From assembly GCA_964019335.1 (NCBI GenBank), contig OZ025755.1, positions 62,001 through 126,000 on the forward strand: a stretch of DNA of 64,000 nucleotides, read 5' to 3'. The stretch comes from Diplonema japonicum. Its lineage: Eukaryota; Protista; Euglenozoa: Diplonemea. The first letter of the stretch is position 1; each line of letters begins with the position of its first letter. A model generated the notes under the pieces. It was not told where the DNA came from and searched no databases. It worked only from the letters and a program-made list of their open reading frames with translations. This document shows, piece by piece, positions 1 through 64,000 of this stretch. The position numbers and the translations under genes were made by a program.

Positions 1-960
1 GAACGAGAAGCACCCAACAAGACTGCCTCAAAGCCGGTTGCTGACCGGGTGAAACAGGACGTCATAGCTAAGCTACGCAAGCGATCCCGCGAGATTGCCC
101 ATGGTGGGGGTGGGGAGGAAGAACCTGCAGATTATGCGTCCTTTTATTCTTGCCTGAAGTGTCGAGGCTTACCGCAAGCTAACAGAAATCACAATCCGGG
201 CCAGGGTTCGCTTACCTTTTTAACGATCCCCCACCCGGGTCTGCAACCGTGCCCCCGCCCACTGAGGACGTTCCTGCGCCCTCGCCTGGCCCTCCGCTCC
301 CGCCTTCCGAGGTCGGGCTGGTTCGAGAAGTGGTGCAAGAGTTGACCCGATGGAGATTGATCCATTGGGGCCATTGGGACTGTCAGTCGGCCCAGAACCA
401 GCACCCAAAGACCCGGACATTGAGATCAATGAGATGTTCAGCAGGCTGGGCATCGACATTTCTGATGCACCTTCTGACGAAGAAGAAGAAGAAATGCCTG
501 ACCAAGAAGCCTCAGCCCCAAGCCAAGCAGCGGCACCAAGCCAGGTGACCCCAAGCCAACGAACGAACAACGTGATGAGGGTGCCCTGCCCCAACTGCAG
601 CGCAACCCTCAAGCAGGTTAGAAAGGAGACCAGTGTGGGAGTGCACGGAATGCTCTGGTGAGCATGACATGAGCACCCGCGGGAGGGTCTGCCCGTCCTG
701 CGACTATGTGGTGTGCTTTACGTGCAGGACTGGGCAATAGTGAACTAGAATTGCGGTAATACCACCCCCCCTCCCCGGCTGGGGGGTATTTTGTTTTTGT
801 CTTGGGATTTTTTATTTTTAGAGATATTTTCTGGGATTTTTTTTATTTTTGTAATTTTTATGTGCTGTCTTAATGGTGTTCTGTAAATATTATGTGCCTT
901 TTTCGAATTTTTTGCCCAATTTGGGACTTTTCACATAACAATATAAGTACAAATCGGGTC
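1..960 (+). mobile_element. Right part of a degenerate DNA-transposon-like element (truncated by window start) with a frameshifted Cys-rich zinc-finger ORF
   Basis: Plus-strand fragmented ORFs run against the gene cluster. 578-740 reads CPNC..LKQVRK..(frameshift)WECTEC..RVCPSCDYVVCFTC*. Reverse complement of 884-960 (gacccgatttgtactta..aaaagtcccaaattgggcaaaaaattcgaaaaaggcacataat) matches the left end of the MITE at 37401. No transposase catalytic motif seen. Confidence 0.5.
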
Positions 961-990
961 AAAAAAAAAAAAAATAATAATAATAAAAAA

Positions 991-3438
991 TCACGGTTTT
1001 GCAGCATGTTCCCTGGCCTCACGAGCTGCCTCCCTTGCAGCATCACGGGCTTCACGGGCGGCTAGCTGTTTGTGTGTAACAAGCTGTGGAGTCCCGCCCC
1101 GTTTAGGGATGAAAAGCCGGAGTTTTTGCAGCATGGTGAATGCTTCGAACTCACGGTTGCCGTACGCGTGGATCGAAAGCTCCACCACAATGTTGATGAA
1201 CTCGAAGAAGGTAAGCCCGGTCTGACCCTCTTTGCTGTTCTTGTTTTTCTTGAGGAAGAGAAGCTCGAGCTCAGGCTGCGTCAGAGTGCGAATCTTATCG
1301 ACCAGGTTGGCTGGAACATCGATATTGAATGTTTTAAGCCCGTACTTGGGCTCGTAACCTTCGGGCATTCGGTACTCGTCCGCGTCGTGTCCAGTATGGT
1401 CTTCTCGTTTCCCGTCAGCTGTCATTTTTTTGCGGAGTTCGAACGCCTTGTTAGAGGCATAACCGGTGGTGGGTCTTTCAATGGATTCTTCCACCCTCAG
1501 GACGGCAGGTTTTTTCTCAGATGCGCCGAGCTGTCTGAACGATCTCACCACCCCGCACTCTCTAAAAAACTTGCAGAACCTTGTTGCAGACATTTCCCCC
1601 TTCTTCAACCCGCAAGCCTTGTCAAAACACTCCCGCAGCTCCTTGTTGAACAAAACTAAATGCTCGTGCTCATGAGAATCCGTACAGGGGTAAACTTGGA
1701 CATACTGACCCTTATGCGAGGACTCGTAGGATTTTCTGAGAGACGGTCGATGACGAGGGAGCAAACCGTAGGTTCCTAGTTTTAGCGCGGATGCGACCAA
1801 TGGTTCTTTGATGGATTGATCCAAGGGAGAGCTTGCTTCTAATGACGGACCGGCGTTGACTTCTAGAAGCCAGGGTTTCAATTTTTCGTCGAACATAACG
1901 TCAAAACCGAGAATTTGGAAGCATTTGTAAGCGTCGTCAGCGGGTTTAGAAATAGCCTCTAGGTTGATCTGAAGCGAGGGTTGCAACGCAAGCATTGTGT
2001 TTACAACCAGGCTGTTGATACCTTTCCATGCTTCGGTCGCGTCGTGTCCATTGGCGGTGAGCCAGTCTCGGATAGACTTCAAATTACGCTTAGAACCAAC
2101 ATCTTGTTGAGTTGCATCAGTATTTGGGACAAAATTGCTGCTGTCCTTGTTCAGCGAATAGTTTGTCAGATGCATGTACGCATCACGGATATTGTTTGCA
2201 TCCAGTGGAACATATTTATTCGTTGCGAAACGAGCCAGTCCTTCATCGAACACATAGATCTTCAAGGGGTCCACACACAGTACCAACACATACACGCGTA
2301 AGTCGAATTTTAAACCGTCGATCAGTAGCGGGTCAGCTACGTACCTTTGAACCACGTATGGGACATCAGGGTTTCTCCGTTCGCCGAGGATTTCGTGAAC
2401 ATCTTGGGTGATAAATATACCAGCTCCTTGCGCGCCTCGGGATGGTTTCACGATCCACATGGGTCGCTGTTGATCCACCTTCTTCTTCGATTTCTTTTTG
2501 AACGTTGGGATCGCTGCTTCGATCTCATCCTCGTCACCTGGGAGGCAAAACGTCTGCGGGTAGAAACTGAAATCATCCGGAAACAACATCGACATTCTGT
2601 TCATGTGGTGCGTGAACAGTACCTTATTGCATAAATCGCGCATTCCCGGGAACCTGTTCAGCCTTTGCTTCTCGTCTATGAGGGTCTTCGCCGTCTCTAC
2701 TGAGATACTTCTGTCCGTCCATATCATGTTTGCCCCGTCTCTTAACGGAGCGAATTCGCATTTTGCGGTGTGGACACCGTTCAAAACCACCGGTTTTGCG
2801 TACTGTGCATTGACGTAAATCTTCACCCTTTCCTTTATTTTTCTCGGTTTCCTTCTGACGTCTCTGTACCTGTGGACCTGGTGCGTCGACACAACAAGAG
2901 GAGGAGGCGGAGGTGGGACTTCAGCGACGGCCTTCTCCTTTTCCCGTTCTTTTTCCTTCTCCTTGCGATCTTTCTCGCGTTCTCTTTCCCTCTCAAGGTG
3001 GATTTTGTGCTTGTCTCGAAGTGACAGATGTGCTATGTCATCGTTATCACGTTCAGGTGGAGCCTGTGAAAGAGAACGGAGAGCGCGGACGGAAGAAGGA
3101 GGCGCGCTTGTTGGCGAGGTCCCGGGACGTTTTGTCATCAATGGGACCCTTCGTCTTGCGGGTGTGCGGGCTTGATCTGGAGACATTGTCGAGTGTGGAA
3201 CAGCGGTGGCGGGTCTTGACCCCAATGGGCTTTTCGGGAGCTGTGCTTCTTCCTTCTTCCTTGCGGGGAATCTCAACACCGGTCTCGGCGGGGTAATTGG
3301 TACTTCGATTTCCTCTTCTTCTTCCTCGCCTTGCAAACCCAGCGGCATGTACCCATCTCCTCCCAGATCGTCGTCGCTTTCCTTTGCAACGAATTCCTTC
3401 TCTTCGTGCCGAAAGGAACTTGGGTTGATTGCCTTCAT
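991..3438 (-). CDS. Tubulin-tyrosine-ligase-like (TTLL) polyglutamylase
   Basis: ATP-grasp TTL motifs WIVKPSRGAQGAGIF, VQRYV, KFDLRVY, HLTNYSLN, LGFDVMFD, LLEVNAGPS. Q in the QGxG signature suggests an elongating (TTLL6/11/13-like) enzyme. ATG preceded by an A-run. Confidence 0.92.
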   Translation of the reverse strand: MKAINPSSFRHEEKEFVAKESDDDLGGDGYMPLGLQGEEEEEEIEVPITPPRPVLRFPARKKEEAQLPKSPLGSRPATAVPHSTMSPDQARTPARRRVPLMTKRPGTSPTSAPPSSVRALRSLSQAPPERDNDDIAHLSLRDKHKIHLEREREREKDRKEKEKEREKEKAVAEVPPPPPPLVVSTHQVHRYRDVRRKPRKIKERVKIYVNAQYAKPVVLNGVHTAKCEFAPLRDGANMIWTDRSISVETAKTLIDEKQRLNRFPGMRDLCNKVLFTHHMNRMSMLFPDDFSFYPQTFCLPGDEDEIEAAIPTFKKKSKKKVDQQRPMWIVKPSRGAQGAGIFITQDVHEILGERRNPDVPYVVQRYVADPLLIDGLKFDLRVYVLVLCVDPLKIYVFDEGLARFATNKYVPLDANNIRDAYMHLTNYSLNKDSSNFVPNTDATQQDVGSKRNLKSIRDWLTANGHDATEAWKGINSLVVNTMLALQPSLQINLEAISKPADDAYKCFQILGFDVMFDEKLKPWLLEVNAGPSLEASSPLDQSIKEPLVASALKLGTYGLLPRHRPSLRKSYESSHKGQYVQVYPCTDSHEHEHLVLFNKELRECFDKACGLKKGEMSATRFCKFFRECGVVRSFRQLGASEKKPAVLRVEESIERPTTGYASNKAFELRKKMTADGKREDHTGHDADEYRMPEGYEPKYGLKTFNIDVPANLVDKIRTLTQPELELLFLKKNKNSKEGQTGLTFFEFINIVVELSIHAYGNREFEAFTMLQKLRLFIPKRGGTPQLVTHKQLAAREARDAAREAAREAREHAAKP

Positions 3439-4221
3439 TTTTTTTTTTCTGGTTTTTTTTTTTTTCTTTAGTTGTTTCTCCTTTTTTTTTTTTGTATATT
3501 TTTTTTTTTTTAAAAAAAGTTTTCAGATACAAATATCAAAAAATATTTTCCCGATCGTGGAGGTAATACCCAAGAAGAAGGGGGGGAAAAAAAAAATCGA
3601 TAAAAGCTTCAGTGTGCATGTTAAAGGAAAGAAAATGCACATCAATCGGTCACCGCAGTTGCTGTGGTGCCTGGTTGTCGCGAATGGGGGAAGAAGAAGA
3701 GAAAAAAAAACTATTCTGTTAACGGAATCGTGCAATACTTCCTATAGGCGCTCTTGCAACGATCAACACAGCCATCGCCAACATGCCAAATGGGCTAACT
3801 CGCACACTGGTGTGAGCTTCAATGCAGCTAAACGTTTCAAAAATTAAAAAAAAAATAAAAAAAGAGAAAAGAATAGTCACGGGGTTAGGATACTTTTTTT
3901 TACCCCCCTTTTTTTTTCCCAGGTGGTGGGGAAAATATGGAAATATTAAAAAGTACATCAGATGTGTTGTGCTGTTGGCCCTTCTCGTCGGTCATCACCG
4001 GTAGCGCCCGAGTGGGAGAAGCAGATGCTCTGGGTGGCGAACAGGCAGCAACCTACACGGGCTCAGAATCCTGGTTACCCGGGGCGCCCCGGCTGGGGTT
4101 GAGCTGCACACCGCACGCAGTAAGGACACGACGCAGAACGCGGAAGAAGCTACAGCTAGGCCGAGGTGCCCACCGGCTTCCTTTAAATCATCGAGTTTTT
4201 TTTGCTCCCCTTTTTTTTTTC

Positions 4222-7200
4222 TCAATCATCAAAAAGAGCGTCCCACTCCTCGACAACAGGAGGGGGGAGGGCGAGGACCTCCCCTGGAAGCGACACCGCG
4301 GCCAGGGCAAGACAGCCCGCGAACACGGAAGCCAAACGCTTCAGAAAGAAAACCCTTCGTCGCTTCTCCCAAAAAGCATCGTTCCCGACCACATGAGCGG
4401 GGTACTTCCCAAGCACGTCACGGGTGGGCACCGCACCAGCGTTCAGAAGCGCAGAGGTAAGAACGATTGACGCAACGTGCAAAGGGGTTGTCATGGAGGG
4501 CCCGCCTGCAGCGTTCACATCAGCACCGTGCTGAATCAGCGCAAAGACGACATCTGGTCGATCTTTTTTCAATGCACTGTGCAGCGGGGTAAACCCGCAT
4601 TTCAGCTTTGCGTTGACAAATGCCCCGAGCTCCACAAGATCACAAACATCTCGAGCTGTCCCAGCATGGTGCAACACCTCCTCCCTCCATTCTCCTGGCA
4701 GCAGCTCGCAGAACTGTTTCATAAGCTTCTTCTTCGCCCTGTACTGTTGCGCTGAAGCGTTTTCAACAAGCGCGTGAAGAACCTGAATGCTCGGGGCACA
4801 CCCACACTCCATCAGCACCCTCACACCCTGAGAACAGATGTTTTCGTTCTTGCACAGAACATGCAACGAATTCTCGTTTGGTACGCCGAACCTCTCGGCC
4901 AATGTGGATAAAGCGCTTGTGAAGCAGTCGACATCGCACCTTTTCGCATTCCTCTCGTGTGCCTCGCAGTATCTGTCGTAGTTCATGCATAGTTTCGTGA
5001 GGATCGAGGCAGAGGGGTCTGTGACCGACTCTGCGACATGTGGTAGAAGGATCATCAGTGCCTTGGCGTTTGGAACCACCATAGCCAGTCTTTCCAGGGT
5101 GATGTCGTAGGCAAAGTGGTTCACAGCACAGCCCAAGGTATCGACTGGTAGTTGTACAAAAGAGCCCTGTGACATGCCTTGCAGTAAGTTGTTGAAGACC
5201 TTATCATCCTTTTGGAGCCCCCCTTCGACCAATGCCTCGAACATCCTAACCGAGCTGCAGGTTCTTAGCATGTTGGGCAGTTTGTGGACCCGTGCTCCGA
5301 AACGTACGAGCCTCACCACCTCTTTTGTGTTCTTCATCTGCACAGCAAAGCCCACGTACCTTTCGTTGGCCCCGATTACGCCCAGCAGACTATCCATCAG
5401 GTTGTCGGGAAGAGTGATGTGCATTAGTTGTGCGATGGTTTCGTCCCAGTTCATGCCCTTTAACCTCTTTCTCACTTGGTGCATGGTTGGGTCGTTGATT
5501 AGGTTTAGAAGTCTTTCAACACATGTTATAAGGAGCTTATCGTCTCTGTTGCCATTGCCTCGCATGTTTGAGCAGAAGCGGAACAGCGTTCGTGGGATGA
5601 GGGCGCAGCAATCTGTTGTAAAAAGAAACCTGCTGACCTCTACGTGATCGTTGAGGATGCTGTGGGAAAGAGGGGTGCAGCCTGCGAGGGTAAGGGCGGT
5701 GTTCGCACCCAAGTCGACGACTCTTCTTACTTTCTCAAGGTCTCCTTCTTCGCACGCATGGTGCAGGATGGTCTCACCGTCCATCCCGCGAGTGTCGATT
5801 ATATTTTTCAGCTTCTCCACACCCGCCCAATCCCCTCTGCTGTAGCAATGCTGAAGCGTGTTTGAATCTGTTGTCTCTGCCACATCGTCTAGCAGCCCTA
5901 TCTCATAGCATAGCAGTTTATCGTGGGATTGGTACAACTTTGGTTCGCGATCATACTTGAGACCCAGAGACATGAGCTTTCGCATTATGATCAAGGTGTG
6001 TAAGGACCATTGCCCGCGTAAGAAACTCTCTTCGGGCTCGAAGCCGAGTTCAAACAACACAGCAGCTACACGGGGGTTGTAACAATATTTGTACAGGCCG
6101 TCGCCGTTCTCGTGCGCACCGTGCTTGACGAGCAGTCTGATGAGCGGGACGTCGCTCTGTTCAATTGCGGTGTGAAGCGGCATTCCATGTATCTTGTTAA
6201 CATCTGCACCCATGTCGATGAAGAGCTGCGCAGTGTCCATGCAGTTCAAGATGTTGTCGTTGTTCTCTTCGTGCTCCAGCCGCCTGCCAGCGTCAAAGAG
6301 GATCTTAGTTGAGAGCTGATCATTCGAATGCGCCCAGAACAGGCTGCCCCACACCGTCGGGTCGGCTCCTGCATCTATGAGCTGTTTCAAAAGTTCTGGC
6401 TCGTTGCGGGGGCTGTACAAAGGCGACATGCCGGCGGTCACATCCATACCTAAGGAGAGGACGAGCTTGGCCACATTGGTATCTCTGTCATAACTTAGCA
6501 AACACCTTGACATGCACTGTTCGTTGAGGTCTGTTCCTGCGGCTAACATGCGACGGAGGACCTCTTCTGTATAACAAGAGTGGGCGCAGGATGTGAGATA
6601 CGTTTGCAAAGCGGAATTCCCGTTTACAGTTTTGTCGCACATGGCACCGTGGTCGATAAGGAGTATGATGAGCAGGGCTTGCTCCTTCGTGCAGTACCAC
6701 TGGGTACCACGGAACAGCGCGCAGATTTTGTGCAGCAAAGGTTCCAGAGGATACGCTTTGGTGCGAGTCGTGTGATCGACAACAAGATGGACCATTTCGA
6801 AAGAGTGGGGTTTCAAGATGAAAGCTTCTTCGTCAAAACGCGCGCCGTGTGCGAGCAAGGTATCCAACAGGCACAGGTCGTCGTTCGATATGGCGTGCTC
6901 TGTGCAGTCACGCAACTCTGCTTCGCTGACTGGTTTGCCTCGTGTGAGCATGTACTTTAACGCAGGGATGTTTTGCTTTCCCTTGCACAGCATTAAAAAG
7001 AAGCCGTCCGCGTCCTCTTCGAAGAAGTCATCCATCAGAGAGGCTGCAACGTCGAACCTTCCGTAGTGGTTCGCGTGCTCGGCCAGACGCTTTATTTCAG
7101 TGCTCTCGAACTTCCCTAGATACACCATTGCCTTGATGATGGAGTAGTCGCCATGATGTCTGATGACAGCGTGCACCTCCGAAAAGTTCAAGTCTAGCTC

Positions 7201-7464
7201 TGCACCCGCTCGGTTCAGTGCAATCATGGCTTGGAGGTCGCTGTCGGCCTTCATGATTATTTCGTCACCCTCGCATAGGTGCAGCTTGCTCAGGGGTGCC
7301 TCGTTGTCCGCAAGCTCTCCCTCTTCGTGCCACAGTGTGAAGCCGCTCGTCCCCGTGGCCTCCCGCACCGCGTCCATCAGCTCCTCGACATCCGCGTTCA
7401 TATCCACCTCAACATCCCACCTCTGGTGCGTTTCCCCGCACACCACGAACAGCAACAGAGACAT
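4222..7464 (-). CDS. N-terminal ubiquitin-like domain + ankyrin-repeat protein
   Basis: N-terminus MSLLLFVVCGETHQRWDVEV..LSKLHLCEGDEIIM is UBL-like. Ankyrin motifs GETILHHAC, GFTPLHSAL, TTPLHVA and repeated GADVN. Start placed at the ATG after the A-run (7464). Confidence 0.85.
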   Translation of the reverse strand: MSLLLFVVCGETHQRWDVEVDMNADVEELMDAVREATGTSGFTLWHEEGELADNEAPLSKLHLCEGDEIIMKADSDLQAMIALNRAGAELDLNFSEVHAVIRHHGDYSIIKAMVYLGKFESTEIKRLAEHANHYGRFDVAASLMDDFFEEDADGFFLMLCKGKQNIPALKYMLTRGKPVSEAELRDCTEHAISNDDLCLLDTLLAHGARFDEEAFILKPHSFEMVHLVVDHTTRTKAYPLEPLLHKICALFRGTQWYCTKEQALLIILLIDHGAMCDKTVNGNSALQTYLTSCAHSCYTEEVLRRMLAAGTDLNEQCMSRCLLSYDRDTNVAKLVLSLGMDVTAGMSPLYSPRNEPELLKQLIDAGADPTVWGSLFWAHSNDQLSTKILFDAGRRLEHEENNDNILNCMDTAQLFIDMGADVNKIHGMPLHTAIEQSDVPLIRLLVKHGAHENGDGLYKYCYNPRVAAVLFELGFEPEESFLRGQWSLHTLIIMRKLMSLGLKYDREPKLYQSHDKLLCYEIGLLDDVAETTDSNTLQHCYSRGDWAGVEKLKNIIDTRGMDGETILHHACEEGDLEKVRRVVDLGANTALTLAGCTPLSHSILNDHVEVSRFLFTTDCCALIPRTLFRFCSNMRGNGNRDDKLLITCVERLLNLINDPTMHQVRKRLKGMNWDETIAQLMHITLPDNLMDSLLGVIGANERYVGFAVQMKNTKEVVRLVRFGARVHKLPNMLRTCSSVRMFEALVEGGLQKDDKVFNNLLQGMSQGSFVQLPVDTLGCAVNHFAYDITLERLAMVVPNAKALMILLPHVAESVTDPSASILTKLCMNYDRYCEAHERNAKRCDVDCFTSALSTLAERFGVPNENSLHVLCKNENICSQGVRVLMECGCAPSIQVLHALVENASAQQYRAKKKLMKQFCELLPGEWREEVLHHAGTARDVCDLVELGAFVNAKLKCGFTPLHSALKKDRPDVVFALIQHGADVNAAGGPSMTTPLHVASIVLTSALLNAGAVPTRDVLGKYPAHVVGNDAFWEKRRRVFFLKRLASVFAGCLALAAVSLPGEVLALPPPVVEEWDALFDD

Positions 7465-7548
7465 ATTTTTTTTATATTTTTCCTTTTTTTTTTTTTTTTT
7501 TTTTTTTTTTGTCAATGAATCACATTGGGGTGGGAAAGTAAACAATTA

Positions 7549-8928
7549 TCATTCCTTTTGCAGGCAGATATCTGTCATCCTGCCGTCGATCGTGAGCGGG
7601 AAGGGTTGGTTCCCAGCGTCGGCCGCGCTTAAGACTAGGTCTGCAAAGGAGCTCCGACCGTGCGGGGAAAAAACACGGATGGCCGTGGAGTAGCGTGGGA
7701 CAGACGAGAGACCGTGCGCCATCGTGCTGGGGACGGCGACCGTGTACATGACGGCAGGGGTGAGAGGAAAGTGCAGATCTGTCGTGCGAAGGACGCTCAG
7801 CAGCCGGTGCATCGGAGGGAGGGAAGAATCAAACCTCACACGAACCCCCGACACATGAGGGAACACCCCGTCCTGCGAAGACAGATGGTGCTCCAAGATA
7901 TCGGTAATATCCTTCCCCGACACAGATAGACATGCCATTGTGACAGGTGCTCGCAACTCGGAAGAGAGCTCGCTCCTACTCACGCACAGCGTGGGATGGT
8001 CGGCACGACCTTTAACCTCGCAAGGCACATCCGACCCCTCAAAAGGCGAGGAGTACAACATATTTCCTTTGAAGACGTTGCTAGGGAGGATTACAACGTC
8101 GACCGACATCAAGTCGCGGATGACATCGGCCACCCATGAGGGGAACCCTGCCTCCTTGGACCGTATGGTGCTGCTGCGTGTGTCGAAGGCGGTGTAAAAG
8201 GGCGCCGCGACGCGGAATCGAAACGTTTCGGACTGTTCACAGTGTTCCGATAATGTTATCTTCCTGCTGCGAAGCCCCGGCTCGCACCGCAGAGCCATCA
8301 ACACAACACCTACCCTGTTGTGCTCCATGGAGCTGTTCCATATTGGGTTATGTGAAGAAAAGACCAATTCTCGTTTGTACGTCATCCACAAGCTTGAAAG
8401 GAGCTCCGGGTGCTCCAAGAGTTCCCTGTACAACAATGTGTGAAGCATGTCGCTCTGCATCCACACTGGGGTTCGATCGTTGAATGAGGTGCTTGAGAGA
8501 ATAGTCTTGACGGTGTTCCCGATATCTGTTTCGGTCATATCAGCTGGGGTGGACGATAGGTTCTTGATGGTGACGTTGAGGGGGCGGAGGGTATGTCTGA
8601 CTTGAGCCCACCATTTTCCGTTCTTTTGGACAGCTTTGAAGTCAGCGCGGATTTTGAGAATAGGGTCTCTTCTAGAAAGGGCCCTCCTTTGTATTGTGAG
8701 GGTCCCGTTGGGATCTATTACCACCTCTGCGGGCCCCTTCACCCAGCGTTCGTCTTCCCTCAGGTACACCCCGCTGAAAAACGGGAAGCCTCCCACCTCT
8801 ACCCCTATACACGTCGCACCCTCGATGCTCAACGCTGTTTCTCCACATCTTGCGTGCGATTCGGTTGATTGGTTTGATTTTGTCGTTTTTGTTCTTCGGG
8901 GCTTCACTGGAGGAGGTGATTGCACCAT
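7549..8928 (-). CDS. Hypothetical fusion: degenerate NADAR/YbiA-like segment + 5'-nucleotidase C-terminal domain
   Basis: EHPELLSSLWMTYKRELVFSSHNPIW..NRVGVVLMALR resembles the NADAR C-terminal half. FDTRSSTIRSKE..WVADVIR..VSGKDITDILEH..GVFPHVSGVRVRFDSSLPPMHRL resembles 5_nucleotid_C. No metallophosphoesterase motifs. Confidence 0.65.
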   Translation of the reverse strand: MVQSPPPVKPRRTKTTKSNQSTESHARCGETALSIEGATCIGVEVGGFPFFSGVYLREDERWVKGPAEVVIDPNGTLTIQRRALSRRDPILKIRADFKAVQKNGKWWAQVRHTLRPLNVTIKNLSSTPADMTETDIGNTVKTILSSTSFNDRTPVWMQSDMLHTLLYRELLEHPELLSSLWMTYKRELVFSSHNPIWNSSMEHNRVGVVLMALRCEPGLRSRKITLSEHCEQSETFRFRVAAPFYTAFDTRSSTIRSKEAGFPSWVADVIRDLMSVDVVILPSNVFKGNMLYSSPFEGSDVPCEVKGRADHPTLCVSRSELSSELRAPVTMACLSVSGKDITDILEHHLSSQDGVFPHVSGVRVRFDSSLPPMHRLLSVLRTTDLHFPLTPAVMYTVAVPSTMAHGLSSVPRYSTAIRVFSPHGRSSFADLVLSAADAGNQPFPLTIDGRMTDICLQKE

Positions 8929-9101
8929 TCCCCCCCCCCCCCCCCCCCCGCTTTTGCATAAATATTTTTTTGTGGTAATAAAACACGGGAATATACTTTT
9001 TTTTGGGGGTGGGGAAATCTAGGTGGGAACGATGGGATAAAAAGGAAAAGGAAAAAAAAAAAAAAAAAAAGGGACCACACCCATTTTTTTTTTCTTCTTC
9101 C

Positions 9102-12100
9102 CTAGTCGAGATGGATGTTGAGGTTCTCCTCGAATATTTTTGAATCGATCGTGTCGTCCACCAACAAATGGTACACCCTCACTGGGTGGCCCTGCCCATA
9201 TCGGTGGACCCTGCCCACGGCCTGTTTCTGCATTGCTGTGTACTTCACGTTGGACTTTGCGTACAAAGGATGGAAGAAAACTGCGTTCCGCGCACAGGTA
9301 AGATTGAGACCACTGGAGCTCACATCCAACGTGAGGAGAAGAACCCTGAGGATGCCCGTCTGGAAGTCGCGAAGGGTGTCTAGACATGACTTCCCGTTTT
9401 CCGTGATGCACCCGATCCCGATCTTCGCTTTCTTAAAAGCTGACAAAATGTGTTCAGTGAGGCTGTTGAACTGTGAAAAAAGAATCACCCTTTCGCTTCG
9501 GTCCTCCGCAAGCAACTCTGCCACTAACCGAGTCATTTCGACCATTTTGGTCTCAACACTGCCTCCCTCGCCGTTCATGGCGGTGTACGGGTAGAGATAC
9601 TGGCGTTTGAGAATTGCAGCACAACCTTTGTTGAAGCAACCGTCGTGGCCGTCTTCCAGACGTTCATCGATGTGGCATAGATGAGCTACATGACCGCATG
9701 TGCTTGAGATGCATAGAGGGCGGGTGTCTGATTCTGGTTGTTGCTTGTCGCATATTTCACATTGGAGTTTTTTCGCCATGGCATGCTGCATAAACCTCAC
9801 GCTTCGTGTGTTTTCAACTAGCTCCCTTGCGATGGATCTCAATTTGTGCGTTTGCTCGTCGAGATTGTACTTCAGCTCGTCGTCGGTTCCCTTTGGTTCG
9901 TTTGTTTTCTTCCCATTCTTCACCTTGCGCCCCTCGGCTTTCTTGATGATCTCTTTAATCGTTTTTGCGGCGTTGTCGTCTTCCGCAAGCGCGCCCTGCT
10001 CCCAGTTTTCAAATTTTCCGTTGTACCCGATTTCGTTTGTTTTTCTTCGGATCAAGGCACGGAGATCGAGCGCAGCGTTGAGGTTCGACAGAAGATTCTC
10101 CTTGCAATCGCAGATCCGTTTTCTTTTGTTCGAAAGAAGTTGTTCAAAAGAATCAGATTCGTGCGTTGCGGCGGCGTTCAGCAACGCTTCTGCAGCACTG
10201 TCTGCTGGAAGACTCTGCGCCGCAGTTTCCATCTGTTGATACACGATGGAGTGCACTCTTGAGAGGTTGAACCGCTTCTCAGTTACGGTGATAGGCAGCT
10301 CGTCGATCTCCGCGATGTTCTTTCTCACAAACATGTCAAGGAATCTCTGTGCTGCCTTGTACCGCTGTTCCTTCCACGAACCAGATTTCACGGTTCGCAA
10401 AGAGTGGAATTTTTCAGCGTCGGTGAGCTTAACCTCCGCCCGGACACCAAGATGGATTCCAAGCAAGCTTGCAATCTTACTAACCTCGTTGAAACTTGAC
10501 GTGTCGGGTGTACCAGATAGAAGCCACTTGTGGTGTGCCCTGAGCCTTTCCACGACTATATATTGGTCGTCTTTGAGAAACGTGTACTCATCAACAATGA
10601 TCCTCTTCCACGTGATGTGTTCCAGCTTTAAAGCCCGGGTTTCCTTGGGAGTGTCTAGAAATTCGTAATACTCTTTTCGGAACTTTCTGATATCGGTGTT
10701 CGCGTTCATATCGAGGCGCGACCTGGTGAGCAGTGTAGTAGACAGCAACACTATGTCCGAGGTGCAAAGGGTGTTTAGAGTGGCCCTGTCGAAAGCGGAC
10801 TTATTTTTCAATATGACGATTTTGGTGGACGGCGGGAGGAATTTTTCAACCTCGTCGGGCCATTGTGACATCAGATGGGGTGGGACAATCACTAGCGTGG
10901 CCTTCGACTTCGTGAAATTTTTCGCATCGACATAATATTCGGTTGGGTGGACATTGTGGTCGGACGCGATAAGAGAAAGTGAAACCACGGTCTTCCCGTA
11001 CCCGACTTCGTCGGCAAGAGCGCCGCCTCGAAGGGTCTTGGGGCATGTTGCTCTTCCTTCAACAGACCATCCTGAGATAGTCTGAGATACAATTTCCTGT
11101 TGGCGGAACGGTGTGTTATCGTTTTCCCTGCTGATCATCCACGAGAGGGACCTGAGCTGTTCGACGCGAAGGCGGAACGGTTCGTTCAGTTCCGGAGGGT
11201 TTTTGTGGGGTGGGTCGGTTCTGTTCCCAACAAGAACGAGCTCTCCTGTTTTCTGTACATCAGCGTCGGAAACCACCCTCCATGAGTACTCGCACTCTGT
11301 TTCAATTGTGTCATTGATGTTTGTTGTCAGTACTTGTGTCGCGCGGTGGATCACCGCCATTGGGTTCAGTGCGACCCTGATCTCGGTTTTCTTTTTCGAC
11401 GCAAGAGCTCGTTTTTGTACCGTGAACGCTTTCGGTCTGGCCTTCAGTGCTTGTTCGTACGCTGTCGCTTCCTTTTCGTCCTCTGTCAGACGTTTGCCCC
11501 ACTTAAGTGTCGGCTTCGGCGGGCTGCACTTTGTGCAGTTTAAAACGTTCAAACCACCGTTAATCGCAACTTTTACCCAGTTTGTAAAGATGTCCGGGAT
11601 TGTTAGAGAGCTCACTGCCCAACTCATGTCTGCGTTGCTGCATGATGTCCAAGTTTCGCATTTTGCCGCAATTGGCACCCTTGGATCCAACGAAAGCTTG
11701 GTCATGACGAAAGGATCGGAACATGTAGACTGTGCGATGTTAGGGAGGTGCTGGAGGTTCGACACCTCAATGCATTGGTTGAACCGGACGCCGCCTTTGG
11801 ATTCTACATACTCAGGAACGCATATTTTGAGCTTTTGGGGCTTGTCGGACAGACTCCACCCTGGAGGGGACGTCCCGAAGAAGTCACGGTGAAGGCCGAC
11901 CGGGAGTTTTTCATACGTCTCTGCGAAGCAAAAAACATCTTCTGTTGCCGTGCCCAGCGGGAGTAAATCTTTGAAGAAGTAACAGTCCTCGTCGAACCGT
12001 CGGTACAGGACTCCCATAGGCCCCCCGCATTTTGGAAGAAGATGATAGGTACCAGCAATTTTTTTCGCCAGCATGGTGCCTTTTGCCCATTCGGAGTTGC

Positions 12101-15100
12101 AGGTTACTTCCAAGACGCTGGGCACGCTGGGGAAGTCCACAGTAACACCCAGCTGGACCACCCACGGGTCCTTGTACTCCGTTCCCTTGAGGCTCAGTTC
12201 CAAGGTCTTATTTCGTTTGTACACGGTTGTCAGCTGCGGGGAGACCACAACTATCGGGACCCGTTTATTGGTCTCGTACACCCTCCACGTGATCCCCTTC
12301 AGCTCCGTGTCGAGCGTTGCGTGGGTGTGGAATTTTCTGTCGTCCGTCCAGTACTCCGCGACCCACTTTCGGGTTCTCCTTACCTTTTTGAGCTGGAAAA
12401 TTGCGTTTTGGAGGGGTTTCGGACTATCGTCGACGTGTATGGTGATGCACAAGGGTAAGGCCTGGAGGAGCATGTCTCTGAGTGCGGTAGGATCGCTTCT
12501 TTTCGGTGTGACTGTGACATAGTCGTGAATGGGGTTCCCTTTGCAGTCGCCGCACGCGCTGTACCCGCATTCGGAACACCGGTACAGGGAGTTCCTCGTC
12601 AGCTTCGTACTGAACGCCTCGCAGGCACAATGGAGCGAAGCCGGGTGCGCGTGTTCGATTAAAAATTTCATCGTGGCTTCGGGGATGCTGAGGGGAAGCA
12701 CTGCGTGCTCTGTTGCGTCGGTCAGTTCCTTGACCGTCGGTGCTCTGTTCGACTTTACCGGGCTCTGGCAAGTTGTTTCGGTTAATCTCCGTTTTTTCGC
12801 AGCCTTCAATGGAGCTTGGTACACCGTGAGCAAGGCGGACATGATGCATGCCCCGACAACGGTAGTAGTCATGGCGTTTCCAGCGAGGTCTTTCAATTGT
12901 TTTTCGGATTCTCTTGTAAGAGAGAGATCTTCGATGGGGATTCCTTGTATCGCTAGTGCTTCGGCGCCAACAAGCGGGCCGCCGCGTGATGTGAGGAAAG
13001 GAATCATGCTCGGGGTTAGACAAGGTACGATGCCTTGCTTGGAACAGTGCCCTCTGTCGACGTTGCAGGCTAAGTTCCAAATAGCGGAGCGGAACAGCGC
13101 GTCGTCGCTGTCACGGAGACCTTTCAGATACCGGATTTCAATTGTGTCCCTTACACGGTCTGTCATCGACCCGATCCAGTCTTTCCAGAACCAGTCGATC
13201 GGTTGTTGATGGCCTTTGCCGTCCCATTTTGTAAGCGGGCGTTGTTGTCCTAGATGGTTTATCGCGCGTTCTTTCGCGTGTCGCATTTCACATCGAAGCC
13301 AGTTGACCTCTTTTTTTTCTTTTTTGACCGATTTGTCCCGCGCCCTGACCACCATCGGGTCGTCGTCTGTCAGCAAATAGTCCGTGAAGTTCGACGGTGC
13401 GTTGCTCTGCAAACCCCGGATGATGTTGTTCCATTCGCAAAGATGTTTTTTGTCGCCCAGCGTCGCGCAGAGGTAGCCCCGTTCCCGGGTTTGTGGGAGG
13501 TAATGGTATTTTGTGTCAACTTTTATATGGCGGGTGGAGTATTTCTGCCCGTTGGGGAGGTCTAGGTTGCGAAAGGCAGCATTTATCTCGTCCCATGGAG
13601 CATGGCTAACATTCTCCAAAATGACAACCTTTGGTACGCTGCGTTTCACCCAGTCAAGCATTCCTCGAAATGTCATACCGGACTGCCCGTCATCGTCGAG
13701 ACCTTTTTGGAACTTGTTGAGCAGGCTGAAATCCTTGCAAACGGTTCCGGCAACCAGAACGTCGACTTCTGTAGGAACCCGAACGGTGGCGCCGTACGCT
13801 GTGGATGCGTGGGAGTTGCCCAGCTCTCGGATGTCTCTGAAAAGGATTTTCGGCGAGAAGTTTCTTTCGATGTACGCTTGTTTAAACGGTTCGATCTCGC
13901 AGGAAAACACATGCTCGAAAAACTCGAACCCAGCACCCTTTTGAAACATGCTAAGCGCGAGCAACGGTGCTTCCGTTCCCGAACACATGGTGGCAACGCG
14001 AATCTTTCGGTTTTTCGTCAGCTCCTTGATGTTCCGCATGGGTTCGGGCCATTTCTCCTCGATGGTTTTCGCCATATCGTCGAACATGTCCTGGGGCCTC
14101 GAGAACCATTTCTCACCAGGTGCCCATTTTCCGCGGGGGGCGTACGATGTCCCATTGTCGTCCTCACTGTCAGAAGAGTCGGCCTTCCGTTTTCCAACAG
14201 TTTTCCTCCTCGTTTTTTCAATTGGTTTTTTTCGAGCTGCAAGCAATTCCGGCGAAGACCCAGTCCCGGTGCTGCTACTACTGCTGCTGGAGGAATCCTC
14301 TTCTTCCGATGAAGGGTCTTCTTCTTCTTCTTCTTCTTCCTTAGTTGTCAGCCGCACTCCAGAGTCTGTCGTGAACACCCATCCTGTAGATATTTTTTCC
14401 ACAGAGGCCACCTTGCAATACACCAACCGGGTGCCGAACAGTGAAAGATCAAGATTTTCACCATCGTCCGCTGACACCTCGGTTGTCCCGATCAGGAAGC
14501 AGTCGCTGCACCCTTTTTTGAGCATGATGTTCTTCGTGGTTGGACGTCCGTTCAACAGTGCCAGGTATGACAGAAGTTTAGCATCGTTCGTAACTGTATA
14601 TTGATCAATTGGTTCGGGGAGGATTTCCGGTGCGGCCCATAGCAGGTTCGATGGTGTGAGATGGGCCAACAGCGCGGACTTGGAGCTGTTTGATAGGGAA
14701 AGCGGTTTTACCGCATCGCCCCGAAATCGGACAGCTATCCTTGTCAGGAGAACATTGATGCCCTCCAGTAGGTGTGGGGATATAGGTTGGGCATTGTTTG
14801 TCAGACTGGGTTCCGGTGGGGGTTTCTCAGTGCCTTTCCACCCAGAGTGGTCTTTTGGGATTTGTTTCAGTGTAATTAGGACACCGTTAACGGTTACTCT
14901 GTACCAATTTCGGTGCAGAATTGACTGGACCCACAGCCCGCTCCACGGTCCTTTTTCTTTGATGTTGCGGAGACATCCTATTTTGAAGGAAACTTTTGTG
15001 CGGTTTACTGGTAGGCATCCTCCGTTGTAGAGCGGTACTGCTTCTCCGGAAACGGTTAAGTACGAGCCTGATTGGAGCATTTTTGTGAGTTTCGGCATCG

Positions 15101-15398
15101 TTCTAGGGCCGGTGTAAGGTTGTCCCTTGTATGTCATGGTTGGGTTGAATAAATGTCTGTCGGGGCCTGTAGCCTCGCCTTTTCCCTCGCCTTTCAGGGC
15201 GATCTGTTCTGTAACGGCTGTGTGGTCTTCACCTGGGAGGCAGAAGGGATCGATGTCGATGATGGGTTTTATCATTAGATTGTCATTAGCGTCCACAATA
15301 TCCTTAAGAATTTCCCTCTGGCCGTTTCCTATCGACAGTGGAATGGGTAGTGAAAGCCTGCGAATGGCCTCACCCACGATTTGGAGGCGATCGGGCAT
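9102..15398 (-). CDS. DNMT5: DNMT5-family cytosine-5 DNA methyltransferase fused to SNF2 ATPase and RING-like finger
   Basis: MTase motifs VATMCSGTEAP, FSCEIEPFKQAYIERNF, LVAGTVCKDFS (catalytic Cys), ILENV, LPQTRERGY, LAGNAM. SNF2 motifs LADEVGYGKT, IVDEY, LSGTP, GLNLTCA, QAVGRVHRYGQ. CEIC..CGH..C RING-like insert. Uninterrupted 2098-aa ORF. Confidence 0.93.
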   Translation of the reverse strand: MPDRLQIVGEAIRRLSLPIPLSIGNGQREILKDIVDANDNLMIKPIIDIDPFCLPGEDHTAVTEQIALKGEGKGEATGPDRHLFNPTMTYKGQPYTGPRTMPKLTKMLQSGSYLTVSGEAVPLYNGGCLPVNRTKVSFKIGCLRNIKEKGPWSGLWVQSILHRNWYRVTVNGVLITLKQIPKDHSGWKGTEKPPPEPSLTNNAQPISPHLLEGINVLLTRIAVRFRGDAVKPLSLSNSSKSALLAHLTPSNLLWAAPEILPEPIDQYTVTNDAKLLSYLALLNGRPTTKNIMLKKGCSDCFLIGTTEVSADDGENLDLSLFGTRLVYCKVASVEKISTGWVFTTDSGVRLTTKEEEEEEEDPSSEEEDSSSSSSSSTGTGSSPELLAARKKPIEKTRRKTVGKRKADSSDSEDDNGTSYAPRGKWAPGEKWFSRPQDMFDDMAKTIEEKWPEPMRNIKELTKNRKIRVATMCSGTEAPLLALSMFQKGAGFEFFEHVFSCEIEPFKQAYIERNFSPKILFRDIRELGNSHASTAYGATVRVPTEVDVLVAGTVCKDFSLLNKFQKGLDDDGQSGMTFRGMLDWVKRSVPKVVILENVSHAPWDEINAAFRNLDLPNGQKYSTRHIKVDTKYHYLPQTRERGYLCATLGDKKHLCEWNNIIRGLQSNAPSNFTDYLLTDDDPMVVRARDKSVKKEKKEVNWLRCEMRHAKERAINHLGQQRPLTKWDGKGHQQPIDWFWKDWIGSMTDRVRDTIEIRYLKGLRDSDDALFRSAIWNLACNVDRGHCSKQGIVPCLTPSMIPFLTSRGGPLVGAEALAIQGIPIEDLSLTRESEKQLKDLAGNAMTTTVVGACIMSALLTVYQAPLKAAKKRRLTETTCQSPVKSNRAPTVKELTDATEHAVLPLSIPEATMKFLIEHAHPASLHCACEAFSTKLTRNSLYRCSECGYSACGDCKGNPIHDYVTVTPKRSDPTALRDMLLQALPLCITIHVDDSPKPLQNAIFQLKKVRRTRKWVAEYWTDDRKFHTHATLDTELKGITWRVYETNKRVPIVVVSPQLTTVYKRNKTLELSLKGTEYKDPWVVQLGVTVDFPSVPSVLEVTCNSEWAKGTMLAKKIAGTYHLLPKCGGPMGVLYRRFDEDCYFFKDLLPLGTATEDVFCFAETYEKLPVGLHRDFFGTSPPGWSLSDKPQKLKICVPEYVESKGGVRFNQCIEVSNLQHLPNIAQSTCSDPFVMTKLSLDPRVPIAAKCETWTSCSNADMSWAVSSLTIPDIFTNWVKVAINGGLNVLNCTKCSPPKPTLKWGKRLTEDEKEATAYEQALKARPKAFTVQKRALASKKKTEIRVALNPMAVIHRATQVLTTNINDTIETECEYSWRVVSDADVQKTGELVLVGNRTDPPHKNPPELNEPFRLRVEQLRSLSWMISRENDNTPFRQQEIVSQTISGWSVEGRATCPKTLRGGALADEVGYGKTVVSLSLIASDHNVHPTEYYVDAKNFTKSKATLVIVPPHLMSQWPDEVEKFLPPSTKIVILKNKSAFDRATLNTLCTSDIVLLSTTLLTRSRLDMNANTDIRKFRKEYYEFLDTPKETRALKLEHITWKRIIVDEYTFLKDDQYIVVERLRAHHKWLLSGTPDTSSFNEVSKIASLLGIHLGVRAEVKLTDAEKFHSLRTVKSGSWKEQRYKAAQRFLDMFVRKNIAEIDELPITVTEKRFNLSRVHSIVYQQMETAAQSLPADSAAEALLNAAATHESDSFEQLLSNKRKRICDCKENLLSNLNAALDLRALIRRKTNEIGYNGKFENWEQGALAEDDNAAKTIKEIIKKAEGRKVKNGKKTNEPKGTDDELKYNLDEQTHKLRSIARELVENTRSVRFMQHAMAKKLQCEICDKQQPESDTRPLCISSTCGHVAHLCHIDERLEDGHDGCFNKGCAAILKRQYLYPYTAMNGEGGSVETKMVEMTRLVAELLAEDRSERVILFSQFNSLTEHILSAFKKAKIGIGCITENGKSCLDTLRDFQTGILRVLLLTLDVSSSGLNLTCARNAVFFHPLYAKSNVKYTAMQKQAVGRVHRYGQGHPVRVYHLLVDDTIDSKIFEENLNIHLD

Positions 15399-16050
15399 TT
15401 TTTTTCCTTTTTTTTTTTTCCCGCTTTTTTTTTTATCTGCCTGAAAAAAAAAAGAAAAAAAAATGAGAAAAAAAAAAAAGGAAAAGGAAAAAAAAAAAAA
15501 AAAATCGGCAGAAAAAAATAAATCTCAGCTTTTCTTTTTTTTTTTTGTACAACAGGTGCCCTTCCACGTTTGTTGTGGTGGATTGTTGAATGTATATATG
15601 AGATTCATTGCTTGTTTCTCCCTCTTTTTTTTTTACCAAAAAAAACAAATAATTACGTGAGGCTTAGCAAAAGTGGCTAGCCTAAGAAGGGGGGGAAGAA
15701 TAAAGAAAGAGAAGGTAAAAAATAAAAAAAAAAAGTATAAAAAAAAGAGAAAGAGAAGAAAAATGAGCTATCTTTATCAATTCTTGTATCCTTTGCTTTT
15801 TCTTCTTCTTTTTTTTTTCTTCTTCTTTTTTTTTTTTTTTTTTTACTCCTAGTTATTAGATTTCTTTTTGCTTCTTTTTTATATTTTTACTTTTTTTTTT
15901 TTTCTTACTTCTTCGCATACAAGTTCGGAAGAAATTTAAAAAAAAAAAAGAGAAAATTAAAGAGAGGGAGCAAAAAAAAAAAGAAAAAAAATTTAAAAAA
16001 AACAGGGGAGGAAAACAAACATTAGAGCTTTATAGATTAAAAAAAAAAAA

Positions 16051-16180
16051 GGGCGATGTTAAAAAGGGCGATGTACGAGAAAATCCCACTTGAGGACCAC
16101 CCTCTATCTTGTCTATCTTTTGATGCTCCCTTTTTTTTTTTTTTTTTCTTTTTTTTTTTTTTTGGAGCCTTGCTTTCGTT
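16051..16180. repeat. Dispersed repeat, copy A (3' flank of the 16226 gene)
   Basis: aaaaagggcgatgt..cccacttgaggacca..gtctatcttttgatgctccc(T-run)ggagccttgctt aligns block by block with 17711-17792. Confidence 0.75.
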
Positions 16181-16188
16181 CCGATGGC

Positions 16189-16219
<31 letters not shown>

Positions 16220-16225
16220 TCAAAT

Positions 16226-17257
16226 TCACCTTCCTCCCGACGGGGGAGCAGTAGGCGGAGGGGGTGGGAAGCCAGGGTCGACCGTCGGGGGTGGAGGAGG
16301 AAACCCATTAGGTGCCTCCGTCTTCACGGGCGGGATAAAACGGTCCTCAGAAGCGTCATGCGGGCACACATTGCACTTCCCCTGTGACTGCCAAGGCCCA
16401 TGCTGCCTAAACGGCTTCGGGCACAAATGCCTCTCACAAATTCCTCCATTCACGTTCCAGGCACACTCCCCTGGAATGGACCCAACACAGTCCCCCTCAT
16501 TACCATACGAACTGCAGTCAGATGTGGCAGGCGAATACGCAAAAAACGCAAATTCTAGCAATTTCGGAGCCTTCACGATATCAGTCTCGCCTTCTGCAGC
16601 GGTTTTATGATAAACAACAAGACTGTGGTGGTGGCTGGCGACATTTATATCCAGGTCCAAGGAAGTCCCGCAACGGAACGGGCGGAATCCCTTCACAAGA
16701 AGCAGAGCTTCGATATTACCCCCATTCTCGTACTGGCAAGGGGGGCAGCTGTACACAATGACAAAGTGATCGCACAGCTGTGAGTAGCCACCATGGCCAG
16801 GGGAGCACACCATGTGCATTTCGTACCCAGGGCTGCTTCGAACTGAGGGGACCTGTGCCCACCTGCCGATCATGGTGGGGGGGAAGTTCAGGAAAGCAGA
16901 GTCGCCCATGTCTGTGTACCCCTTCATCCCGTTCAGGATTCGTGTGGATTTTGTCCCGCTGCTTGGGGCGCTTGGTGCGGGGTTTATTTCCTGACCGCCT
17001 CCCTTCCCACTCGTGCCGGCGTAGCCTGCTCCTGGTTGTGCGATGCCGCACTCACCTGGTTTTGGTGTTGTGCCGCATGGTATGTTGCAGCTCTCTTGTG
17101 TGGACTCCCTTACGCATTTTCCGTTCTGGTTCACCACGCCGGTCCCCAGACACATGAAATCCTGGCAAACCGCCCCTTTGGTGCCTGTCAGTTTGCCCGC
17201 TCCCAAACCTGTCAGACAAAGCAGCAGCAACGCGACATTCAGTCTTTTGCAATTCAT
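16226..17257 (-). CDS. Secreted cysteine-rich protein with Pro-rich tail
   Basis: Signal peptide MNCKRLNVALLLLCLTGLGAG directly after an A-run, many Cys, and a C-terminal PPPPP tract. The upstream ORF extension is homopolymer noise. Confidence 0.8.
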   Translation of the reverse strand: MNCKRLNVALLLLCLTGLGAGKLTGTKGAVCQDFMCLGTGVVNQNGKCVRESTQESCNIPCGTTPKPGECGIAQPGAGYAGTSGKGGGQEINPAPSAPSSGTKSTRILNGMKGYTDMGDSAFLNFPPTMIGRWAQVPSVRSSPGYEMHMVCSPGHGGYSQLCDHFVIVYSCPPCQYENGGNIEALLLVKGFRPFRCGTSLDLDINVASHHHSLVVYHKTAAEGETDIVKAPKLLEFAFFAYSPATSDCSSYGNEGDCVGSIPGECAWNVNGGICERHLCPKPFRQHGPWQSQGKCNVCPHDASEDRFIPPVKTEAPNGFPPPPPTVDPGFPPPPPTAPPSGGR

Positions 17258-17321
17258 TTTTTTTTTTTTTTTTTTTGAAAACTGGTTTTTTTTTATGCGG
17301 AGGGGAAGATGATATTGGCCA

Positions 17322-17372
<51 letters not shown>

Positions 17373-17710
17373 ACAGTAATAAACAATGACTTGGGATGGA
17401 GGGGAGACAAAGTGTGGTTCTTTGGTTATGTCGAGATAGTGGGCACCCATTGAAGGGGATTGGTTTAGCAAAACAGTGAACGGGGGGGAGGGAGGGGGAA
17501 GGGAGAAGAGAATAAATCAATTACTTTAGATTAGAGATAAGATAGGCTTATATAGGTTGTTTAAAGCTGCCCTCCCCTCTTCTTCTTTTTCTTTTTTTCT
17601 TCTTCCGGAGGGGAAGAAAAAGAAAATGCTCTAAAAAAAAAAAAAAAAAAAGTTGAGAGGGGGAAGGAGAGCTATTAAAAAGTAAGTTCAAAGAGGTGTT
17701 GTAAAAAATA

Positions 17711-17792
17711 AAAAGGGCGATGTGTGCAAAGGCCCACTTGAGGACCAGGGGCGGGGGTCTATTTTTGATTCTCCCTTTCTGGAGCCTCGCTT
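17711..17792. repeat. Dispersed repeat, copy B (3' flank of the 18199 gene)
   Basis: aaaagggcgatgt..cccacttgaggacca..gtctatttttgattctccctttctggagcctcgctt; same block order as copy A. Confidence 0.75.
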
Positions 17793-18198
17793 AGTCTTCC
17801 CTCCTATGACCACAAGGGATTTCATTGACCAAGCCTTTCGCCATAAATAGCTATAACAGCGGTAAAGCTGAAGGGGGGGGGGGGGGGGAGGTATACCTTT
17901 CAAGCAAAAGAAGTAAGAAAACAGAAAAACAGAAGAGAAAAAAAAAAGACAAAAACAGAAAAAGTTCATTTTAACCGATACAATTCTGCTGACTTTTTCG
18001 CACGTGAAACGGGAATAGAAGAAAAAAAAAGAAGAGAAAAAAAAAAAGAGAGTAGAAAAAGGTGTGGATTTCAAAAAAAAAAAAAAAAAGAAAAAAAGAA
18101 AAAAAAAAAAGCGCCCCGAAACAAACTTATTAAAGGGTGTCATATTAGTACTATTTACTTTTATAAAAAAAAACTTTTTTTTCTTCCCACCCATCCGT

Positions 18199-19908
18199 TC
18201 AAAGAATCCCCATTTCAAGAGAACTCTTGCGCTTAAAACTAGGGTCGGCCTCGGGCAAAAAACGGGCAAAGCTGCTGTCATGGTCGCAGGGAGTGGGAGA
18301 GGAGAAGTCAGGGGTGGCCTCCGCTCTCCTCTTCAGCTGGTTGCGGTGCACAACGAAGGCGACGGCAGCGCCCGAGCAGAGCACCCCGACGGCAACAAGG
18401 GCGACAATAAGCCAACTGGTTCCACCATCACCATCATCATCACTAACCGGCGAGACCCCCCCATCGACAGGATGAAAGGTAGCAATGGGGCCAGTTCCTC
18501 TCTCAGCCTGTTCTACACCTACCTGTATTTCCTTCTCCGCTAGGATCACTTCATTTTCCGCACCACCAAGAAGCTCATACTCATAAAATACCACTGTCAA
18601 TTCCTGTACCCCACCGGTTCTGAAATAAATCGTTTCATCGTCCAGAATTTCTGCGTTCCACGATCTTGGTACTTTTACCGCAGCTCCCTCCGTTCCCCCT
18701 CCCATGCGGGTGACCACAAGGTACGCCGGGGTTGCTCTTAATATCTTCGAGGTCGACAGCAGCGTTATTCTAATATTTTTCAAAGCCTGCTTCGGGTTCG
18801 CAAGCATCGTTTGTAAGTTTCCCTTCGCCTTCAACCTGTAGGATTTTTTTACCAAACCCGCACGGCGGTCGCTTTCTTCTTTTGCCCGGTCGAAAGCGTC
18901 TTCTTCTTTTAACTTGTCATTGCTGCATAAAACACCTTTCTCGTTGCAGCATCTCATATTGGGCAAGGCGGCGGTGCAATTTAAGGGTATCGGTACCGGG
19001 TTTTCGCAGGTTAAATTGAAACACGACAGCGTACCTTCGCAAACACCAAGTTGTGCACCAGCTTCCGTTTTACAGAGCATGCCTTCCTTTAGAATTTGTT
19101 GGTTGTCTGTTATGCATTCTGCATAGGGGGACCCGGTTGGAACGATGCACTTTTCACCGGGACCGCACTGCCATAAATCGCAAGGGTCTGATTGTTTACA
19201 CGTTCCATCTACACAGACGGTCCCGTCCTCGCACTCACCGAGGACAACACCAGATTTCGTGCATTGCTCGCCCAGCCCAATCACGATTACCACACATTTA
19301 TCACCCGCACACCACTCACTTGCTTTACATAGGACGCATGGGTCCGGTGGTGGTTTCGTGCAAATATTTAAAGTACATTTGGTGGGGTCGGTGCAAATGC
19401 CTATTAAATCGTTATTGCTGTTTCGGCATGTTTGGTTTTCTTGCAGTGTGATGTCTATGCATGTGGCTTTGTTGGTGGAGTTGTCAGATTCGCACTTTGT
19501 CCAAGAGGGGCACATGATTAAGTACGGGGAGCATGGGTCGGTTTGGCAGGTGGGGAGAGTGTTGTTGTTTTGTTTGCATTTAGAGCCGTCTTCGCACTTG
19601 CCTAGCGACGTGCCCTTGTTGTTTTCACATGTTTGGTTGGTGTTTAGTTTGTTTGGGGAACAGGTGGCAGGTGACGTGTCATTCGTGCAAAGGGTGGTTG
19701 GGGATTCGCATTTTCCTAGAGAGGCTCCGGTACTGTCCTCGCATACATCTCCTTCGCTTAGTTTTTCCACACACACCGGTGAGCCATTTTCGTCTTCGCA
19801 CGTTTTGCTGGTACCGCATTGATAACCTGTACATGCGTCGTCAGCATTGACTATTGAGGTGCAGAGGATGCCAGCTACAAATATACACATTGGCTTTTTT
19901 GTTCTCAT
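18199..19908 (-). CDS. Type I membrane protein with tandem Cys-rich repeats
   Basis: Signal peptide; about 5 repeats of the pattern L.EG..C....G..LG.CE....C...TC / DPC; C-terminal TM helix (WLIVALVAVGVLCSGAAVAFVV) followed by basic residues. Confidence 0.82.
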   Translation of the reverse strand: MRTKKPMCIFVAGILCTSIVNADDACTGYQCGTSKTCEDENGSPVCVEKLSEGDVCEDSTGASLGKCESPTTLCTNDTSPATCSPNKLNTNQTCENNKGTSLGKCEDGSKCKQNNNTLPTCQTDPCSPYLIMCPSWTKCESDNSTNKATCIDITLQENQTCRNSNNDLIGICTDPTKCTLNICTKPPPDPCVLCKASEWCAGDKCVVIVIGLGEQCTKSGVVLGECEDGTVCVDGTCKQSDPCDLWQCGPGEKCIVPTGSPYAECITDNQQILKEGMLCKTEAGAQLGVCEGTLSCFNLTCENPVPIPLNCTAALPNMRCCNEKGVLCSNDKLKEEDAFDRAKEESDRRAGLVKKSYRLKAKGNLQTMLANPKQALKNIRITLLSTSKILRATPAYLVVTRMGGGTEGAAVKVPRSWNAEILDDETIYFRTGGVQELTVVFYEYELLGGAENEVILAEKEIQVGVEQAERGTGPIATFHPVDGGVSPVSDDDGDGGTSWLIVALVAVGVLCSGAAVAFVVHRNQLKRRAEATPDFSSPTPCDHDSSFARFLPEADPSFKRKSSLEMGIL

Positions 19909-20143
19909 TTTTTTTTCTTTTTTTTTTTTTTTTTTTTTTATAGTTACTTGAAAAAAAAAAAAAAAAGATTGAAACTTTTGACGAAAAAAAAAAATGATTT
20001 AAGAAAAAAAAAGTTCATTATTCCTTGATATCATTGATGGAAAATATAAAAAAAGAGAAGAAAAAAAAAAGGGGGAAAGGGGGGATGGAGGAAAAAAAAA
20101 AAAAAGATGGGATATGATGTAATGTAGGAAGGGTGGAAAAAAA

Positions 20144-20718
20144 AATAACTATTTATTGCCAACAAATAATGAGTCATTATTTAACTCGAGTTCCCGAATT
20201 TTTTGCACGAGGGCCCGCAGGGCCCGAGTGCAAAAAAACGGGTAACGAGTGTTAAATAATGGCTCATTTGGCGGCAAGTAAGTCGTTTTATTTCACTCTT
20301 CGTCATTTGAGTCACTCACTCTTCACTGCTTTCACTGCTGTTTTTTTTCACGCAGGTCAGCTTTTTGGGGATTTTCCTAAGGTAATACAGGGTAGCTATT
20401 TCGCCGTGGCATTTAAAGGGGAAGTAAGGCACTTATTCCCACTTTTAAGGGCTGGAATGGCCTCAGATGGCCAAAAATAGTCAAAATACCCCCACCCCAA
20501 AAAAATTTTTCAAGGGGTTGGGTGCATTTTTTTCCACGACAAGACCCATTTTTTCACTCTGAAGGGCCATTATTTAACTGCAAAATCTCATTATTTAACT
20601 AGTTAAATAATGGCGATTTCGCGTTAAATAATGGCCGTTTCGCGTTAAATAATGGCCATTTCGCGTTAAATAATGAGGCCCCTAGTGAGTGAAGAAAATG
20701 ACGAAGAGTGAAATAAAA
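20144..20718 (+). mobile_element. Non-autonomous Crypton-like hairpin element, copy 1 (575 bp)
   Basis: Near-identical inverted copy at 50765-51339. About 130-nt terminal hairpin (20153-20281) with core cacGAgggcccGCAgggcccGAgtg. Internal inverted pair tttatttcactcttcgtcattt / aaatgacgaagagtgaaataaa. No TIR pair or clear TSD; aataa at both termini. Shares the terminus actatttatt and the hairpin layout with the YR-bearing element at 22588. Confidence 0.8.
20602..20675 (+). repeat. 21-bp tandem repeat (3.5 units) inside the hairpin element
   Basis: gttaaataatggcgatttcgc, gttaaataatggccgtttcgc, gttaaataatggccatttcgc, gttaaataatg; mirrored in copy 2. Confidence 0.9.
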
Positions 20719-20808
20719 AAAAAAAAAAAAAAAAAAAAAAAACTATAAAAAAAAGGGGTGGATGAGTAAGAAAAAAAAAAAAGAAGAAGGAAAAAAAATT
20801 TTTTTTTC

Positions 20809-21881
20809 TTATTGGGTTGTTTTTGGTTTCTTTGTCTTGGGGAGGATGGAGGGACCCACCTCGTCGCTGCCCTCCACCAAACCCATTCCAGACGAGCGTT
20901 TCCTCTTGTGCGCCTTGAATTTTCTGGTCCCCATGGTCGCAAGCTTTTTCGTCTGCGCCTCAAGATGCAGCTGCCCGTGTTGACCGAGCATATCGGTGGA
21001 CATATTTTTCGCGTTTTTGACAATAACACCTTTCGGTTGTTTGCATGTGAATCTGTGTTTTTTTTTTTTTTTTTTTTTTAAATTCTCCCATACTTGAACA
21101 TCTGCGGTGTCGCGAATGCGACCCGCCTCACCTCGAAATCAATTGTCGGCCCCACGTTGGTGAGCTCGATTTTCGGGATTTTTGTTCCGGATTTTTTCAA
21201 GGCCACCGCGTAATGCCGGACCATAATGGTCGCGTTCTCCACCGAACGGCCGTCGTCCGCTACTGTAATCTCTTTGCTGGGGTTTGTGGGCCTCACGGTG
21301 ACGTCGATAACGTGGTCCAACCCCAAGAGCTGCACCTTCTCGATAATCTTCCCACGGAAGAAATCCGCAAACAGGTTTTGAATCCTCTGAAACGTTGGGT
21401 TTGTGTTGAACAGGGAACCGTGGAAAAGCATCATTGGCTTGGAACCTGCGATGACCCTTGTTGAATCTGTGAAGCCTTCGTACTTGGTGATACCGAGTTC
21501 CAACATATCGAGAACTTGGTAGTCAAACTGCCTGCCGATAATGAAGTTATGCGGGCGTTTTTTTTTCGCACCTCCAACATGCGAACCGAACGCGAACAGA
21601 GACGAATCGTTCTTGAACGCAAGGAATTCCAAATGCTTCGCATCGTCAAACGGCCGGAACGGGTTCTTTTGTGTCAGCTTCACCGCGTACGGTTTTTTCA
21701 ACATGTACAAGTCGGTCATGACACTTTGCACCACACCGCTGCATCGCTCGCCCTTCAGGAAAATACAGGTCTTTGGGTTCTCAATCCGTTTTGGCATCAC
21801 CTTCTTCAGCGCAACTTTTGCCTTGTGTGTTTTCGGTGCGCCTCGCACCAGCCCTCCCGAAGTTGTGTGCCCGCTTACCAT
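20809..21881 (-). CDS. RPF2: Ribosome biogenesis protein RPF2 (Brix domain); 1 intron 21053-21093
   Basis: Motifs PKRIENPK, KNDSSLFAFGSH, KKRPHN, DMLELG, GSKPM, GLDHV, IELTNVGP. Removing the 41-nt gtatgg..(A)n cacag intron restores the typical C-terminus KQPK..KNMSTDMLG..TRKFK. Confidence 0.92.
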
Positions 21882-22587
21882 TTTTTTTTTTTACCCCCTT
21901 TTTTTTTTTTTTTTTTCTTTGCGGGATGAACAAACAAGAAGGGTGGGAAAGAAGATTATAAGCTCGAAACAAATGGCGGGGGGACACGGGGAGAGGGATC
22001 TTCTCAAAAAAAAAAAAAAAAAAAAAAAAAAGTAGCTGTAAATCTCTTAAATTTTTTTTGTTCCTGAAAAAGAAACAAGGGGGTTGGCTGCATGGAAGAA
22101 ACAAGAAAAGAAAAAAAAATAAAAAAAAATATGTCTCGCATGATGCATATTTTTTTTTTAATTTTTTTTTCCCCCTCGTTCCCCCTCTTCTTCCCTTCTT
22201 TTCCAGAAAAAAAAACTGAGAGATGCCACAGTACAATTGTTGGGGGGAGGATTTTTTTTTTTTTCCTCCTTTCTTTCTCAATCACTGAGAATAATTGTTG
22301 TCACAAAACAAGAAAGGTGGGGGGGCAAAAAAGAATAAATTGAGGGGGGGTAGATAAAAAGAAGGAAATAAAATGTTGCTTAACCCTTAGGCGCCCAGGG
22401 GGGGGGGGGGGGGGGGTTCTTCCTTTTTCCTTTTTTTTTTCTTCCCTTTTTTTTCGAGACGGACTTTTTAAAAAAATATAAATTCTTTTCCTTTTTATTT
22501 ACTTTACCTGCCTCCTCTCCTCTCTCCCTCCCCCCCCCCTTTTTTTACTACCTATTTATTTACTTAAACAAGCCAAAAAAAAAAAAA

Positions 22588-23430
22588 ACTATTTATTTAG
22601 TGAATATAAGATCCTATGATTTCACGCGTGGTGGCAGTGGTTTTGACGAGTGAGGTAATTACTTCACGAGCGAAGCGAGTGTTATAACGTTTAACGAGTC
22701 AAAACTGCCACCACAAGTGAAATCATCAATCTTATATTCACAAATACGTTATTTTATTTAACGACAGCAAAATTTGAGTGGGTGGGAGGTACAGGTGGAA
22801 CCAGTTACAACAGGTGTCGGATATGTGCCTCGGTAGTGCACATGTTTCCTGCGAACATCAACGCTGCATAAGCGTGGCGGACGATGCCATACCTCGGTGC
22901 TAAAGAGTTCTGTTATTTGCTCTTGGGTAAAGATTTTCGCCTTTTTTGTTGACTCGCCTTCTTGGAACCTCTTGAGGGGGGACCTTTAGTCGGGGGTGGT
23001 CTTGCAACTGCTTGTTGTAATTCCTCTTCACAACCGAGTTTAGCCTTGAATAAACCGTCCGGACTGAACGGGCAGCAGGCCTTGCTTGTTCACGTCGCTA
23101 AAATAGAGAATAGAATCCTCTTCTTTCGGACGGGCCCTTCTTTTCCTTCCTATAATTATGAAACACACAAAAGCGTGCCCACTCCTTTTCGTATGGCTCT
23201 TGGAAGGGGGTGAACCCTGCGTCCGCCTCTTGTGCAGTCGGGTTCTTGCCCATCCCAAAGGAACCTTGGTAGGAATTTCTGGAGGGTTTTGCTTAAATTA
23301 GGCCCAGGAGTGAAATAATATTTCATATTTTAACGCTATCAGAATCTTCACTCCTGGGCCTAATTTCTTTTAGAAGCCGCAGCGTGAAAATAAAATCAGG
23401 AGTGAAATAAAGTGAATTCTTATTTTCACT
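22588..23430 (-). mobile_element. Internally deleted Crypton-like (tyrosine recombinase) element
   Basis: About 150-nt imperfect hairpin at 22594-22746 centred on cacGAgcGAAgcGAgtg (22665-22681). YR remnant inside. Second inverted repeat aaattaggcccaggagtgaa/ttcactcctgggcctaattt at about 23295-23366, plus repeated gagtgaaata motifs. Right boundary approximate. Confidence 0.72.
22850..23215 (-). pseudogene. Frameshifted tyrosine-recombinase N-terminal remnant
   Basis: Stitched minus-strand frames read YEKEWARF..SE/EEDSILYFSD..TVYSRLNSVVKRNYNKQLQDHPRLK..LKRFQEGESTKKAKIFTQEQITELF. This fits the pattern I recall for eukaryotic Crypton YRs (YE..Y..F..SE..LL.YF..YS.L.S..LKR...GY.PKK.K.L/FT.EE). 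Catalytic core mostly deleted. Confidence 0.65.
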
Positions 23431-23480
23431 CCCACCCATGAAAATTTTGGTGGAGTTAAATTTAAAAAAAAAAAAAAAAA

Positions 23481-23523
23481 AAAAGGCGATGTTTGAAAGG
23501 GCAAACCCCAGTTGAGAACAACC
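23481..23523. repeat. Dispersed repeat, truncated copy C (3' flank of the TBC gene)
   Basis: aaaaggcgatgt..ccccagttgagaacaacc resembles the first two blocks of copies A and B. Confidence 0.45.
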
Positions 23524-23625
23524 TCAAAAAAAAAACAAAAACAGGGGAGAAAAAAAAAGAGGTTCTTTTTTTTTCGCATTTCACTCGGATCCTCCCCCCC
23601 CAAACACCACCACCATAGGTAAAAA

Positions 23626-25378
23626 TCATCTGACTGACAAAGGAGGGAAAGGAGGTCTCGTTGGGGGTGCCGGCTCCATTGCAATTGCTCCCGATAACGT
23701 GTCCTTAATCTGCAATTTATTTAAATTTTCTTTCCCCCCCCCCCTTATTTAACCCATACCCTCTTCAATTCAGCAATCGCAAGAATATACTCATCTTGCT
23801 GTTTTTCCTTCTGCTCCGGTGTGACACTCCCGTCACGCTCAAACCACTTCGTCCTGCATTTTTTTTTTTTTTTTTTTTTTTTTTCTTGTTTCCCCCTCCC
23901 TCTACATACTCAAAAGCACTGATTACAGTTTGAAGCTGATTCCCCATTTCTTTTTGGGACCTCGTCAGCTCTTCCAATTTCCTTTGATAATGCGACACAG
24001 AAGCCGTCGCTGAGGCAGCCGGGAAGGTTTCCTCAGGCCCTGCAACCGCAGGTTTAACAGCCGGTTTCGGCAGCAACGGGGACGGGTTTACAGGTTTCGG
24101 TGCGGCCTTTGGAGGCGACGGCAATTGCGATACTGGTAAATAATTCGCCAGCGGCGAGTCGGACCACTCCACGGCACGCTCAACAAAAACTGAAATGTTT
24201 TCCACAGGAGGGTACTTCATGAGCCTCTTCAACGTGCTGGAAAAATCCCGTTCTTGAAGATCCTCCGAAAGATAATGAAGCATAGCTGCACCGATCATGG
24301 GGAAAATCCCGTATTCAAGTGGAGAACTCTCGTCCTCCACCTGAACCGACGATTTCGTGATTTTTTTCATTCTTCTGTACAAGACCTCGGTGAAGACAGC
24401 GTCCCATAAAGGAGCGGAACCAGAGACGTCAAACTCCCTTATGAACCACACTCTGAACCAACGGAGGGCGTAGACAGTGGGCTGTATCGAGTGGCTTTTC
24501 AAATGCGCCGCGAGCTTCGGGTCGAATTTCGGTAGAATTTCGTCTTGCAAACGATTGCACAGCTTCACGATTGGTGTGTCGCCCTGGGAACCCCTGCCCA
24601 CTACCTTGTACCATGTCTTGATTGACGTTGAAGGGTCGTTCATTATGTATTCGAAAAGGATGTAAGCATCGGCGATAATATCTTCTTGTTCTGTGGGGAT
24701 CATGGCTTCCAAAAGGTCAAGAGTTTCGGGGGAACACGATTTTATTTGTTCGGGCGACGCGGAGGTAATTGAATTAGCCTCGAAATACATGAAATAGATA
24801 AATGAAGAGAGAACATCATGCATTCCCTGTCTGTAGCCGGTGTCAGAGTTTTCCAAGGAGAAAAGCCGGAGAACCGTGAGCATCGTGGTACGGACGTCTG
24901 GTCGTTCGTAAAGACGATCATCGTCCGCTGACATTCTCGACAAATCTTTGTTGATCTCTCTCTCGATTTGGTTTTGTTTGAAGTATTTGGCCCAAGAGGT
25001 GTCCTTGTGGTCTGATAATGGGTTTTCAATGGCAAGTGCTTCCTCGTCGTCATCTGAGACATCCTTGCATATGTTCACCTCGTGCTTTTTTTGCATCTCC
25101 GAGAATCTTTTTCGGCTTGCGTCGATTTCCGATTCCCATTTCCCGAGCGTCTCGCCCATTTTGCTGTTTTCCGACGGTGTGGACACGGTGTTTAAGAAGA
25201 TCTTCCAGTAGAGCGACCGTATGCTTGTCTGCCTCATCCCGCCCATTCCCATCTTGTATAGGGTGTCTTCTTTGAAATCCTTGAACACCTCCTCGACCTC
25301 CCGGACCATATCGTCGAACCGCAATGGTATTTTCAGCTCTTCCACCTCTTCCTCGTCATCTAGTGTGTCATCTCGCAT
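23626..25378 (-). CDS. TBC-domain Rab GTPase-activating protein (TBC1D5-like); introns 23854-23909 and 23710-23759
   Basis: IRSLYWKIFL, NPLS..SW..YF, arginine finger INKDLSR, glutamine finger YRQGMHD, LRWFR. Two GT-AG introns extend the frame to ..FETKWFER..ELKRIKDTLSG..VR*. Confidence 0.88.
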
Positions 25379-25528
25379 TTTTTTTTTTTTTTTTTTTTTT
25401 GCCTGATGTGGGGGGGAAAAAAAATTGAGGGAGGAGGGGGAAAAAAAAAAACTATTTTTGGCGCTTCACTTTACTTGAGTTTTTACGCTGCCATGTCTCG
25501 GAACAAATAATATTTTCTGTTAAAACAA

Positions 25529-25562
<34 letters not shown>

Positions 25563-25727
25563 GAAAAACAAAAAATAATAATAATAAAATGGCGCGACCC
25601 GGTAGAACGATCCGGTGTCTTACTCTGGTCGTATACCCCTTGTATTTGCTGCAGGCGGAAAGGGAAAAAAAAAAAAAAAAAAATGCTCCCTGCCATCAGC
25701 GTGATAGCGCGGCAAAAACAGAAATAG

Positions 25728-25758
<31 letters not shown>

Positions 25759-26222
25759 ACATTTAAGGGTACCTGCGGTATGTGGCAGGACGCCAAAAAA
25801 AAAAGAAAAAATTAATCTGGAAAAAAAAGGGGGGTAGGGGGGGGGGGGGGGGGGAAGGGGGGGTGGGAGCCCAAGAAAAAAAAAAGAAATGCCTTTTGGA
25901 CACAAGAAGCCGCTTCTAAAGATTCCTAAAAGCACACCAAAATGCTCCCCCCCAAAAAAAAAGCTAAAAAAAAAAAAGAAAAGATGATTTTTTGTTGGTA
26001 GGCCATCGTCCCAGGGGGAAAAAAAAAATCCACAGCGCTACACGGCACTGTGAAGGGACTGTAGGTGAGCATTTTTTTTTTTTGGAGCTTTCCGGGAAGG
26101 GGGGGAGACGAAAAAAGTTATGTACACTTTTTTTTTCTTCTTTTTCTTCTTCTTCTTTTTTTTCTTTATTCATTCTGCTTTCCGAGCATCAAACTCATCA
26201 ACTCTTCAATTTCCTTAAATGT

Positions 26223-26265
<43 letters not shown>

Positions 26266-26410
26266 GAGGGGAATATATATGTATATAGCTCGTCTGGGAA
26301 AGAAATGTCCACAAATGCTCGCGATTTCCGAACTGCCAAAAAAAAACCCGGGGAGGAGGGTATTATAAATCCACCATTTTTTTTTTCCCTCCTTTTTTTT
26401 TCCACCTCCC

Positions 26411-27219
26411 CTACAACACCCCAGATCGTGCTGAGTCACCATCTCGCGGGAGCGTGAGTGGTTCCTGCATTTTTTTTTTTTTTTTTAAAATAAAATTTCC
26501 CATTTCCACACACCTTGCACCCATCATTAGGTACCAAGGCTTCGATGTCAGCCACAAAGAAGTACTCCCCGTCACTACCATCACCTTTGGGCGTCCTGAC
26601 AACTACAAATCCTGTATTGTTGAAGGACACTCTAGCCTGCTCGAGAAGCGGCGCGTCTGCATGCAGCATCCCTACCCAATAATGGCATATTGTCCCCTGT
26701 GTACCAAGAGCAGGCCTCCAAAGACCCCACGCGCTCTGCCCAGACTCTGTTCGAAGTGCACTGGAAGGCCAGATTAGACCGCCGTTAGCAGTGTTCATGT
26801 TCACGAATACCCGCCCGACATCTATGAGGGTAACCTTCCTACCATCCTTCACACGAAACGGAAGAAGCGTCTGAGGAGCAGGTTCCGGCTCTGGGAGAGG
26901 AGGCGCTGGAGTGGCAGGAACAGGGACAGGAACCACCGGTTTGAAAGGAACCTTAAGATTCCTCTGCTTCGCAACAGCCGTAGTCGATGCCGGGTTACCA
27001 CCGCTACTCCTGAGCAGCGAACCTAATATCCGTCTGGAGGCGGGGATGAGAAGCAGTATAAACATCACAAAACCAAAGGCTGTTTTTTTTTTTTTTTTTT
27101 TTTTTTTTTCCGATACCTGTAAACCCCGTGATTACCTCTACCCATGACTCAGCAGCCCACATCCATTGCCGCAACAATCCCAGCGTCACCGCGGCTGTTA
27201 GAGCCGCGGTACCACTCAT
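26411..27219 (-). CDS. Hypothetical membrane-anchored protein; introns 27080-27116 and 26465-26513
   Basis: Splicing gtatcg(A)n cag and gtgtgt..(A)n tgcag joins MSGTAALTAAVTLG..FTAFGFVMFILLL (hydrophobic), a Pro-rich linker, a globular region and EPLTLP..VL*. Confidence 0.7.
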
Positions 27220-27624
27220 TTCCCCCCCCTCCCTTTTTTTTCCCTCTCTCCCCCTTTTTTTTTTCTTAGCTGACAACTCTGAGGACGACAACAATATTGA
27301 TTTTTAAAAAGAAAATGGTTAGGACGAATGTTGGGGGGGGGCAAAGAAAATGAAATGAGGTAGGGCGGGGGGGGATGAAAAATGTAGCGCATCAGCAGTG
27401 GGCATTTTTTTTTTTTTCCCTCCCCTGCGCTGCGCACCAAAAAAAAAAAAAGAATTCCTTTTTTTTTTGAGGTCCACGGTTCCAAGAGTTGAGACCGTGA
27501 CGGAGCGTTTTGTAAAAAAAAAAAAGAAATTGCAACTGCAACCCACATAATTGCCATATTGCTAAATCTGCAAGTGGGGGGGGGACAAATAAAAAATTCG
27601 ATAAAGTTTCAGTGTGTTCACTGG

Positions 27625-27656
<32 letters not shown>

Positions 27657-27764
27657 AAAAGGAAAACACCCCATTTCACCCCTTCTTGATACTGCGAACC
27701 AGTAAAAACACAAGTCAAAAGAATCCCCACACTGAATGAATAAAAAAAAAAAATCAAAATTCCC

Positions 27765-30041
27765 CTACTTCTTCGCGAGCTTCTTCTTCTGCTTCTCCCA
27801 CTCCTTCTTAAGCTTCTTGACGGCACCCTTGCTGAGCTCAGTCCCCTTTTCGTCATGGGTGGGGACACCTTCGCCATCGAAAGCAGAGTACTTGTCCTTC
27901 TGCATCTTAAACATTTCCCTGTAAAAAAAAAAAAATTTTTTTTTTTTGACCTGGAAAATAACATACTCGGCAGGGAGATTTTCCAACATTTTCTTCAGCT
28001 TCAACTGCTCCTCTTGCTGGGCTTTCCTTGAGCGGCCCTGCGTCTTTTCAGGTCCGGACACCCTGAGGGTGATAATTCTGTTGAAAGTCAGGTCGGTGGT
28101 TTTCGTCTTATCCACAGCGAAGTACCCAAGGCGTTCAAACTGGAACTTCTCCAACTCCTTGGCGTCCTTTAGAGTTGCTTCCACCATGGCCTCGGTGGTG
28201 ATCTTGGATTCCGGGTTGACCAGTGCAAGCATTTTTTGTTTCTTCTCCTCAGCCCGCTTGGTGCTGTCCTCGTTTTCTTCATCCTTGGCGTCTTCCTCCT
28301 CGGCCTCAGGCTCAGCTTCCTCCTTACGGGGAAGGAAGAGAGGGTTCAGAAGATGCACAGTTGCGGGGACCGATTCAACCCCAGACACCCATCCAATGTG
28401 CCCCTGCACCTTACGATCGCCAGCAGGAGTGTGTGTGCAAGAGAGTTCCGAAACGACACCCTTTTCGTTCTTTTTGAAGGATGTGACTTTGACAATGATC
28501 CCAACTGCCCTTAACATGACCTCGCCGTCGGGCTTCAGTCTGAAGTAGTCCTCAGGAGGGGTTTCCATGAAGTCCCCGCCGTCTATGTAGAAAGTGCGGG
28601 AGAACTTTACCTTGCGGGTTCCCATGGAAGGGTTCTTGGGGTGGTTGGGGACGTCGAAGGTCTCTGTCTTGTCCTCCGGGTAGTCCGTCAGGGTCACCTT
28701 GATGGGGTTCAACGCCGCGAAGCGTCTGTGGCAGTTCACGTCGAGCTCCTCCCTGATGATTTCGTCAAGCTTCGCTTCATCAACGACGGAGTAGTTCCTC
28801 GTGCAGCCGATGTTCTCACAGAATTTTCGAATCGCAGCAGCGGGGACACCCCTGCGACGGAGTCCGCAGATGGTCGGCATCCTGGGGTCGTTCCAACCAT
28901 CGGCAACGTTGTTCTCAACAAGAGCAAGAAGCAGTCGTTTCGACAAGCGTGTTCCGGTAATGTTCAACCTGGCAAATTCCGTCTGAACAGGCCTGGCTTT
29001 TTCCGCAATAGGAAGATGTTCTAAGTACCAGTTGTAAAGAGGCCGGTGTGCGTCAAACTCCAGCGTGCAGAAAGAATGTGTAATGCCCTCGATAGCGTCC
29101 TCCTGACCGTGGGCGAAGTCGTAAATGGGGAAGATAACCCAGTCTCTGCCGGTATGCGGATGTTCCTTGTACAGAATACGGTACATAAGCGGGTCACGAA
29201 GGTTCATGTTGTCAGACGCCATGTCGATTTTAGCACGGAGAACGTGGGATCCTTCGGGGTGTTTGCCTTCCTTCATTTCGCTGAACAAACGTAGGTTTTC
29301 CTCGACCGACCTTTCACGGAAACGGGAGTTTGTGCCGGGTTTGTCCAGGGTGCCTCTGTTCTCTTTGATCTCGTCTTTTGTTTGAGAATCGACGTAAGCG
29401 TGGCCGTTTTTGATGAGATGCACCGCCCATTCATACAGCTGGCCAAAGTACGATGAAGCGTAATACTTGTGCTCGCCCCAATCGAATCCTAGCCATTTCA
29501 CATCTTCTTGAATGGCGTCGATGTACTCCTGCTTCTCGCTGCTAGGGTTGGTGTCGTCAAACCTTAAATGGCATCGTCCACCGAATTCCTTCGCAAGGCC
29601 GAAGTTCAGGCAGATCGACTTCGCGTGCCCGATGTGAAGGTAGCCGTTCGGTTCTGGTGGGAATCTTGTCCTGATTATGTCGTTCTTTTCCGTTGGACGG
29701 TCGCCGCATCGGCCTCCTTTCTTCAGATCCTTCTTGATGAGGTCGCGGAGGAAGTTTGTCGCGAGAACTTGTTCACCCACTGGTTCCGCGGGTGTGGTGG
29801 TCTTCTTTTCCTCCTTGGGTTTGACATCCACGTGTTTGGGCTTTGCCGCCGGTCCTGCCGGTGGTGCCATGTTCTTCCTCCCCTCTGTCCCGTACAATAC
29901 CATCCTCTGCGCCCATTCCTGCACACCCCTCCCGGCACCGCCCATCAGCTTGCTGAACATCTCCGCGTCCTCCTTCCCAGGCTGGTACCCGCTCAGATAA
30001 GGTTGATTTTTGAGCCGTTCGTTCAGCTCGTTTGTTGACAT
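27765..30041 (-). CDS. QARS: Glutaminyl-tRNA synthetase with EF1B-beta-like N-terminal and CysRS-like C-terminal appendages; intron 27919-27966
   Basis: RFPPEPNGYLHIGHAKSICLNFG (HIGH), LRFDDTNP, THSFCTLEF, RLSKR (KMSKS equivalent), QFERLGYF. A 48-nt gtatgt..tacag intron interrupts LPAEEMFK. Confidence 0.95.
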   Translation of the reverse strand: MSTNELNERLKNQPYLSGYQPGKEDAEMFSKLMGGAGRGVQEWAQRMVLYGTEGRKNMAPPAGPAAKPKHVDVKPKEEKKTTTPAEPVGEQVLATNFLRDLIKKDLKKGGRCGDRPTEKNDIIRTRFPPEPNGYLHIGHAKSICLNFGLAKEFGGRCHLRFDDTNPSSEKQEYIDAIQEDVKWLGFDWGEHKYYASSYFGQLYEWAVHLIKNGHAYVDSQTKDEIKENRGTLDKPGTNSRFRERSVEENLRLFSEMKEGKHPEGSHVLRAKIDMASDNMNLRDPLMYRILYKEHPHTGRDWVIFPIYDFAHGQEDAIEGITHSFCTLEFDAHRPLYNWYLEHLPIAEKARPVQTEFARLNITGTRLSKRLLLALVENNVADGWNDPRMPTICGLRRRGVPAAAIRKFCENIGCTRNYSVVDEAKLDEIIREELDVNCHRRFAALNPIKVTLTDYPEDKTETFDVPNHPKNPSMGTRKVKFSRTFYIDGGDFMETPPEDYFRLKPDGEVMLRAVGIIVKVTSFKKNEKGVVSELSCTHTPAGDRKVQGHIGWVSGVESVPATVHLLNPLFLPRKEEAEPEAEEEDAKDEENEDSTKRAEEKKQKMLALVNPESKITTEAMVEATLKDAKELEKFQFERLGYFAVDKTKTTDLTFNRIITLRVSGPEKTQGRSRKAQQEEQLKLKKMLENLPAEYVIFQVKKKKFFFFYREMFKMQKDKYSAFDGEGVPTHDEKGTELSKGAVKKLKKEWEKQKKKLAKK

Positions 30042-30273
30042 CCTTTTTTTTTTTTTTTTTTTCTCCCCTCTTCTTCGTGTCCGTTTTTTCGCTGCACACT
30101 TAACGCCAAATAGTGTTGCAACCAAAGCCCCATTTTTTTTTTTTTTATTAGAACAAGCACAAAAAAAAGGGGGGAAAGAATTTTTACAAAAAAATCTACA
30201 ATCTAAAGGTAAAACATGATCTTTTTTTAAACGTCAAAGAGTGTACCATAAAGCACACGGGGGCGGGTGTGTG

Positions 30274-30304
<31 letters not shown>

Positions 30305-30371
30305 TGCAATCGAAACGAACCAGCTGCAGCATGGTAGCCGGTAGTGGCGCATCGCATTTCTTGCAGTTGCT

Positions 30372-30474
30372 CCGCCCTTCGTGTCCATCTTGCCGTTGCA
30401 TTCGTCGCAGGCCCACTTGTCCCCCCTCACCTTTCGAAGCTGCTTCAACCGTCCAGGGCATGATGGACATGGTC
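30372..30474 (-). pseudogene. Duplicated zinc-finger fragment (103 bp) of the neighbouring chimeric gene
   Basis: Aligns with 30685-30787 with 4 mismatches and encodes PCPSCPGRLKQLRKVRGDKWACDECNGKMDTKGG. No in-frame start. Confidence 0.75.
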
Positions 30475-30614
30475 TGATTTTCCGTTTTTTTTTTTTTTTT
30501 TTTTTGCCACAAAAAAAAAAAATAAAAAAAGTACAAACTCAGCAGGGAGGGGTTCCAACATTTTCATCAGTTTTAACTGCTTCTTTTGCTAAAGGGTAGA
30601 AAATGGTGAAAAAA

Positions 30615-31001
30615 TCAATGAGGATGGCATACCATGCACGTCGGGCAGATCATATGTTCACAGGATTTGAATTCGCAGGCCCGGCCGCCCTTCGTGTCCA
30701 TCTTACCGTTGGATTCGTCGCAGGCCCACTTGTGCTCCCTCACCTTTCGAAGCTGCTTCAACCGTCCAGGGCATGATGGACATGGTCCCATACTCTGATT
30801 CACCCACTCCTTCCTGAGTTTTTCGATGGCACTTTTGTTGAGTTCGGTATTTTTTTCGTCGTGGGTGGGGACACCAAAATCATCGAAAGCAGAGTACTTG
30901 TCCCTCTGCATCTTAAACATTTCCCTAGAATTTTTTTTTGGGGGGGGAAAGAAGAAAGGTACATACCCGGCAGGGAGGTGATTGGGTTCGCTTGCTGGCA
31001 T
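30615..31001 (-). CDS. Chimeric small gene: duplicated GlnRS C-terminal tail + Cys-rich zinc finger; intron 30925-30966
   Basis: LPAG|EMFKMQRDKYSAFDDFGVPTHDEKNTELNKSAIEKLRKEW matches the GlnRS tail, with an intron at the same position and phase. It continues as CPSC..LKQLRK..WACDES..RACEFKSCEHMICPTC. Open frame with its own A-run/ATG; expression unproven. Confidence 0.65.
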   Translation of the reverse strand: MPASEPNHLPAGYVPFFFPPPKKNSREMFKMQRDKYSAFDDFGVPTHDEKNTELNKSAIEKLRKEWVNQSMGPCPSCPGRLKQLRKVREHKWACDESNGKMDTKGGRACEFKSCEHMICPTCMVCHPH

Positions 31002-31150
31002 TTCTTTTTTTTTTTAAATTCCCCCCCTCTTCTCGTGGTTTATTGGACAAGGCAATAAGAAAAGGATGTTCGGCGGAAAAAAAAAAAAAAAAAAAAAAAA
31101 GAACTTTTCTACACAAAAAAAAAAATATCTAAAATAAAATAAAAAAAAGC

Positions 31151-32415
31151 CTACAACCCCTCACCGCTTGTCATATCGTCATCACTGAAGCACACGTAGA
31201 GCCCGTTAGCATCCTTCCCCCCAGAAAAAGTTCCACCACTACCATTGCCCCCGATCGGGACGCTCGGGAGCGGGATGGTCCCGAGGACCTCAAGATAGCT
31301 GTCGACGTATTCGTGGGTCAGCTGGAATTTTTTTTTTTTTTTTTTTTTTGAAATACCTTAAGTAACTCGCCTGTAGCGTTCCTCCCGTGCAGAGCGTGCA
31401 GCATAGAAGCTTGGAGGGACTCCATCCCGGGGAGGACAGAAGAGTAAGGAAACTGCGAGGCCGTCGCCTCCTTCGCCCTGCGCACCGCTTCCTCCTCCGC
31501 GACCATTCGGTTCAAATCCGCCAGTTTGTACCGATACTCGGCGCACTGATGGCAAACTGAAGAATCGGTATAAGTCGTTTGCATTCTTACAGAAGGTGGT
31601 GTTGGTGACCGTACTTCCTCAGGAGACGCTGGTAGGGACCCGTCGACCTGTCCGTGCGACTGTTGTCGAAGCCTTGCAGACATGCTACCGATGGTGTCCT
31701 TTGCCTTGATCAGCTCGGAACGGAGGGCCTCGATCCCATCCTCAAGAACCATTTGGTCTTGAAGCCCTGTTTTCCCCACCGATGCTGTAAGTTTTAACGC
31801 CTCGCCCATGGCGGTGGAACCCTTACCCTCGGCCTTGGAGGCTTCTGTTACAAGAAGCGCGTACCTTTCCTCCCATGTGAAGCATTTTTGCTTCCACCGT
31901 TCTACTAGTGTTTCCAGTCGGTGGAGTCGGGAAGCACCTTCGTTGTCTGGTGAGTGGCGGGAAGGTGATGGGGTTTTAAGTCTTCCGGGTGCTCCACCAC
32001 CTCCTGGCATAGGGCGTCTTGCTTGGTGTTGAGACATGTTTGATGGCAGCTGTGAATCTTCTCTTTGAGCAGCAGATTGCCATTCGGAAGAACCGTCGAT
32101 TTTTGCTTGCATTTCTTGAAGTTGTTTCCGCCTTGCCTCGTTGAGTTGTTGCAGTCGTGCGACTTCTCTTCTCAAAACTCTGTTTTCTTCTTCAAGATCC
32201 ATGAGATCCTGTGTGCTTCTCGGGCCGTATGGTGGGCTTCCGGCTGCAGGGATGTTTCCCAGGTCTTTTCGCTCGTCACCTCCCCAGCTATTTCTCGGAT
32301 TGTACATCGGTGGGAAACTGTCGGTTTCTTCCTCGCTGCCTATGGCTACGGAGTTGGCATCTTCTTTGAGCCCGGTATGTGTCGGGATGGAGGTACGAAT
32401 GCTGCTCCCCAACAT
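31151..32415 (-). CDS. Hypothetical coiled-coil protein; intron 31322-31356
   Basis: Heptad-rich segments. A 35-nt intron gtatttc(A)n ttccag joins ELLK to LTHEYVDSYLEV..GEGL*. Confidence 0.75.
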
Positions 32416-32446
32416 TTTTTTTTTTTGTGCTTTTGTGTGTTCCAAC

Positions 32447-32490
<44 letters not shown>

Positions 32491-33060
32491 AATGTGAAAA
32501 AAAAGATAGAAACATGGAAAAAAAAAAGAAAAAAAGTTAAGAACAATAAGTAAATAAGCAAAACTATAATGGGGGAGGAGGGTTTTTTTTTTTTTTTTTT
32601 TTTTTTTGCGAGAACCAACCCCGTTCTGTGTTTTGAAGTTTTGAAGAGAGTAAATAAGGCGGGAGGGAAGATTACGGGAGCAGGGGGGGAAAAGAGATGG
32701 TATAGGTGTCCCCCCCCCCCCCCCCCCCCCCCTCTACAGGTGTCTAAAAACTCAGATGTGCGTACGAAGAAAAAAAAAACTTCCCTCTTCCTCAAGTGAT
32801 ATATTTCGCTTGAGGGAAGGTGCTAAGTAACGCAGCTTAATCAATAAGTTAATGGGGGGGGGGGGGGGGCACCTTTGAAATGATTTAGGAAATCACTCTT
32901 TACCCGTGTAAAAAAAAAAAAAAAAAATAGTCTTGAGTCCACTCTTTTTTTTTTCTTTCTTTCATTTCTTTTTTTTCCCATTTTCCTTTTTTTTTCAACA
33001 GCTGGCGAATTGACTTCAACCAAGAAAAAATAAATCTCGAGTCCTTTTTTTTTTTTTTAA

Positions 33061-34674
33061 CCATTAAACCCACATGTCATATATTTTTGACATAAAAAAA
33101 AAAGAAAAAATATATAGGCCTTTTAGTCAAATTATGACCTTTCTTTCACTTTTCTGACGCCATTGCGCGATTTTTTCCACTTTGTTTGGCTAAATGCTGC
33201 CCTTTTTCAGCATTATTTTAAGAATTTGAGAGGTCGAAAATCCGGGGAAAAAATGATTTTAGAATGAAGAATACTCGACTGGAGCAGAGGGCTGGTCGTG
33301 AGTGATAAAGAATGCGAAGAAATGTCAGAAAATGGTAGTTCTGAGTCTAGTAGTGCTTGGGGGGAGGAAAGTGTGGAAGAATTGGAGGAAATGGGGTGGA
33401 AAGAGGCAGTGTAATCGAACCAGCAGACGACCCAACAGGGAAGAGCCCTCTCCAGCTTTTTTATTCGTTTTTTACACCATACACCCTCCGATGCCTGACA
33501 GCATTCACAAACAACCACCTGGAGCGCCGCAAAATCGACAAAAGAGTCACGGAAGCCGAAATCCGAGCGTTTCTGGGCCTATGGGTGTTAATGGACCTCA
33601 CCACCCGTCCCAACTTCCGTGACTACTGGAAAACCGATCCTGACTCCATTATGCATACTCAGGGGTTTGCGCGCGTCATGTCCGGAAACCGGTTTGAGCT
33701 GTTCTTTGGAAACATATATCTGTGCCCGGGACCTGATCAGTGGCAGGGAGGAAAGCTTGTGCTTCTCCTGAGCGCACCCCCTTTCAAGCCAAAGATGACC
33801 GCCACTCGGCAAAGATGGGTCGGCAAGGCAAAGAAAAAATCCAGGGTCGCCTTTCCCATTCCAAAGGTCGTTGAAACCTACACCTCCCTTATGGGGGGTG
33901 TAGATGGGAACGACGCTGCCACCCAACGCAACACAAACCGGTGGCAGATGAAAATATTAAGGTTCCTGCTTGACAAAAGCCTCTTCAACTGCTGGGTACT
34001 TGCGAAGAGCGTCAATTCCCCCATCAAGTTCAATGAACTGGAAGAATGCATCGCACACGGCCTCTGTAAATGCATGGGCAAAGAACCTGCACCATCGAGA
34101 CCACAAGACTCGAAGGATGAAAGGTTTGACCGCATCAAAGGGCATTTTCCTGCAAAGATTAGCATAATAAGTGCGTAGTCCATCATTGCATGGTCCCAGA
34201 AGGTCCTCTGGCTATGAATGTTCCACCTGTGGCAAGTATTCCACACCTTGCTTTTGGCTTACCACCTGAACGGAGACATCACCGAGGATGATCTTCAGGA
34301 GCCCGAAACACCGACAAGTACCAGAAACTCACTGATGGACCCCCGGACCCCCTCCACTGGCCAGAGAGGTGTGAAACGCAAGCTAAATCTGGGCTAGAAT
34401 AGTGTTACAAGGGGTTTTTAGTGCATTTTATTATTATTTATTTTGCACTTTTTCCTACTCCTCTTCCCCCCCTTTACCAAAAAGGGTGTTGGGTCAAAAA
34501 TCATAAGTTCAAAAGCCAGTTCAGGGGAACCCTGATACCTGAATGTCTCCAGAGGTCATTTCTCCATAAAAAAAACACTTTGTATGGTTAAATGCTGCCA
34601 CTTTTTTTGAATTCTTTGGAATCGCCTCAAAAATGGGCTTTTTTCGGTTTTTTTTTTGCCTGTGGGCTTAATGG
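33061..34674 (+). mobile_element. Defective piggyBac element 1
   Basis: TTAA at 33057-33060 and 34675-34678. TIRs ccattaaacccaca / tgtgggcttaatgg (1 mismatch). Broken transposase with EIRAFLG, RDYW, MSGNRFE, MGGVDGND and a degenerate Cys-rich tail; central catalytic region deleted. Confidence 0.92.
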
Positions 34675-34832
34675 TTAAAAAATTAAAAAGGCGTCTTCTT
34701 GACTCATCATTTCCCCTTATTTTCATTCTTTTTTTTTTTTTTTTTTGTTTCCCGGAAAATAACTTTCCCCCAGGAAGGTTTCAGCCACAACAATAAACAA
34801 AAACAAAAAACTTTTTTTTTTTTTTTTTTTAA

Positions 34833-37031
34833 CCATTAAAGGACGGGGGTTTTTGGGCAAAAAAAAGGTCACCATCGACTTTTTTATTTTCTAAAATTAA
34901 AACATCCTCGAGCATGCAACCATAGAACGACGCTTGTGTAAAAGAAAATACATCACCCAGGAGGGACAAAAAACACCCCCAGACGCCCCTCAAAGGCCCT
35001 GGGAAGTGAATAGAATAAGGAATTGAAGTGAAATTTATTGTAAAAACCCACCCATAGGTTAGACACTTCCTTACTTTTTTCGCTTGGGCCTCGGAGTGCT
35101 AGGGGGGGTTTTGCTTTTGGGACTTGGCTCAGATGACGACCTGGGGAGAAGGGTATGTGTTTGGAGACGCTGGTACCTTCGGCGTTTCTTCGGTGTGGCC
35201 GGGCCTCCAGAGGGGGTAGATTGGGGTGGGTAAACCACCGGTTCGTGATAGTCCGCAAAGCAAGCTGGGCACAGATGCACGTTACAAGCCTTGCAGATGA
35301 AGATAGTTTGCACCCGGACCCCCAAAACACGCATGTGGTGTGTGCATTGTCTTGCTGCATCCAGTTTTTTGGACCAGTGACCTTTGGTGAAGTCGCGCCT
35401 GGCATCTTCCCTGGGCCCCTCGGTCCCCATTTCAGAACGGGTGCTTGCTGGGCGGTTGTTTCCGGACTGGCGCATAACAGACGAAAAGCTGTTGTCGCTC
35501 ATCGCGAACCCGTTTTTGGGCCTGCCTGGGCCTACTTGCTTCTTCACTGGGGCAAGATTAGGTACATTCTGGCGGTTTTCTTCGGATTGTTACCACCATT
35601 GACTGGACTTTCCTCGGATTGTTTCCACCACAAACCCGATTCCCACATCTGTTGTACAAGGGTAACGCCAGTATAGAAGTTATCGATGCCGGGGTACAAG
35701 GGGAACGCTACCGATGCCGAGCCATCCACCAGGTGGACACGAATAGTGGCATCGACAAGTCACGTGGGGTGCGCTTTCAGACTGAGCACGACGTTCACTT
35801 CATGTCAAGCAAGACGCCATTGAAGGCACCGCAGGAGATACGGGAGAACGTTGTAAGAGCTTTCATTGTCGCGCTCGAGCTGCAGGACAAGAAGCTCGAA
35901 GCAGAGCTCCGCCGCCGAGACATTCTGGTCGCCATGTTGTCCTTTTTTGGCATCATAAGCATTGGTGCTTCTGCAGTGATCACGTGGTTCACCAATCCTG
36001 TACGCGAGTCAGGGCTCCCAAACACCAGCACCCCCCTACAATGACCTCGATCCTTCACCAAATGGGAAGGTAATATGCCAAGTGCTGAGATACCTCACAT
36101 CGGGGTCCACAGTGCTGTGTTTGATTGCTTTTTCACGCTTTTACAATGGTATTAGCACTGCGGACAGTAGATCGACAAGTTGAACACGACCCTGTGTCAG
36201 ATCCTGTCCGGTGGCACAGCCTCACCTGTCCTCTTTGCAGGCTGGAATACTCTGAAGCGATGCCTACCGTGTGACTTGATCATACTCTCATCAATGATCG
36301 ATTCTCCGGGGGAATAGTGTTGCAGACAGGTAGGGGAGCAAGAATCTTATTTTTTGCAACCTGTCTGTCTCTTCACCCCTCCAAAATGCAACGACCGCTG
36401 TAAGCGCAAAAAGCAGTAACGTTTCATTACACTTGCCAAAAAAAGGTGTGGCGAGGGCACAAATGGTCGGCCAGTAATCTTTTATGCCAGCCTTGCGGAT
36501 GATGTCCATGAGCACCCACAAGGCCAGAAACTGATAGATATCGTCCACAGTGAAGTCAAAGTCGGGGTTGTGGTACTTGCAAACGGTGCAAAGAGATTTC
36601 ACAAACCCCATTGAGATGAACAGCTTGGAAATCCTTGATGCACTCATGTGGGAAAAGGGTGATTTCTGCCCCCCCTGTGCCCTGTCACTTCTTACGCGTA
36701 ACCTGCGTAATATCGCTCTCCCAGGGCATATTTTCACTCTTCTCGTCACTACTGGCGCTAGGTGAGGTCCCATCGTCAGTGAGAATGTCCCCTTAGGCAC
36801 TCCCGAACTCGTCTGAATCAGTACTGCTCATATGAGCTTTCGTGCCACCAAAAACTGGTTTCGAGGGTGTTTTTGGAGGTTAATCTAGGGGACAAAAGTG
36901 ATTTTCGATGGAAAAGAAATCGCGGAACTAGGTCATTCTGTGCAAGGGTAAGGGTCTATGGTACTTAAAATGCCTATACAAAAATTTTAATTTTTTGATC
37001 GCTAGATATCTAGCGCTTCGTCCTTTAATGG
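34833..37031 (-). mobile_element. Defective piggyBac element 2
   Basis: TTAA at 34829-34832 and 37032-37035. Perfect 13-bp TIRs ccattaaaggacg / cgtcctttaatgg. Minus-strand fragments IKDYW, IDESMIKSHGR, IDNFYTG and C-terminal CKACNVHLCPACFADYH. Confidence 0.92.
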
Positions 37032-37400
37032 TTAAATTTTTTTTTTCAATACCACTCAAACTCCACATTTCTTTTTTTTTTTGAAAGGGAAAATATAATG
37101 AAAAGGAAGTAACATAAACGAGAGTCCAATTTCTTTCCGGTTGCGGGAACTAAAAAGAAAGAGAGAAAAAAAATTTTTTTGGTGTCATTGAGTGACGTGT
37201 ATCTGCTCCATCCTTTTTTCCCCCCTTCTTTTTTTTCTCCCCCCCCCAGGCAGGGGAGTGCTAAAGGAGGAAAAAAAGAGGGGGGGGAAAAAAAAGGAAC
37301 CAGATGCTTGAGCAAATACAAAAAAAAAGTGAACTCCAATTTTTTTTTTTTTTCCAGTTCTTCCAACAACAACGTTTTTATTTTTTTATTTTTTTTTTAT

Positions 37401-37582
37401 TACCATGTGTACTTAAAAAAGTCCCAAAATTGGGCAAAAAATTTGAAAAAAAGGTACATAATAAAATTTAGTAGCCCAGGGTCGTCAGTCCGTGAGCTCC
37501 AATTTTATTTTTTTATGTAGAACTGTTTTGATTTAACGGTCACATCATTAATAAAGGAAACAAAGTAAGTACAAATACGGTA
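37401..37582. mobile_element. Degenerate MITE, TA-flanked (Tc1/mariner-pogo-like ends)
   Basis: Ends taccatgtgtactta and taagtacaaatacggta are imperfect inverted repeats. The left 60 bp match the terminus of the element at 1-960. Confidence 0.55.
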
Positions 37583-37684
37583 ATTTCAAGAGAAAAGATA
37601 TTCACCAAGTCTTAACAAACTAAGTGAGGGTAGCAGAAAAATAAGGGAACCATTATACAAGTTCCAAATTAATTCTGGAGGGGG

Positions 37685-37686
<2 letters not shown>

Positions 37687-37740
<54 letters not shown>
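37687..37740 (+). repeat. (GA)n microsatellite
   Basis: About 27 uninterrupted GA units. Confidence 0.95.
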
Positions 37741-37744
<4 letters not shown>

Positions 37745-38370
37745 TACCCAGGCAGAGGCCGGTATCATATGTATAATAGTAGGGAAGGGGAGGGAATAGA
37801 ACAACACATCTTATTTTTTTCATTTCGCCGTATAAAAAAAAAAAAAAAAAGAGAGTGTGTTCAAATACAACTTTCTTTTTTTTCTTTTTTTTGTTTCCGT
37901 TTAGCTCTGTTTTTTTTTGAACATTTTTTGAATAGAAAGAAGGAGGGAAGCCCTCTCTCCATTTAAAAGATAATATAAAAAAAAACAAAACACTAAACAC
38001 ACACTTTTTTTTTTTGTACCAATTATACTACTTGTACTTGAAAGAGAAAAAAAAATTAAAAATATTTGATAAGGTATTACCAGTAATAGAAGCGGGGGAG
38101 AGAGGGAAAAAAAAAAGAAAAAAAGAAGAAGAAAAAAAAAGCAACAAGTCTTTTGCTAGACGTGCCACCATCCTCCCCTTTTTATTTATTTATTTTTTTC
38201 CAACAAGAATAGTATTTTCCTTGAAGGACAAGGGAAGAGGGAATTCGGCAGGGAAAGGGAAATAAGAAAAAAAAAAAAGAAAAAAAAAAAAAAAAAACCA
38301 TCTAACACCTTCATACGCTTTTTTTTTTTTTTTTTTTTTAATGAAGGTATTGACTATTGACTGAAGAATG

Positions 38371-38408
<38 letters not shown>

Positions 38409-40280
38409 TCACAAGAGCACAGTCCCCTCGCATGCTGCCTGTTCTACATCTTCTTCATCCTCGATTTCAACCGACTCAGCGGCAACGGGACTGCCGACAG
38501 AACGACGGGCCCTGCCAACAGCAAAAAGCACGACACCCCCGATACCAGCAACTAACCCGACACACATCACAACCAAAAAAGTAAAGTTGGTGGTCTCCTC
38601 CTGCTCCTTCTCACCATTCTTACCAAGTAAACCAATAGATGAAGTTGATACCGCCTCAGAACCACCGCACTCCATTAGCTTCATTAACGACATCATTCCA
38701 TTGTCCTCATGCTGTAGAAGGTGGCAATGAACAACAGCTTCGCCAACAAATCTCACTGGTTTCATTCTGACTACTGTCCCGACCCCACCCCAAGAAGGGA
38801 CTACATCACGCCATTCACCGTTCCTCAGAACCATTCCTGTGTTGTCTGACCCGTCGTAGATTTGAAAATGGTTGATGTGCTGATGGTAAGGGTGGAACGG
38901 TGTGCTAGAAAGTACAGGGCCGTCAGGGTTGTGTGTCGCACGACCAGCACCGCCCAGTGTAATCTGGTACGATTTGTCAAGACAGAATTCTTCAACATAT
39001 TTCCCGTCTCCTTCGTGTTCCCACCCAGGCCATGAAACACCGTTTACCGAGTACCCCGAAGCCCCACCACCTCCCAATAAAATATCCTCCACACCTGTTT
39101 CCCCGCCTATCTGAACACTCGCTTCCATCAACGACGTCAGGTAGCTTGGGAAAGGGACTTCCGATGTAGGGACAGCAGTGCGGCGCATCCCGTTTCGAAT
39201 CTTGAGTTTTAGAATACTCTCTTGGGAGAAGGTGTTTGTTTCAGAAGGGTTCACCGACGGGTTTGGATTCGCACGGATGTTGATAACTACTTCATTCACA
39301 CCCTCTGGAAGGGAGCATATCACAGCAACATCAGCACGTGTTCCCTGAAGCAAAACGATGGTCGACAATTGCAGGTAAGGTGTTTGGTGAAACACACCAT
39401 CTCTGGCGAGGAGTGTCATGTTGCACAAATTGTTGTCATCGTCAAGCTCAAGACACAGGTGCTGTCCGTCGCCAGCGTGGACCATTCTAAGTAGGGCCGC
39501 ATCGTTGTTCACCATCTCGACCTCCGGGGATAGGACACCGTTTACTACATAAAAATTACCTGTTCCGTCGTTCGGAAGAGGTTGTCCCTCCTCCCATTGC
39601 AGGTCAAGCGGTACTGTAACCGGGTCGTACAGTTCCACGAGATCTTTGTGCGTGTGAAAGTTCCAGAACCCCCCCGCCGCATCGTCCCCGAACGCAAGGT
39701 AATTCAGCATTAACGGTGGGACACGCGATCTTCTGTACAGTCTTCTTATATCGTTTGGAAGTTGAAAAGATGGGGAAGCGTCCATTAGCAACATGCCAGC
39801 AAGACCGCCGAGTGCTTGTAAAGCAGTGCTTCCATGGTGGTGAGCGTGGTACCAATGTGTCCCCATGAGGTGGTAGTCAGGAATTGTGTATTCGTAAGTG
39901 TGTTCCTCGCCAGGGTTGATGTGGGTGTCAATGTTGTCATCTGTTGGGGAGACGTGGAGGCCGTGGGTGTGAAGAGATGTGGTGTCTTGGCAGTGGTAGC
40001 CGTTTTCGTGTTCTGTACAGGGTTCGCCGTCAAGGTTGTTTACAACCTTTAGCTTGCACTCCTGTCCCGCTTGCATGCGGATGGTCGTGCTTGGGAAGGT
40101 GATTTCACCGTCTACTCTGTACACTCGTGTTTTGAACCTCACCACCCCTTCGATGGTTACCTCGGAGGCCTCCACTTCCAGTACCACTTCCCTCCCCCCT
40201 GTGCATGTTACTTCTCTTACTTCAGGTACTGCAATACCTTCATTGTACGCTATGCAAAGAAGAAGCACGGCGATGCGCAT
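38409..40280 (-). CDS. Membrane-anchored multicopper oxidase
   Basis: Signal peptide MRIAVLLLCIA. All four Cu motifs: LHTHGLH, WYHAHHHG, HPYHQHINHF, HCHLLQHEDNGMM. C-terminal TM helix. Confidence 0.92.
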   Translation of the reverse strand: MRIAVLLLCIAYNEGIAVPEVREVTCTGGREVVLEVEASEVTIEGVVRFKTRVYRVDGEITFPSTTIRMQAGQECKLKVVNNLDGEPCTEHENGYHCQDTTSLHTHGLHVSPTDDNIDTHINPGEEHTYEYTIPDYHLMGTHWYHAHHHGSTALQALGGLAGMLLMDASPSFQLPNDIRRLYRRSRVPPLMLNYLAFGDDAAGGFWNFHTHKDLVELYDPVTVPLDLQWEEGQPLPNDGTGNFYVVNGVLSPEVEMVNNDAALLRMVHAGDGQHLCLELDDDNNLCNMTLLARDGVFHQTPYLQLSTIVLLQGTRADVAVICSLPEGVNEVVINIRANPNPSVNPSETNTFSQESILKLKIRNGMRRTAVPTSEVPFPSYLTSLMEASVQIGGETGVEDILLGGGGASGYSVNGVSWPGWEHEGDGKYVEEFCLDKSYQITLGGAGRATHNPDGPVLSSTPFHPYHQHINHFQIYDGSDNTGMVLRNGEWRDVVPSWGGVGTVVRMKPVRFVGEAVVHCHLLQHEDNGMMSLMKLMECGGSEAVSTSSIGLLGKNGEKEQEETTNFTFLVVMCVGLVAGIGGVVLFAVGRARRSVGSPVAAESVEIEDEEDVEQAACEGTVLL

Positions 40281-41118
40281 TTTTTTTTTCCAGAATGAGA
40301 ATCTGTGGGGGGGGGGGGGGTCATTTAAAAAAGTTTTGTAACATGAGGGGGGAAATTTCTGCAGAAAACCATGACGGGGTTTTACTCTTTGGGCCATTTT
40401 TTCCGGGGATTTTCGGTGTTGGGTTCGTATTTTTTTTTTTTTTTTTTTTTTTTTCCCCTTCTCATCGCACTTCTGACACATGCAGGGCACTTAACAAGCA
40501 ACATGCAGCGTATTGGGGTGGATTTATTATTATTTTTTTTTTCTTTGGCACGGGAGGCCCTTATAAATAAAAGGAAAAAAAAGAAAAGAAAAAAAAAACT
40601 TAGTCACTACCAAATGAGCCGTAATTTAATCTCATCCCGAGTAGCAGCATCCAGAGCAGGTGCAGCTTCTGGGTACGGGTGCATAGTTCATGTGTATACT
40701 TTCCCTGTGCTTGGGTCTCATAAAGGTGTCGGAAGAGCACTGCTGAGAGTTGTTTTACACTGGCCCAGTGTGTGGCTCTTTTTTTTTCTTTTTTTTTTTC
40801 TCTTTTCTTTCTCGGCGATTCAATCTTGGTTTACAATACCCGTAAATAAGGAAAAAAATTTTTTTCTTGTTCTTTTCATTTTTTTTTTCATTAAAAAAAA
40901 ACAAAGAAGAATAGAGGCTGGAGAAGTAGTTGTAGAATAATAATAATAATAAATAAAAAAAAAAAAAAAAAAGAAACAAGAACATACTGCGCACAAAATT
41001 ATCTTACTGCTGCACCAGTTACTCCAGGACTCTGCAGGGTCGCAGGCGCCATCCCCCCTTTTTTTTTTGCTAGAAGGGAAACTTTTCTACTCACATAGAA
41101 ACAAAAAGAAATGTCGGG

Positions 41119-41154
<36 letters not shown>

Positions 41155-41382
41155 ACGCACACTTTTGCCAAACACTTTTTTTTTTCTACAAAAAAAAACC
41201 CCCCCCCACATCTATTTTTTATTTGTTTCCCCCCTCCCAGGGAGAGAGGGAGAGGAAAGAAAAAAAATCAGATTAGATTTTTTTTTCTTCTTCTTCTTCT
41301 TCTTTCATGTATGGATTGAGAAAAAACATTTTTTTTTTTAAAATTCTACAGCACCTTCTAGAAATTATCTCTATTCGCTTTT

Positions 41383-42450
41383 TCAAGAAATCACACAATC
41401 GGTTCCTTTTTTATTTTGCGAGGGAGGGGGTTTAGAAGAAGAAGCTTTCGGGAGGGGTTGCCGTCTTTCAGCCGCAACCTGTTGCCGCCTCTGGTCCCGC
41501 CGTTTCTGCTCCTTTATGTCTTGATGTACAAGAGATTGCGCGAAATTGAAATCAATCTGTTCCTGCTCGGCCTGGGTGAGCCCATTCCCATTTTTAGGAG
41601 GAGCAACGGTACCAGAAGAGGCAGCATGCGCGGCGGCCACAACATTACCTTGTCTGCCAAGGTTGGTTGGGGGTTTAAAATCGGAATCGAAAAGTTTCAT
41701 ATCACCGTTGATATCCTCTAGCGACTCCCACACCGCATCATTAACATCCACGTACCCAATGTCCGTCAATAGACTGTAAAGGTTCCCATTCCTCTTGGTG
41801 AGGGTACCGAAGTGGTTATTCCGGAATAACACGCAAAGTTCATTCTCCTGAAGGTCCGAGGTGAGGGCGAAGAGGCCTGTGTAGGTTAGTTGACCTGGGC
41901 TGTCTGATAGCCATTCTTCAGCTTGTGTTCCTTGTTCGATAGTGGATGGGTCTCGGGAAGATTCGTCCATCGTGAGCTCCTCGTTTTTTTTGATGATCCA
42001 TTCGGTTATTTGGTTATATGAACTTTGCTTGATGAGCTCGTTGTAGGAGCTGGCTTCATCGGGGAGCCACCCATGGACGAGGCGGATGGAGAAGTAGTCA
42101 AAGCATGCTAAACCCGTGCCTGTTTCGCATTCCCCGACAGCTTTGAATTTTATGTTTACGTCCATCCCGTGTTCCAGGACCGGGAGGAGGTCTAAAACCT
42201 CTTGCATGCAGAATTCTACAGCGGGATTTTCCGGGCCCCGCCTGGTCGTTTCTTCTATCATGAAATCTGCCAGCATTTTCACGAGATCCTCGTAGAGGAG
42301 TGACCGGACGCTGGGGTTGATCCGCATCCGGCGCCTTAGGAGCAGAATGTTGCAGATTGCGATGAGCGGGCAGGGGCCGTTTTCGTTTTGCATCACGATG
42401 CCTACGCTGCTGTCGAAGTAGGTTATCCGCTTTACCAGATGGGTTGTCAT
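41383..42450 (-). CDS. MINDY-1/2 family deubiquitinase
   Basis: QNENGPCPLIAI (catalytic Cys), LVHGW, QLTYTGL, FRNNHF (catalytic His), TDIGY; C-terminal CaaX CVIS. Confidence 0.93.
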   Translation of the reverse strand: MTTHLVKRITYFDSSVGIVMQNENGPCPLIAICNILLLRRRMRINPSVRSLLYEDLVKMLADFMIEETTRRGPENPAVEFCMQEVLDLLPVLEHGMDVNIKFKAVGECETGTGLACFDYFSIRLVHGWLPDEASSYNELIKQSSYNQITEWIIKKNEELTMDESSRDPSTIEQGTQAEEWLSDSPGQLTYTGLFALTSDLQENELCVLFRNNHFGTLTKRNGNLYSLLTDIGYVDVNDAVWESLEDINGDMKLFDSDFKPPTNLGRQGNVVAAAHAASSGTVAPPKNGNGLTQAEQEQIDFNFAQSLVHQDIKEQKRRDQRRQQVAAERRQPLPKASSSKPPPSQNKKGTDCVIS

Positions 42451-42542
42451 TTTTTTTTTTTTTTTCGTGTAGTCTGATTTTTTTAGAACGAAATGTTATA
42501 TTTTTTTTTTTGCGGGGGGGGAAAAAAAAAATGTTTTTTTTT

Positions 42543-43055
42543 TTAAAACTCCATCGGTAAATCAAAGCTTTCATCGTCGTCGGCTTCCCGTTCGGGTGTG
42601 GTGCCTTCCTCTTCTTTATCATTTTCTTTTTCGTCTTCTTTTTCATTTTTTTTTTCGTCCTCTTCCTTTTCTTCTTCGGGTTCCGTCGTAGCTGTGCTGC
42701 AGACACACAAAATCGCGGTAACGACAAGTGCCATTGTTTTGTCAAGTCCCTCCTTAGCTTTAAAAGCTTCCAAAACAGCAAAATCATTGTCTACTTGCAC
42801 CCGCTTCGCCTCGGCTTTAACTTGCGCGAGTTTGTGTTTATTCGGGCTTTTTTTCTCTCTCTTCGGCGGGGATGGTTGTGTTTTCTCCTTCACGTGCTCT
42901 GTTGGTGCCGTGTTGTTCCGAAAGGCGTTGAGAAAAATATCTAATTTCCGTTTTTTCGGTGCCGCCACCTTCTGTCGAGCCTGCTCTATGTAAGCCACGC
43001 TCTCTCCCATGCTGGGAAAATGCTTCACTCGCAGCAAAGATATTGCAGATGACAT
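42543..43055 (-). CDS. Hypothetical protein with acidic tail
   Basis: Open frame from A-run/ATG MSSAISLL, coding-like composition; no recognisable domain. Confidence 0.6.
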   Translation of the reverse strand: MSSAISLLRVKHFPSMGESVAYIEQARQKVAAPKKRKLDIFLNAFRNNTAPTEHVKEKTQPSPPKREKKSPNKHKLAQVKAEAKRVQVDNDFAVLEAFKAKEGLDKTMALVVTAILCVCSTATTEPEEEKEEDEKKNEKEDEKENDKEEEGTTPEREADDDESFDLPMEF

Positions 43056-43255
43056 TTTTTTTGACCTCGACCTGGAAAGAAAAAAAAAAAAAACAATGAA
43101 AGCACGAGGGGAAGACAAAATAAAAGCAACACAAAAAAAAATTTCGAAAAGACTCTTTTATATAAAAAAAAAAAAAATAATAAAGAGGTTAGACAGTTAA
43201 TATTCTTTTTTTTTTTTTTTTTTTTTTTTTGCAAGGGGGAGGAACACTAGAAAAC

Positions 43256-43287
<32 letters not shown>

Positions 43288-45219
43288 TCACCTACCCCAT
43301 GCGCCAAGCTGTCGTTTAGGGGCGGGCTTTGGTTGTGCTGTCTGCTTCTTCTTCCCACCACCACCCCCGCCTCCCCCCAGCGTGGGAAAATCGTCGGTGG
43401 AGCTCAACGACGGTTTGGGAACAGGAGGCGGCGGTGTAGCTGTCCTCGCAACAACAGCAGCTGCAACCGGTGCCTCCTCCTCGTAAAAATGCTGTTGTTG
43501 TTGTTGGGGCTGGCTGCCCCACGCAGATCCAACGGCAGGTTTGGCAACAGGTTTCTTGTTTCCACCAAGTGTGGGGAAATCGTCGGTGCTGTCCATAGTT
43601 GCAACAGGTGGGGCCGCCATTCTGTCAGCCCACGCGCCTTGTTTCCGAGCCGCTGGTTTTGAAAGGTTGCTTTCCTGGTTCAGAGTAGGATAATCCGCAT
43701 TGCGGCTGGCGGCGTTCGTGAAATTTTTCAAAGTTTCACCATGTGCCCGCTCCTTGTCAGTTGCCATGTTGTGAGCCAGGCGTAAAGCTTCCCGCTTCTC
43801 CGCAGAAGGAACCGCCTTCACCACGTCGCCGATCCTCTCCGATAGTTTATCCACGCAAGTTTGCAATATTGTGTAGTACTCAACAACCCTGATGTTTCCT
43901 TGTAGAAAATCCCGACAGTTTTGGATTGCGGCGTCGCCGGCTCTCATGTCTTTTAGTACTGAGGTGAGGTCTGGGGTGTCCTGGCGTCTTGTTTCTCTTG
44001 CTTGCGGGAGGCCTGGGAGTTTTATCTCCTTCCGTCTGCCTCTGCCGAAATCGAATATTATAACAGGGAAATGTTCGCCTGGACCGGACGATTCAGCGCG
44101 TTCTAATCCGTTCGGGTCGTTTTCACGTGCGCCGTGTCCGGTGAAGGAGAACCCCAACAGAGATCTTGCTGCAGCGCCCACGGCTTCGTTCGTCCCACCG
44201 TGCATGAACTTGTTGTGTTTCTGAAGCTCCAGAGACGTCAGAAACATCCATTCTGTAGGGTGCCGCTCTGATGACATCCCCCTCCGTTTTAATTCGTAAT
44301 ACTCCCTTTCGCATTGTTTGCATTTCACGTGCGAGTGGTCCATGTGGGTTACAAGTCTTTTTGTGTCCTGGTAGAAGACCATTTTCTCGCCTTCGGGGTT
44401 TGTTTCGCACAAATCGCACAGAACATGTTTTTCCCGCATGTGTAGGTAAAGTGCGTCGTTGTCGTAAAGAAGAGTTGAACAGAAATGGCACTTGGGGTGG
44501 CCTTGGAATGATGAAAGGTCCTTGTGGCATTTTGTGTTCGGGCGTTCGTGGATTTTTAGTTGGTCGTCGGTGTAGAATGTTTGTTCCGACGGGAATTTTG
44601 TGTTGCTCATGGTACATGGCTCGCAGAGGGTCAGCTTGTGCGTCTCACGAAGGTGCTGTTGAAGAGATTTGAAATCCTTGAACGGTTTCTCGTGTTTGCA
44701 TTCCGCCCAGTACTGGCAGTACCAGCCTCTTAGATATTCCACGTCTTGCTGCATTTCGGGGGTTTCGTACCACACCTGCCAGTTGCTTGTGTCTTTTACA
44801 AAGGTTTCGCGTTCTTCTTTGGTAACAGGTGTGTTGTCAGATTTTATGTATATTCCAGATGCTTCTTGTTGGCATATGCAGCACCACGTGCTTTTTGGGT
44901 CGCCGGGCATCATGTATCTGATTCTTAAGGAGCATCTCCAGCAAACTCCGTGGCCGCATTCTGGGCTTATGCCCCACCAGCCCATTGTCTTGCTGCACAC
45001 CAGGCACATTTCGCCTTCTTCGTCTTCCTCTTCATCTTCGTGTTGTTGTTGTTGCTGTTTTTTTTTCGTGTTGTTGTTGTTGTTGTTGCTGCGCCTGTCC
45101 TTGTTTCTGTTGTTCCTGTTTCTCTGTCTGTTGGCGGGTTTCTGACCTTCCGGGTGTTTCGGTGGTTCTTGCGGTGGTTTATGTGTGTCGTCAGCACTGC
45201 TTGGTACCACTCCGGACAT
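43288..45219 (-). CDS. ZNF598: E3 ubiquitin ligase ZNF598/Hel2-like (ribosome quality control)
   Basis: RING CLVC..CGHGVCWRC..CCIC; C2H2 fingers including GHPKCHFC..LYDNDALYLHMREKH; repeated DDFPTL motifs in the tail. Confidence 0.88.
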   Translation of the reverse strand: MSGVVPSSADDTHKPPQEPPKHPEGQKPANRQRNRNNRNKDRRSNNNNNNTKKKQQQQQHEDEEEDEEGEMCLVCSKTMGWWGISPECGHGVCWRCSLRIRYMMPGDPKSTWCCICQQEASGIYIKSDNTPVTKEERETFVKDTSNWQVWYETPEMQQDVEYLRGWYCQYWAECKHEKPFKDFKSLQQHLRETHKLTLCEPCTMSNTKFPSEQTFYTDDQLKIHERPNTKCHKDLSSFQGHPKCHFCSTLLYDNDALYLHMREKHVLCDLCETNPEGEKMVFYQDTKRLVTHMDHSHVKCKQCEREYYELKRRGMSSERHPTEWMFLTSLELQKHNKFMHGGTNEAVGAAARSLLGFSFTGHGARENDPNGLERAESSGPGEHFPVIIFDFGRGRRKEIKLPGLPQARETRRQDTPDLTSVLKDMRAGDAAIQNCRDFLQGNIRVVEYYTILQTCVDKLSERIGDVVKAVPSAEKREALRLAHNMATDKERAHGETLKNFTNAASRNADYPTLNQESNLSKPAARKQGAWADRMAAPPVATMDSTDDFPTLGGNKKPVAKPAVGSAWGSQPQQQQQHFYEEEAPVAAAVVARTATPPPPVPKPSLSSTDDFPTLGGGGGGGGKKKQTAQPKPAPKRQLGAWGR

Positions 45220-46303
45220 TATTTTTTTTTTCTACCCCCTCTTTTTTTTTTTTTTTTTTTGAACGGATCGCAGGAAGACCAAGTTGCTGGGAGTTTTTTT
45301 ATCAATTTTTTCCCCCCCCCCGTCCTTTCAGGGAAATATACCCTTACTTTTATAGCCCCTGGAATTAGTAGTTATAAAAAAAATTCAAGGAAGGGTGGAA
45401 AAAAAAGGGGGGGAGAGAAGAAAAGGTAAAAAAAAAAAAGGAAAAGGAACGGATGAAGGAAGAAAGAAAAGGGAGAGAAGGGGGGAAATAAAAGTGGGGG
45501 GGGGAGGGGAAAGAATGGATATAAATAATAAATAAATAAAAAAAAACATTAAAACGTTGATTTTTAATTGACATTGTTCCTGCCCAGAGTGTCAAGTTGC
45601 CGTTCTCTCTTTTTGTTTTGTTTTTTTTTTCTTTTTTTCCTTGGGGTTTCTTCGTTACCCTTCTTTTTTTTTGGTTCATCAAATGATGGGGGGGGGGGGG
45701 GGGGAAACAGCTCAAAAAGGAAAACATAAATTGTATTTATGTTTCCCGTCTTTGATGCTTTTTTTCCCCCTCCCAACGTTCCAAACTGTGAGTAAGAAGA
45801 AAGATTCGGGGAATAGAAGTCCCCGATGGGAATATTTGTGAACGGGGCGAAAGGGGTTTTTCTTTTTTTTTTTATTTCTTTCTTTCTCCCCAAGTTTTTT
45901 TCTTCTTCTTCTTCTCCTTCAGCAAGCTTTGCTGACCGAATGGGGGACTATCAAAAAAAGAAAACAAAAAAAGAAAAAAAGAAAATGGGATCAGATCGGG
46001 AAAGGGTAATGCAAGTGTGCCACCGGTTGCGGCCATTCGCCATAAAAAAAAAATCCAGACACACATAAAAAAAAGGAGTGAATACACACTCCGGGGGGGG
46101 GGATATTTTCTTTTTCCTTTTAAAAAAATTCACCTCCCCCCTCTTTTTTTTTGACTGATGTTTCATTTGTTTTTTTTTCCAAAAAAAAGCATTCTCTTCG
46201 AGAAAAAAAAGAGGGGCAAAAGGGAAATAAAAAAAACATGGAAACGAAAAAAAAAAATAAAAATAAAAAAAGCCGCACATAGTGTCGGCTGAGAGAACTC
46301 CAG

Positions 46304-46334
<31 letters not shown>

Positions 46335-46420
46335 AATTCGCGAGCCTTCTCTCTTTAAAAAAAAAAAAAATAATAATCAAACCAAAAAAGTTTTTTTTTT
46401 TTTTTTTTTTTTTTTGCTCT

Positions 46421-47242
46421 TCACATAACGCTCTTGATACCATAACCCAACTCAGCACCACCAGACTGGATATGGTCGACCCCAGTGGTGAAGGTCAGAT
46501 CGGCAGCGATCGAGAGGCACAGACGTCCTGTCTCCTCGATGGTCCCCTTGCGCCCTACAATTTGCACGGCATCACCGGATTTCACAGCCTCCTCGGGGTT
46601 CTTCTCCCCATCGGACCAAGATTTCCACAAGGGTGTCCAAATGTTACCTGGAGATACAATGTTGACCCGGACATGGTTGGCCGCCTCGTCAATTGCGAGA
46701 GCCTTGGAAAAGGATGTGATGGCACCTTTGGTGGCGGCATAGGTGACGGCCTGGCCCTGGCCGAAGGCACCAACGAAGGAGGACATGTTAATGATATTTC
46801 CTCGTGTTTTCCGCAAGTGAGGGAGCGCGTGCTTGCATGCGGTAAAGTAAGAGAGGAAGTTTAACTCGAAAAGGCTCATCATATCGGCTTGGCTGAAATC
46901 GTCGATGCTGGTTGGGGGTGGGTGCCATCCAGCATTGTTAATTAAGCAGTCGACTCTGCCGAAGCTTTTCACTGCCTGGTCTATCATTGCAGTAACTTCG
47001 TCGGTCTTTGAAACGTCACACTTTACGAAGAGTGCCTTCTGTGCCAATTCGTACCCGTTGAGCTCCTTCTCGAAGGTCTCTCCCTCCTCTGTGTTTCGGC
47101 TGCAGAACACAACGTTGCTGCCAGCAGCGAAGAATATCCTCACACACCCCTCGCCGATCCCCTTCGTGCCCCCTGTCACTACCGTCACCTTCCCAACATA
47201 TCTCCCTGCGAGCCCCGTTTTGTCATGAACCAATTCAGGCAT
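46421..47242 (-). CDS. HSD17B14: Short-chain dehydrogenase, HSD17B14 / L-fucose dehydrogenase-like
   Basis: TGGTKGIG, LINNAGWHPP, YAATK, ALAIDE, SPGNIWTPLW, SGGAELGYG. Confidence 0.85.
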   Translation of the reverse strand: MPELVHDKTGLAGRYVGKVTVVTGGTKGIGEGCVRIFFAAGSNVVFCSRNTEEGETFEKELNGYELAQKALFVKCDVSKTDEVTAMIDQAVKSFGRVDCLINNAGWHPPPTSIDDFSQADMMSLFELNFLSYFTACKHALPHLRKTRGNIINMSSFVGAFGQGQAVTYAATKGAITSFSKALAIDEAANHVRVNIVSPGNIWTPLWKSWSDGEKNPEEAVKSGDAVQIVGRKGTIEETGRLCLSIAADLTFTTGVDHIQSGGAELGYGIKSVM

Positions 47243-47759
47243 TTTTTTTTTTTCTTTGTGGTGACCCGGGTATCTTTTTTTTTTTTTTTTTTTTTTTTTC
47301 GCGGGGTTGTAAGAAAAAAAAAAAGAAAAAAAAATCACACTGTCATTGAGGAAAAAAAAAAAAAAAAAAAAAAGAGGAAGGAGGAGTGAGGTTAGAGAAA
47401 AAAAAAAACAAAAAAAAGGGAAAAAAAAAAAATAAAAAACCCCCCCTATTTCGGAAGAAAAAAAATTGTTTAAACTGTCTTATACATTTCTTTTTTTTTT
47501 TGAGGGGGGCAAATTTTTTTTTCTTGTCCACGTTATTTACCCTTTTTTTTCTTCTTTTTTAAAATTGCACAAGCGGCATAGCCACACAAAAAAAAAAGTA
47601 TTCAAAGAGAACTACTTAGTTTTCATCGGTTCTACCACCAGTTTTTCTTCTTTTTTTTTTTCTCTACAAGTTTTTTCTTCACTCTACACATCATATCACA
47701 CGCACAAATTCTTTTGTCGATCACAACTATTTTCTTTTTTTTTTTTTTCCTCTCTCTCT

Positions 47760-49336
47760 CTACTCTTTCTTCTGTGTCTTCTCCTTGGGGATGAAGGTTG
47801 CAATCAGGTAAACACAAACAGCCATCACATGTGGCGCATAATACACATCATTCCAGACCTTTTTTTTTTTTTTTTTTTTTTTTTCCCCAAAAAAAAAAGT
47901 TTTTTTCCCCCCTTCCCTCATACCCTCATAGTGTCCCTCCAGTCCAAGAAAACAAATGGAACTCCAATGTAGTTCGCACCGATACCGGTAAATACGAATG
48001 TGATCAAATCATACAAAGTTGCCTGCTTGGCCTTGAGGAACAAAGGCCGGATCTTGTTCCGCGCCGCCCGGGCAACAATGACGAACATAGAGGCAGAAAC
48101 GAAGAAGAAGTAGTACCCGGGGTAGAATCCTGAATTTTTTTTTTTCCCCCTCAAAAACATACCATGCCAGAACGCGGATGTAACCTGTGTCAGTAAAACA
48201 GGTGCCTGGGACTTGCTCCCAAGCACATCGCTTAATCGAAAGTAAACAACATTCTTTAGCCAGTTGTTCACGCCCGTGTTCCAGTTGTCCGTGATACCCT
48301 TGATATTCGTGGCCATCTCCACCTTGAAATAATTCCCGTTGCTGCAAGCGTTCCAGAGGTTCCCGGAGCTGTCGACTGAATCTTCGAACATAGACCTCCA
48401 CAAGGACGATTTTCCGTTCTTAGGATCGCTAAGATCAAGTTTTCCGTTGAACCCAAAACCGGACAAAATACAAGAGGTGTCCACTAAGTACCACACAAGG
48501 AAATATTTCGTTCTTGTCAGGACAACAGAAATCCAGATGTAAACAAGCCTCAAAGGGAGCGGGAAGTCATATAAAGACGGGTTTCCCGACGATGCCGGTT
48601 CGATAATCCTGTCGTTGGGGACCATGGGGGATACGACCTTGTTCAGGAAGATAATGACAATGGCACCAAGGAATTTCCAAAACGCTGCGACAATTCTTCC
48701 CATCACCGGGACCTTAACCTCGCCTCGGACCCATGTGATGTAAGAGTTGTAAGTAAACGCTGGTCCGGCGATGAACGTGGGGAAGAAGAATATGTAAGAC
48801 AAGAATTCAATTGGGTTCGGAATGTCTTTTGGGAGGATACGATCTCTTTTCTGATCAGACTTCGGGTTCAGCCTCCCTTCATCCCGCGTTCCATCGGTTA
48901 CACTATACGCGAAAGTCTGCAATTTCACAGTTAAAATCATCTGAGCCATTGTGTAGTCGATGTTCCACTCACCAAACTCATACCAGTATGAGTACAGGTG
49001 AGCTGCCGACATGTGAAGAAATGAAAATACTAGTACGGTGAATCCTATCATCTCACCCGGAAAGGTTCTAACAATGAGATATGTCACAGCCGACGCCGCG
49101 ATTGGGTGCACGGAATCCTCTTGAAAGCACATTAAACAACTTGCCACGCCCCAGAAGATTGCCCAGAAATGCCTGGCGTACCCTCCCGGGAGAAGCCCCA
49201 TAACGAAGGCCAACGGGAACGACCCGAATATAGTCAGGAGAAACCTCATCTGGGTGATCTCGAGGCCGATGTCCTCCGACATCTTCGTGAACACGGCAGC
49301 GTCCCACCCGAGGGGATCTTCTAGATACAGCTTCAT
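47760..49336 (-). CDS. MBOAT lysophospholipid acyltransferase (Ale1/LPCAT-like); introns 48130-48162 and 47859-47923
   Basis: Multi-TM protein with FIAGPAF and WNTGVNNWL. SAFWHG|FYPGY (catalytic His) is restored by removing a 33-nt intron. The last exon ends in the dilysine-like TQKKE*. Confidence 0.9.
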
Positions 49337-49520
49337 TTTTTTTTTTTTTTTTTCCCTCTTTTTTTTTTTTTTTGAGCTCAGAAAAAAAGAAAAAAAAAAA
49401 GGCGGGGAAGGGGATATGAAGGCGCAGACGCGCAGCCTTTCAAAAAAAAAAAAAAAAAACACACACACAGAGACTTTTTTTTTTTTTCCCCCTTGCCCCC
49501 TTTTTTTTTTTCCTTCTTTC

Positions 49521-50105
49521 TTACTGAGCCGCGCATCCACCACCACCACCACTTTTTTCATTGGTTTTCTGTTCCTCCGCAGGTTCTTCCTTCGATTCCT
49601 TCAGTTGCGCCACGTCGATTTTGCCTAATATTTCGTATTTTTTTTGGTACTTTTCTTCCCAGTCGTCCAAGGTAGTGACCTGTGTGTCTGTCAGGTGTGT
49701 GGTCCAGTGTTGGTTCAGTTCCGCAGACCCAACTTTAACCTTGGCCAGGTGTCGGGAACAATCGGCCCCGCTGAAGACGCTGTAGGCCTTTCCTGAGCCG
49801 TAGAATTCGGGGTCCACCTTGTAAACTATGCCTTTGCAGGAAAGGCAGAGGGGCTTGCCCTTTTCGCCTTTTAGAGTTGCCAGCTCTTCGAGGGTGAAAA
49901 TTTTGTCAGGGATCGTCACTTCGATTTTTTCCTTCACCTCATCGACGACTCCTTTGTCTCCCACTGATTTTGCGGCCTCTTCGATCTCCTTGTCGGACAG
50001 CCCCTTCCCCCGAAGGAATTTTATTTTATCTGCCACGCTCGCACCTTTCTTCACCTTTGGATCTTCTAGAAATGTAATTGCATGTTGCACGGCTTGGCTC
50101 GACAT
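49521..50105 (-). CDS. Pex14 N-terminal domain + cytochrome b5-like (MAPR) heme/steroid-binding domain + CaaX
   Basis: AITFLEDPKV..DKIKFLRGKGLSDKEIEEA (Pex14_N). FTLEEL..KGIVYKV..FYGSGKAYSVFSGADCSR..LDDWEEKYQKKYEILG (MAPR). Ends GGGGGCAAQ*. Confidence 0.85.
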   Translation of the reverse strand: MSSQAVQHAITFLEDPKVKKGASVADKIKFLRGKGLSDKEIEEAAKSVGDKGVVDEVKEKIEVTIPDKIFTLEELATLKGEKGKPLCLSCKGIVYKVDPEFYGSGKAYSVFSGADCSRHLAKVKVGSAELNQHWTTHLTDTQVTTLDDWEEKYQKKYEILGKIDVAQLKESKEEPAEEQKTNEKSGGGGGCAAQ

Positions 50106-50764
50106 TCTCCTTTTTTTTCCCCCCCCTCTTTTTCCTTTTTTTTTTCCTTTTTGTAGGGTTGAAGAAAAAGAACACAGAAATTGAGAAGAAAATAAGACGC
50201 AAAAAAAAAAGAAAAAAAAAAAAAACGGATGTCGGGAAAGATGAATGTTTAAAAAAAAAAAAAAAGGTGGACTTGCGCGAAGCAGTGGGGGGGAGGGGGG
50301 GGAAACGATATCCCACCACATTGGAGTATATCCAAAGGTTTGCGGCTGTTTGCACAAAAAAGGAGGGGGGGAAGTGAAGAAGCCACAATATTCTTTTTTT
50401 TTTTTGCTTCATAGAAAAAAAAAAAAGAAAAATTGTGTTTGTTCATTTCACGGAACGTAGTTTTTGTGCTATATTCAACTGATTATTATTAACCCCCCAG
50501 CATATATCTTAAAAAAAAAAAAAAAAAAAAAAAAATGGGCGAGACCTTCGAGTGGCGGTGATGCAACTGTGTGACACCTGTGTCCTCTGTCAATCCGGAT
50601 AGCCAGCTTGATAGACATCCCCTGCACAGTGGGGAAAAGTTATGTCAGAACCCCGAAAGTTTCTCGTTCTATATTGAGAACGAACAAAAAAAAATGGCGA
50701 ATTTTACTCCCTGGAGACTATACGGTTTTCTTAACGAATAACCTGTATAAGTGGTTTTTTTTTA

Positions 50765-51339
50765 TTTTATTTCACTCTTCGTCATTTTCTTCACTCACTA
50801 GGGGCCTCATTATTTAACGCGAAATGGCCATTATTTAACGCGAAACGGCCATTATTTAACGCGAAATCGCCATTATTTAACTAGTTAAATAATGAGATTT
50901 TGCAGTTAAATAATGGCCCTTCAGAGTGAAAAAATGGGTCTTGTCGTGGAAAAAAATGCACCCAACCCCTTGAAAAATTTTTTTGGGGTGGGGGTATTTT
51001 GACTATTTTTGGCCATCTGAGGCCATTCCAGCCCTTAAAAGTGGGAATAAGTGCCTTACTTCCCCTTTAAATGCCACGGCGAAATAGCTACCCTGTATTA
51101 CCTTAGGAAAATCCCCAAAAAGCTGACCTGCGTGAAAAAAAACAGCAGTGAAAGCAGTGAAGAGTGAGTGACTCAAATGACGAAGAGTGAAATAAAACGA
51201 CTTACTTGCCGCCAAATGAGCCATTATTTAACACTCGTTACCCGTTTTTTTGCACGAGGGCCCTGCGGGCCCTCGTGCAAAAAATTCGGGAACTCGAGTT
51301 AAATAATGACTCATTATTTGTTGGCAATAAATAGTTATT
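50765..51339 (-). mobile_element. Non-autonomous Crypton-like hairpin element, copy 2 (inverted)
   Basis: Reverse complement of 20144-20718. The only difference I found is 2 nt in the hairpin core (51256-51257). Confidence 0.8.
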
Positions 51340-51552
51340 CTTCTTCCCTACACGCAACAAAAAAAAAAAAAAAAAAAAAAGGAGCGCCCTGGTAGAGAGA
51401 TTGTGTGTTGAGAAAATACCCCCTTACTCTTCTTCTTTTTTTTTCTTTTCCATTTTTCTTCTTTTTTTTTTTCCATCCATTCATTGCACTTTTGTTAAGA
51501 AAAAAAAATGCGTTTTCTTTCTTTTTTGGAGAGAGCAACTTAGAGAGCAATT

Positions 51553-51586
<34 letters not shown>

Positions 51587-51994
51587 CAGTAAGAGATATG
51601 GGAAGTCAGGCAGGTATTGGTACATATCAACCCCCACTAAAGGGTGAATGAAGCAAGAAAAAAAAAAAGAGAAAAAAAAAAGGACGGTGGGGTGAGGGCA
51701 CAGCACCCGTCACACCCCCCCTTTTTTTTGTTAAATTATAATAGTATCAACCTTCTATCGGTTTTCATAGGAGCAGCATAGAGTGGAGTGACCCATATAC
51801 AGTATTTGTTCGTTATATTTTTTTCTTCTTCTTCTTTTTTTTTTCTCCCTCATCCCCCCCAACAAAAATATTTACACTTTTTTATTTTTTTTTAAAAACT
51901 CGGAGTTTGAAGGGAGAAGGAAAAAAAAAAAAAAAACTAGAAATCTTATAGGATACAATCCCTCTCGTGTACCCCGCCTATTCTTTATTTTTAA

Positions 51995-53190
51995 CCATCT
52001 ACCAACGGACCATTTTGCACACAGGGGGTAAATTTTCAAAACTTTAAAAAAAAAGTATTCTAGCGCAACGCTGGGGCTATATGCCCCCGGAAATGCCTCC
52101 AGATGTCCCAATTCTAGAGAGAGGGTGCCCACAGCAGGGCCCACCCCCACAACATTGTCACCCAGGTCGGTTCCGCCCATTGGTGTTGTAAATATGCACT
52201 TGAGGGATGTCCTTTCTGGAAGGCCTCCGGCTTTCATTCTCTTTTGGCCGACACGCCAAATTTGACTTCACCAGAACATCCAACGTCGACAGAAAGCGCA
52301 CAGGCTTGATGTCATGCCACGTTGTGGTGCAAAGGATGCTCACGTGCTGGTGGAACTGGGTGTCCCCACAGGGTGCGCGTCCTTGGGTTTGCGGACTCGC
52401 TTTGGGGCATCCGTGATCTCCGGGAGGCCTTTGCGATAGGTAGAAGTCAGCACGCTTGTTTGTTTCGCTGTGGAAACACAGATTTCCCAGAATAGTCAAA
52501 AAGCGGTCTCTTGACATGACGGTGGCGTACCCAGGGGTGTGGTTGAGAGGCGTGGAACCAGTACGCCAGTAGTCAGAATAATCTGGCATGATATCAAATC
52601 CATCGACAAAAGGGCACCTAGGAAGGTATGCAGAGAAGCAGCATCGAGATCCAGGGAAACACCTTTTTTAGCCGCATTTGCAACATTGTTCGAAGTTATG
52701 ACCCGAATAACGTTTGGGACGAGCATTTGGGAGAATTTTTGGTACGGCGTTGAGCCTCTGATGTCAAAACAGGGTCCACAAGGATTCCGATCTTCACGAA
52801 ACTGGATGCCTTCCAACTGCTCCGGCTTTGTCGTCCAATCACCCTGCTGTGACTCGGAACCGGTCGAATTCGTATCAGAATCACTGTCTGTATCAAAATT
52901 GCATAATAGGGATGAGCCATCAGTGCTACCATCACTCATAATGTCCTCTTCCGGCTTCTTTCTGGGTGCCCTTTTTTGAAGTGATTTTTAAGGGTAAATT
53001 TGGGCTGGCGTTTTTTTTTTATTTTTTCATTTTCTTGCAAAGTTAGCGGGAGCATTTAGTTTATATTTTTCATATTTTCCGCGCAGGACCCCGGATGCGA
53101 GAAGTGGCCGGGCTGTATTGCATTGAAAGCCCCTTGCGCAAAAGATTTTTTTTTCAAATCGCCTCTATAAAGAAGCTCGTTGGTAGATGG
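51995..53190 (-). mobile_element. Defective piggyBac element 3
   Basis: TTAA at 51991-51994 and 53191-53194. Perfect TIRs ccatctaccaacg / cgttggtagatgg. Fragments TFLGALL, DYSDYW, MSRDRFLTIL, WHDIKPVRFLST, MGGTDLGD. Confidence 0.92.
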
Positions 53191-53269
53191 TTAAAAAAAA
53201 AAAAATTTTTTTTTTTATGACACGCCTCACGAATGTAAAATAATAATAATAAAAAAAAAAAAATTTTTT

Positions 53270-54988
53270 TTAAATAGCGAACCTATTCTTCTTCAACAAG
53301 CTCTGGTCGTACGTGTGCCGCCTACTGGTGCCCAAATACGCGTCCATGTCCCGCGGCTCCTCCTCCTCGTCCCTTGCAAACGCAAGCCCCATGGAGTACC
53401 GAGAAAACTCCGTTTTGAACGCCTTCACCTCATTGGGGCTCACACTGAACGCAAGAGACAGCCTCGTCTCAGGCAACACCGTCCCCAAGGTGCCGTACGT
53501 GTGTCGTTTTGATGTACCACCGCTACCGTCTTGAGAAGCAGGCGACATTGCCTCATACCCGTTCTTAACTTTGTACACCTTGTAATATGCAATGGCAACA
53601 GTAATACCCTGCATAATCAATGCGGCACCAGACCAGCCAAGGACAACACGGAAACCCCATACTTTACCGTCAGCACCTCCAACAGCATCGGCAACAACAC
53701 CATAGGCTAACGGTCCCAACGCGTATCCTAATGTGTTGTACAGGACGGCGGCGAAGGCGGATACCAACCCTCGGGTGTCTTTTGCGACTGAAGCGACGAT
53801 GATTCCCATAAGGCCCGGTACCATCCCACCTCCAAAGAATAGAACAAACCAAATACAGGCAATAAACGCGGCGAAGCTTTGCATGGCCAACGCAGCGTAT
53901 GAAAACCCGCAGGCGAAGAAACCCAAGCCGAGACCCATTAGAGAAGTTTTGTCTATGTTCCCCCTGTACCCCCCTGCTTTCGACAACAACGTCCCGCCAA
54001 GAATAATCCCTGCAACAGGCGCTGTTGCGGCTGTGAACCCGAATGTTGAAATAACGGTGGTTTCATCGGTTGTTACAGAAGTGTTCCCTTGAACGATGTA
54101 TTCTGTTACATATGTTTGCAAACCGTTTACAACAAAGTATAGCGAAGACAGTGTCAACGTTGCGGTCCACACGAGGGAGGTTTTAACGATGGTCTTCAAA
54201 CCCTTCCACAACGGGATCGTCTCCTCGTCCTGCGACGGTCTCAAATCTATGTAGTGCATCGGAACGATGAAGTACACAAGGGCAGCCGGGGCGAGAAGAC
54301 CCCCTTGAACCGCAAAAACCCATCTCCACGACAGGTCCTTCGCCTCCGACATCATAAAAGCCGATATTAAATACCCAAACACCGTTCCCAACGGTCCACC
54401 TGCTTGAAGAATTGCCATATACGTAGAAGCCGATCCCAATGGGGCAAACTCGTCAACCCATACTGGGTACAAAACGGTGAGGAGTGCTTGCCCGAATCCG
54501 ATTACAGGACGGGTTGCCGCCATCGCGATAAAGTCAGGAGATGCGCAAAACCCACCCAGACCGCAGCCGAGGAGGAGGAGGGATAGTTGGAGCAGCCTGC
54601 GGGCTTCGAAATTTTGCAGAAGCGTTCCGGATAATAAACAGCCTATGATGAGGCCTACGTAACCCAGGGTGATGAGAAGAGCTTTTTGTGTAGAATCTAG
54701 GTCCATATCTCGCTCGAAACGTTCCTCTTCTTCTCCGAAAAGGGCGGCGAAGGCACCTGCATCGAAATGTGCTGCAATTCTCGTGAGGAGGATGACCCCG
54801 CACATCACCCACCTGTGGAGGAGCGGGAACGGTTTGTCCATCACTACCACTCTGGCGTCTCTTAAGTCCTCTTCCTTAACATTGCTTGATGGTTCCTCTC
54901 TGCAATCGATTTCGTGAAACGCTGCTGATGTGAGCTCCATCGCGGGAGGAGTCCCTTGCTTGAGACCCGCCTCCCCGTCATATGTCAT
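53270..54988 (-). CDS. MFS transporter, Spinster-like
   Basis: About 12 TM helices; RPVIGFGQA, YPVWVDEFAP, GTVFGY, SWRWVFAVQG. Start placed at MTYDG. Confidence 0.88.
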   Translation of the reverse strand: MTYDGEAGLKQGTPPAMELTSAAFHEIDCREEPSSNVKEEDLRDARVVVMDKPFPLLHRWVMCGVILLTRIAAHFDAGAFAALFGEEEERFERDMDLDSTQKALLITLGYVGLIIGCLLSGTLLQNFEARRLLQLSLLLLGCGLGGFCASPDFIAMAATRPVIGFGQALLTVLYPVWVDEFAPLGSASTYMAILQAGGPLGTVFGYLISAFMMSEAKDLSWRWVFAVQGGLLAPAALVYFIVPMHYIDLRPSQDEETIPLWKGLKTIVKTSLVWTATLTLSSLYFVVNGLQTYVTEYIVQGNTSVTTDETTVISTFGFTAATAPVAGIILGGTLLSKAGGYRGNIDKTSLMGLGLGFFACGFSYAALAMQSFAAFIACIWFVLFFGGGMVPGLMGIIVASVAKDTRGLVSAFAAVLYNTLGYALGPLAYGVVADAVGGADGKVWGFRVVLGWSGAALIMQGITVAIAYYKVYKVKNGYEAMSPASQDGSGGTSKRHTYGTLGTVLPETRLSLAFSVSPNEVKAFKTEFSRYSMGLAFARDEEEEPRDMDAYLGTSRRHTYDQSLLKKNRFAI

Positions 54989-56071
54989 TCTCCCTCCCCT
55001 GTTTTTGTGGTGCTGTAGATTTGTAGTTGATAGGGGGAAGGGGGAGAATTTTCTTTTATTCCAAAAAAAAAAATTATAAATAAAAAAGGGTACAAAGAGA
55101 GAACAAAGGGAAAAATTTTTTTTTGGGGAAAAAAAAAAAAAAAAAATGGCGTGTGCTAAAAAAGTAGGAAGGTAAAAAAAAAAGGGGGGGAAGATGAAGG
55201 AGAAAGGGGTGGGGGTATTTCTAAATAAGCAAAATAAAGGGAGGGGAATGTGAAGGGAAGGGGGGGGGAGGGGAAAAATAAAAAAATATGAGTTGAAAGA
55301 ATGAAGCACATTTGGGAGGAGGGGGAATAACAACACAACTCATATATAGTGTTTCTTTTTGATCTTTTTTTTTTCTTTTTGCAGTTTTCTGAAAACACAA
55401 GGGAATGAAGGCTTAAAAAAACTTTTTTTTTGTGCAAAAAAGAAAAAAAAAAGTAGGAAGGGATGGATGGATAAAATTTACATTTTCTTAAATTTGACAC
55501 CGATATTATTCTTCTTTTTTCTCCCCCCCCCCAGTTTCTTTTTCTTCGTTCTTTTAAAAAAAATGGGAATAAAAAAAGATTTTTTTTTTACTGTTCTATC
55601 TAAAAAAGAAAAAAAAAGAAAAAGAAAAGCCCGCCAATTCTCGGACACCTATTTGTCAATATTTGTCTTCTTGACATTTTTTTTCCCTCCAAACTTTACT
55701 TTCTTTCATGATTTCTAAAGGAGAGATAAAAAAAAAAGTAGGAGAGGGAAATCGAACTGGCCACCGTATAGTGTCGAATAAAAAAAAAAAAAAAAGAGAC
55801 ATTTAGATAAAATGCTTTTTTTTTTTATCTTCTTCGCTTCCCTTCTTCTTTTTTAGCGTGTTTGGTTTACATCTATTAATATTTTTTTTGTTCTCTCTTT
55901 AAAAAAAAAAAAAGAAAAAAGCACAAATGAAGTCCGTCAAAAAAAAAGGAGAAAATTTCGGTACACTTTTCCCCTCTTTCGTTCTTAAGGGGCAACAAGG
56001 TGAACAGTATAAAGAAGGGAAAAAAAAAAAAAAAAAAAACTTTACAGGTAATTTTTTTTTTTTTTTGTTTA

Positions 56072-56731
56072 CTACGTTCTAGAGGTTTTTCTAAGGAAAG
56101 ACGCTGTGGGTTGCCTGTAGCATATTTTTTCCCCTTTTTTTTCCCCCTTTTTTTTTTCTTCCATACATCAACCTATCGGAAGCCGACGAAGTCCGGATAG
56201 GCCGCTTACTCAAGTTTGCTTGCATGGGGCTCATGGTGCCTGTGTTGTGTGCCAAGCCACCTGTAGAAGGTGTCCTCTTTTTAGTGCGTCCTTTCCGAGC
56301 TGAGTCGAGAGATTCGGGTTGGCTGTTGTAGGCATCGTCCTGTTTTTTTTTTTTTTTTTTTTTTCTTTTTTTTTTTCTTCCCCTTCCTCAAACCTTCGAG
56401 TAGGAGTACTCATCCCATCCATATTGGTAACCACCATTTTGCTTTCCTGCCGGGTCTGGTCGGGCCGCCTGTCTGTGCGCCATCGCAGTTGACTTCAGCC
56501 CAGAATCCACTCTGGACCCGATAGAGCTGTAGCTGTCCGACCTCAACCCTTCACTTCTCCCCCCCAAGGAGTTCACCCTGTCCCGCGTGGGGGTTCCCCG
56601 CCTTTGCTGCACCGGGCTGTTCCTTCCAGACCCTGGCTGATTCATGTGTAAGGAGCTGTACGTCTTCCGCACAGTAGGCCTTGTAGGCGACCCTGTCATG
56701 GACTGCCTCTGAGACGGAGACGTTCCTCTCT

Positions 56732-56765
<34 letters not shown>

Positions 56766-58765
56766 CCCTCTTGTGATACCTGTTTTGGCGGCGGTGTTCC
56801 TGTCCTCACACCATGTTGCGTCTGTATTCTGCTCACTGCCGAGGCCATGCTGTGTGGTCGTGTAAGGGGGAGGGGAGGGGAGGGGAGGTTCATACTTGTT
56901 TGAAGGGTCCACATGAGCAGGCTGTTGATATTGCGCAGCCGCTTGCTGTGGGCCGCTGGCGCTGCTTCGTGTCGCCGGTTTCTATGTTAGTTATTATTTT
57001 CCCCCCTCTTCCCTTTTTGTCATACCTTTCCGTCCTGCCTTTGTGGGAGCGGGGACCCTTTCCTCGGTCCCTGCGAGTGGACCAGGAAAGGCGAGCCCCC
57101 CTGTCTCCCCCGCAGCCCTGCATTGTTTCCAGACGACTGCAGCGTCGAGGCTCGCTGGGACTGCTGCTGTTGTAGCTGTTGTTGCTGCTGCTGTTGTTGT
57201 TGTTGCTGCTGCTGTTGTTGCTGCTGCTGTTGTTGCTGTTGGAGTCTCTGTTGCTGGATGCGTTCTCGAAGCTCGCGGTCCCTTGCAGCTTGTGTGGACT
57301 CCTGCATTCCCGTGAGAGGCTGTTGTTGCTGTTGTTGTTGCTGCTGCTGAAGCGCCATGCGGAGGGGTTCCTGCTTGACCCGTTGCTGTGACAGCCTCTC
57401 CTCAAGCCCGAGCCGCTGCTGCTGGAGCGAGGCCGCGGCAGCCGATTGCGGAATAGCAGAAGGAACGACACCACTCCCTCCACGTGTGTACCCTGTGGAC
57501 ACGCTGACAGGCTGTTGTTGTTGTTGTTGCTGCTGTTTGATCTCGTCACCAACGGAGCCCCTTAGAAGCGATGGGTTCACCAACGTGCTACTGATGTTCG
57601 CCGCCCAGGCAGGGGTCCCGGTGCTGACGGACGCTGCAGAGGCAGGGGCGGAGACAGGGGTGTAAGGGTCTTCGGCCGGCTTTTGCAACGGGGAGTCCCT
57701 CAGACTCGCAGCAGAAGGGTAGTTCACAGGGACTGCAGATGGGAAGGTCAAAGGTGAGGAAGTTGCAGGGGGCTGATACCCTGTAGGGACAGTGGAGTGG
57801 TAAGATGTGTATGAGGTAGATTGCGACGGGCCATCAACACGCCTTGAAACGGTCACAGGCGTGGGCGCTGCTGCAGGCTGAGGGGTCGGTTTGGGCTTGC
57901 GGAGCGGCCACTTCTCTTTCACACACTGCATACCAGCAGGGCTCTGCAAGGGGTTCGTTAAAAGAAACGGCGCCTTAGCGAGAATCCCTCTTGTGGCGGG
58001 ACGCAGCACTAAAGGTTCCGGGATGTCGGGGATGGGCTTGCCTCCGATAACGGGTTTTGTAACTGCAGAGTCAATGGCAGTACCCTGTCCGGTGTCGGAA
58101 AAGGTGATACGCTTCCTGGCGGGGTTCATCTTCCTCTTCAGGTTTACGGAGTCTTCAAAACGGATGACCTCCTTGCGCATGTCTGAATTTTGCACGTGGT
58201 CGAAGCCCAGACTGTTTGAGAATGTGTTTCGCAGCATCCATTGCTCGTTGTCAAGTGCGAAGGCACTTGTGTCGATTTCCGGGTGGAAGATGTCGTATTC
58301 TAGTTCTAAGCGTCTGGCTAGGGTCCCCAGTTGTCTTAGAAAATATGGTTTTATATCCATATCGGGGTGCGCAGTCCTTATGAAAGCGACAGTGTTGTCC
58401 AAGGACCATCCGTACTTCTGCATGAGGTAGGCAGCGACGACGGCGCAGCATCTTGAAATGCCCAGGACGGAGTGGACGAGAACGCACTCGCCCTTTTCGA
58501 GGCCTCGTTCTATAAATTCGTAGATTTGCCTAACGTTTCGACCTTCGGCGTCGAAGAGGAGTGTGTTTGGAAGGTCCCTCCAGTGGAACGACAGGTAGTG
58601 TATGTTAGCCTGCTGGTACAGGTTCGGTGTTTCGCTGCCAGCGCAGTTGACGATGTGGCTCACCTTGTTCATGAACAAGAACTCATCGTCCTGGCTGCTC
58701 GTCAGGTTGCCTACAAAGAGGCCGTCCTTGATCCTCACGGCCACCAACTGTTGCTGGGATTGCAT
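56072..58765 (-). CDS. Dual-specificity phosphatase-like protein (predicted pseudophosphatase) with polyQ tail; introns 56982-57025, 56850-56895, 56730-56779, 56340-56393, 56115-56166
   Basis: DSP fold motifs GLFVGN, SHIVNCA, VLVHSVLGISR, AYLM. Five GT-AG introns keep one frame open to ..DRLMQPTASFLRKTSRT*. Confidence 0.85.
57161..57240 (-). repeat. CAG/CAA trinucleotide repeat (polyglutamine) in the DUSP-like gene
   Basis: Mixed ctg/ttg run on the plus strand encoding >20 Gln; shorter tracts near 57320 and 57511. Confidence 0.9.
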
Positions 58766-58861
58766 TGTTTTTTTTTTTTTTCTTTTTTCTCTTCTTCTCC
58801 CACTCCCCCTCCCTCCCTCCCGCCCTTTATTTTTTTTGTTTGGGGGCTGGCGTGGAAAAAG

Positions 58862-58895
<34 letters not shown>

Positions 58896-59053
58896 TATTG
58901 TACATAAAAAAAGAAGGAAAAAAAAAAACTTGCAGTGTGTATTGTTTGGTTTCTTTTTTTTTGGGGGGGATAGGGGTGGTGAAAAAAAATATTGTAATCT
59001 AACCATATCCACACTTTTTTTTTTTTTCTTCTTTTTTTCCAAATAACACTGTT

Positions 59054-59481
59054 TCAGAGCCAGGCAGGGGTGTCTTCCGCCTCCCAAGTGGGGTCGTAGT
59101 TGTAGTGCCAACTCAAAGAAGGATCCACGGTCACTAGATCAATAAAATGGGTGGTCTCACCTGGTTTAACACGCAGGGTCGCGACATCCTTTTCAATCTG
59201 TGTGTGCAGGTGTCTCGTTTCTTTTATTCTCACCCCCCCTTTTTTTTGTTTCAAACCTTTGCTCTCTCCGAGACGAGGTTCAAATTTTCCACATCAAAGA
59301 AGCTGAAGCTCACGGTGAGGGGCTTGTTGCTACGATTTTGCAGTTCGTAGGTAGTTTTTTCTTCCTAAGATTTTTTTTTTTCTTCTTTTTTTTTTCCTTC
59401 TCCCCGACTACATACTGAACTGTATTTTATTTTATAAAACCCCGTTCCCTCTTCCAGCTCTGATATTTCACCCCGTGACAT
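59054..59481 (-). CDS. Small 3-exon protein (about 105 aa, beta-rich); introns 59365-59415 and 59198-59256
   Basis: A-run/ATG MSRGEISELEEGTGFYKIKYSS|EEKTTYELQNRSNKPLTVSFSFFDVENLNLVSERAK|IEKDVATLRVKPGETTHFIDL..WL*. Both introns are phase 0 GT-AG. Not recovered as a whole by the ORF track. Confidence 0.7.
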
Positions 59482-59622
59482 TTTTTTTTTTTTCTTTTTT
59501 TTTCCAATCACTTGTTTCTGTGTGTGTTTATTTAGTTTGCTAAAAAAACAAAAAAAAAAAAAAAAAAAAACAAAAAAAAAGGTACTAAGAATAAAATTGA
59601 TTCTGCCTGCCGTTCTCGCTTT

Positions 59623-59913
59623 TTATTTTATATTGCACTTCCTCTTGGTGCTGACTGTAATTCTCTTCACCTTTCCAGTAGGAAGGGGCCCCTTGGCGAT
59701 GGCACCTCCACTGTCTTTTTTCGAGTGATTTGTCAGATTTTGTGCCGCCTTTTTCGCAATCGTCTTCAGAGAATCGGTCTGATAGGGGGAAGGGGTTTAG
59801 GCGTAGGGACAAAATTTTTTTTTCTTTGTAAAACACACCTTTTTCGCCACATCCCTGATGGGGTTTTTGCGCATCTTGTTGCCGCCCCTTGTCATTTTCG
59901 CTGATTTTCCCAT
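59623..59913 (-). CDS. Small basic protein; intron 59779-59838
   Basis: A-run/ATG MGKSAKMTRGGNKMRKNPIRDVAKK|TDSLKTIAKK..KRKCNIK*. Confidence 0.55.
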
Positions 59914-60662
59914 TTTTTTTTTTTTTTTTTTTTTTTGTGTGTGGAAACCTGAGAAATTGTAAAAAAGGCAAAAGTGAGGAATTCGGTGAGGAAAAAAAAA
60001 ACCCCCCCCCACCACTCAAAAATACTTAACTAGAGACCAAAAGACAAGAAGAAGAAGGACCGTTATTTCTCTCCCCTCAAAACCAGGAAAAAAAAAAAAA
60101 AAAAAAAAAAAAAAAGCAAAAAAGATATTTAAAGGCACATGTCTCGCGTAACTGGGCAGTTTTAGCATCACGAGGCGAGAATATGACAAAAGAAATTGGC
60201 GTTCTTTTTTTCTTTTTTTTTCTTTTTTGTTAGTTAAGAAGGGTGGACGGGCCGTGTTCGAAAAAAAAAAAAAAAAAAAAAAAAGGAGTGGCGGAATTGG
60301 ACAAAAAAAGAAAATGGAATGAAGAGGCTTTTACAAAAGAAAAAAAGAAGAAAAAAAAAGAAGAAAAAGAAAAAAAAAAACAACATACAATAATAGAAGA
60401 AGGTACCCAAGCATTTCTTTCTTCCCCCCCCCCCCCCTGCTTTTCCCAGTCACTGCAAAGAAACTTTTTTTTTCCATCTTCCAGATCCATGTCCGGAAGA
60501 GATAGTGAGGGGGGGGATTGGGAGTGAGTACAGCAAACCGAAAAAAAAAACCCCCCTTGCTTTTTTTTTTCCTTCCCCCCGGGCAAGAAAAAAAAAGGGG
60601 GAAGAAAAAAAAAAAACAAAACAAGAATGGGCGAAATGTTCTTCTTCCCCCCCAAAAAGCAA

Positions 60663-61859
60663 CTAATACCCCCTTTGAGCCTGTTCCCTCGCTGCGAGCA
60701 TTGCCTCAAGCTCACGGAGGGCCGTCAACTGCTCGTGACCAAGGTGGGACCTTGCAAGAGAATCATGCTGTTGCAAGATATGCTGAGGGGTTACAGACCT
60801 CACGGGATACCCCCCGCCCTGGTGCTGCACATAAGTAGGAGGCAACGCCTGCTGCACCACTCCATAAGAGGGCGACGGGGACCGCGACCGGGACATTGGG
60901 GAAGATCCCTGCTGGCGGAGAAGCCAGCGCAGCGCCTTCCGACTTTGCTGCAGTTTTGAATCAAGATCGCTAATACCTTCCACGTTGGTTAGAATAGCCG
61001 ACTGTGCTTCAGTTAGCTTCACCTGCATGAGTTGCATGGCTGCTTCTTTCTCAGTGAGCTGCCTCCTTAGCTCGTTAATAGCATCCCTAGCTTGTACCAA
61101 CAGAAGGCTCTGCTTATTCCGGTCGCATGAAGCAACAGAAGTGTTTTCACGGGCTTGGCTGGCCAGGACACTCTCCAACCGTTCCTTCTCCCCTGCAGCG
61201 TGGCGAAGTTTTTTCTCAAGATCCCTGATGACGCCTGCTTGCGCAGAGGATACTGTGGAATCAACAGATTTCCTTCTCGACATTTTTGGCGGAGATGCCG
61301 GGAGCAGACTGCCGCTGCTGGCTGCCTTTTGAGACGCATCGTGCTCTTTTATCCTTCGGTTCCGTCTGGCGAGCTCTTCTGTCAGCTGCCTGACCTTTGT
61401 GGCGGATGATTGCTGCTGTGCCTGCAGCAGTCTTTCCAGTGATGCGTTCCTCGCCTCTGACGTTTGCAGGTCTTTCTCCAGTTTCTGATACATCGCATGC
61501 CAATCCACAGGCCCTGTCTCCGATACGCTTGGTGTTGGGTTGTGGATGTTGATGTCTGGAATCGTCATAACCGCCTCCTCCTCGATGCCCTGCGGGCTCA
61601 GTATCTCCTCGTGCGGGGCATCGTCTTGAGGCAAAGGGGACGGGGGTGCCTCGATCTCCTCTTCTGGTTCTGCTACATGTACCGCTGGCTGTATTGGCGG
61701 GGGAGGCGACAACGACGGCGATCTTGGGGGTTCCTCGACAACGGCAGCCTCCGCTGGATGGGGTTGTTGTGTTTGCTCGACCAATGGAACCGGGGCTTGT
61801 TGCGGCTGTTGTTGTTGTTGCTGATCCTCCACAGGGGGAGGGGTGCCGGGACTAGACAT
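60663..61859 (-). CDS. Hypothetical Pro/Glu-rich coiled-coil protein
   Basis: Open frame from MSSPGTPPP with long heptad regions. Confidence 0.75.
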   Translation of the reverse strand: MSSPGTPPPVEDQQQQQQPQQAPVPLVEQTQQPHPAEAAVVEEPPRSPSLSPPPPIQPAVHVAEPEEEIEAPPSPLPQDDAPHEEILSPQGIEEEAVMTIPDINIHNPTPSVSETGPVDWHAMYQKLEKDLQTSEARNASLERLLQAQQQSSATKVRQLTEELARRNRRIKEHDASQKAASSGSLLPASPPKMSRRKSVDSTVSSAQAGVIRDLEKKLRHAAGEKERLESVLASQARENTSVASCDRNKQSLLLVQARDAINELRRQLTEKEAAMQLMQVKLTEAQSAILTNVEGISDLDSKLQQSRKALRWLLRQQGSSPMSRSRSPSPSYGVVQQALPPTYVQHQGGGYPVRSVTPQHILQQHDSLARSHLGHEQLTALRELEAMLAAREQAQRGY

Positions 61860-61872
61860 TGTGTGCGCGCGT

Positions 61873-61904
<32 letters not shown>

Positions 61905-61937
61905 TTTCTGGTTTTTTTTTAAATTTAAAATATGCCG

Positions 61938-61969
<32 letters not shown>

Positions 61970-61972
<3 letters not shown>

Positions 61973-63052
61973 AGTCAAATCCAAAAGCATCTCGTCTTCC
62001 AATGGGCACGGCAGGAAACCCAACACCGGCCTCTCACCAGCATGAGACACCTCTTCCCACCCGTCAAAGAAACCTTGCGATTGAAGCCTCTGTCTCAACA
62101 CTTGTTCCCGTTCGGCGTCGCCTTGCGAACGGTACGCTGCCAGCAGCGTGTGTAGGAGGTAAGGGTGCGGGGCGGAATTGTAAAGCTCCAACTGGGCTTC
62201 GAGAAAATCAAGAACAGGGTGACGAACCCCGTCGGTTTGAGCAGGGAGGAATGCAGTGGGTGGCCGTTCTGTGGTGACCACCACGCCTCCCCCGTGCTTG
62301 TGATATAAATCGCAGAGAGCGACCACCCCGTGCAGACCCATCATCGGGGACAATTTATGCCGCATCCGCTGCATCATGTCTTCAAACAACAGGGTGTTGA
62401 TGTCTTCAGAACCTTCAACGATTGCCGAGGAGCCCCACAGAATGAGATCGAAAGTATGTCGGTTCGGTTTAACAGATTGCATTGTCATTTCTGCGGCGAG
62501 GCTTTTTAGACAATCGGGTTTTTGTTGTGTTTTGATAGTGTTATAGATCAGCGAGTTGTAGCACCGGACAGAGTTGGTGGAGAGGTTGTTGTGTTTCATT
62601 TCCTGAAGAATTGAAGTTTTGAACGCTTCCCCCGCAGCTAAGGAAAGCACGCTGCAATACACCTCTTCACAGGGCACGATTCCGGAACGTACCACGTTTG
62701 TGAGGATGTAGTCTATATCCTCTGATGCTGCTTTTAATGGTGTTGCGTCCTTTGCGATTTGGTCCAGCCTCGCCACGGCTTCCTTCACAGCGACTTCTCT
62801 TCGGAGGCTCAGTTTTGTTGGGTAGCGTTCTTCCAGCGTTTCCCACCTTGAGCGGTGGCAGGCTGTCACGACCAGCCTCTTGTGCACGGGGTACCCGGCC
62901 TCATCGATGAGCTGTAACACTTTCTCAACTCCGTTTTTATGCACACCATTCTTCACAAATTCGTGTAACATCTTCGCACGTTTCAACGGTCCCATTGCCG
63001 TTCCAACACAGGCACCTGCCACTAAAGAGGCAGCGTGAGCGTGGGGGTTCAT
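61970..63052 (-). CDS. Pentatricopeptide-repeat-like protein
   Basis: PPR-like units GIVPCEEVYCSVL, NSVRCYNSLI, MQSVKPNRHTFDLIL, HTLLAAY. Confidence 0.6.
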
Positions 63053-63128
63053 CTGCCCCCCCCTCCTTCTCTCCTCTTTTTTTTTTTTTTTTTTTTTGAC
63101 CAGAAAAAAAAAAAAAAAAAAAAAAAAA

Positions 63129-63785
63129 TTATGAACTCCGTTTCACAGCTTTGATAACATAAGCATGCTCTCCGTATCTTCGTTCTTTGAGTATCTCCGC
63201 GTTGCAGTTGTGCTGCGTCTTTAAGATCTCGACCACCTCTTCAGGTTCGTTCTGGTGGATGAGAAGCAGGTACAGCGTGCCTGTCCCAGGGTTGAGAAGC
63301 GGTGCTAATTCGGCAAGGAACGCATCTGTTACGATTCGTCCGCGGGGTCCTCCTGCCCAAGCGGCCGTTATACCGCCTTCATAAGCTTCTTCAGTGGTGG
63401 AGGGGACGTAAGGGGGGTTGAAGAAGGCAATATCGATGAAAGGGGTTTTCCGGAAGGATTTGAGTAGATCGCTTTGAAGGACTTCACCGTGAGAGACGTT
63501 GTTTGCACTGTAAGTAGCCTGGGTGACCTTGCAGGCTTTCGGGTTGATGTCCACTCCTATCAGATTGAACGGGCCGGCTTGTTCCTGTTCCGCCAGCCAT
63601 GCTCCGAAGGCTCCTACTATTCCGCTCCCCACCCCGACTTCAACGGCCACACCGCCGCGACCTACAACTTTTTTGAAATGCTCCTTGTCCTGCTCAATAG
63701 CATCCAGGAGGAGAAAACTATCCTGAGCCGGTTCGTAGACATCATCCCAGCAAGCGATGTGGGATAAGTCCGGTGTGTGCGGCAT
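63129..63785 (-). CDS. N6AMT1: HemK2/N6AMT1/Mtq2 eRF1 glutamine methyltransferase
   Basis: VYEPAQDSFLLLDA, EVGVGSG, VDINP, FNPPYVP, AWAGG..GR. Confidence 0.93.
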   Translation of the reverse strand: MPHTPDLSHIACWDDVYEPAQDSFLLLDAIEQDKEHFKKVVGRGGVAVEVGVGSGIVGAFGAWLAEQEQAGPFNLIGVDINPKACKVTQATYSANNVSHGEVLQSDLLKSFRKTPFIDIAFFNPPYVPSTTEEAYEGGITAAWAGGPRGRIVTDAFLAELAPLLNPGTGTLYLLLIHQNEPEEVVEILKTQHNCNAEILKERRYGEHAYVIKAVKRSS

Positions 63786-63857
63786 TTTTTTTTTTTTTTT
63801 TTTTTTTTTTCCCTTTGGGGTTTGTTATAAAATTGAAAAAAAAAAAAAAAAAAAAAT

Positions 63858-64000
63858 TCAACGTGCGTACTCTACTGTGTACCCTTTTTTCCGGTTTGGC
63901 AGCCGGATGCTGACCGTCTGGTTAACGGGCCCTCCCGCTGCTCCCGCGGACCTCACCACATAACCCTGGCTTCCTGGGAGGGTCAAGGCCACCCCCGAGC
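63858..64000 (-). CDS. 3' end of an unidentified gene (runs off window)
   Basis: Open minus-strand frame ending ..KGYTVEYAR*, followed by the T-run/AG/A-run spacer seen between other genes. Confidence 0.5.
   Translation of the reverse strand, partial: SGVALTLPGSQGYVVRSAGAAGGPVNQTVSIRLPNRKKGYTVEYAR

Follow-up and report, generated by a model that had tools for sequence, protein, structure and literature searches.

The double-stranded circle through which Cryptons are commonly assumed to move is a model drawn from analogy. Active Cryptons have been observed once, in Chlamydomonas, where clean excision went together with a gain of copies (available part of PMC9977147). A locus of the euglenozoan Diplonema japonicum raises the question of whether such elements may move in another way, as a single folded DNA strand. 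The stretch analysed here, referred to as the window, is 64,000 nt long (contig OZ025755.1, positions 62,001 to 126,000), and all coordinates below are counted from its first base.

The window carries two separate high-copy non-autonomous elements, E1 and E2, which flank a host Brix-domain gene (21078–21890, minus strand; Pfam PF04427, E 7e-40) that belongs to neither of them. Copy a of E1 (20149–20718, plus strand, i.e. the strand that bears the GNA loop and the GA/GA mismatches described below) is non-coding, about 570 nt long, and has a 99% inverted match to copy b (50755–51335, minus strand), this match spanning 50755–51348. Its boundaries are set by the contig cover of the whole family, which stops at both ends of copy a. 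E2 (22589–23466, plus strand) is about 880 nt long and has its right boundary at 23465–23468, within an A-tract. The span 20144–23430, to which an earlier note on this DNA refers, is no single object: the Brix-domain gene sits between E1 and E2, and E2 extends to about 23466. A composite element including this gene was also considered and rejected, because E1 stands alone at 50755–51348 and the family cover stops at the ends of each element.

The affiliation of these elements is indicated by a decayed 5' part of a tyrosine recombinase (YR) gene in E2 (22808–23253, minus strand), whose core-binding (SAM-like) domain runs from 23253 to about 22975; E1 displays no such remnant. With phmmer, the remnant matches P0002, an ORF of a D. 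japonicum transcript (95%), which shows that the E2 family is represented in the transcriptome, and, with an E value of 1.4e-4 in 1.84 billion, P0003. In the Atlas, P0002 resembles Phage_int_SAM_1 clusters at 0.95, and the look-alikes of P0003 505–770 are arthropod Phage_integrase clusters at 0.96, with one DUF3504 17% cluster at 0.94. The proposal that one family retains a YR remnant is thus borne out by phmmer and the look-alikes for the core-binding domain. Two of the remnant frames are joined by a one-base deletion at 22976, which all four runs share, and the remnant is covered across the whole E2 family. Two later segments lie in other frames and were recognized by eye only, KKAKIFTQEQI and a possible box I with a cysteine at the expected arginine position; when the later remnant frames and a single E1 frame were compared with P0003 by BLASTP, nothing significant came out. 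No integrase family was reported by Pfam for six remnant frames, P0002, P0003 and a 35-aa frame, PHROGs did not recognise the remnant and a PDB sequence search with P0003 gave no match. The AlphaFold model of P0002 alone consists of three helices (pLDDT 58) and has no Foldseek match. Word-index protein searches, and a search of viral contigs with P0002, found no intact recombinase, R-H-R-Y tetrad or full-length element, while the three loci retrieved with a back-translated KKAKIF-type pattern were all levivirus replicases and were set aside as chance matches. Globally, these comparisons make the E2 remnant likely to be the broken start of a Cre-type recombinase gene. It may resemble CryptonI motifs, in line with the arthropod clusters among the look-alikes.

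The earlier description of E1 and E2 as Crypton-like, YR-derived non-autonomous elements is therefore supported by the integrase-like remnant of E2, and both are likely to be internally deleted, high-copy derivatives of a Crypton-type DNA transposon. The arthropod integrase-like clusters among the look-alikes of the E2 remnant are a point in common with Cryptons. According to the available part of Kojima and Jurka 2011 (PMC3212892), the YR is apparently the only gene of Cryptons, especially CryptonI and CryptonA, and their abundant derivatives are internally deleted, keep both ends and display no evident target duplication. In the same part of this source, no terminal repeats, be they direct or inverted, are reported for animal Cryptons, a double-stranded circle is assumed, and fungi, animals and stramenopiles are named as hosts. 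In contrast, E1 and E2 reside in a euglenozoan and possess an asymmetric inverted repeat, an internal complement of their ends and a long GNA/GA hairpin.

Both hairpins proved real, as had been proposed, and every coordinate given for them earlier was confirmed. In E1, the hairpin occupies 20168–20268 (plus strand), with a box pair at 20177–85/20251–59; the fold-back has a predicted energy of -41.2 kcal/mol (z -8.75) on the plus strand and -37.7 (z -8.10) on the minus strand. In E2, it occupies 22594–22746 (plus strand), with a box pair at 22617–25/22717–25, and the corresponding values are -42.8 kcal/mol (z -9.11) and -41.5 (z -9.05). Each is capped on the plus strand by a c-GNA-g loop closed by a C:G pair, GCA at 20217–19 in E1 and GAA at 22672–74 in E2, and interrupted by two GA/GA mismatches, at 20209/20226 and 20188/20247 in E1 and at 22668/22677 and 22648/22696 in E2, all four in a C-GA-G context. 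The pattern CGAG-N0-6-CGNAG-N0-6-CGAG, which was picked after the data were seen, has two matches in the window, both of them the tips, against 0.12 expected; two matches are reached by 1 of 100 shuffles. The c-GNA-g loop is described as a DNA motif of exceptional stability in the available part of PMC3201870, and the view that the tips are of a type stable on one DNA strand only holds by the identity of the motifs. The fold model separates the two strands by only 1–4 kcal/mol, so that strand specificity rests on motif identity and not on energy. In the ViennaRNA DNA minimum-energy fold of E2, the tip is not chosen and a local hairpin at 22650–22667 is preferred; the basal mismatch of E1 adopts an alternative register in centroid folds. 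An Rfam search yielded 20 weak matches, none at gathering score. The fold-back also folds as RNA. A role as RNA structure was rejected as the main function, because the structure is antisense to the YR gene and cGNAg is a DNA motif.

The ends of the two elements resemble each other in sequence as well. As already noticed, they share their first ten bases, ACTATTTATT, at 20148 and 22588; the third match lies at 51326–51335 on the minus strand, and these three matches compare with 0.10 expected and with none of 100 shuffles reaching three. Furthermore, the GTKAAATAA box has 24 matches in the window against 1.16 expected, 23 of them within E1a, E2 and E1b, and the distances from the left start to the stem box and from the stem box to the internal box are 28 nt each, identically in E1 and E2. 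The arms had been called unrelated, which does not hold entirely, given these boxes common to both at equal spacing; the idea that structure rather than sequence is conserved is not supported by the shared start and boxes.

The feature most relevant for the mechanism, missed by the earlier note, is an internal segment complementary to both ends. In E1, this segment lies at 20273–20320 (plus strand): 20273–20285 is complementary to the left start (20149–20160, plus strand) apart from a T.C mismatch, a T.G wobble and a bulged G, one of each (the pairing of 20149–20155 being judged by eye), and 20286–20320 is complementary to the right end (20684–20718, plus strand), the terminal arm that precedes an A-tract, over 35 nt at 91%. 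In E2, 22730–22788 (plus strand) plays the same part, 22730–22753 being complementary to the left start and 22749–22788 to the right end; the inverted repeats to the ends extend over 40 nt at 78% and 31 nt at 74%. The topology is thus the same despite different interiors. Terminal inverted repeats had been denied: a symmetric one is absent, but each element carries an asymmetric inverted repeat of 35–40 nt, which continues into the complement of the opposite end. As for target duplications, also denied, none is evident in the flanks, which are A-tracts. The right part of E1 further contains an array of six GTTAAATAA boxes (20567–20675) with a period of 21 nt, four of them forward and two reverse, which are likely binding sites of the recombinase or of accessory proteins, and the right subterminal region of E2 (23295–23468) combines a perfect 20-nt inverted repeat (23295–314/23347–366), GTGAAATAA boxes and the terminal arm 23429–23468.

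Two ends that meet on an internal mirror copy beside a long hairpin suggest that these elements probably travel as a single folded strand of DNA. The recombination site would then likely lie at the base of the fold-back, where the ends pair with the internal complement, and not at the GNA/GA tip. From the observed pairing, the shared boxes with their spacing and the E2 remnant, we infer the following junction and exchange steps. With the left start as well as the right end paired to the internal complement on the plus strand, the two would be brought together as a recombinase site. This site would consist of two A/T-rich boxes and, between them, a spacer of 6 nt whose pairing is clean at the 2–3 positions beside the right end only. 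A single strand exchange there would set free a single-stranded circle, which the reverse reaction would insert into a double-stranded A-rich target. Because of its mismatches, the spacer would prevent a second exchange, the junction would be left for replication to resolve, and one daughter would retain the donor copy. Nucleation and stabilisation of the fold, on the plus strand only, would be the task of the c-GNA-g loop and of the C-GA-G mismatches. Additional protomers of the recombinase or of accessory proteins would bind to the second box pair, which lies 28 nt further up the stem, and to the box arrays near the right end. For E1, the enzyme would come in trans from elsewhere. Such a single-strand exchange resolved by replication, as for attC sites and the CTX phage, is the reading that we favour, with a probability of roughly 0.55. 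Against it stand the searches that gave no intact recombinase, the fold model, which does not favour the E2 tip and separates the strands little, the part of the E1 depth that lacks the tip mismatch, and the joints listed (15 of 26; 15 of 135), among which neither an empty site nor a circle junction was found; circles may nevertheless escape notice in contigs.

In both precedents, the substrate is a folded single strand with AAC/GTT microhomology and a spacer that stays unpaired, and the product is resolved by replication, according to the available parts of PMC4792948 and PMC2727003. As described there, attC sites recombined by IntI resemble the site predicted here in their paired boxes, unpaired spacer, bulged base, variable terminal structure and, for E1, crossover near AAC/GTT, this match being complete in E1 and incomplete in E2. 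However, attC is one contiguous palindrome, while the site of E1 and E2 forms only once both ends meet on the internal copy, and the bulged base differs in position between E1 (20278) and E2 (22599), on different strands and at different distances. CTX phage attP(+), recombined by XerCD, is a long fold-back of a single-stranded circle that mimics a duplex site and, like the route proposed here, uses one exchange followed by replicative resolution (available part of PMC4792948); unlike E1 and E2, with their own YR and dispersed A-rich sites, CTX hijacks the host recombinase and uses a single chromosomal site.

The boxes could also serve a classical Crypton, in which a double-stranded circle is excised and integrated by two strand exchanges and the hairpin, internal complement and boxes act as duplex accessory binding sites or as a transient cruciform, not as the substrate. 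GTKAAATAA boxes in both orientations and tandem arrays make sense as duplex sites, the left flanks, A-rich and with a short direct repeat, resemble the right end, in agreement with the model of Goodwin et al. given in the available part of PMC3212892, and the computed strand asymmetry is weak. This explanation nevertheless leaves unexplained four independent C-GA-G/C-GA-G mismatches, two c-GNA-g loops and the fact that, in two families, the internal complement covers both ends and contains a spacer with mismatches, and it appears unlikely.

Complementarity of an internal region to both extremities is, moreover, the topology that the internal complementary region (ICR) has in DIRS-1, a YR element in which it is essential for retrotransposition and whose cDNA is single-stranded and antisense (available part of PMC7192593); both E1 and E2 display this complementarity, and their structured strand is likewise antisense to the YR gene. 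They might thus be deletion derivatives of a DIRS-like retrotransposon, whose plus strand would be first-strand cDNA and whose internal complement, as an ICR, would splint the ends into a circle that is made double-stranded and then integrated by the YR. The presence of the E2 family in the transcriptome fits this origin, and GNA triloops, described as DNA motifs, would suit cDNA but not an RNA role. However, no remnant of RT, RNase H, gag or Rep/helicase was found in these deleted E1 and E2 copies, inverted long terminal repeats are absent, the YR starts about 215 nt from the end, and the DIRS-1 ICR is exactly complementary, whereas the spacer here is mismatched and an extra hairpin is present. 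A DIRS-like origin is accordingly improbable.

Tips of this type are not restricted to the window. About 2700 stretches of GTDB prokaryotic genomes contain the tip motif, which is therefore not diagnostic of a tyrosine recombinase, and similar tips also occur in prokaryotic REP-like repeats. In viral contigs, the E2 tip pattern has 122 loci, 74 of which were examined; two (L014 and L079) are centred on an inverted repeat of at least 16 nt, and two more (L013 and L006) were recognized by eye. No YR was found beside the fold-back-bearing loci, one of the searches covering 2 of 5. The E1 tip pattern occurs at one viral and six metagenome loci; of these seven, all of which were examined, one (L130) caps a long fold-back, in a contig end that contains no gene.

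The tips in REP-like repeats also agree with non-autonomous rolling-circle elements of the Helentron/HINE type, moved by an HUH enzyme, the integrase piece of E2 being then a capture. Read on the minus strand, the layout of subterminal inverted repeats, a 3' stem-loop, T-rich insertion sites and many non-autonomous copies recalls HINE and DINE-1 (available part of PMC4067079). A T-rich target is indeed found for E1: at the position of copy b that corresponds to the right end, 36, 30, 24 and 7 contigs of the family end loosely in a T-run. But this source gives subterminal repeats of 12–15 bp and a 3' palindrome of 5–10 bp, against 35–40 nt and 100–150 nt here, and it is a YR remnant, not a Rep/helicase partner, that spans the whole E2 family. 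Such an origin is very improbable.

The favoured single-strand route may have a wider bearing. With a little less than an even chance, Crypton-type transposons across eukaryotic supergroups, here Euglenozoa, could move as a folded single strand by an integron- or CTX-like route, in which the internal complement would align the ends, the GNA/GA caps select the strand and replication resolve the junction. Copies would then be gained without double-strand excision, and the ICR of DIRS elements would have its ancestor, or its twin, in the internal complement. If true, the single-strand recombination known for tyrosine recombinases of integrons and the CTX phage also drives a class of eukaryotic transposons, and the anatomy of the ends offers a way to recognise gene-less Crypton derivatives. 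As the ends of E1 and E2 indicate which strand, fold and crossover region to look at and which features can be mutated, the question can be addressed with a purified recombinase and oligonucleotides. Searches of the open-access literature brought up no paper on such an end design or on diplonemid Cryptons, while Repbase entries or supplements may describe such ends; the euglenozoan host and the family-level variant data are new.

These data concern the constancy of the tips. The tip mismatch of E1 is the majority state in four runs, with 73–84% of summed contig depth (433245/564741 in X1, 58521/79480 in X9, 166533/227918 in X6 and 24834/29625 in X2), a measure that differs from copy number and in which palindrome arms can be aligned with each other; runs X12–X20, of small share, were left out as evidence of range. 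The remaining 16–27% lack the mismatch, as does copy b of the window, where the tip GA/GA is turned into two Watson-Crick pairs. The neighbouring T.T mismatch is converted to a pair in 18–31%, and the A of the loop is altered in 0.3–5%. No change of the basal E1 GA/GA appears among the rows listed (40 of 47), no variant of E2 22665–22681 among those listed (40 of 71), and no compensatory change among the variant rows listed. E2 subfamilies with a different 5' arm, seen as loose ends before 22664 in X1 and X11, retain the tip, and one X9 contig retains the E2 loop with the tip mismatch lost.

The interval assigned in the earlier note to tyrosine recombinase (YR) elements lies in eukaryotic DNA with few introns and many A/T tracts and holds two independent elements, which flank a host Brix-domain gene (21078-21890). 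The non-autonomous E1 (copy a, 20149-20718) has a 99% copy on the minus strand (copy b, 50755-51348), and the second family, E2, extends from 22589 to about 23466. Contigs assembled from public sequencing runs stack on both elements far above the flanks and stop at the element ends. Both are many-copy elements: summed contig depth reaches about 6e5-1.9e6 for E1 versus 1344 in its flanks (run X1) and 5e4-2.8e5 for E2 versus 503, a quantity that differs from copy number and is used solely as a sign of many copies. Internal deletions and filler letters are found at many contig joints (among the 15 of 26 and 15 of 135 joints listed). In four runs, 36, 30, 24 and 7 contigs continue past the right end of E1 into a T-tract on the + strand at copy b, so that an A-tract follows the element. 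An 11-nt copy of the first bases of E2 (22552-22562), located 37 nt upstream of the element and before an A-tract, may be an older end, a scar or a chance match. One X1 contig (50759/51231) links two E1 copies at a GTTAAATAA box, the right end of the first meeting the 3' hairpin arm of the second; this may reflect nested insertion into a target resembling the box.

The coordinates proposed earlier for the ends all proved correct when checked on the sequence. The common start of both families has three matches in the window versus 0.10 expected, both fold-backs reach z of about -8 to -9 on either strand, the c-GCA-g and c-GAA-g triloops are present, and so are the four tandem GA/GA mismatches, all four in a C-GA-G context; the two steps lie 17-19 nt apart in both families. 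The Y-GA-R context favours sheared tandem pairs. C:G-closed d(GNA) loops are described as exceptionally stable in DNA in the text available of PMC3201870. Counting against the proposed structure, a nearest-neighbour folding model prefers another local hairpin over the GAA tip in E2, the computed energy gap between strands is only 1-4 kcal/mol, and copy b of E1 has lost its tip mismatch by conversion. The tip motifs are retained in most, not all, copies. The E1 tip mismatch accounts for 77% (X1), 74% (X9), 73% (X6) and 84% (X2) of summed depth, the loop A is altered in 0.3-5% of family contig data and the T.T mismatch adjoining the basal GA/GA is converted to a pair in 18-31%, all percentages being blurred by dead copies and arm cross-mapping. 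No change at the E1 basal GA/GA appears among the 40 of 47 variant rows listed. E2 contigs with a different 5' arm (X1, X11) rejoin at 22664 with the tip retained, and one X9 contig keeps the loop and has lost the tip mismatch (among the 40 of 71 variant rows listed).

The ends had been described as conserving structure rather than sequence and as lacking terminal inverted repeats. The first statement is half right, since the structure is conserved but the families also share sequence boxes at equal spacings; the second is incorrect in the respect that counts, as E1 and E2 each possess an asymmetric inverted repeat (E1, 20286-20320 with 20684-20718, 91%; E2, 22749-22788 with 23429-23468, 78%). 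The box GTKAAATAA has 24 matches in the window versus 1.16 expected, 23 of them within the three elements, and in either family a distance of 28 nt separates the paired box, which has one mismatch in E2, from the left start as well as from the internal box. In E1 and E2 alike, the internal arm runs unbroken into the complement of the left start, and folds of the whole elements form the two helices next to each other (z -13.3 for E1, -10.7 for E2). An internal complement of this kind would also be carried by a DIRS-like derivative with its internal complementary region (from the part available of PMC7192593), a reading that we consider quite improbable. When the ends are joined by eye, two A/T-rich boxes would enclose a six-base stretch made up of the final two bases of the right end and the initial four of the left. 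Opposite 20282-20287 in E1, this stretch forms four Watson-Crick pairs, a T.C and a T.G, the three positions nearest the right end being AAC/GTT, and a G is bulged at 20278, three pairs beyond the stretch (all by eye). In the family majority of E2, only the two positions nearest the right end pair cleanly (22749 is A in 58380 of 60789 of X1 depth), and the bulged base, 22599, lies on the strand opposite to that of E1.

The YR remnant claimed for one family stands as an integrase core-binding domain. It is a decayed minus-strand frame in E2 that opens with an ATG at 23253, and all four runs show a single-base deletion at 22976 that puts the next segment in frame. A phmmer search over 1.84 billion representatives gave two matches, P0002 and P0003 (E 1.4e-4). 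P0002, by its source a Diplonema japonicum transcript ORF, is 95% identical to the remnant, which points to D. japonicum or a close relative as the host, and aligns to three repeats of P0003 (best pairwise E 1e-9). The ESM Atlas places P0002 close to Phage_int_SAM_1 clusters (0.95; 12 of 30 matches, the top cluster being unnamed) and P0003 505-770 close to arthropod clusters (0.96) in which 58% of members carry Phage_integrase. Searches of Pfam, PHROGs, PDB and a word index with the remnant and its relatives gave no match, and no catalytic tetrad was found for the remnant. The assignment is therefore good for a core-binding domain and indirect for a Crypton; the remnant may be CryptonI-like. 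No coding remnant was found in E1, which is tied to E2 by its ends. P0003 itself is a 1048-aa protein of four integrase-like repeats, by eye devoid of catalytic residues, and resembles a domesticated gene of Crypton type. A Helentron-type element with a captured fragment (PMC4067079, as far as its available text goes) is the least probable reading.

E1 and E2 are somewhat more likely than otherwise to move by single-strand recombination (probability about 0.55). From the observed anatomy, spacing, remnant, abundance and A-tract flanks, we infer the remaining steps. On an exposed + strand, the one bearing the loop and mismatches, the internal complement would hold both ends by base pairing, and a single exchange of this strand by the recombinase would yield a single-stranded circle. 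The folded junction of the circle would then attack A-rich duplex DNA that shares two or three bases with it; mismatches in the spacer would halt the second exchange and replication would resolve the junction. Transfer through a classical duplex circle is an unlikely alternative here. Recombination of the proposed type is described for attC and CTX phage, and YR circularisation of Vibrio SE elements is reported to be strand-biased (available parts of PMC4792948, PMC2727003 and PMC9345347). By prediction, E1 and E2 would work like attC/CTX while probably being Cryptons by descent. Animal Cryptons lack terminal repeats in the portion available of Kojima and Jurka (PMC3212892), in contrast to the asymmetric inverted repeats of E1 and E2. 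Chlamydomonas Cryptons combine clean excision with copy gain (PMC9977147, text available), which a single-strand mechanism would explain. The main text available of the 2026 Glomhopper paper (PMC13465315) contains neither 'hairpin' nor 'single-stranded', the available parts of PMC12130899, PMC5753468 and PMC6681497 contribute classification only, and no open-access paper was found to combine 'diplonemid' and 'Crypton'. The ends of E1 and E2 make the mechanism testable and document this end design in Euglenozoa, the enzyme here being a remnant.

Folding and strand choice, not catalysis, are the most likely functions of the tip, given the attC terminal-structure data (in the text available, that structure is without role in strand choice) and the wide occurrence of the E2 tip in prokaryotes. 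Prokaryotic genomes contain the E2 tip sequence some 2700 times (stretches, estimated from 3 of 64 parts), versus an arithmetic expectation of about 280 at even base composition, higher in GC-rich DNA; the viral loci checked mostly have no long stem. A near-identical E1 tip caps a 150-nt fold-back (z -20) in an unrelated metagenome contig, L130.

Several other contigs carry the E2 tip. An AT-rich, MITE-like 2.1-kb element with long inverted ends (L013, 2850-4999; also L006), in which no recombinase was seen, bears at each end a hairpin with the E2 tip and a second GA/GA-GAA hairpin. In a phage contig (L079, 2988-3030), replication genes flank a perfect 16-bp stem capped by the tip, possibly a single-strand origin. 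It also occurs at a haloarchaeal intergenic site (L159) and in inverted pairs within a Saprospiraceae repeat (L212, 300-420), and a short Acinetobacter contig (L141, 150-330) has several GCGAAGC/GCGAAT motifs.

Elsewhere, the window contains two broken piggyBac-type transposases (PF13843), at 33354-36827 (E 1e-20, with a zinc finger at 35071-35589) and 52158-52987 (E 2e-8), and a 2140-aa ORF (9102-15524), by eye a cytosine methyltransferase fused to a SNF2-type helicase and presumably DNMT5-like.
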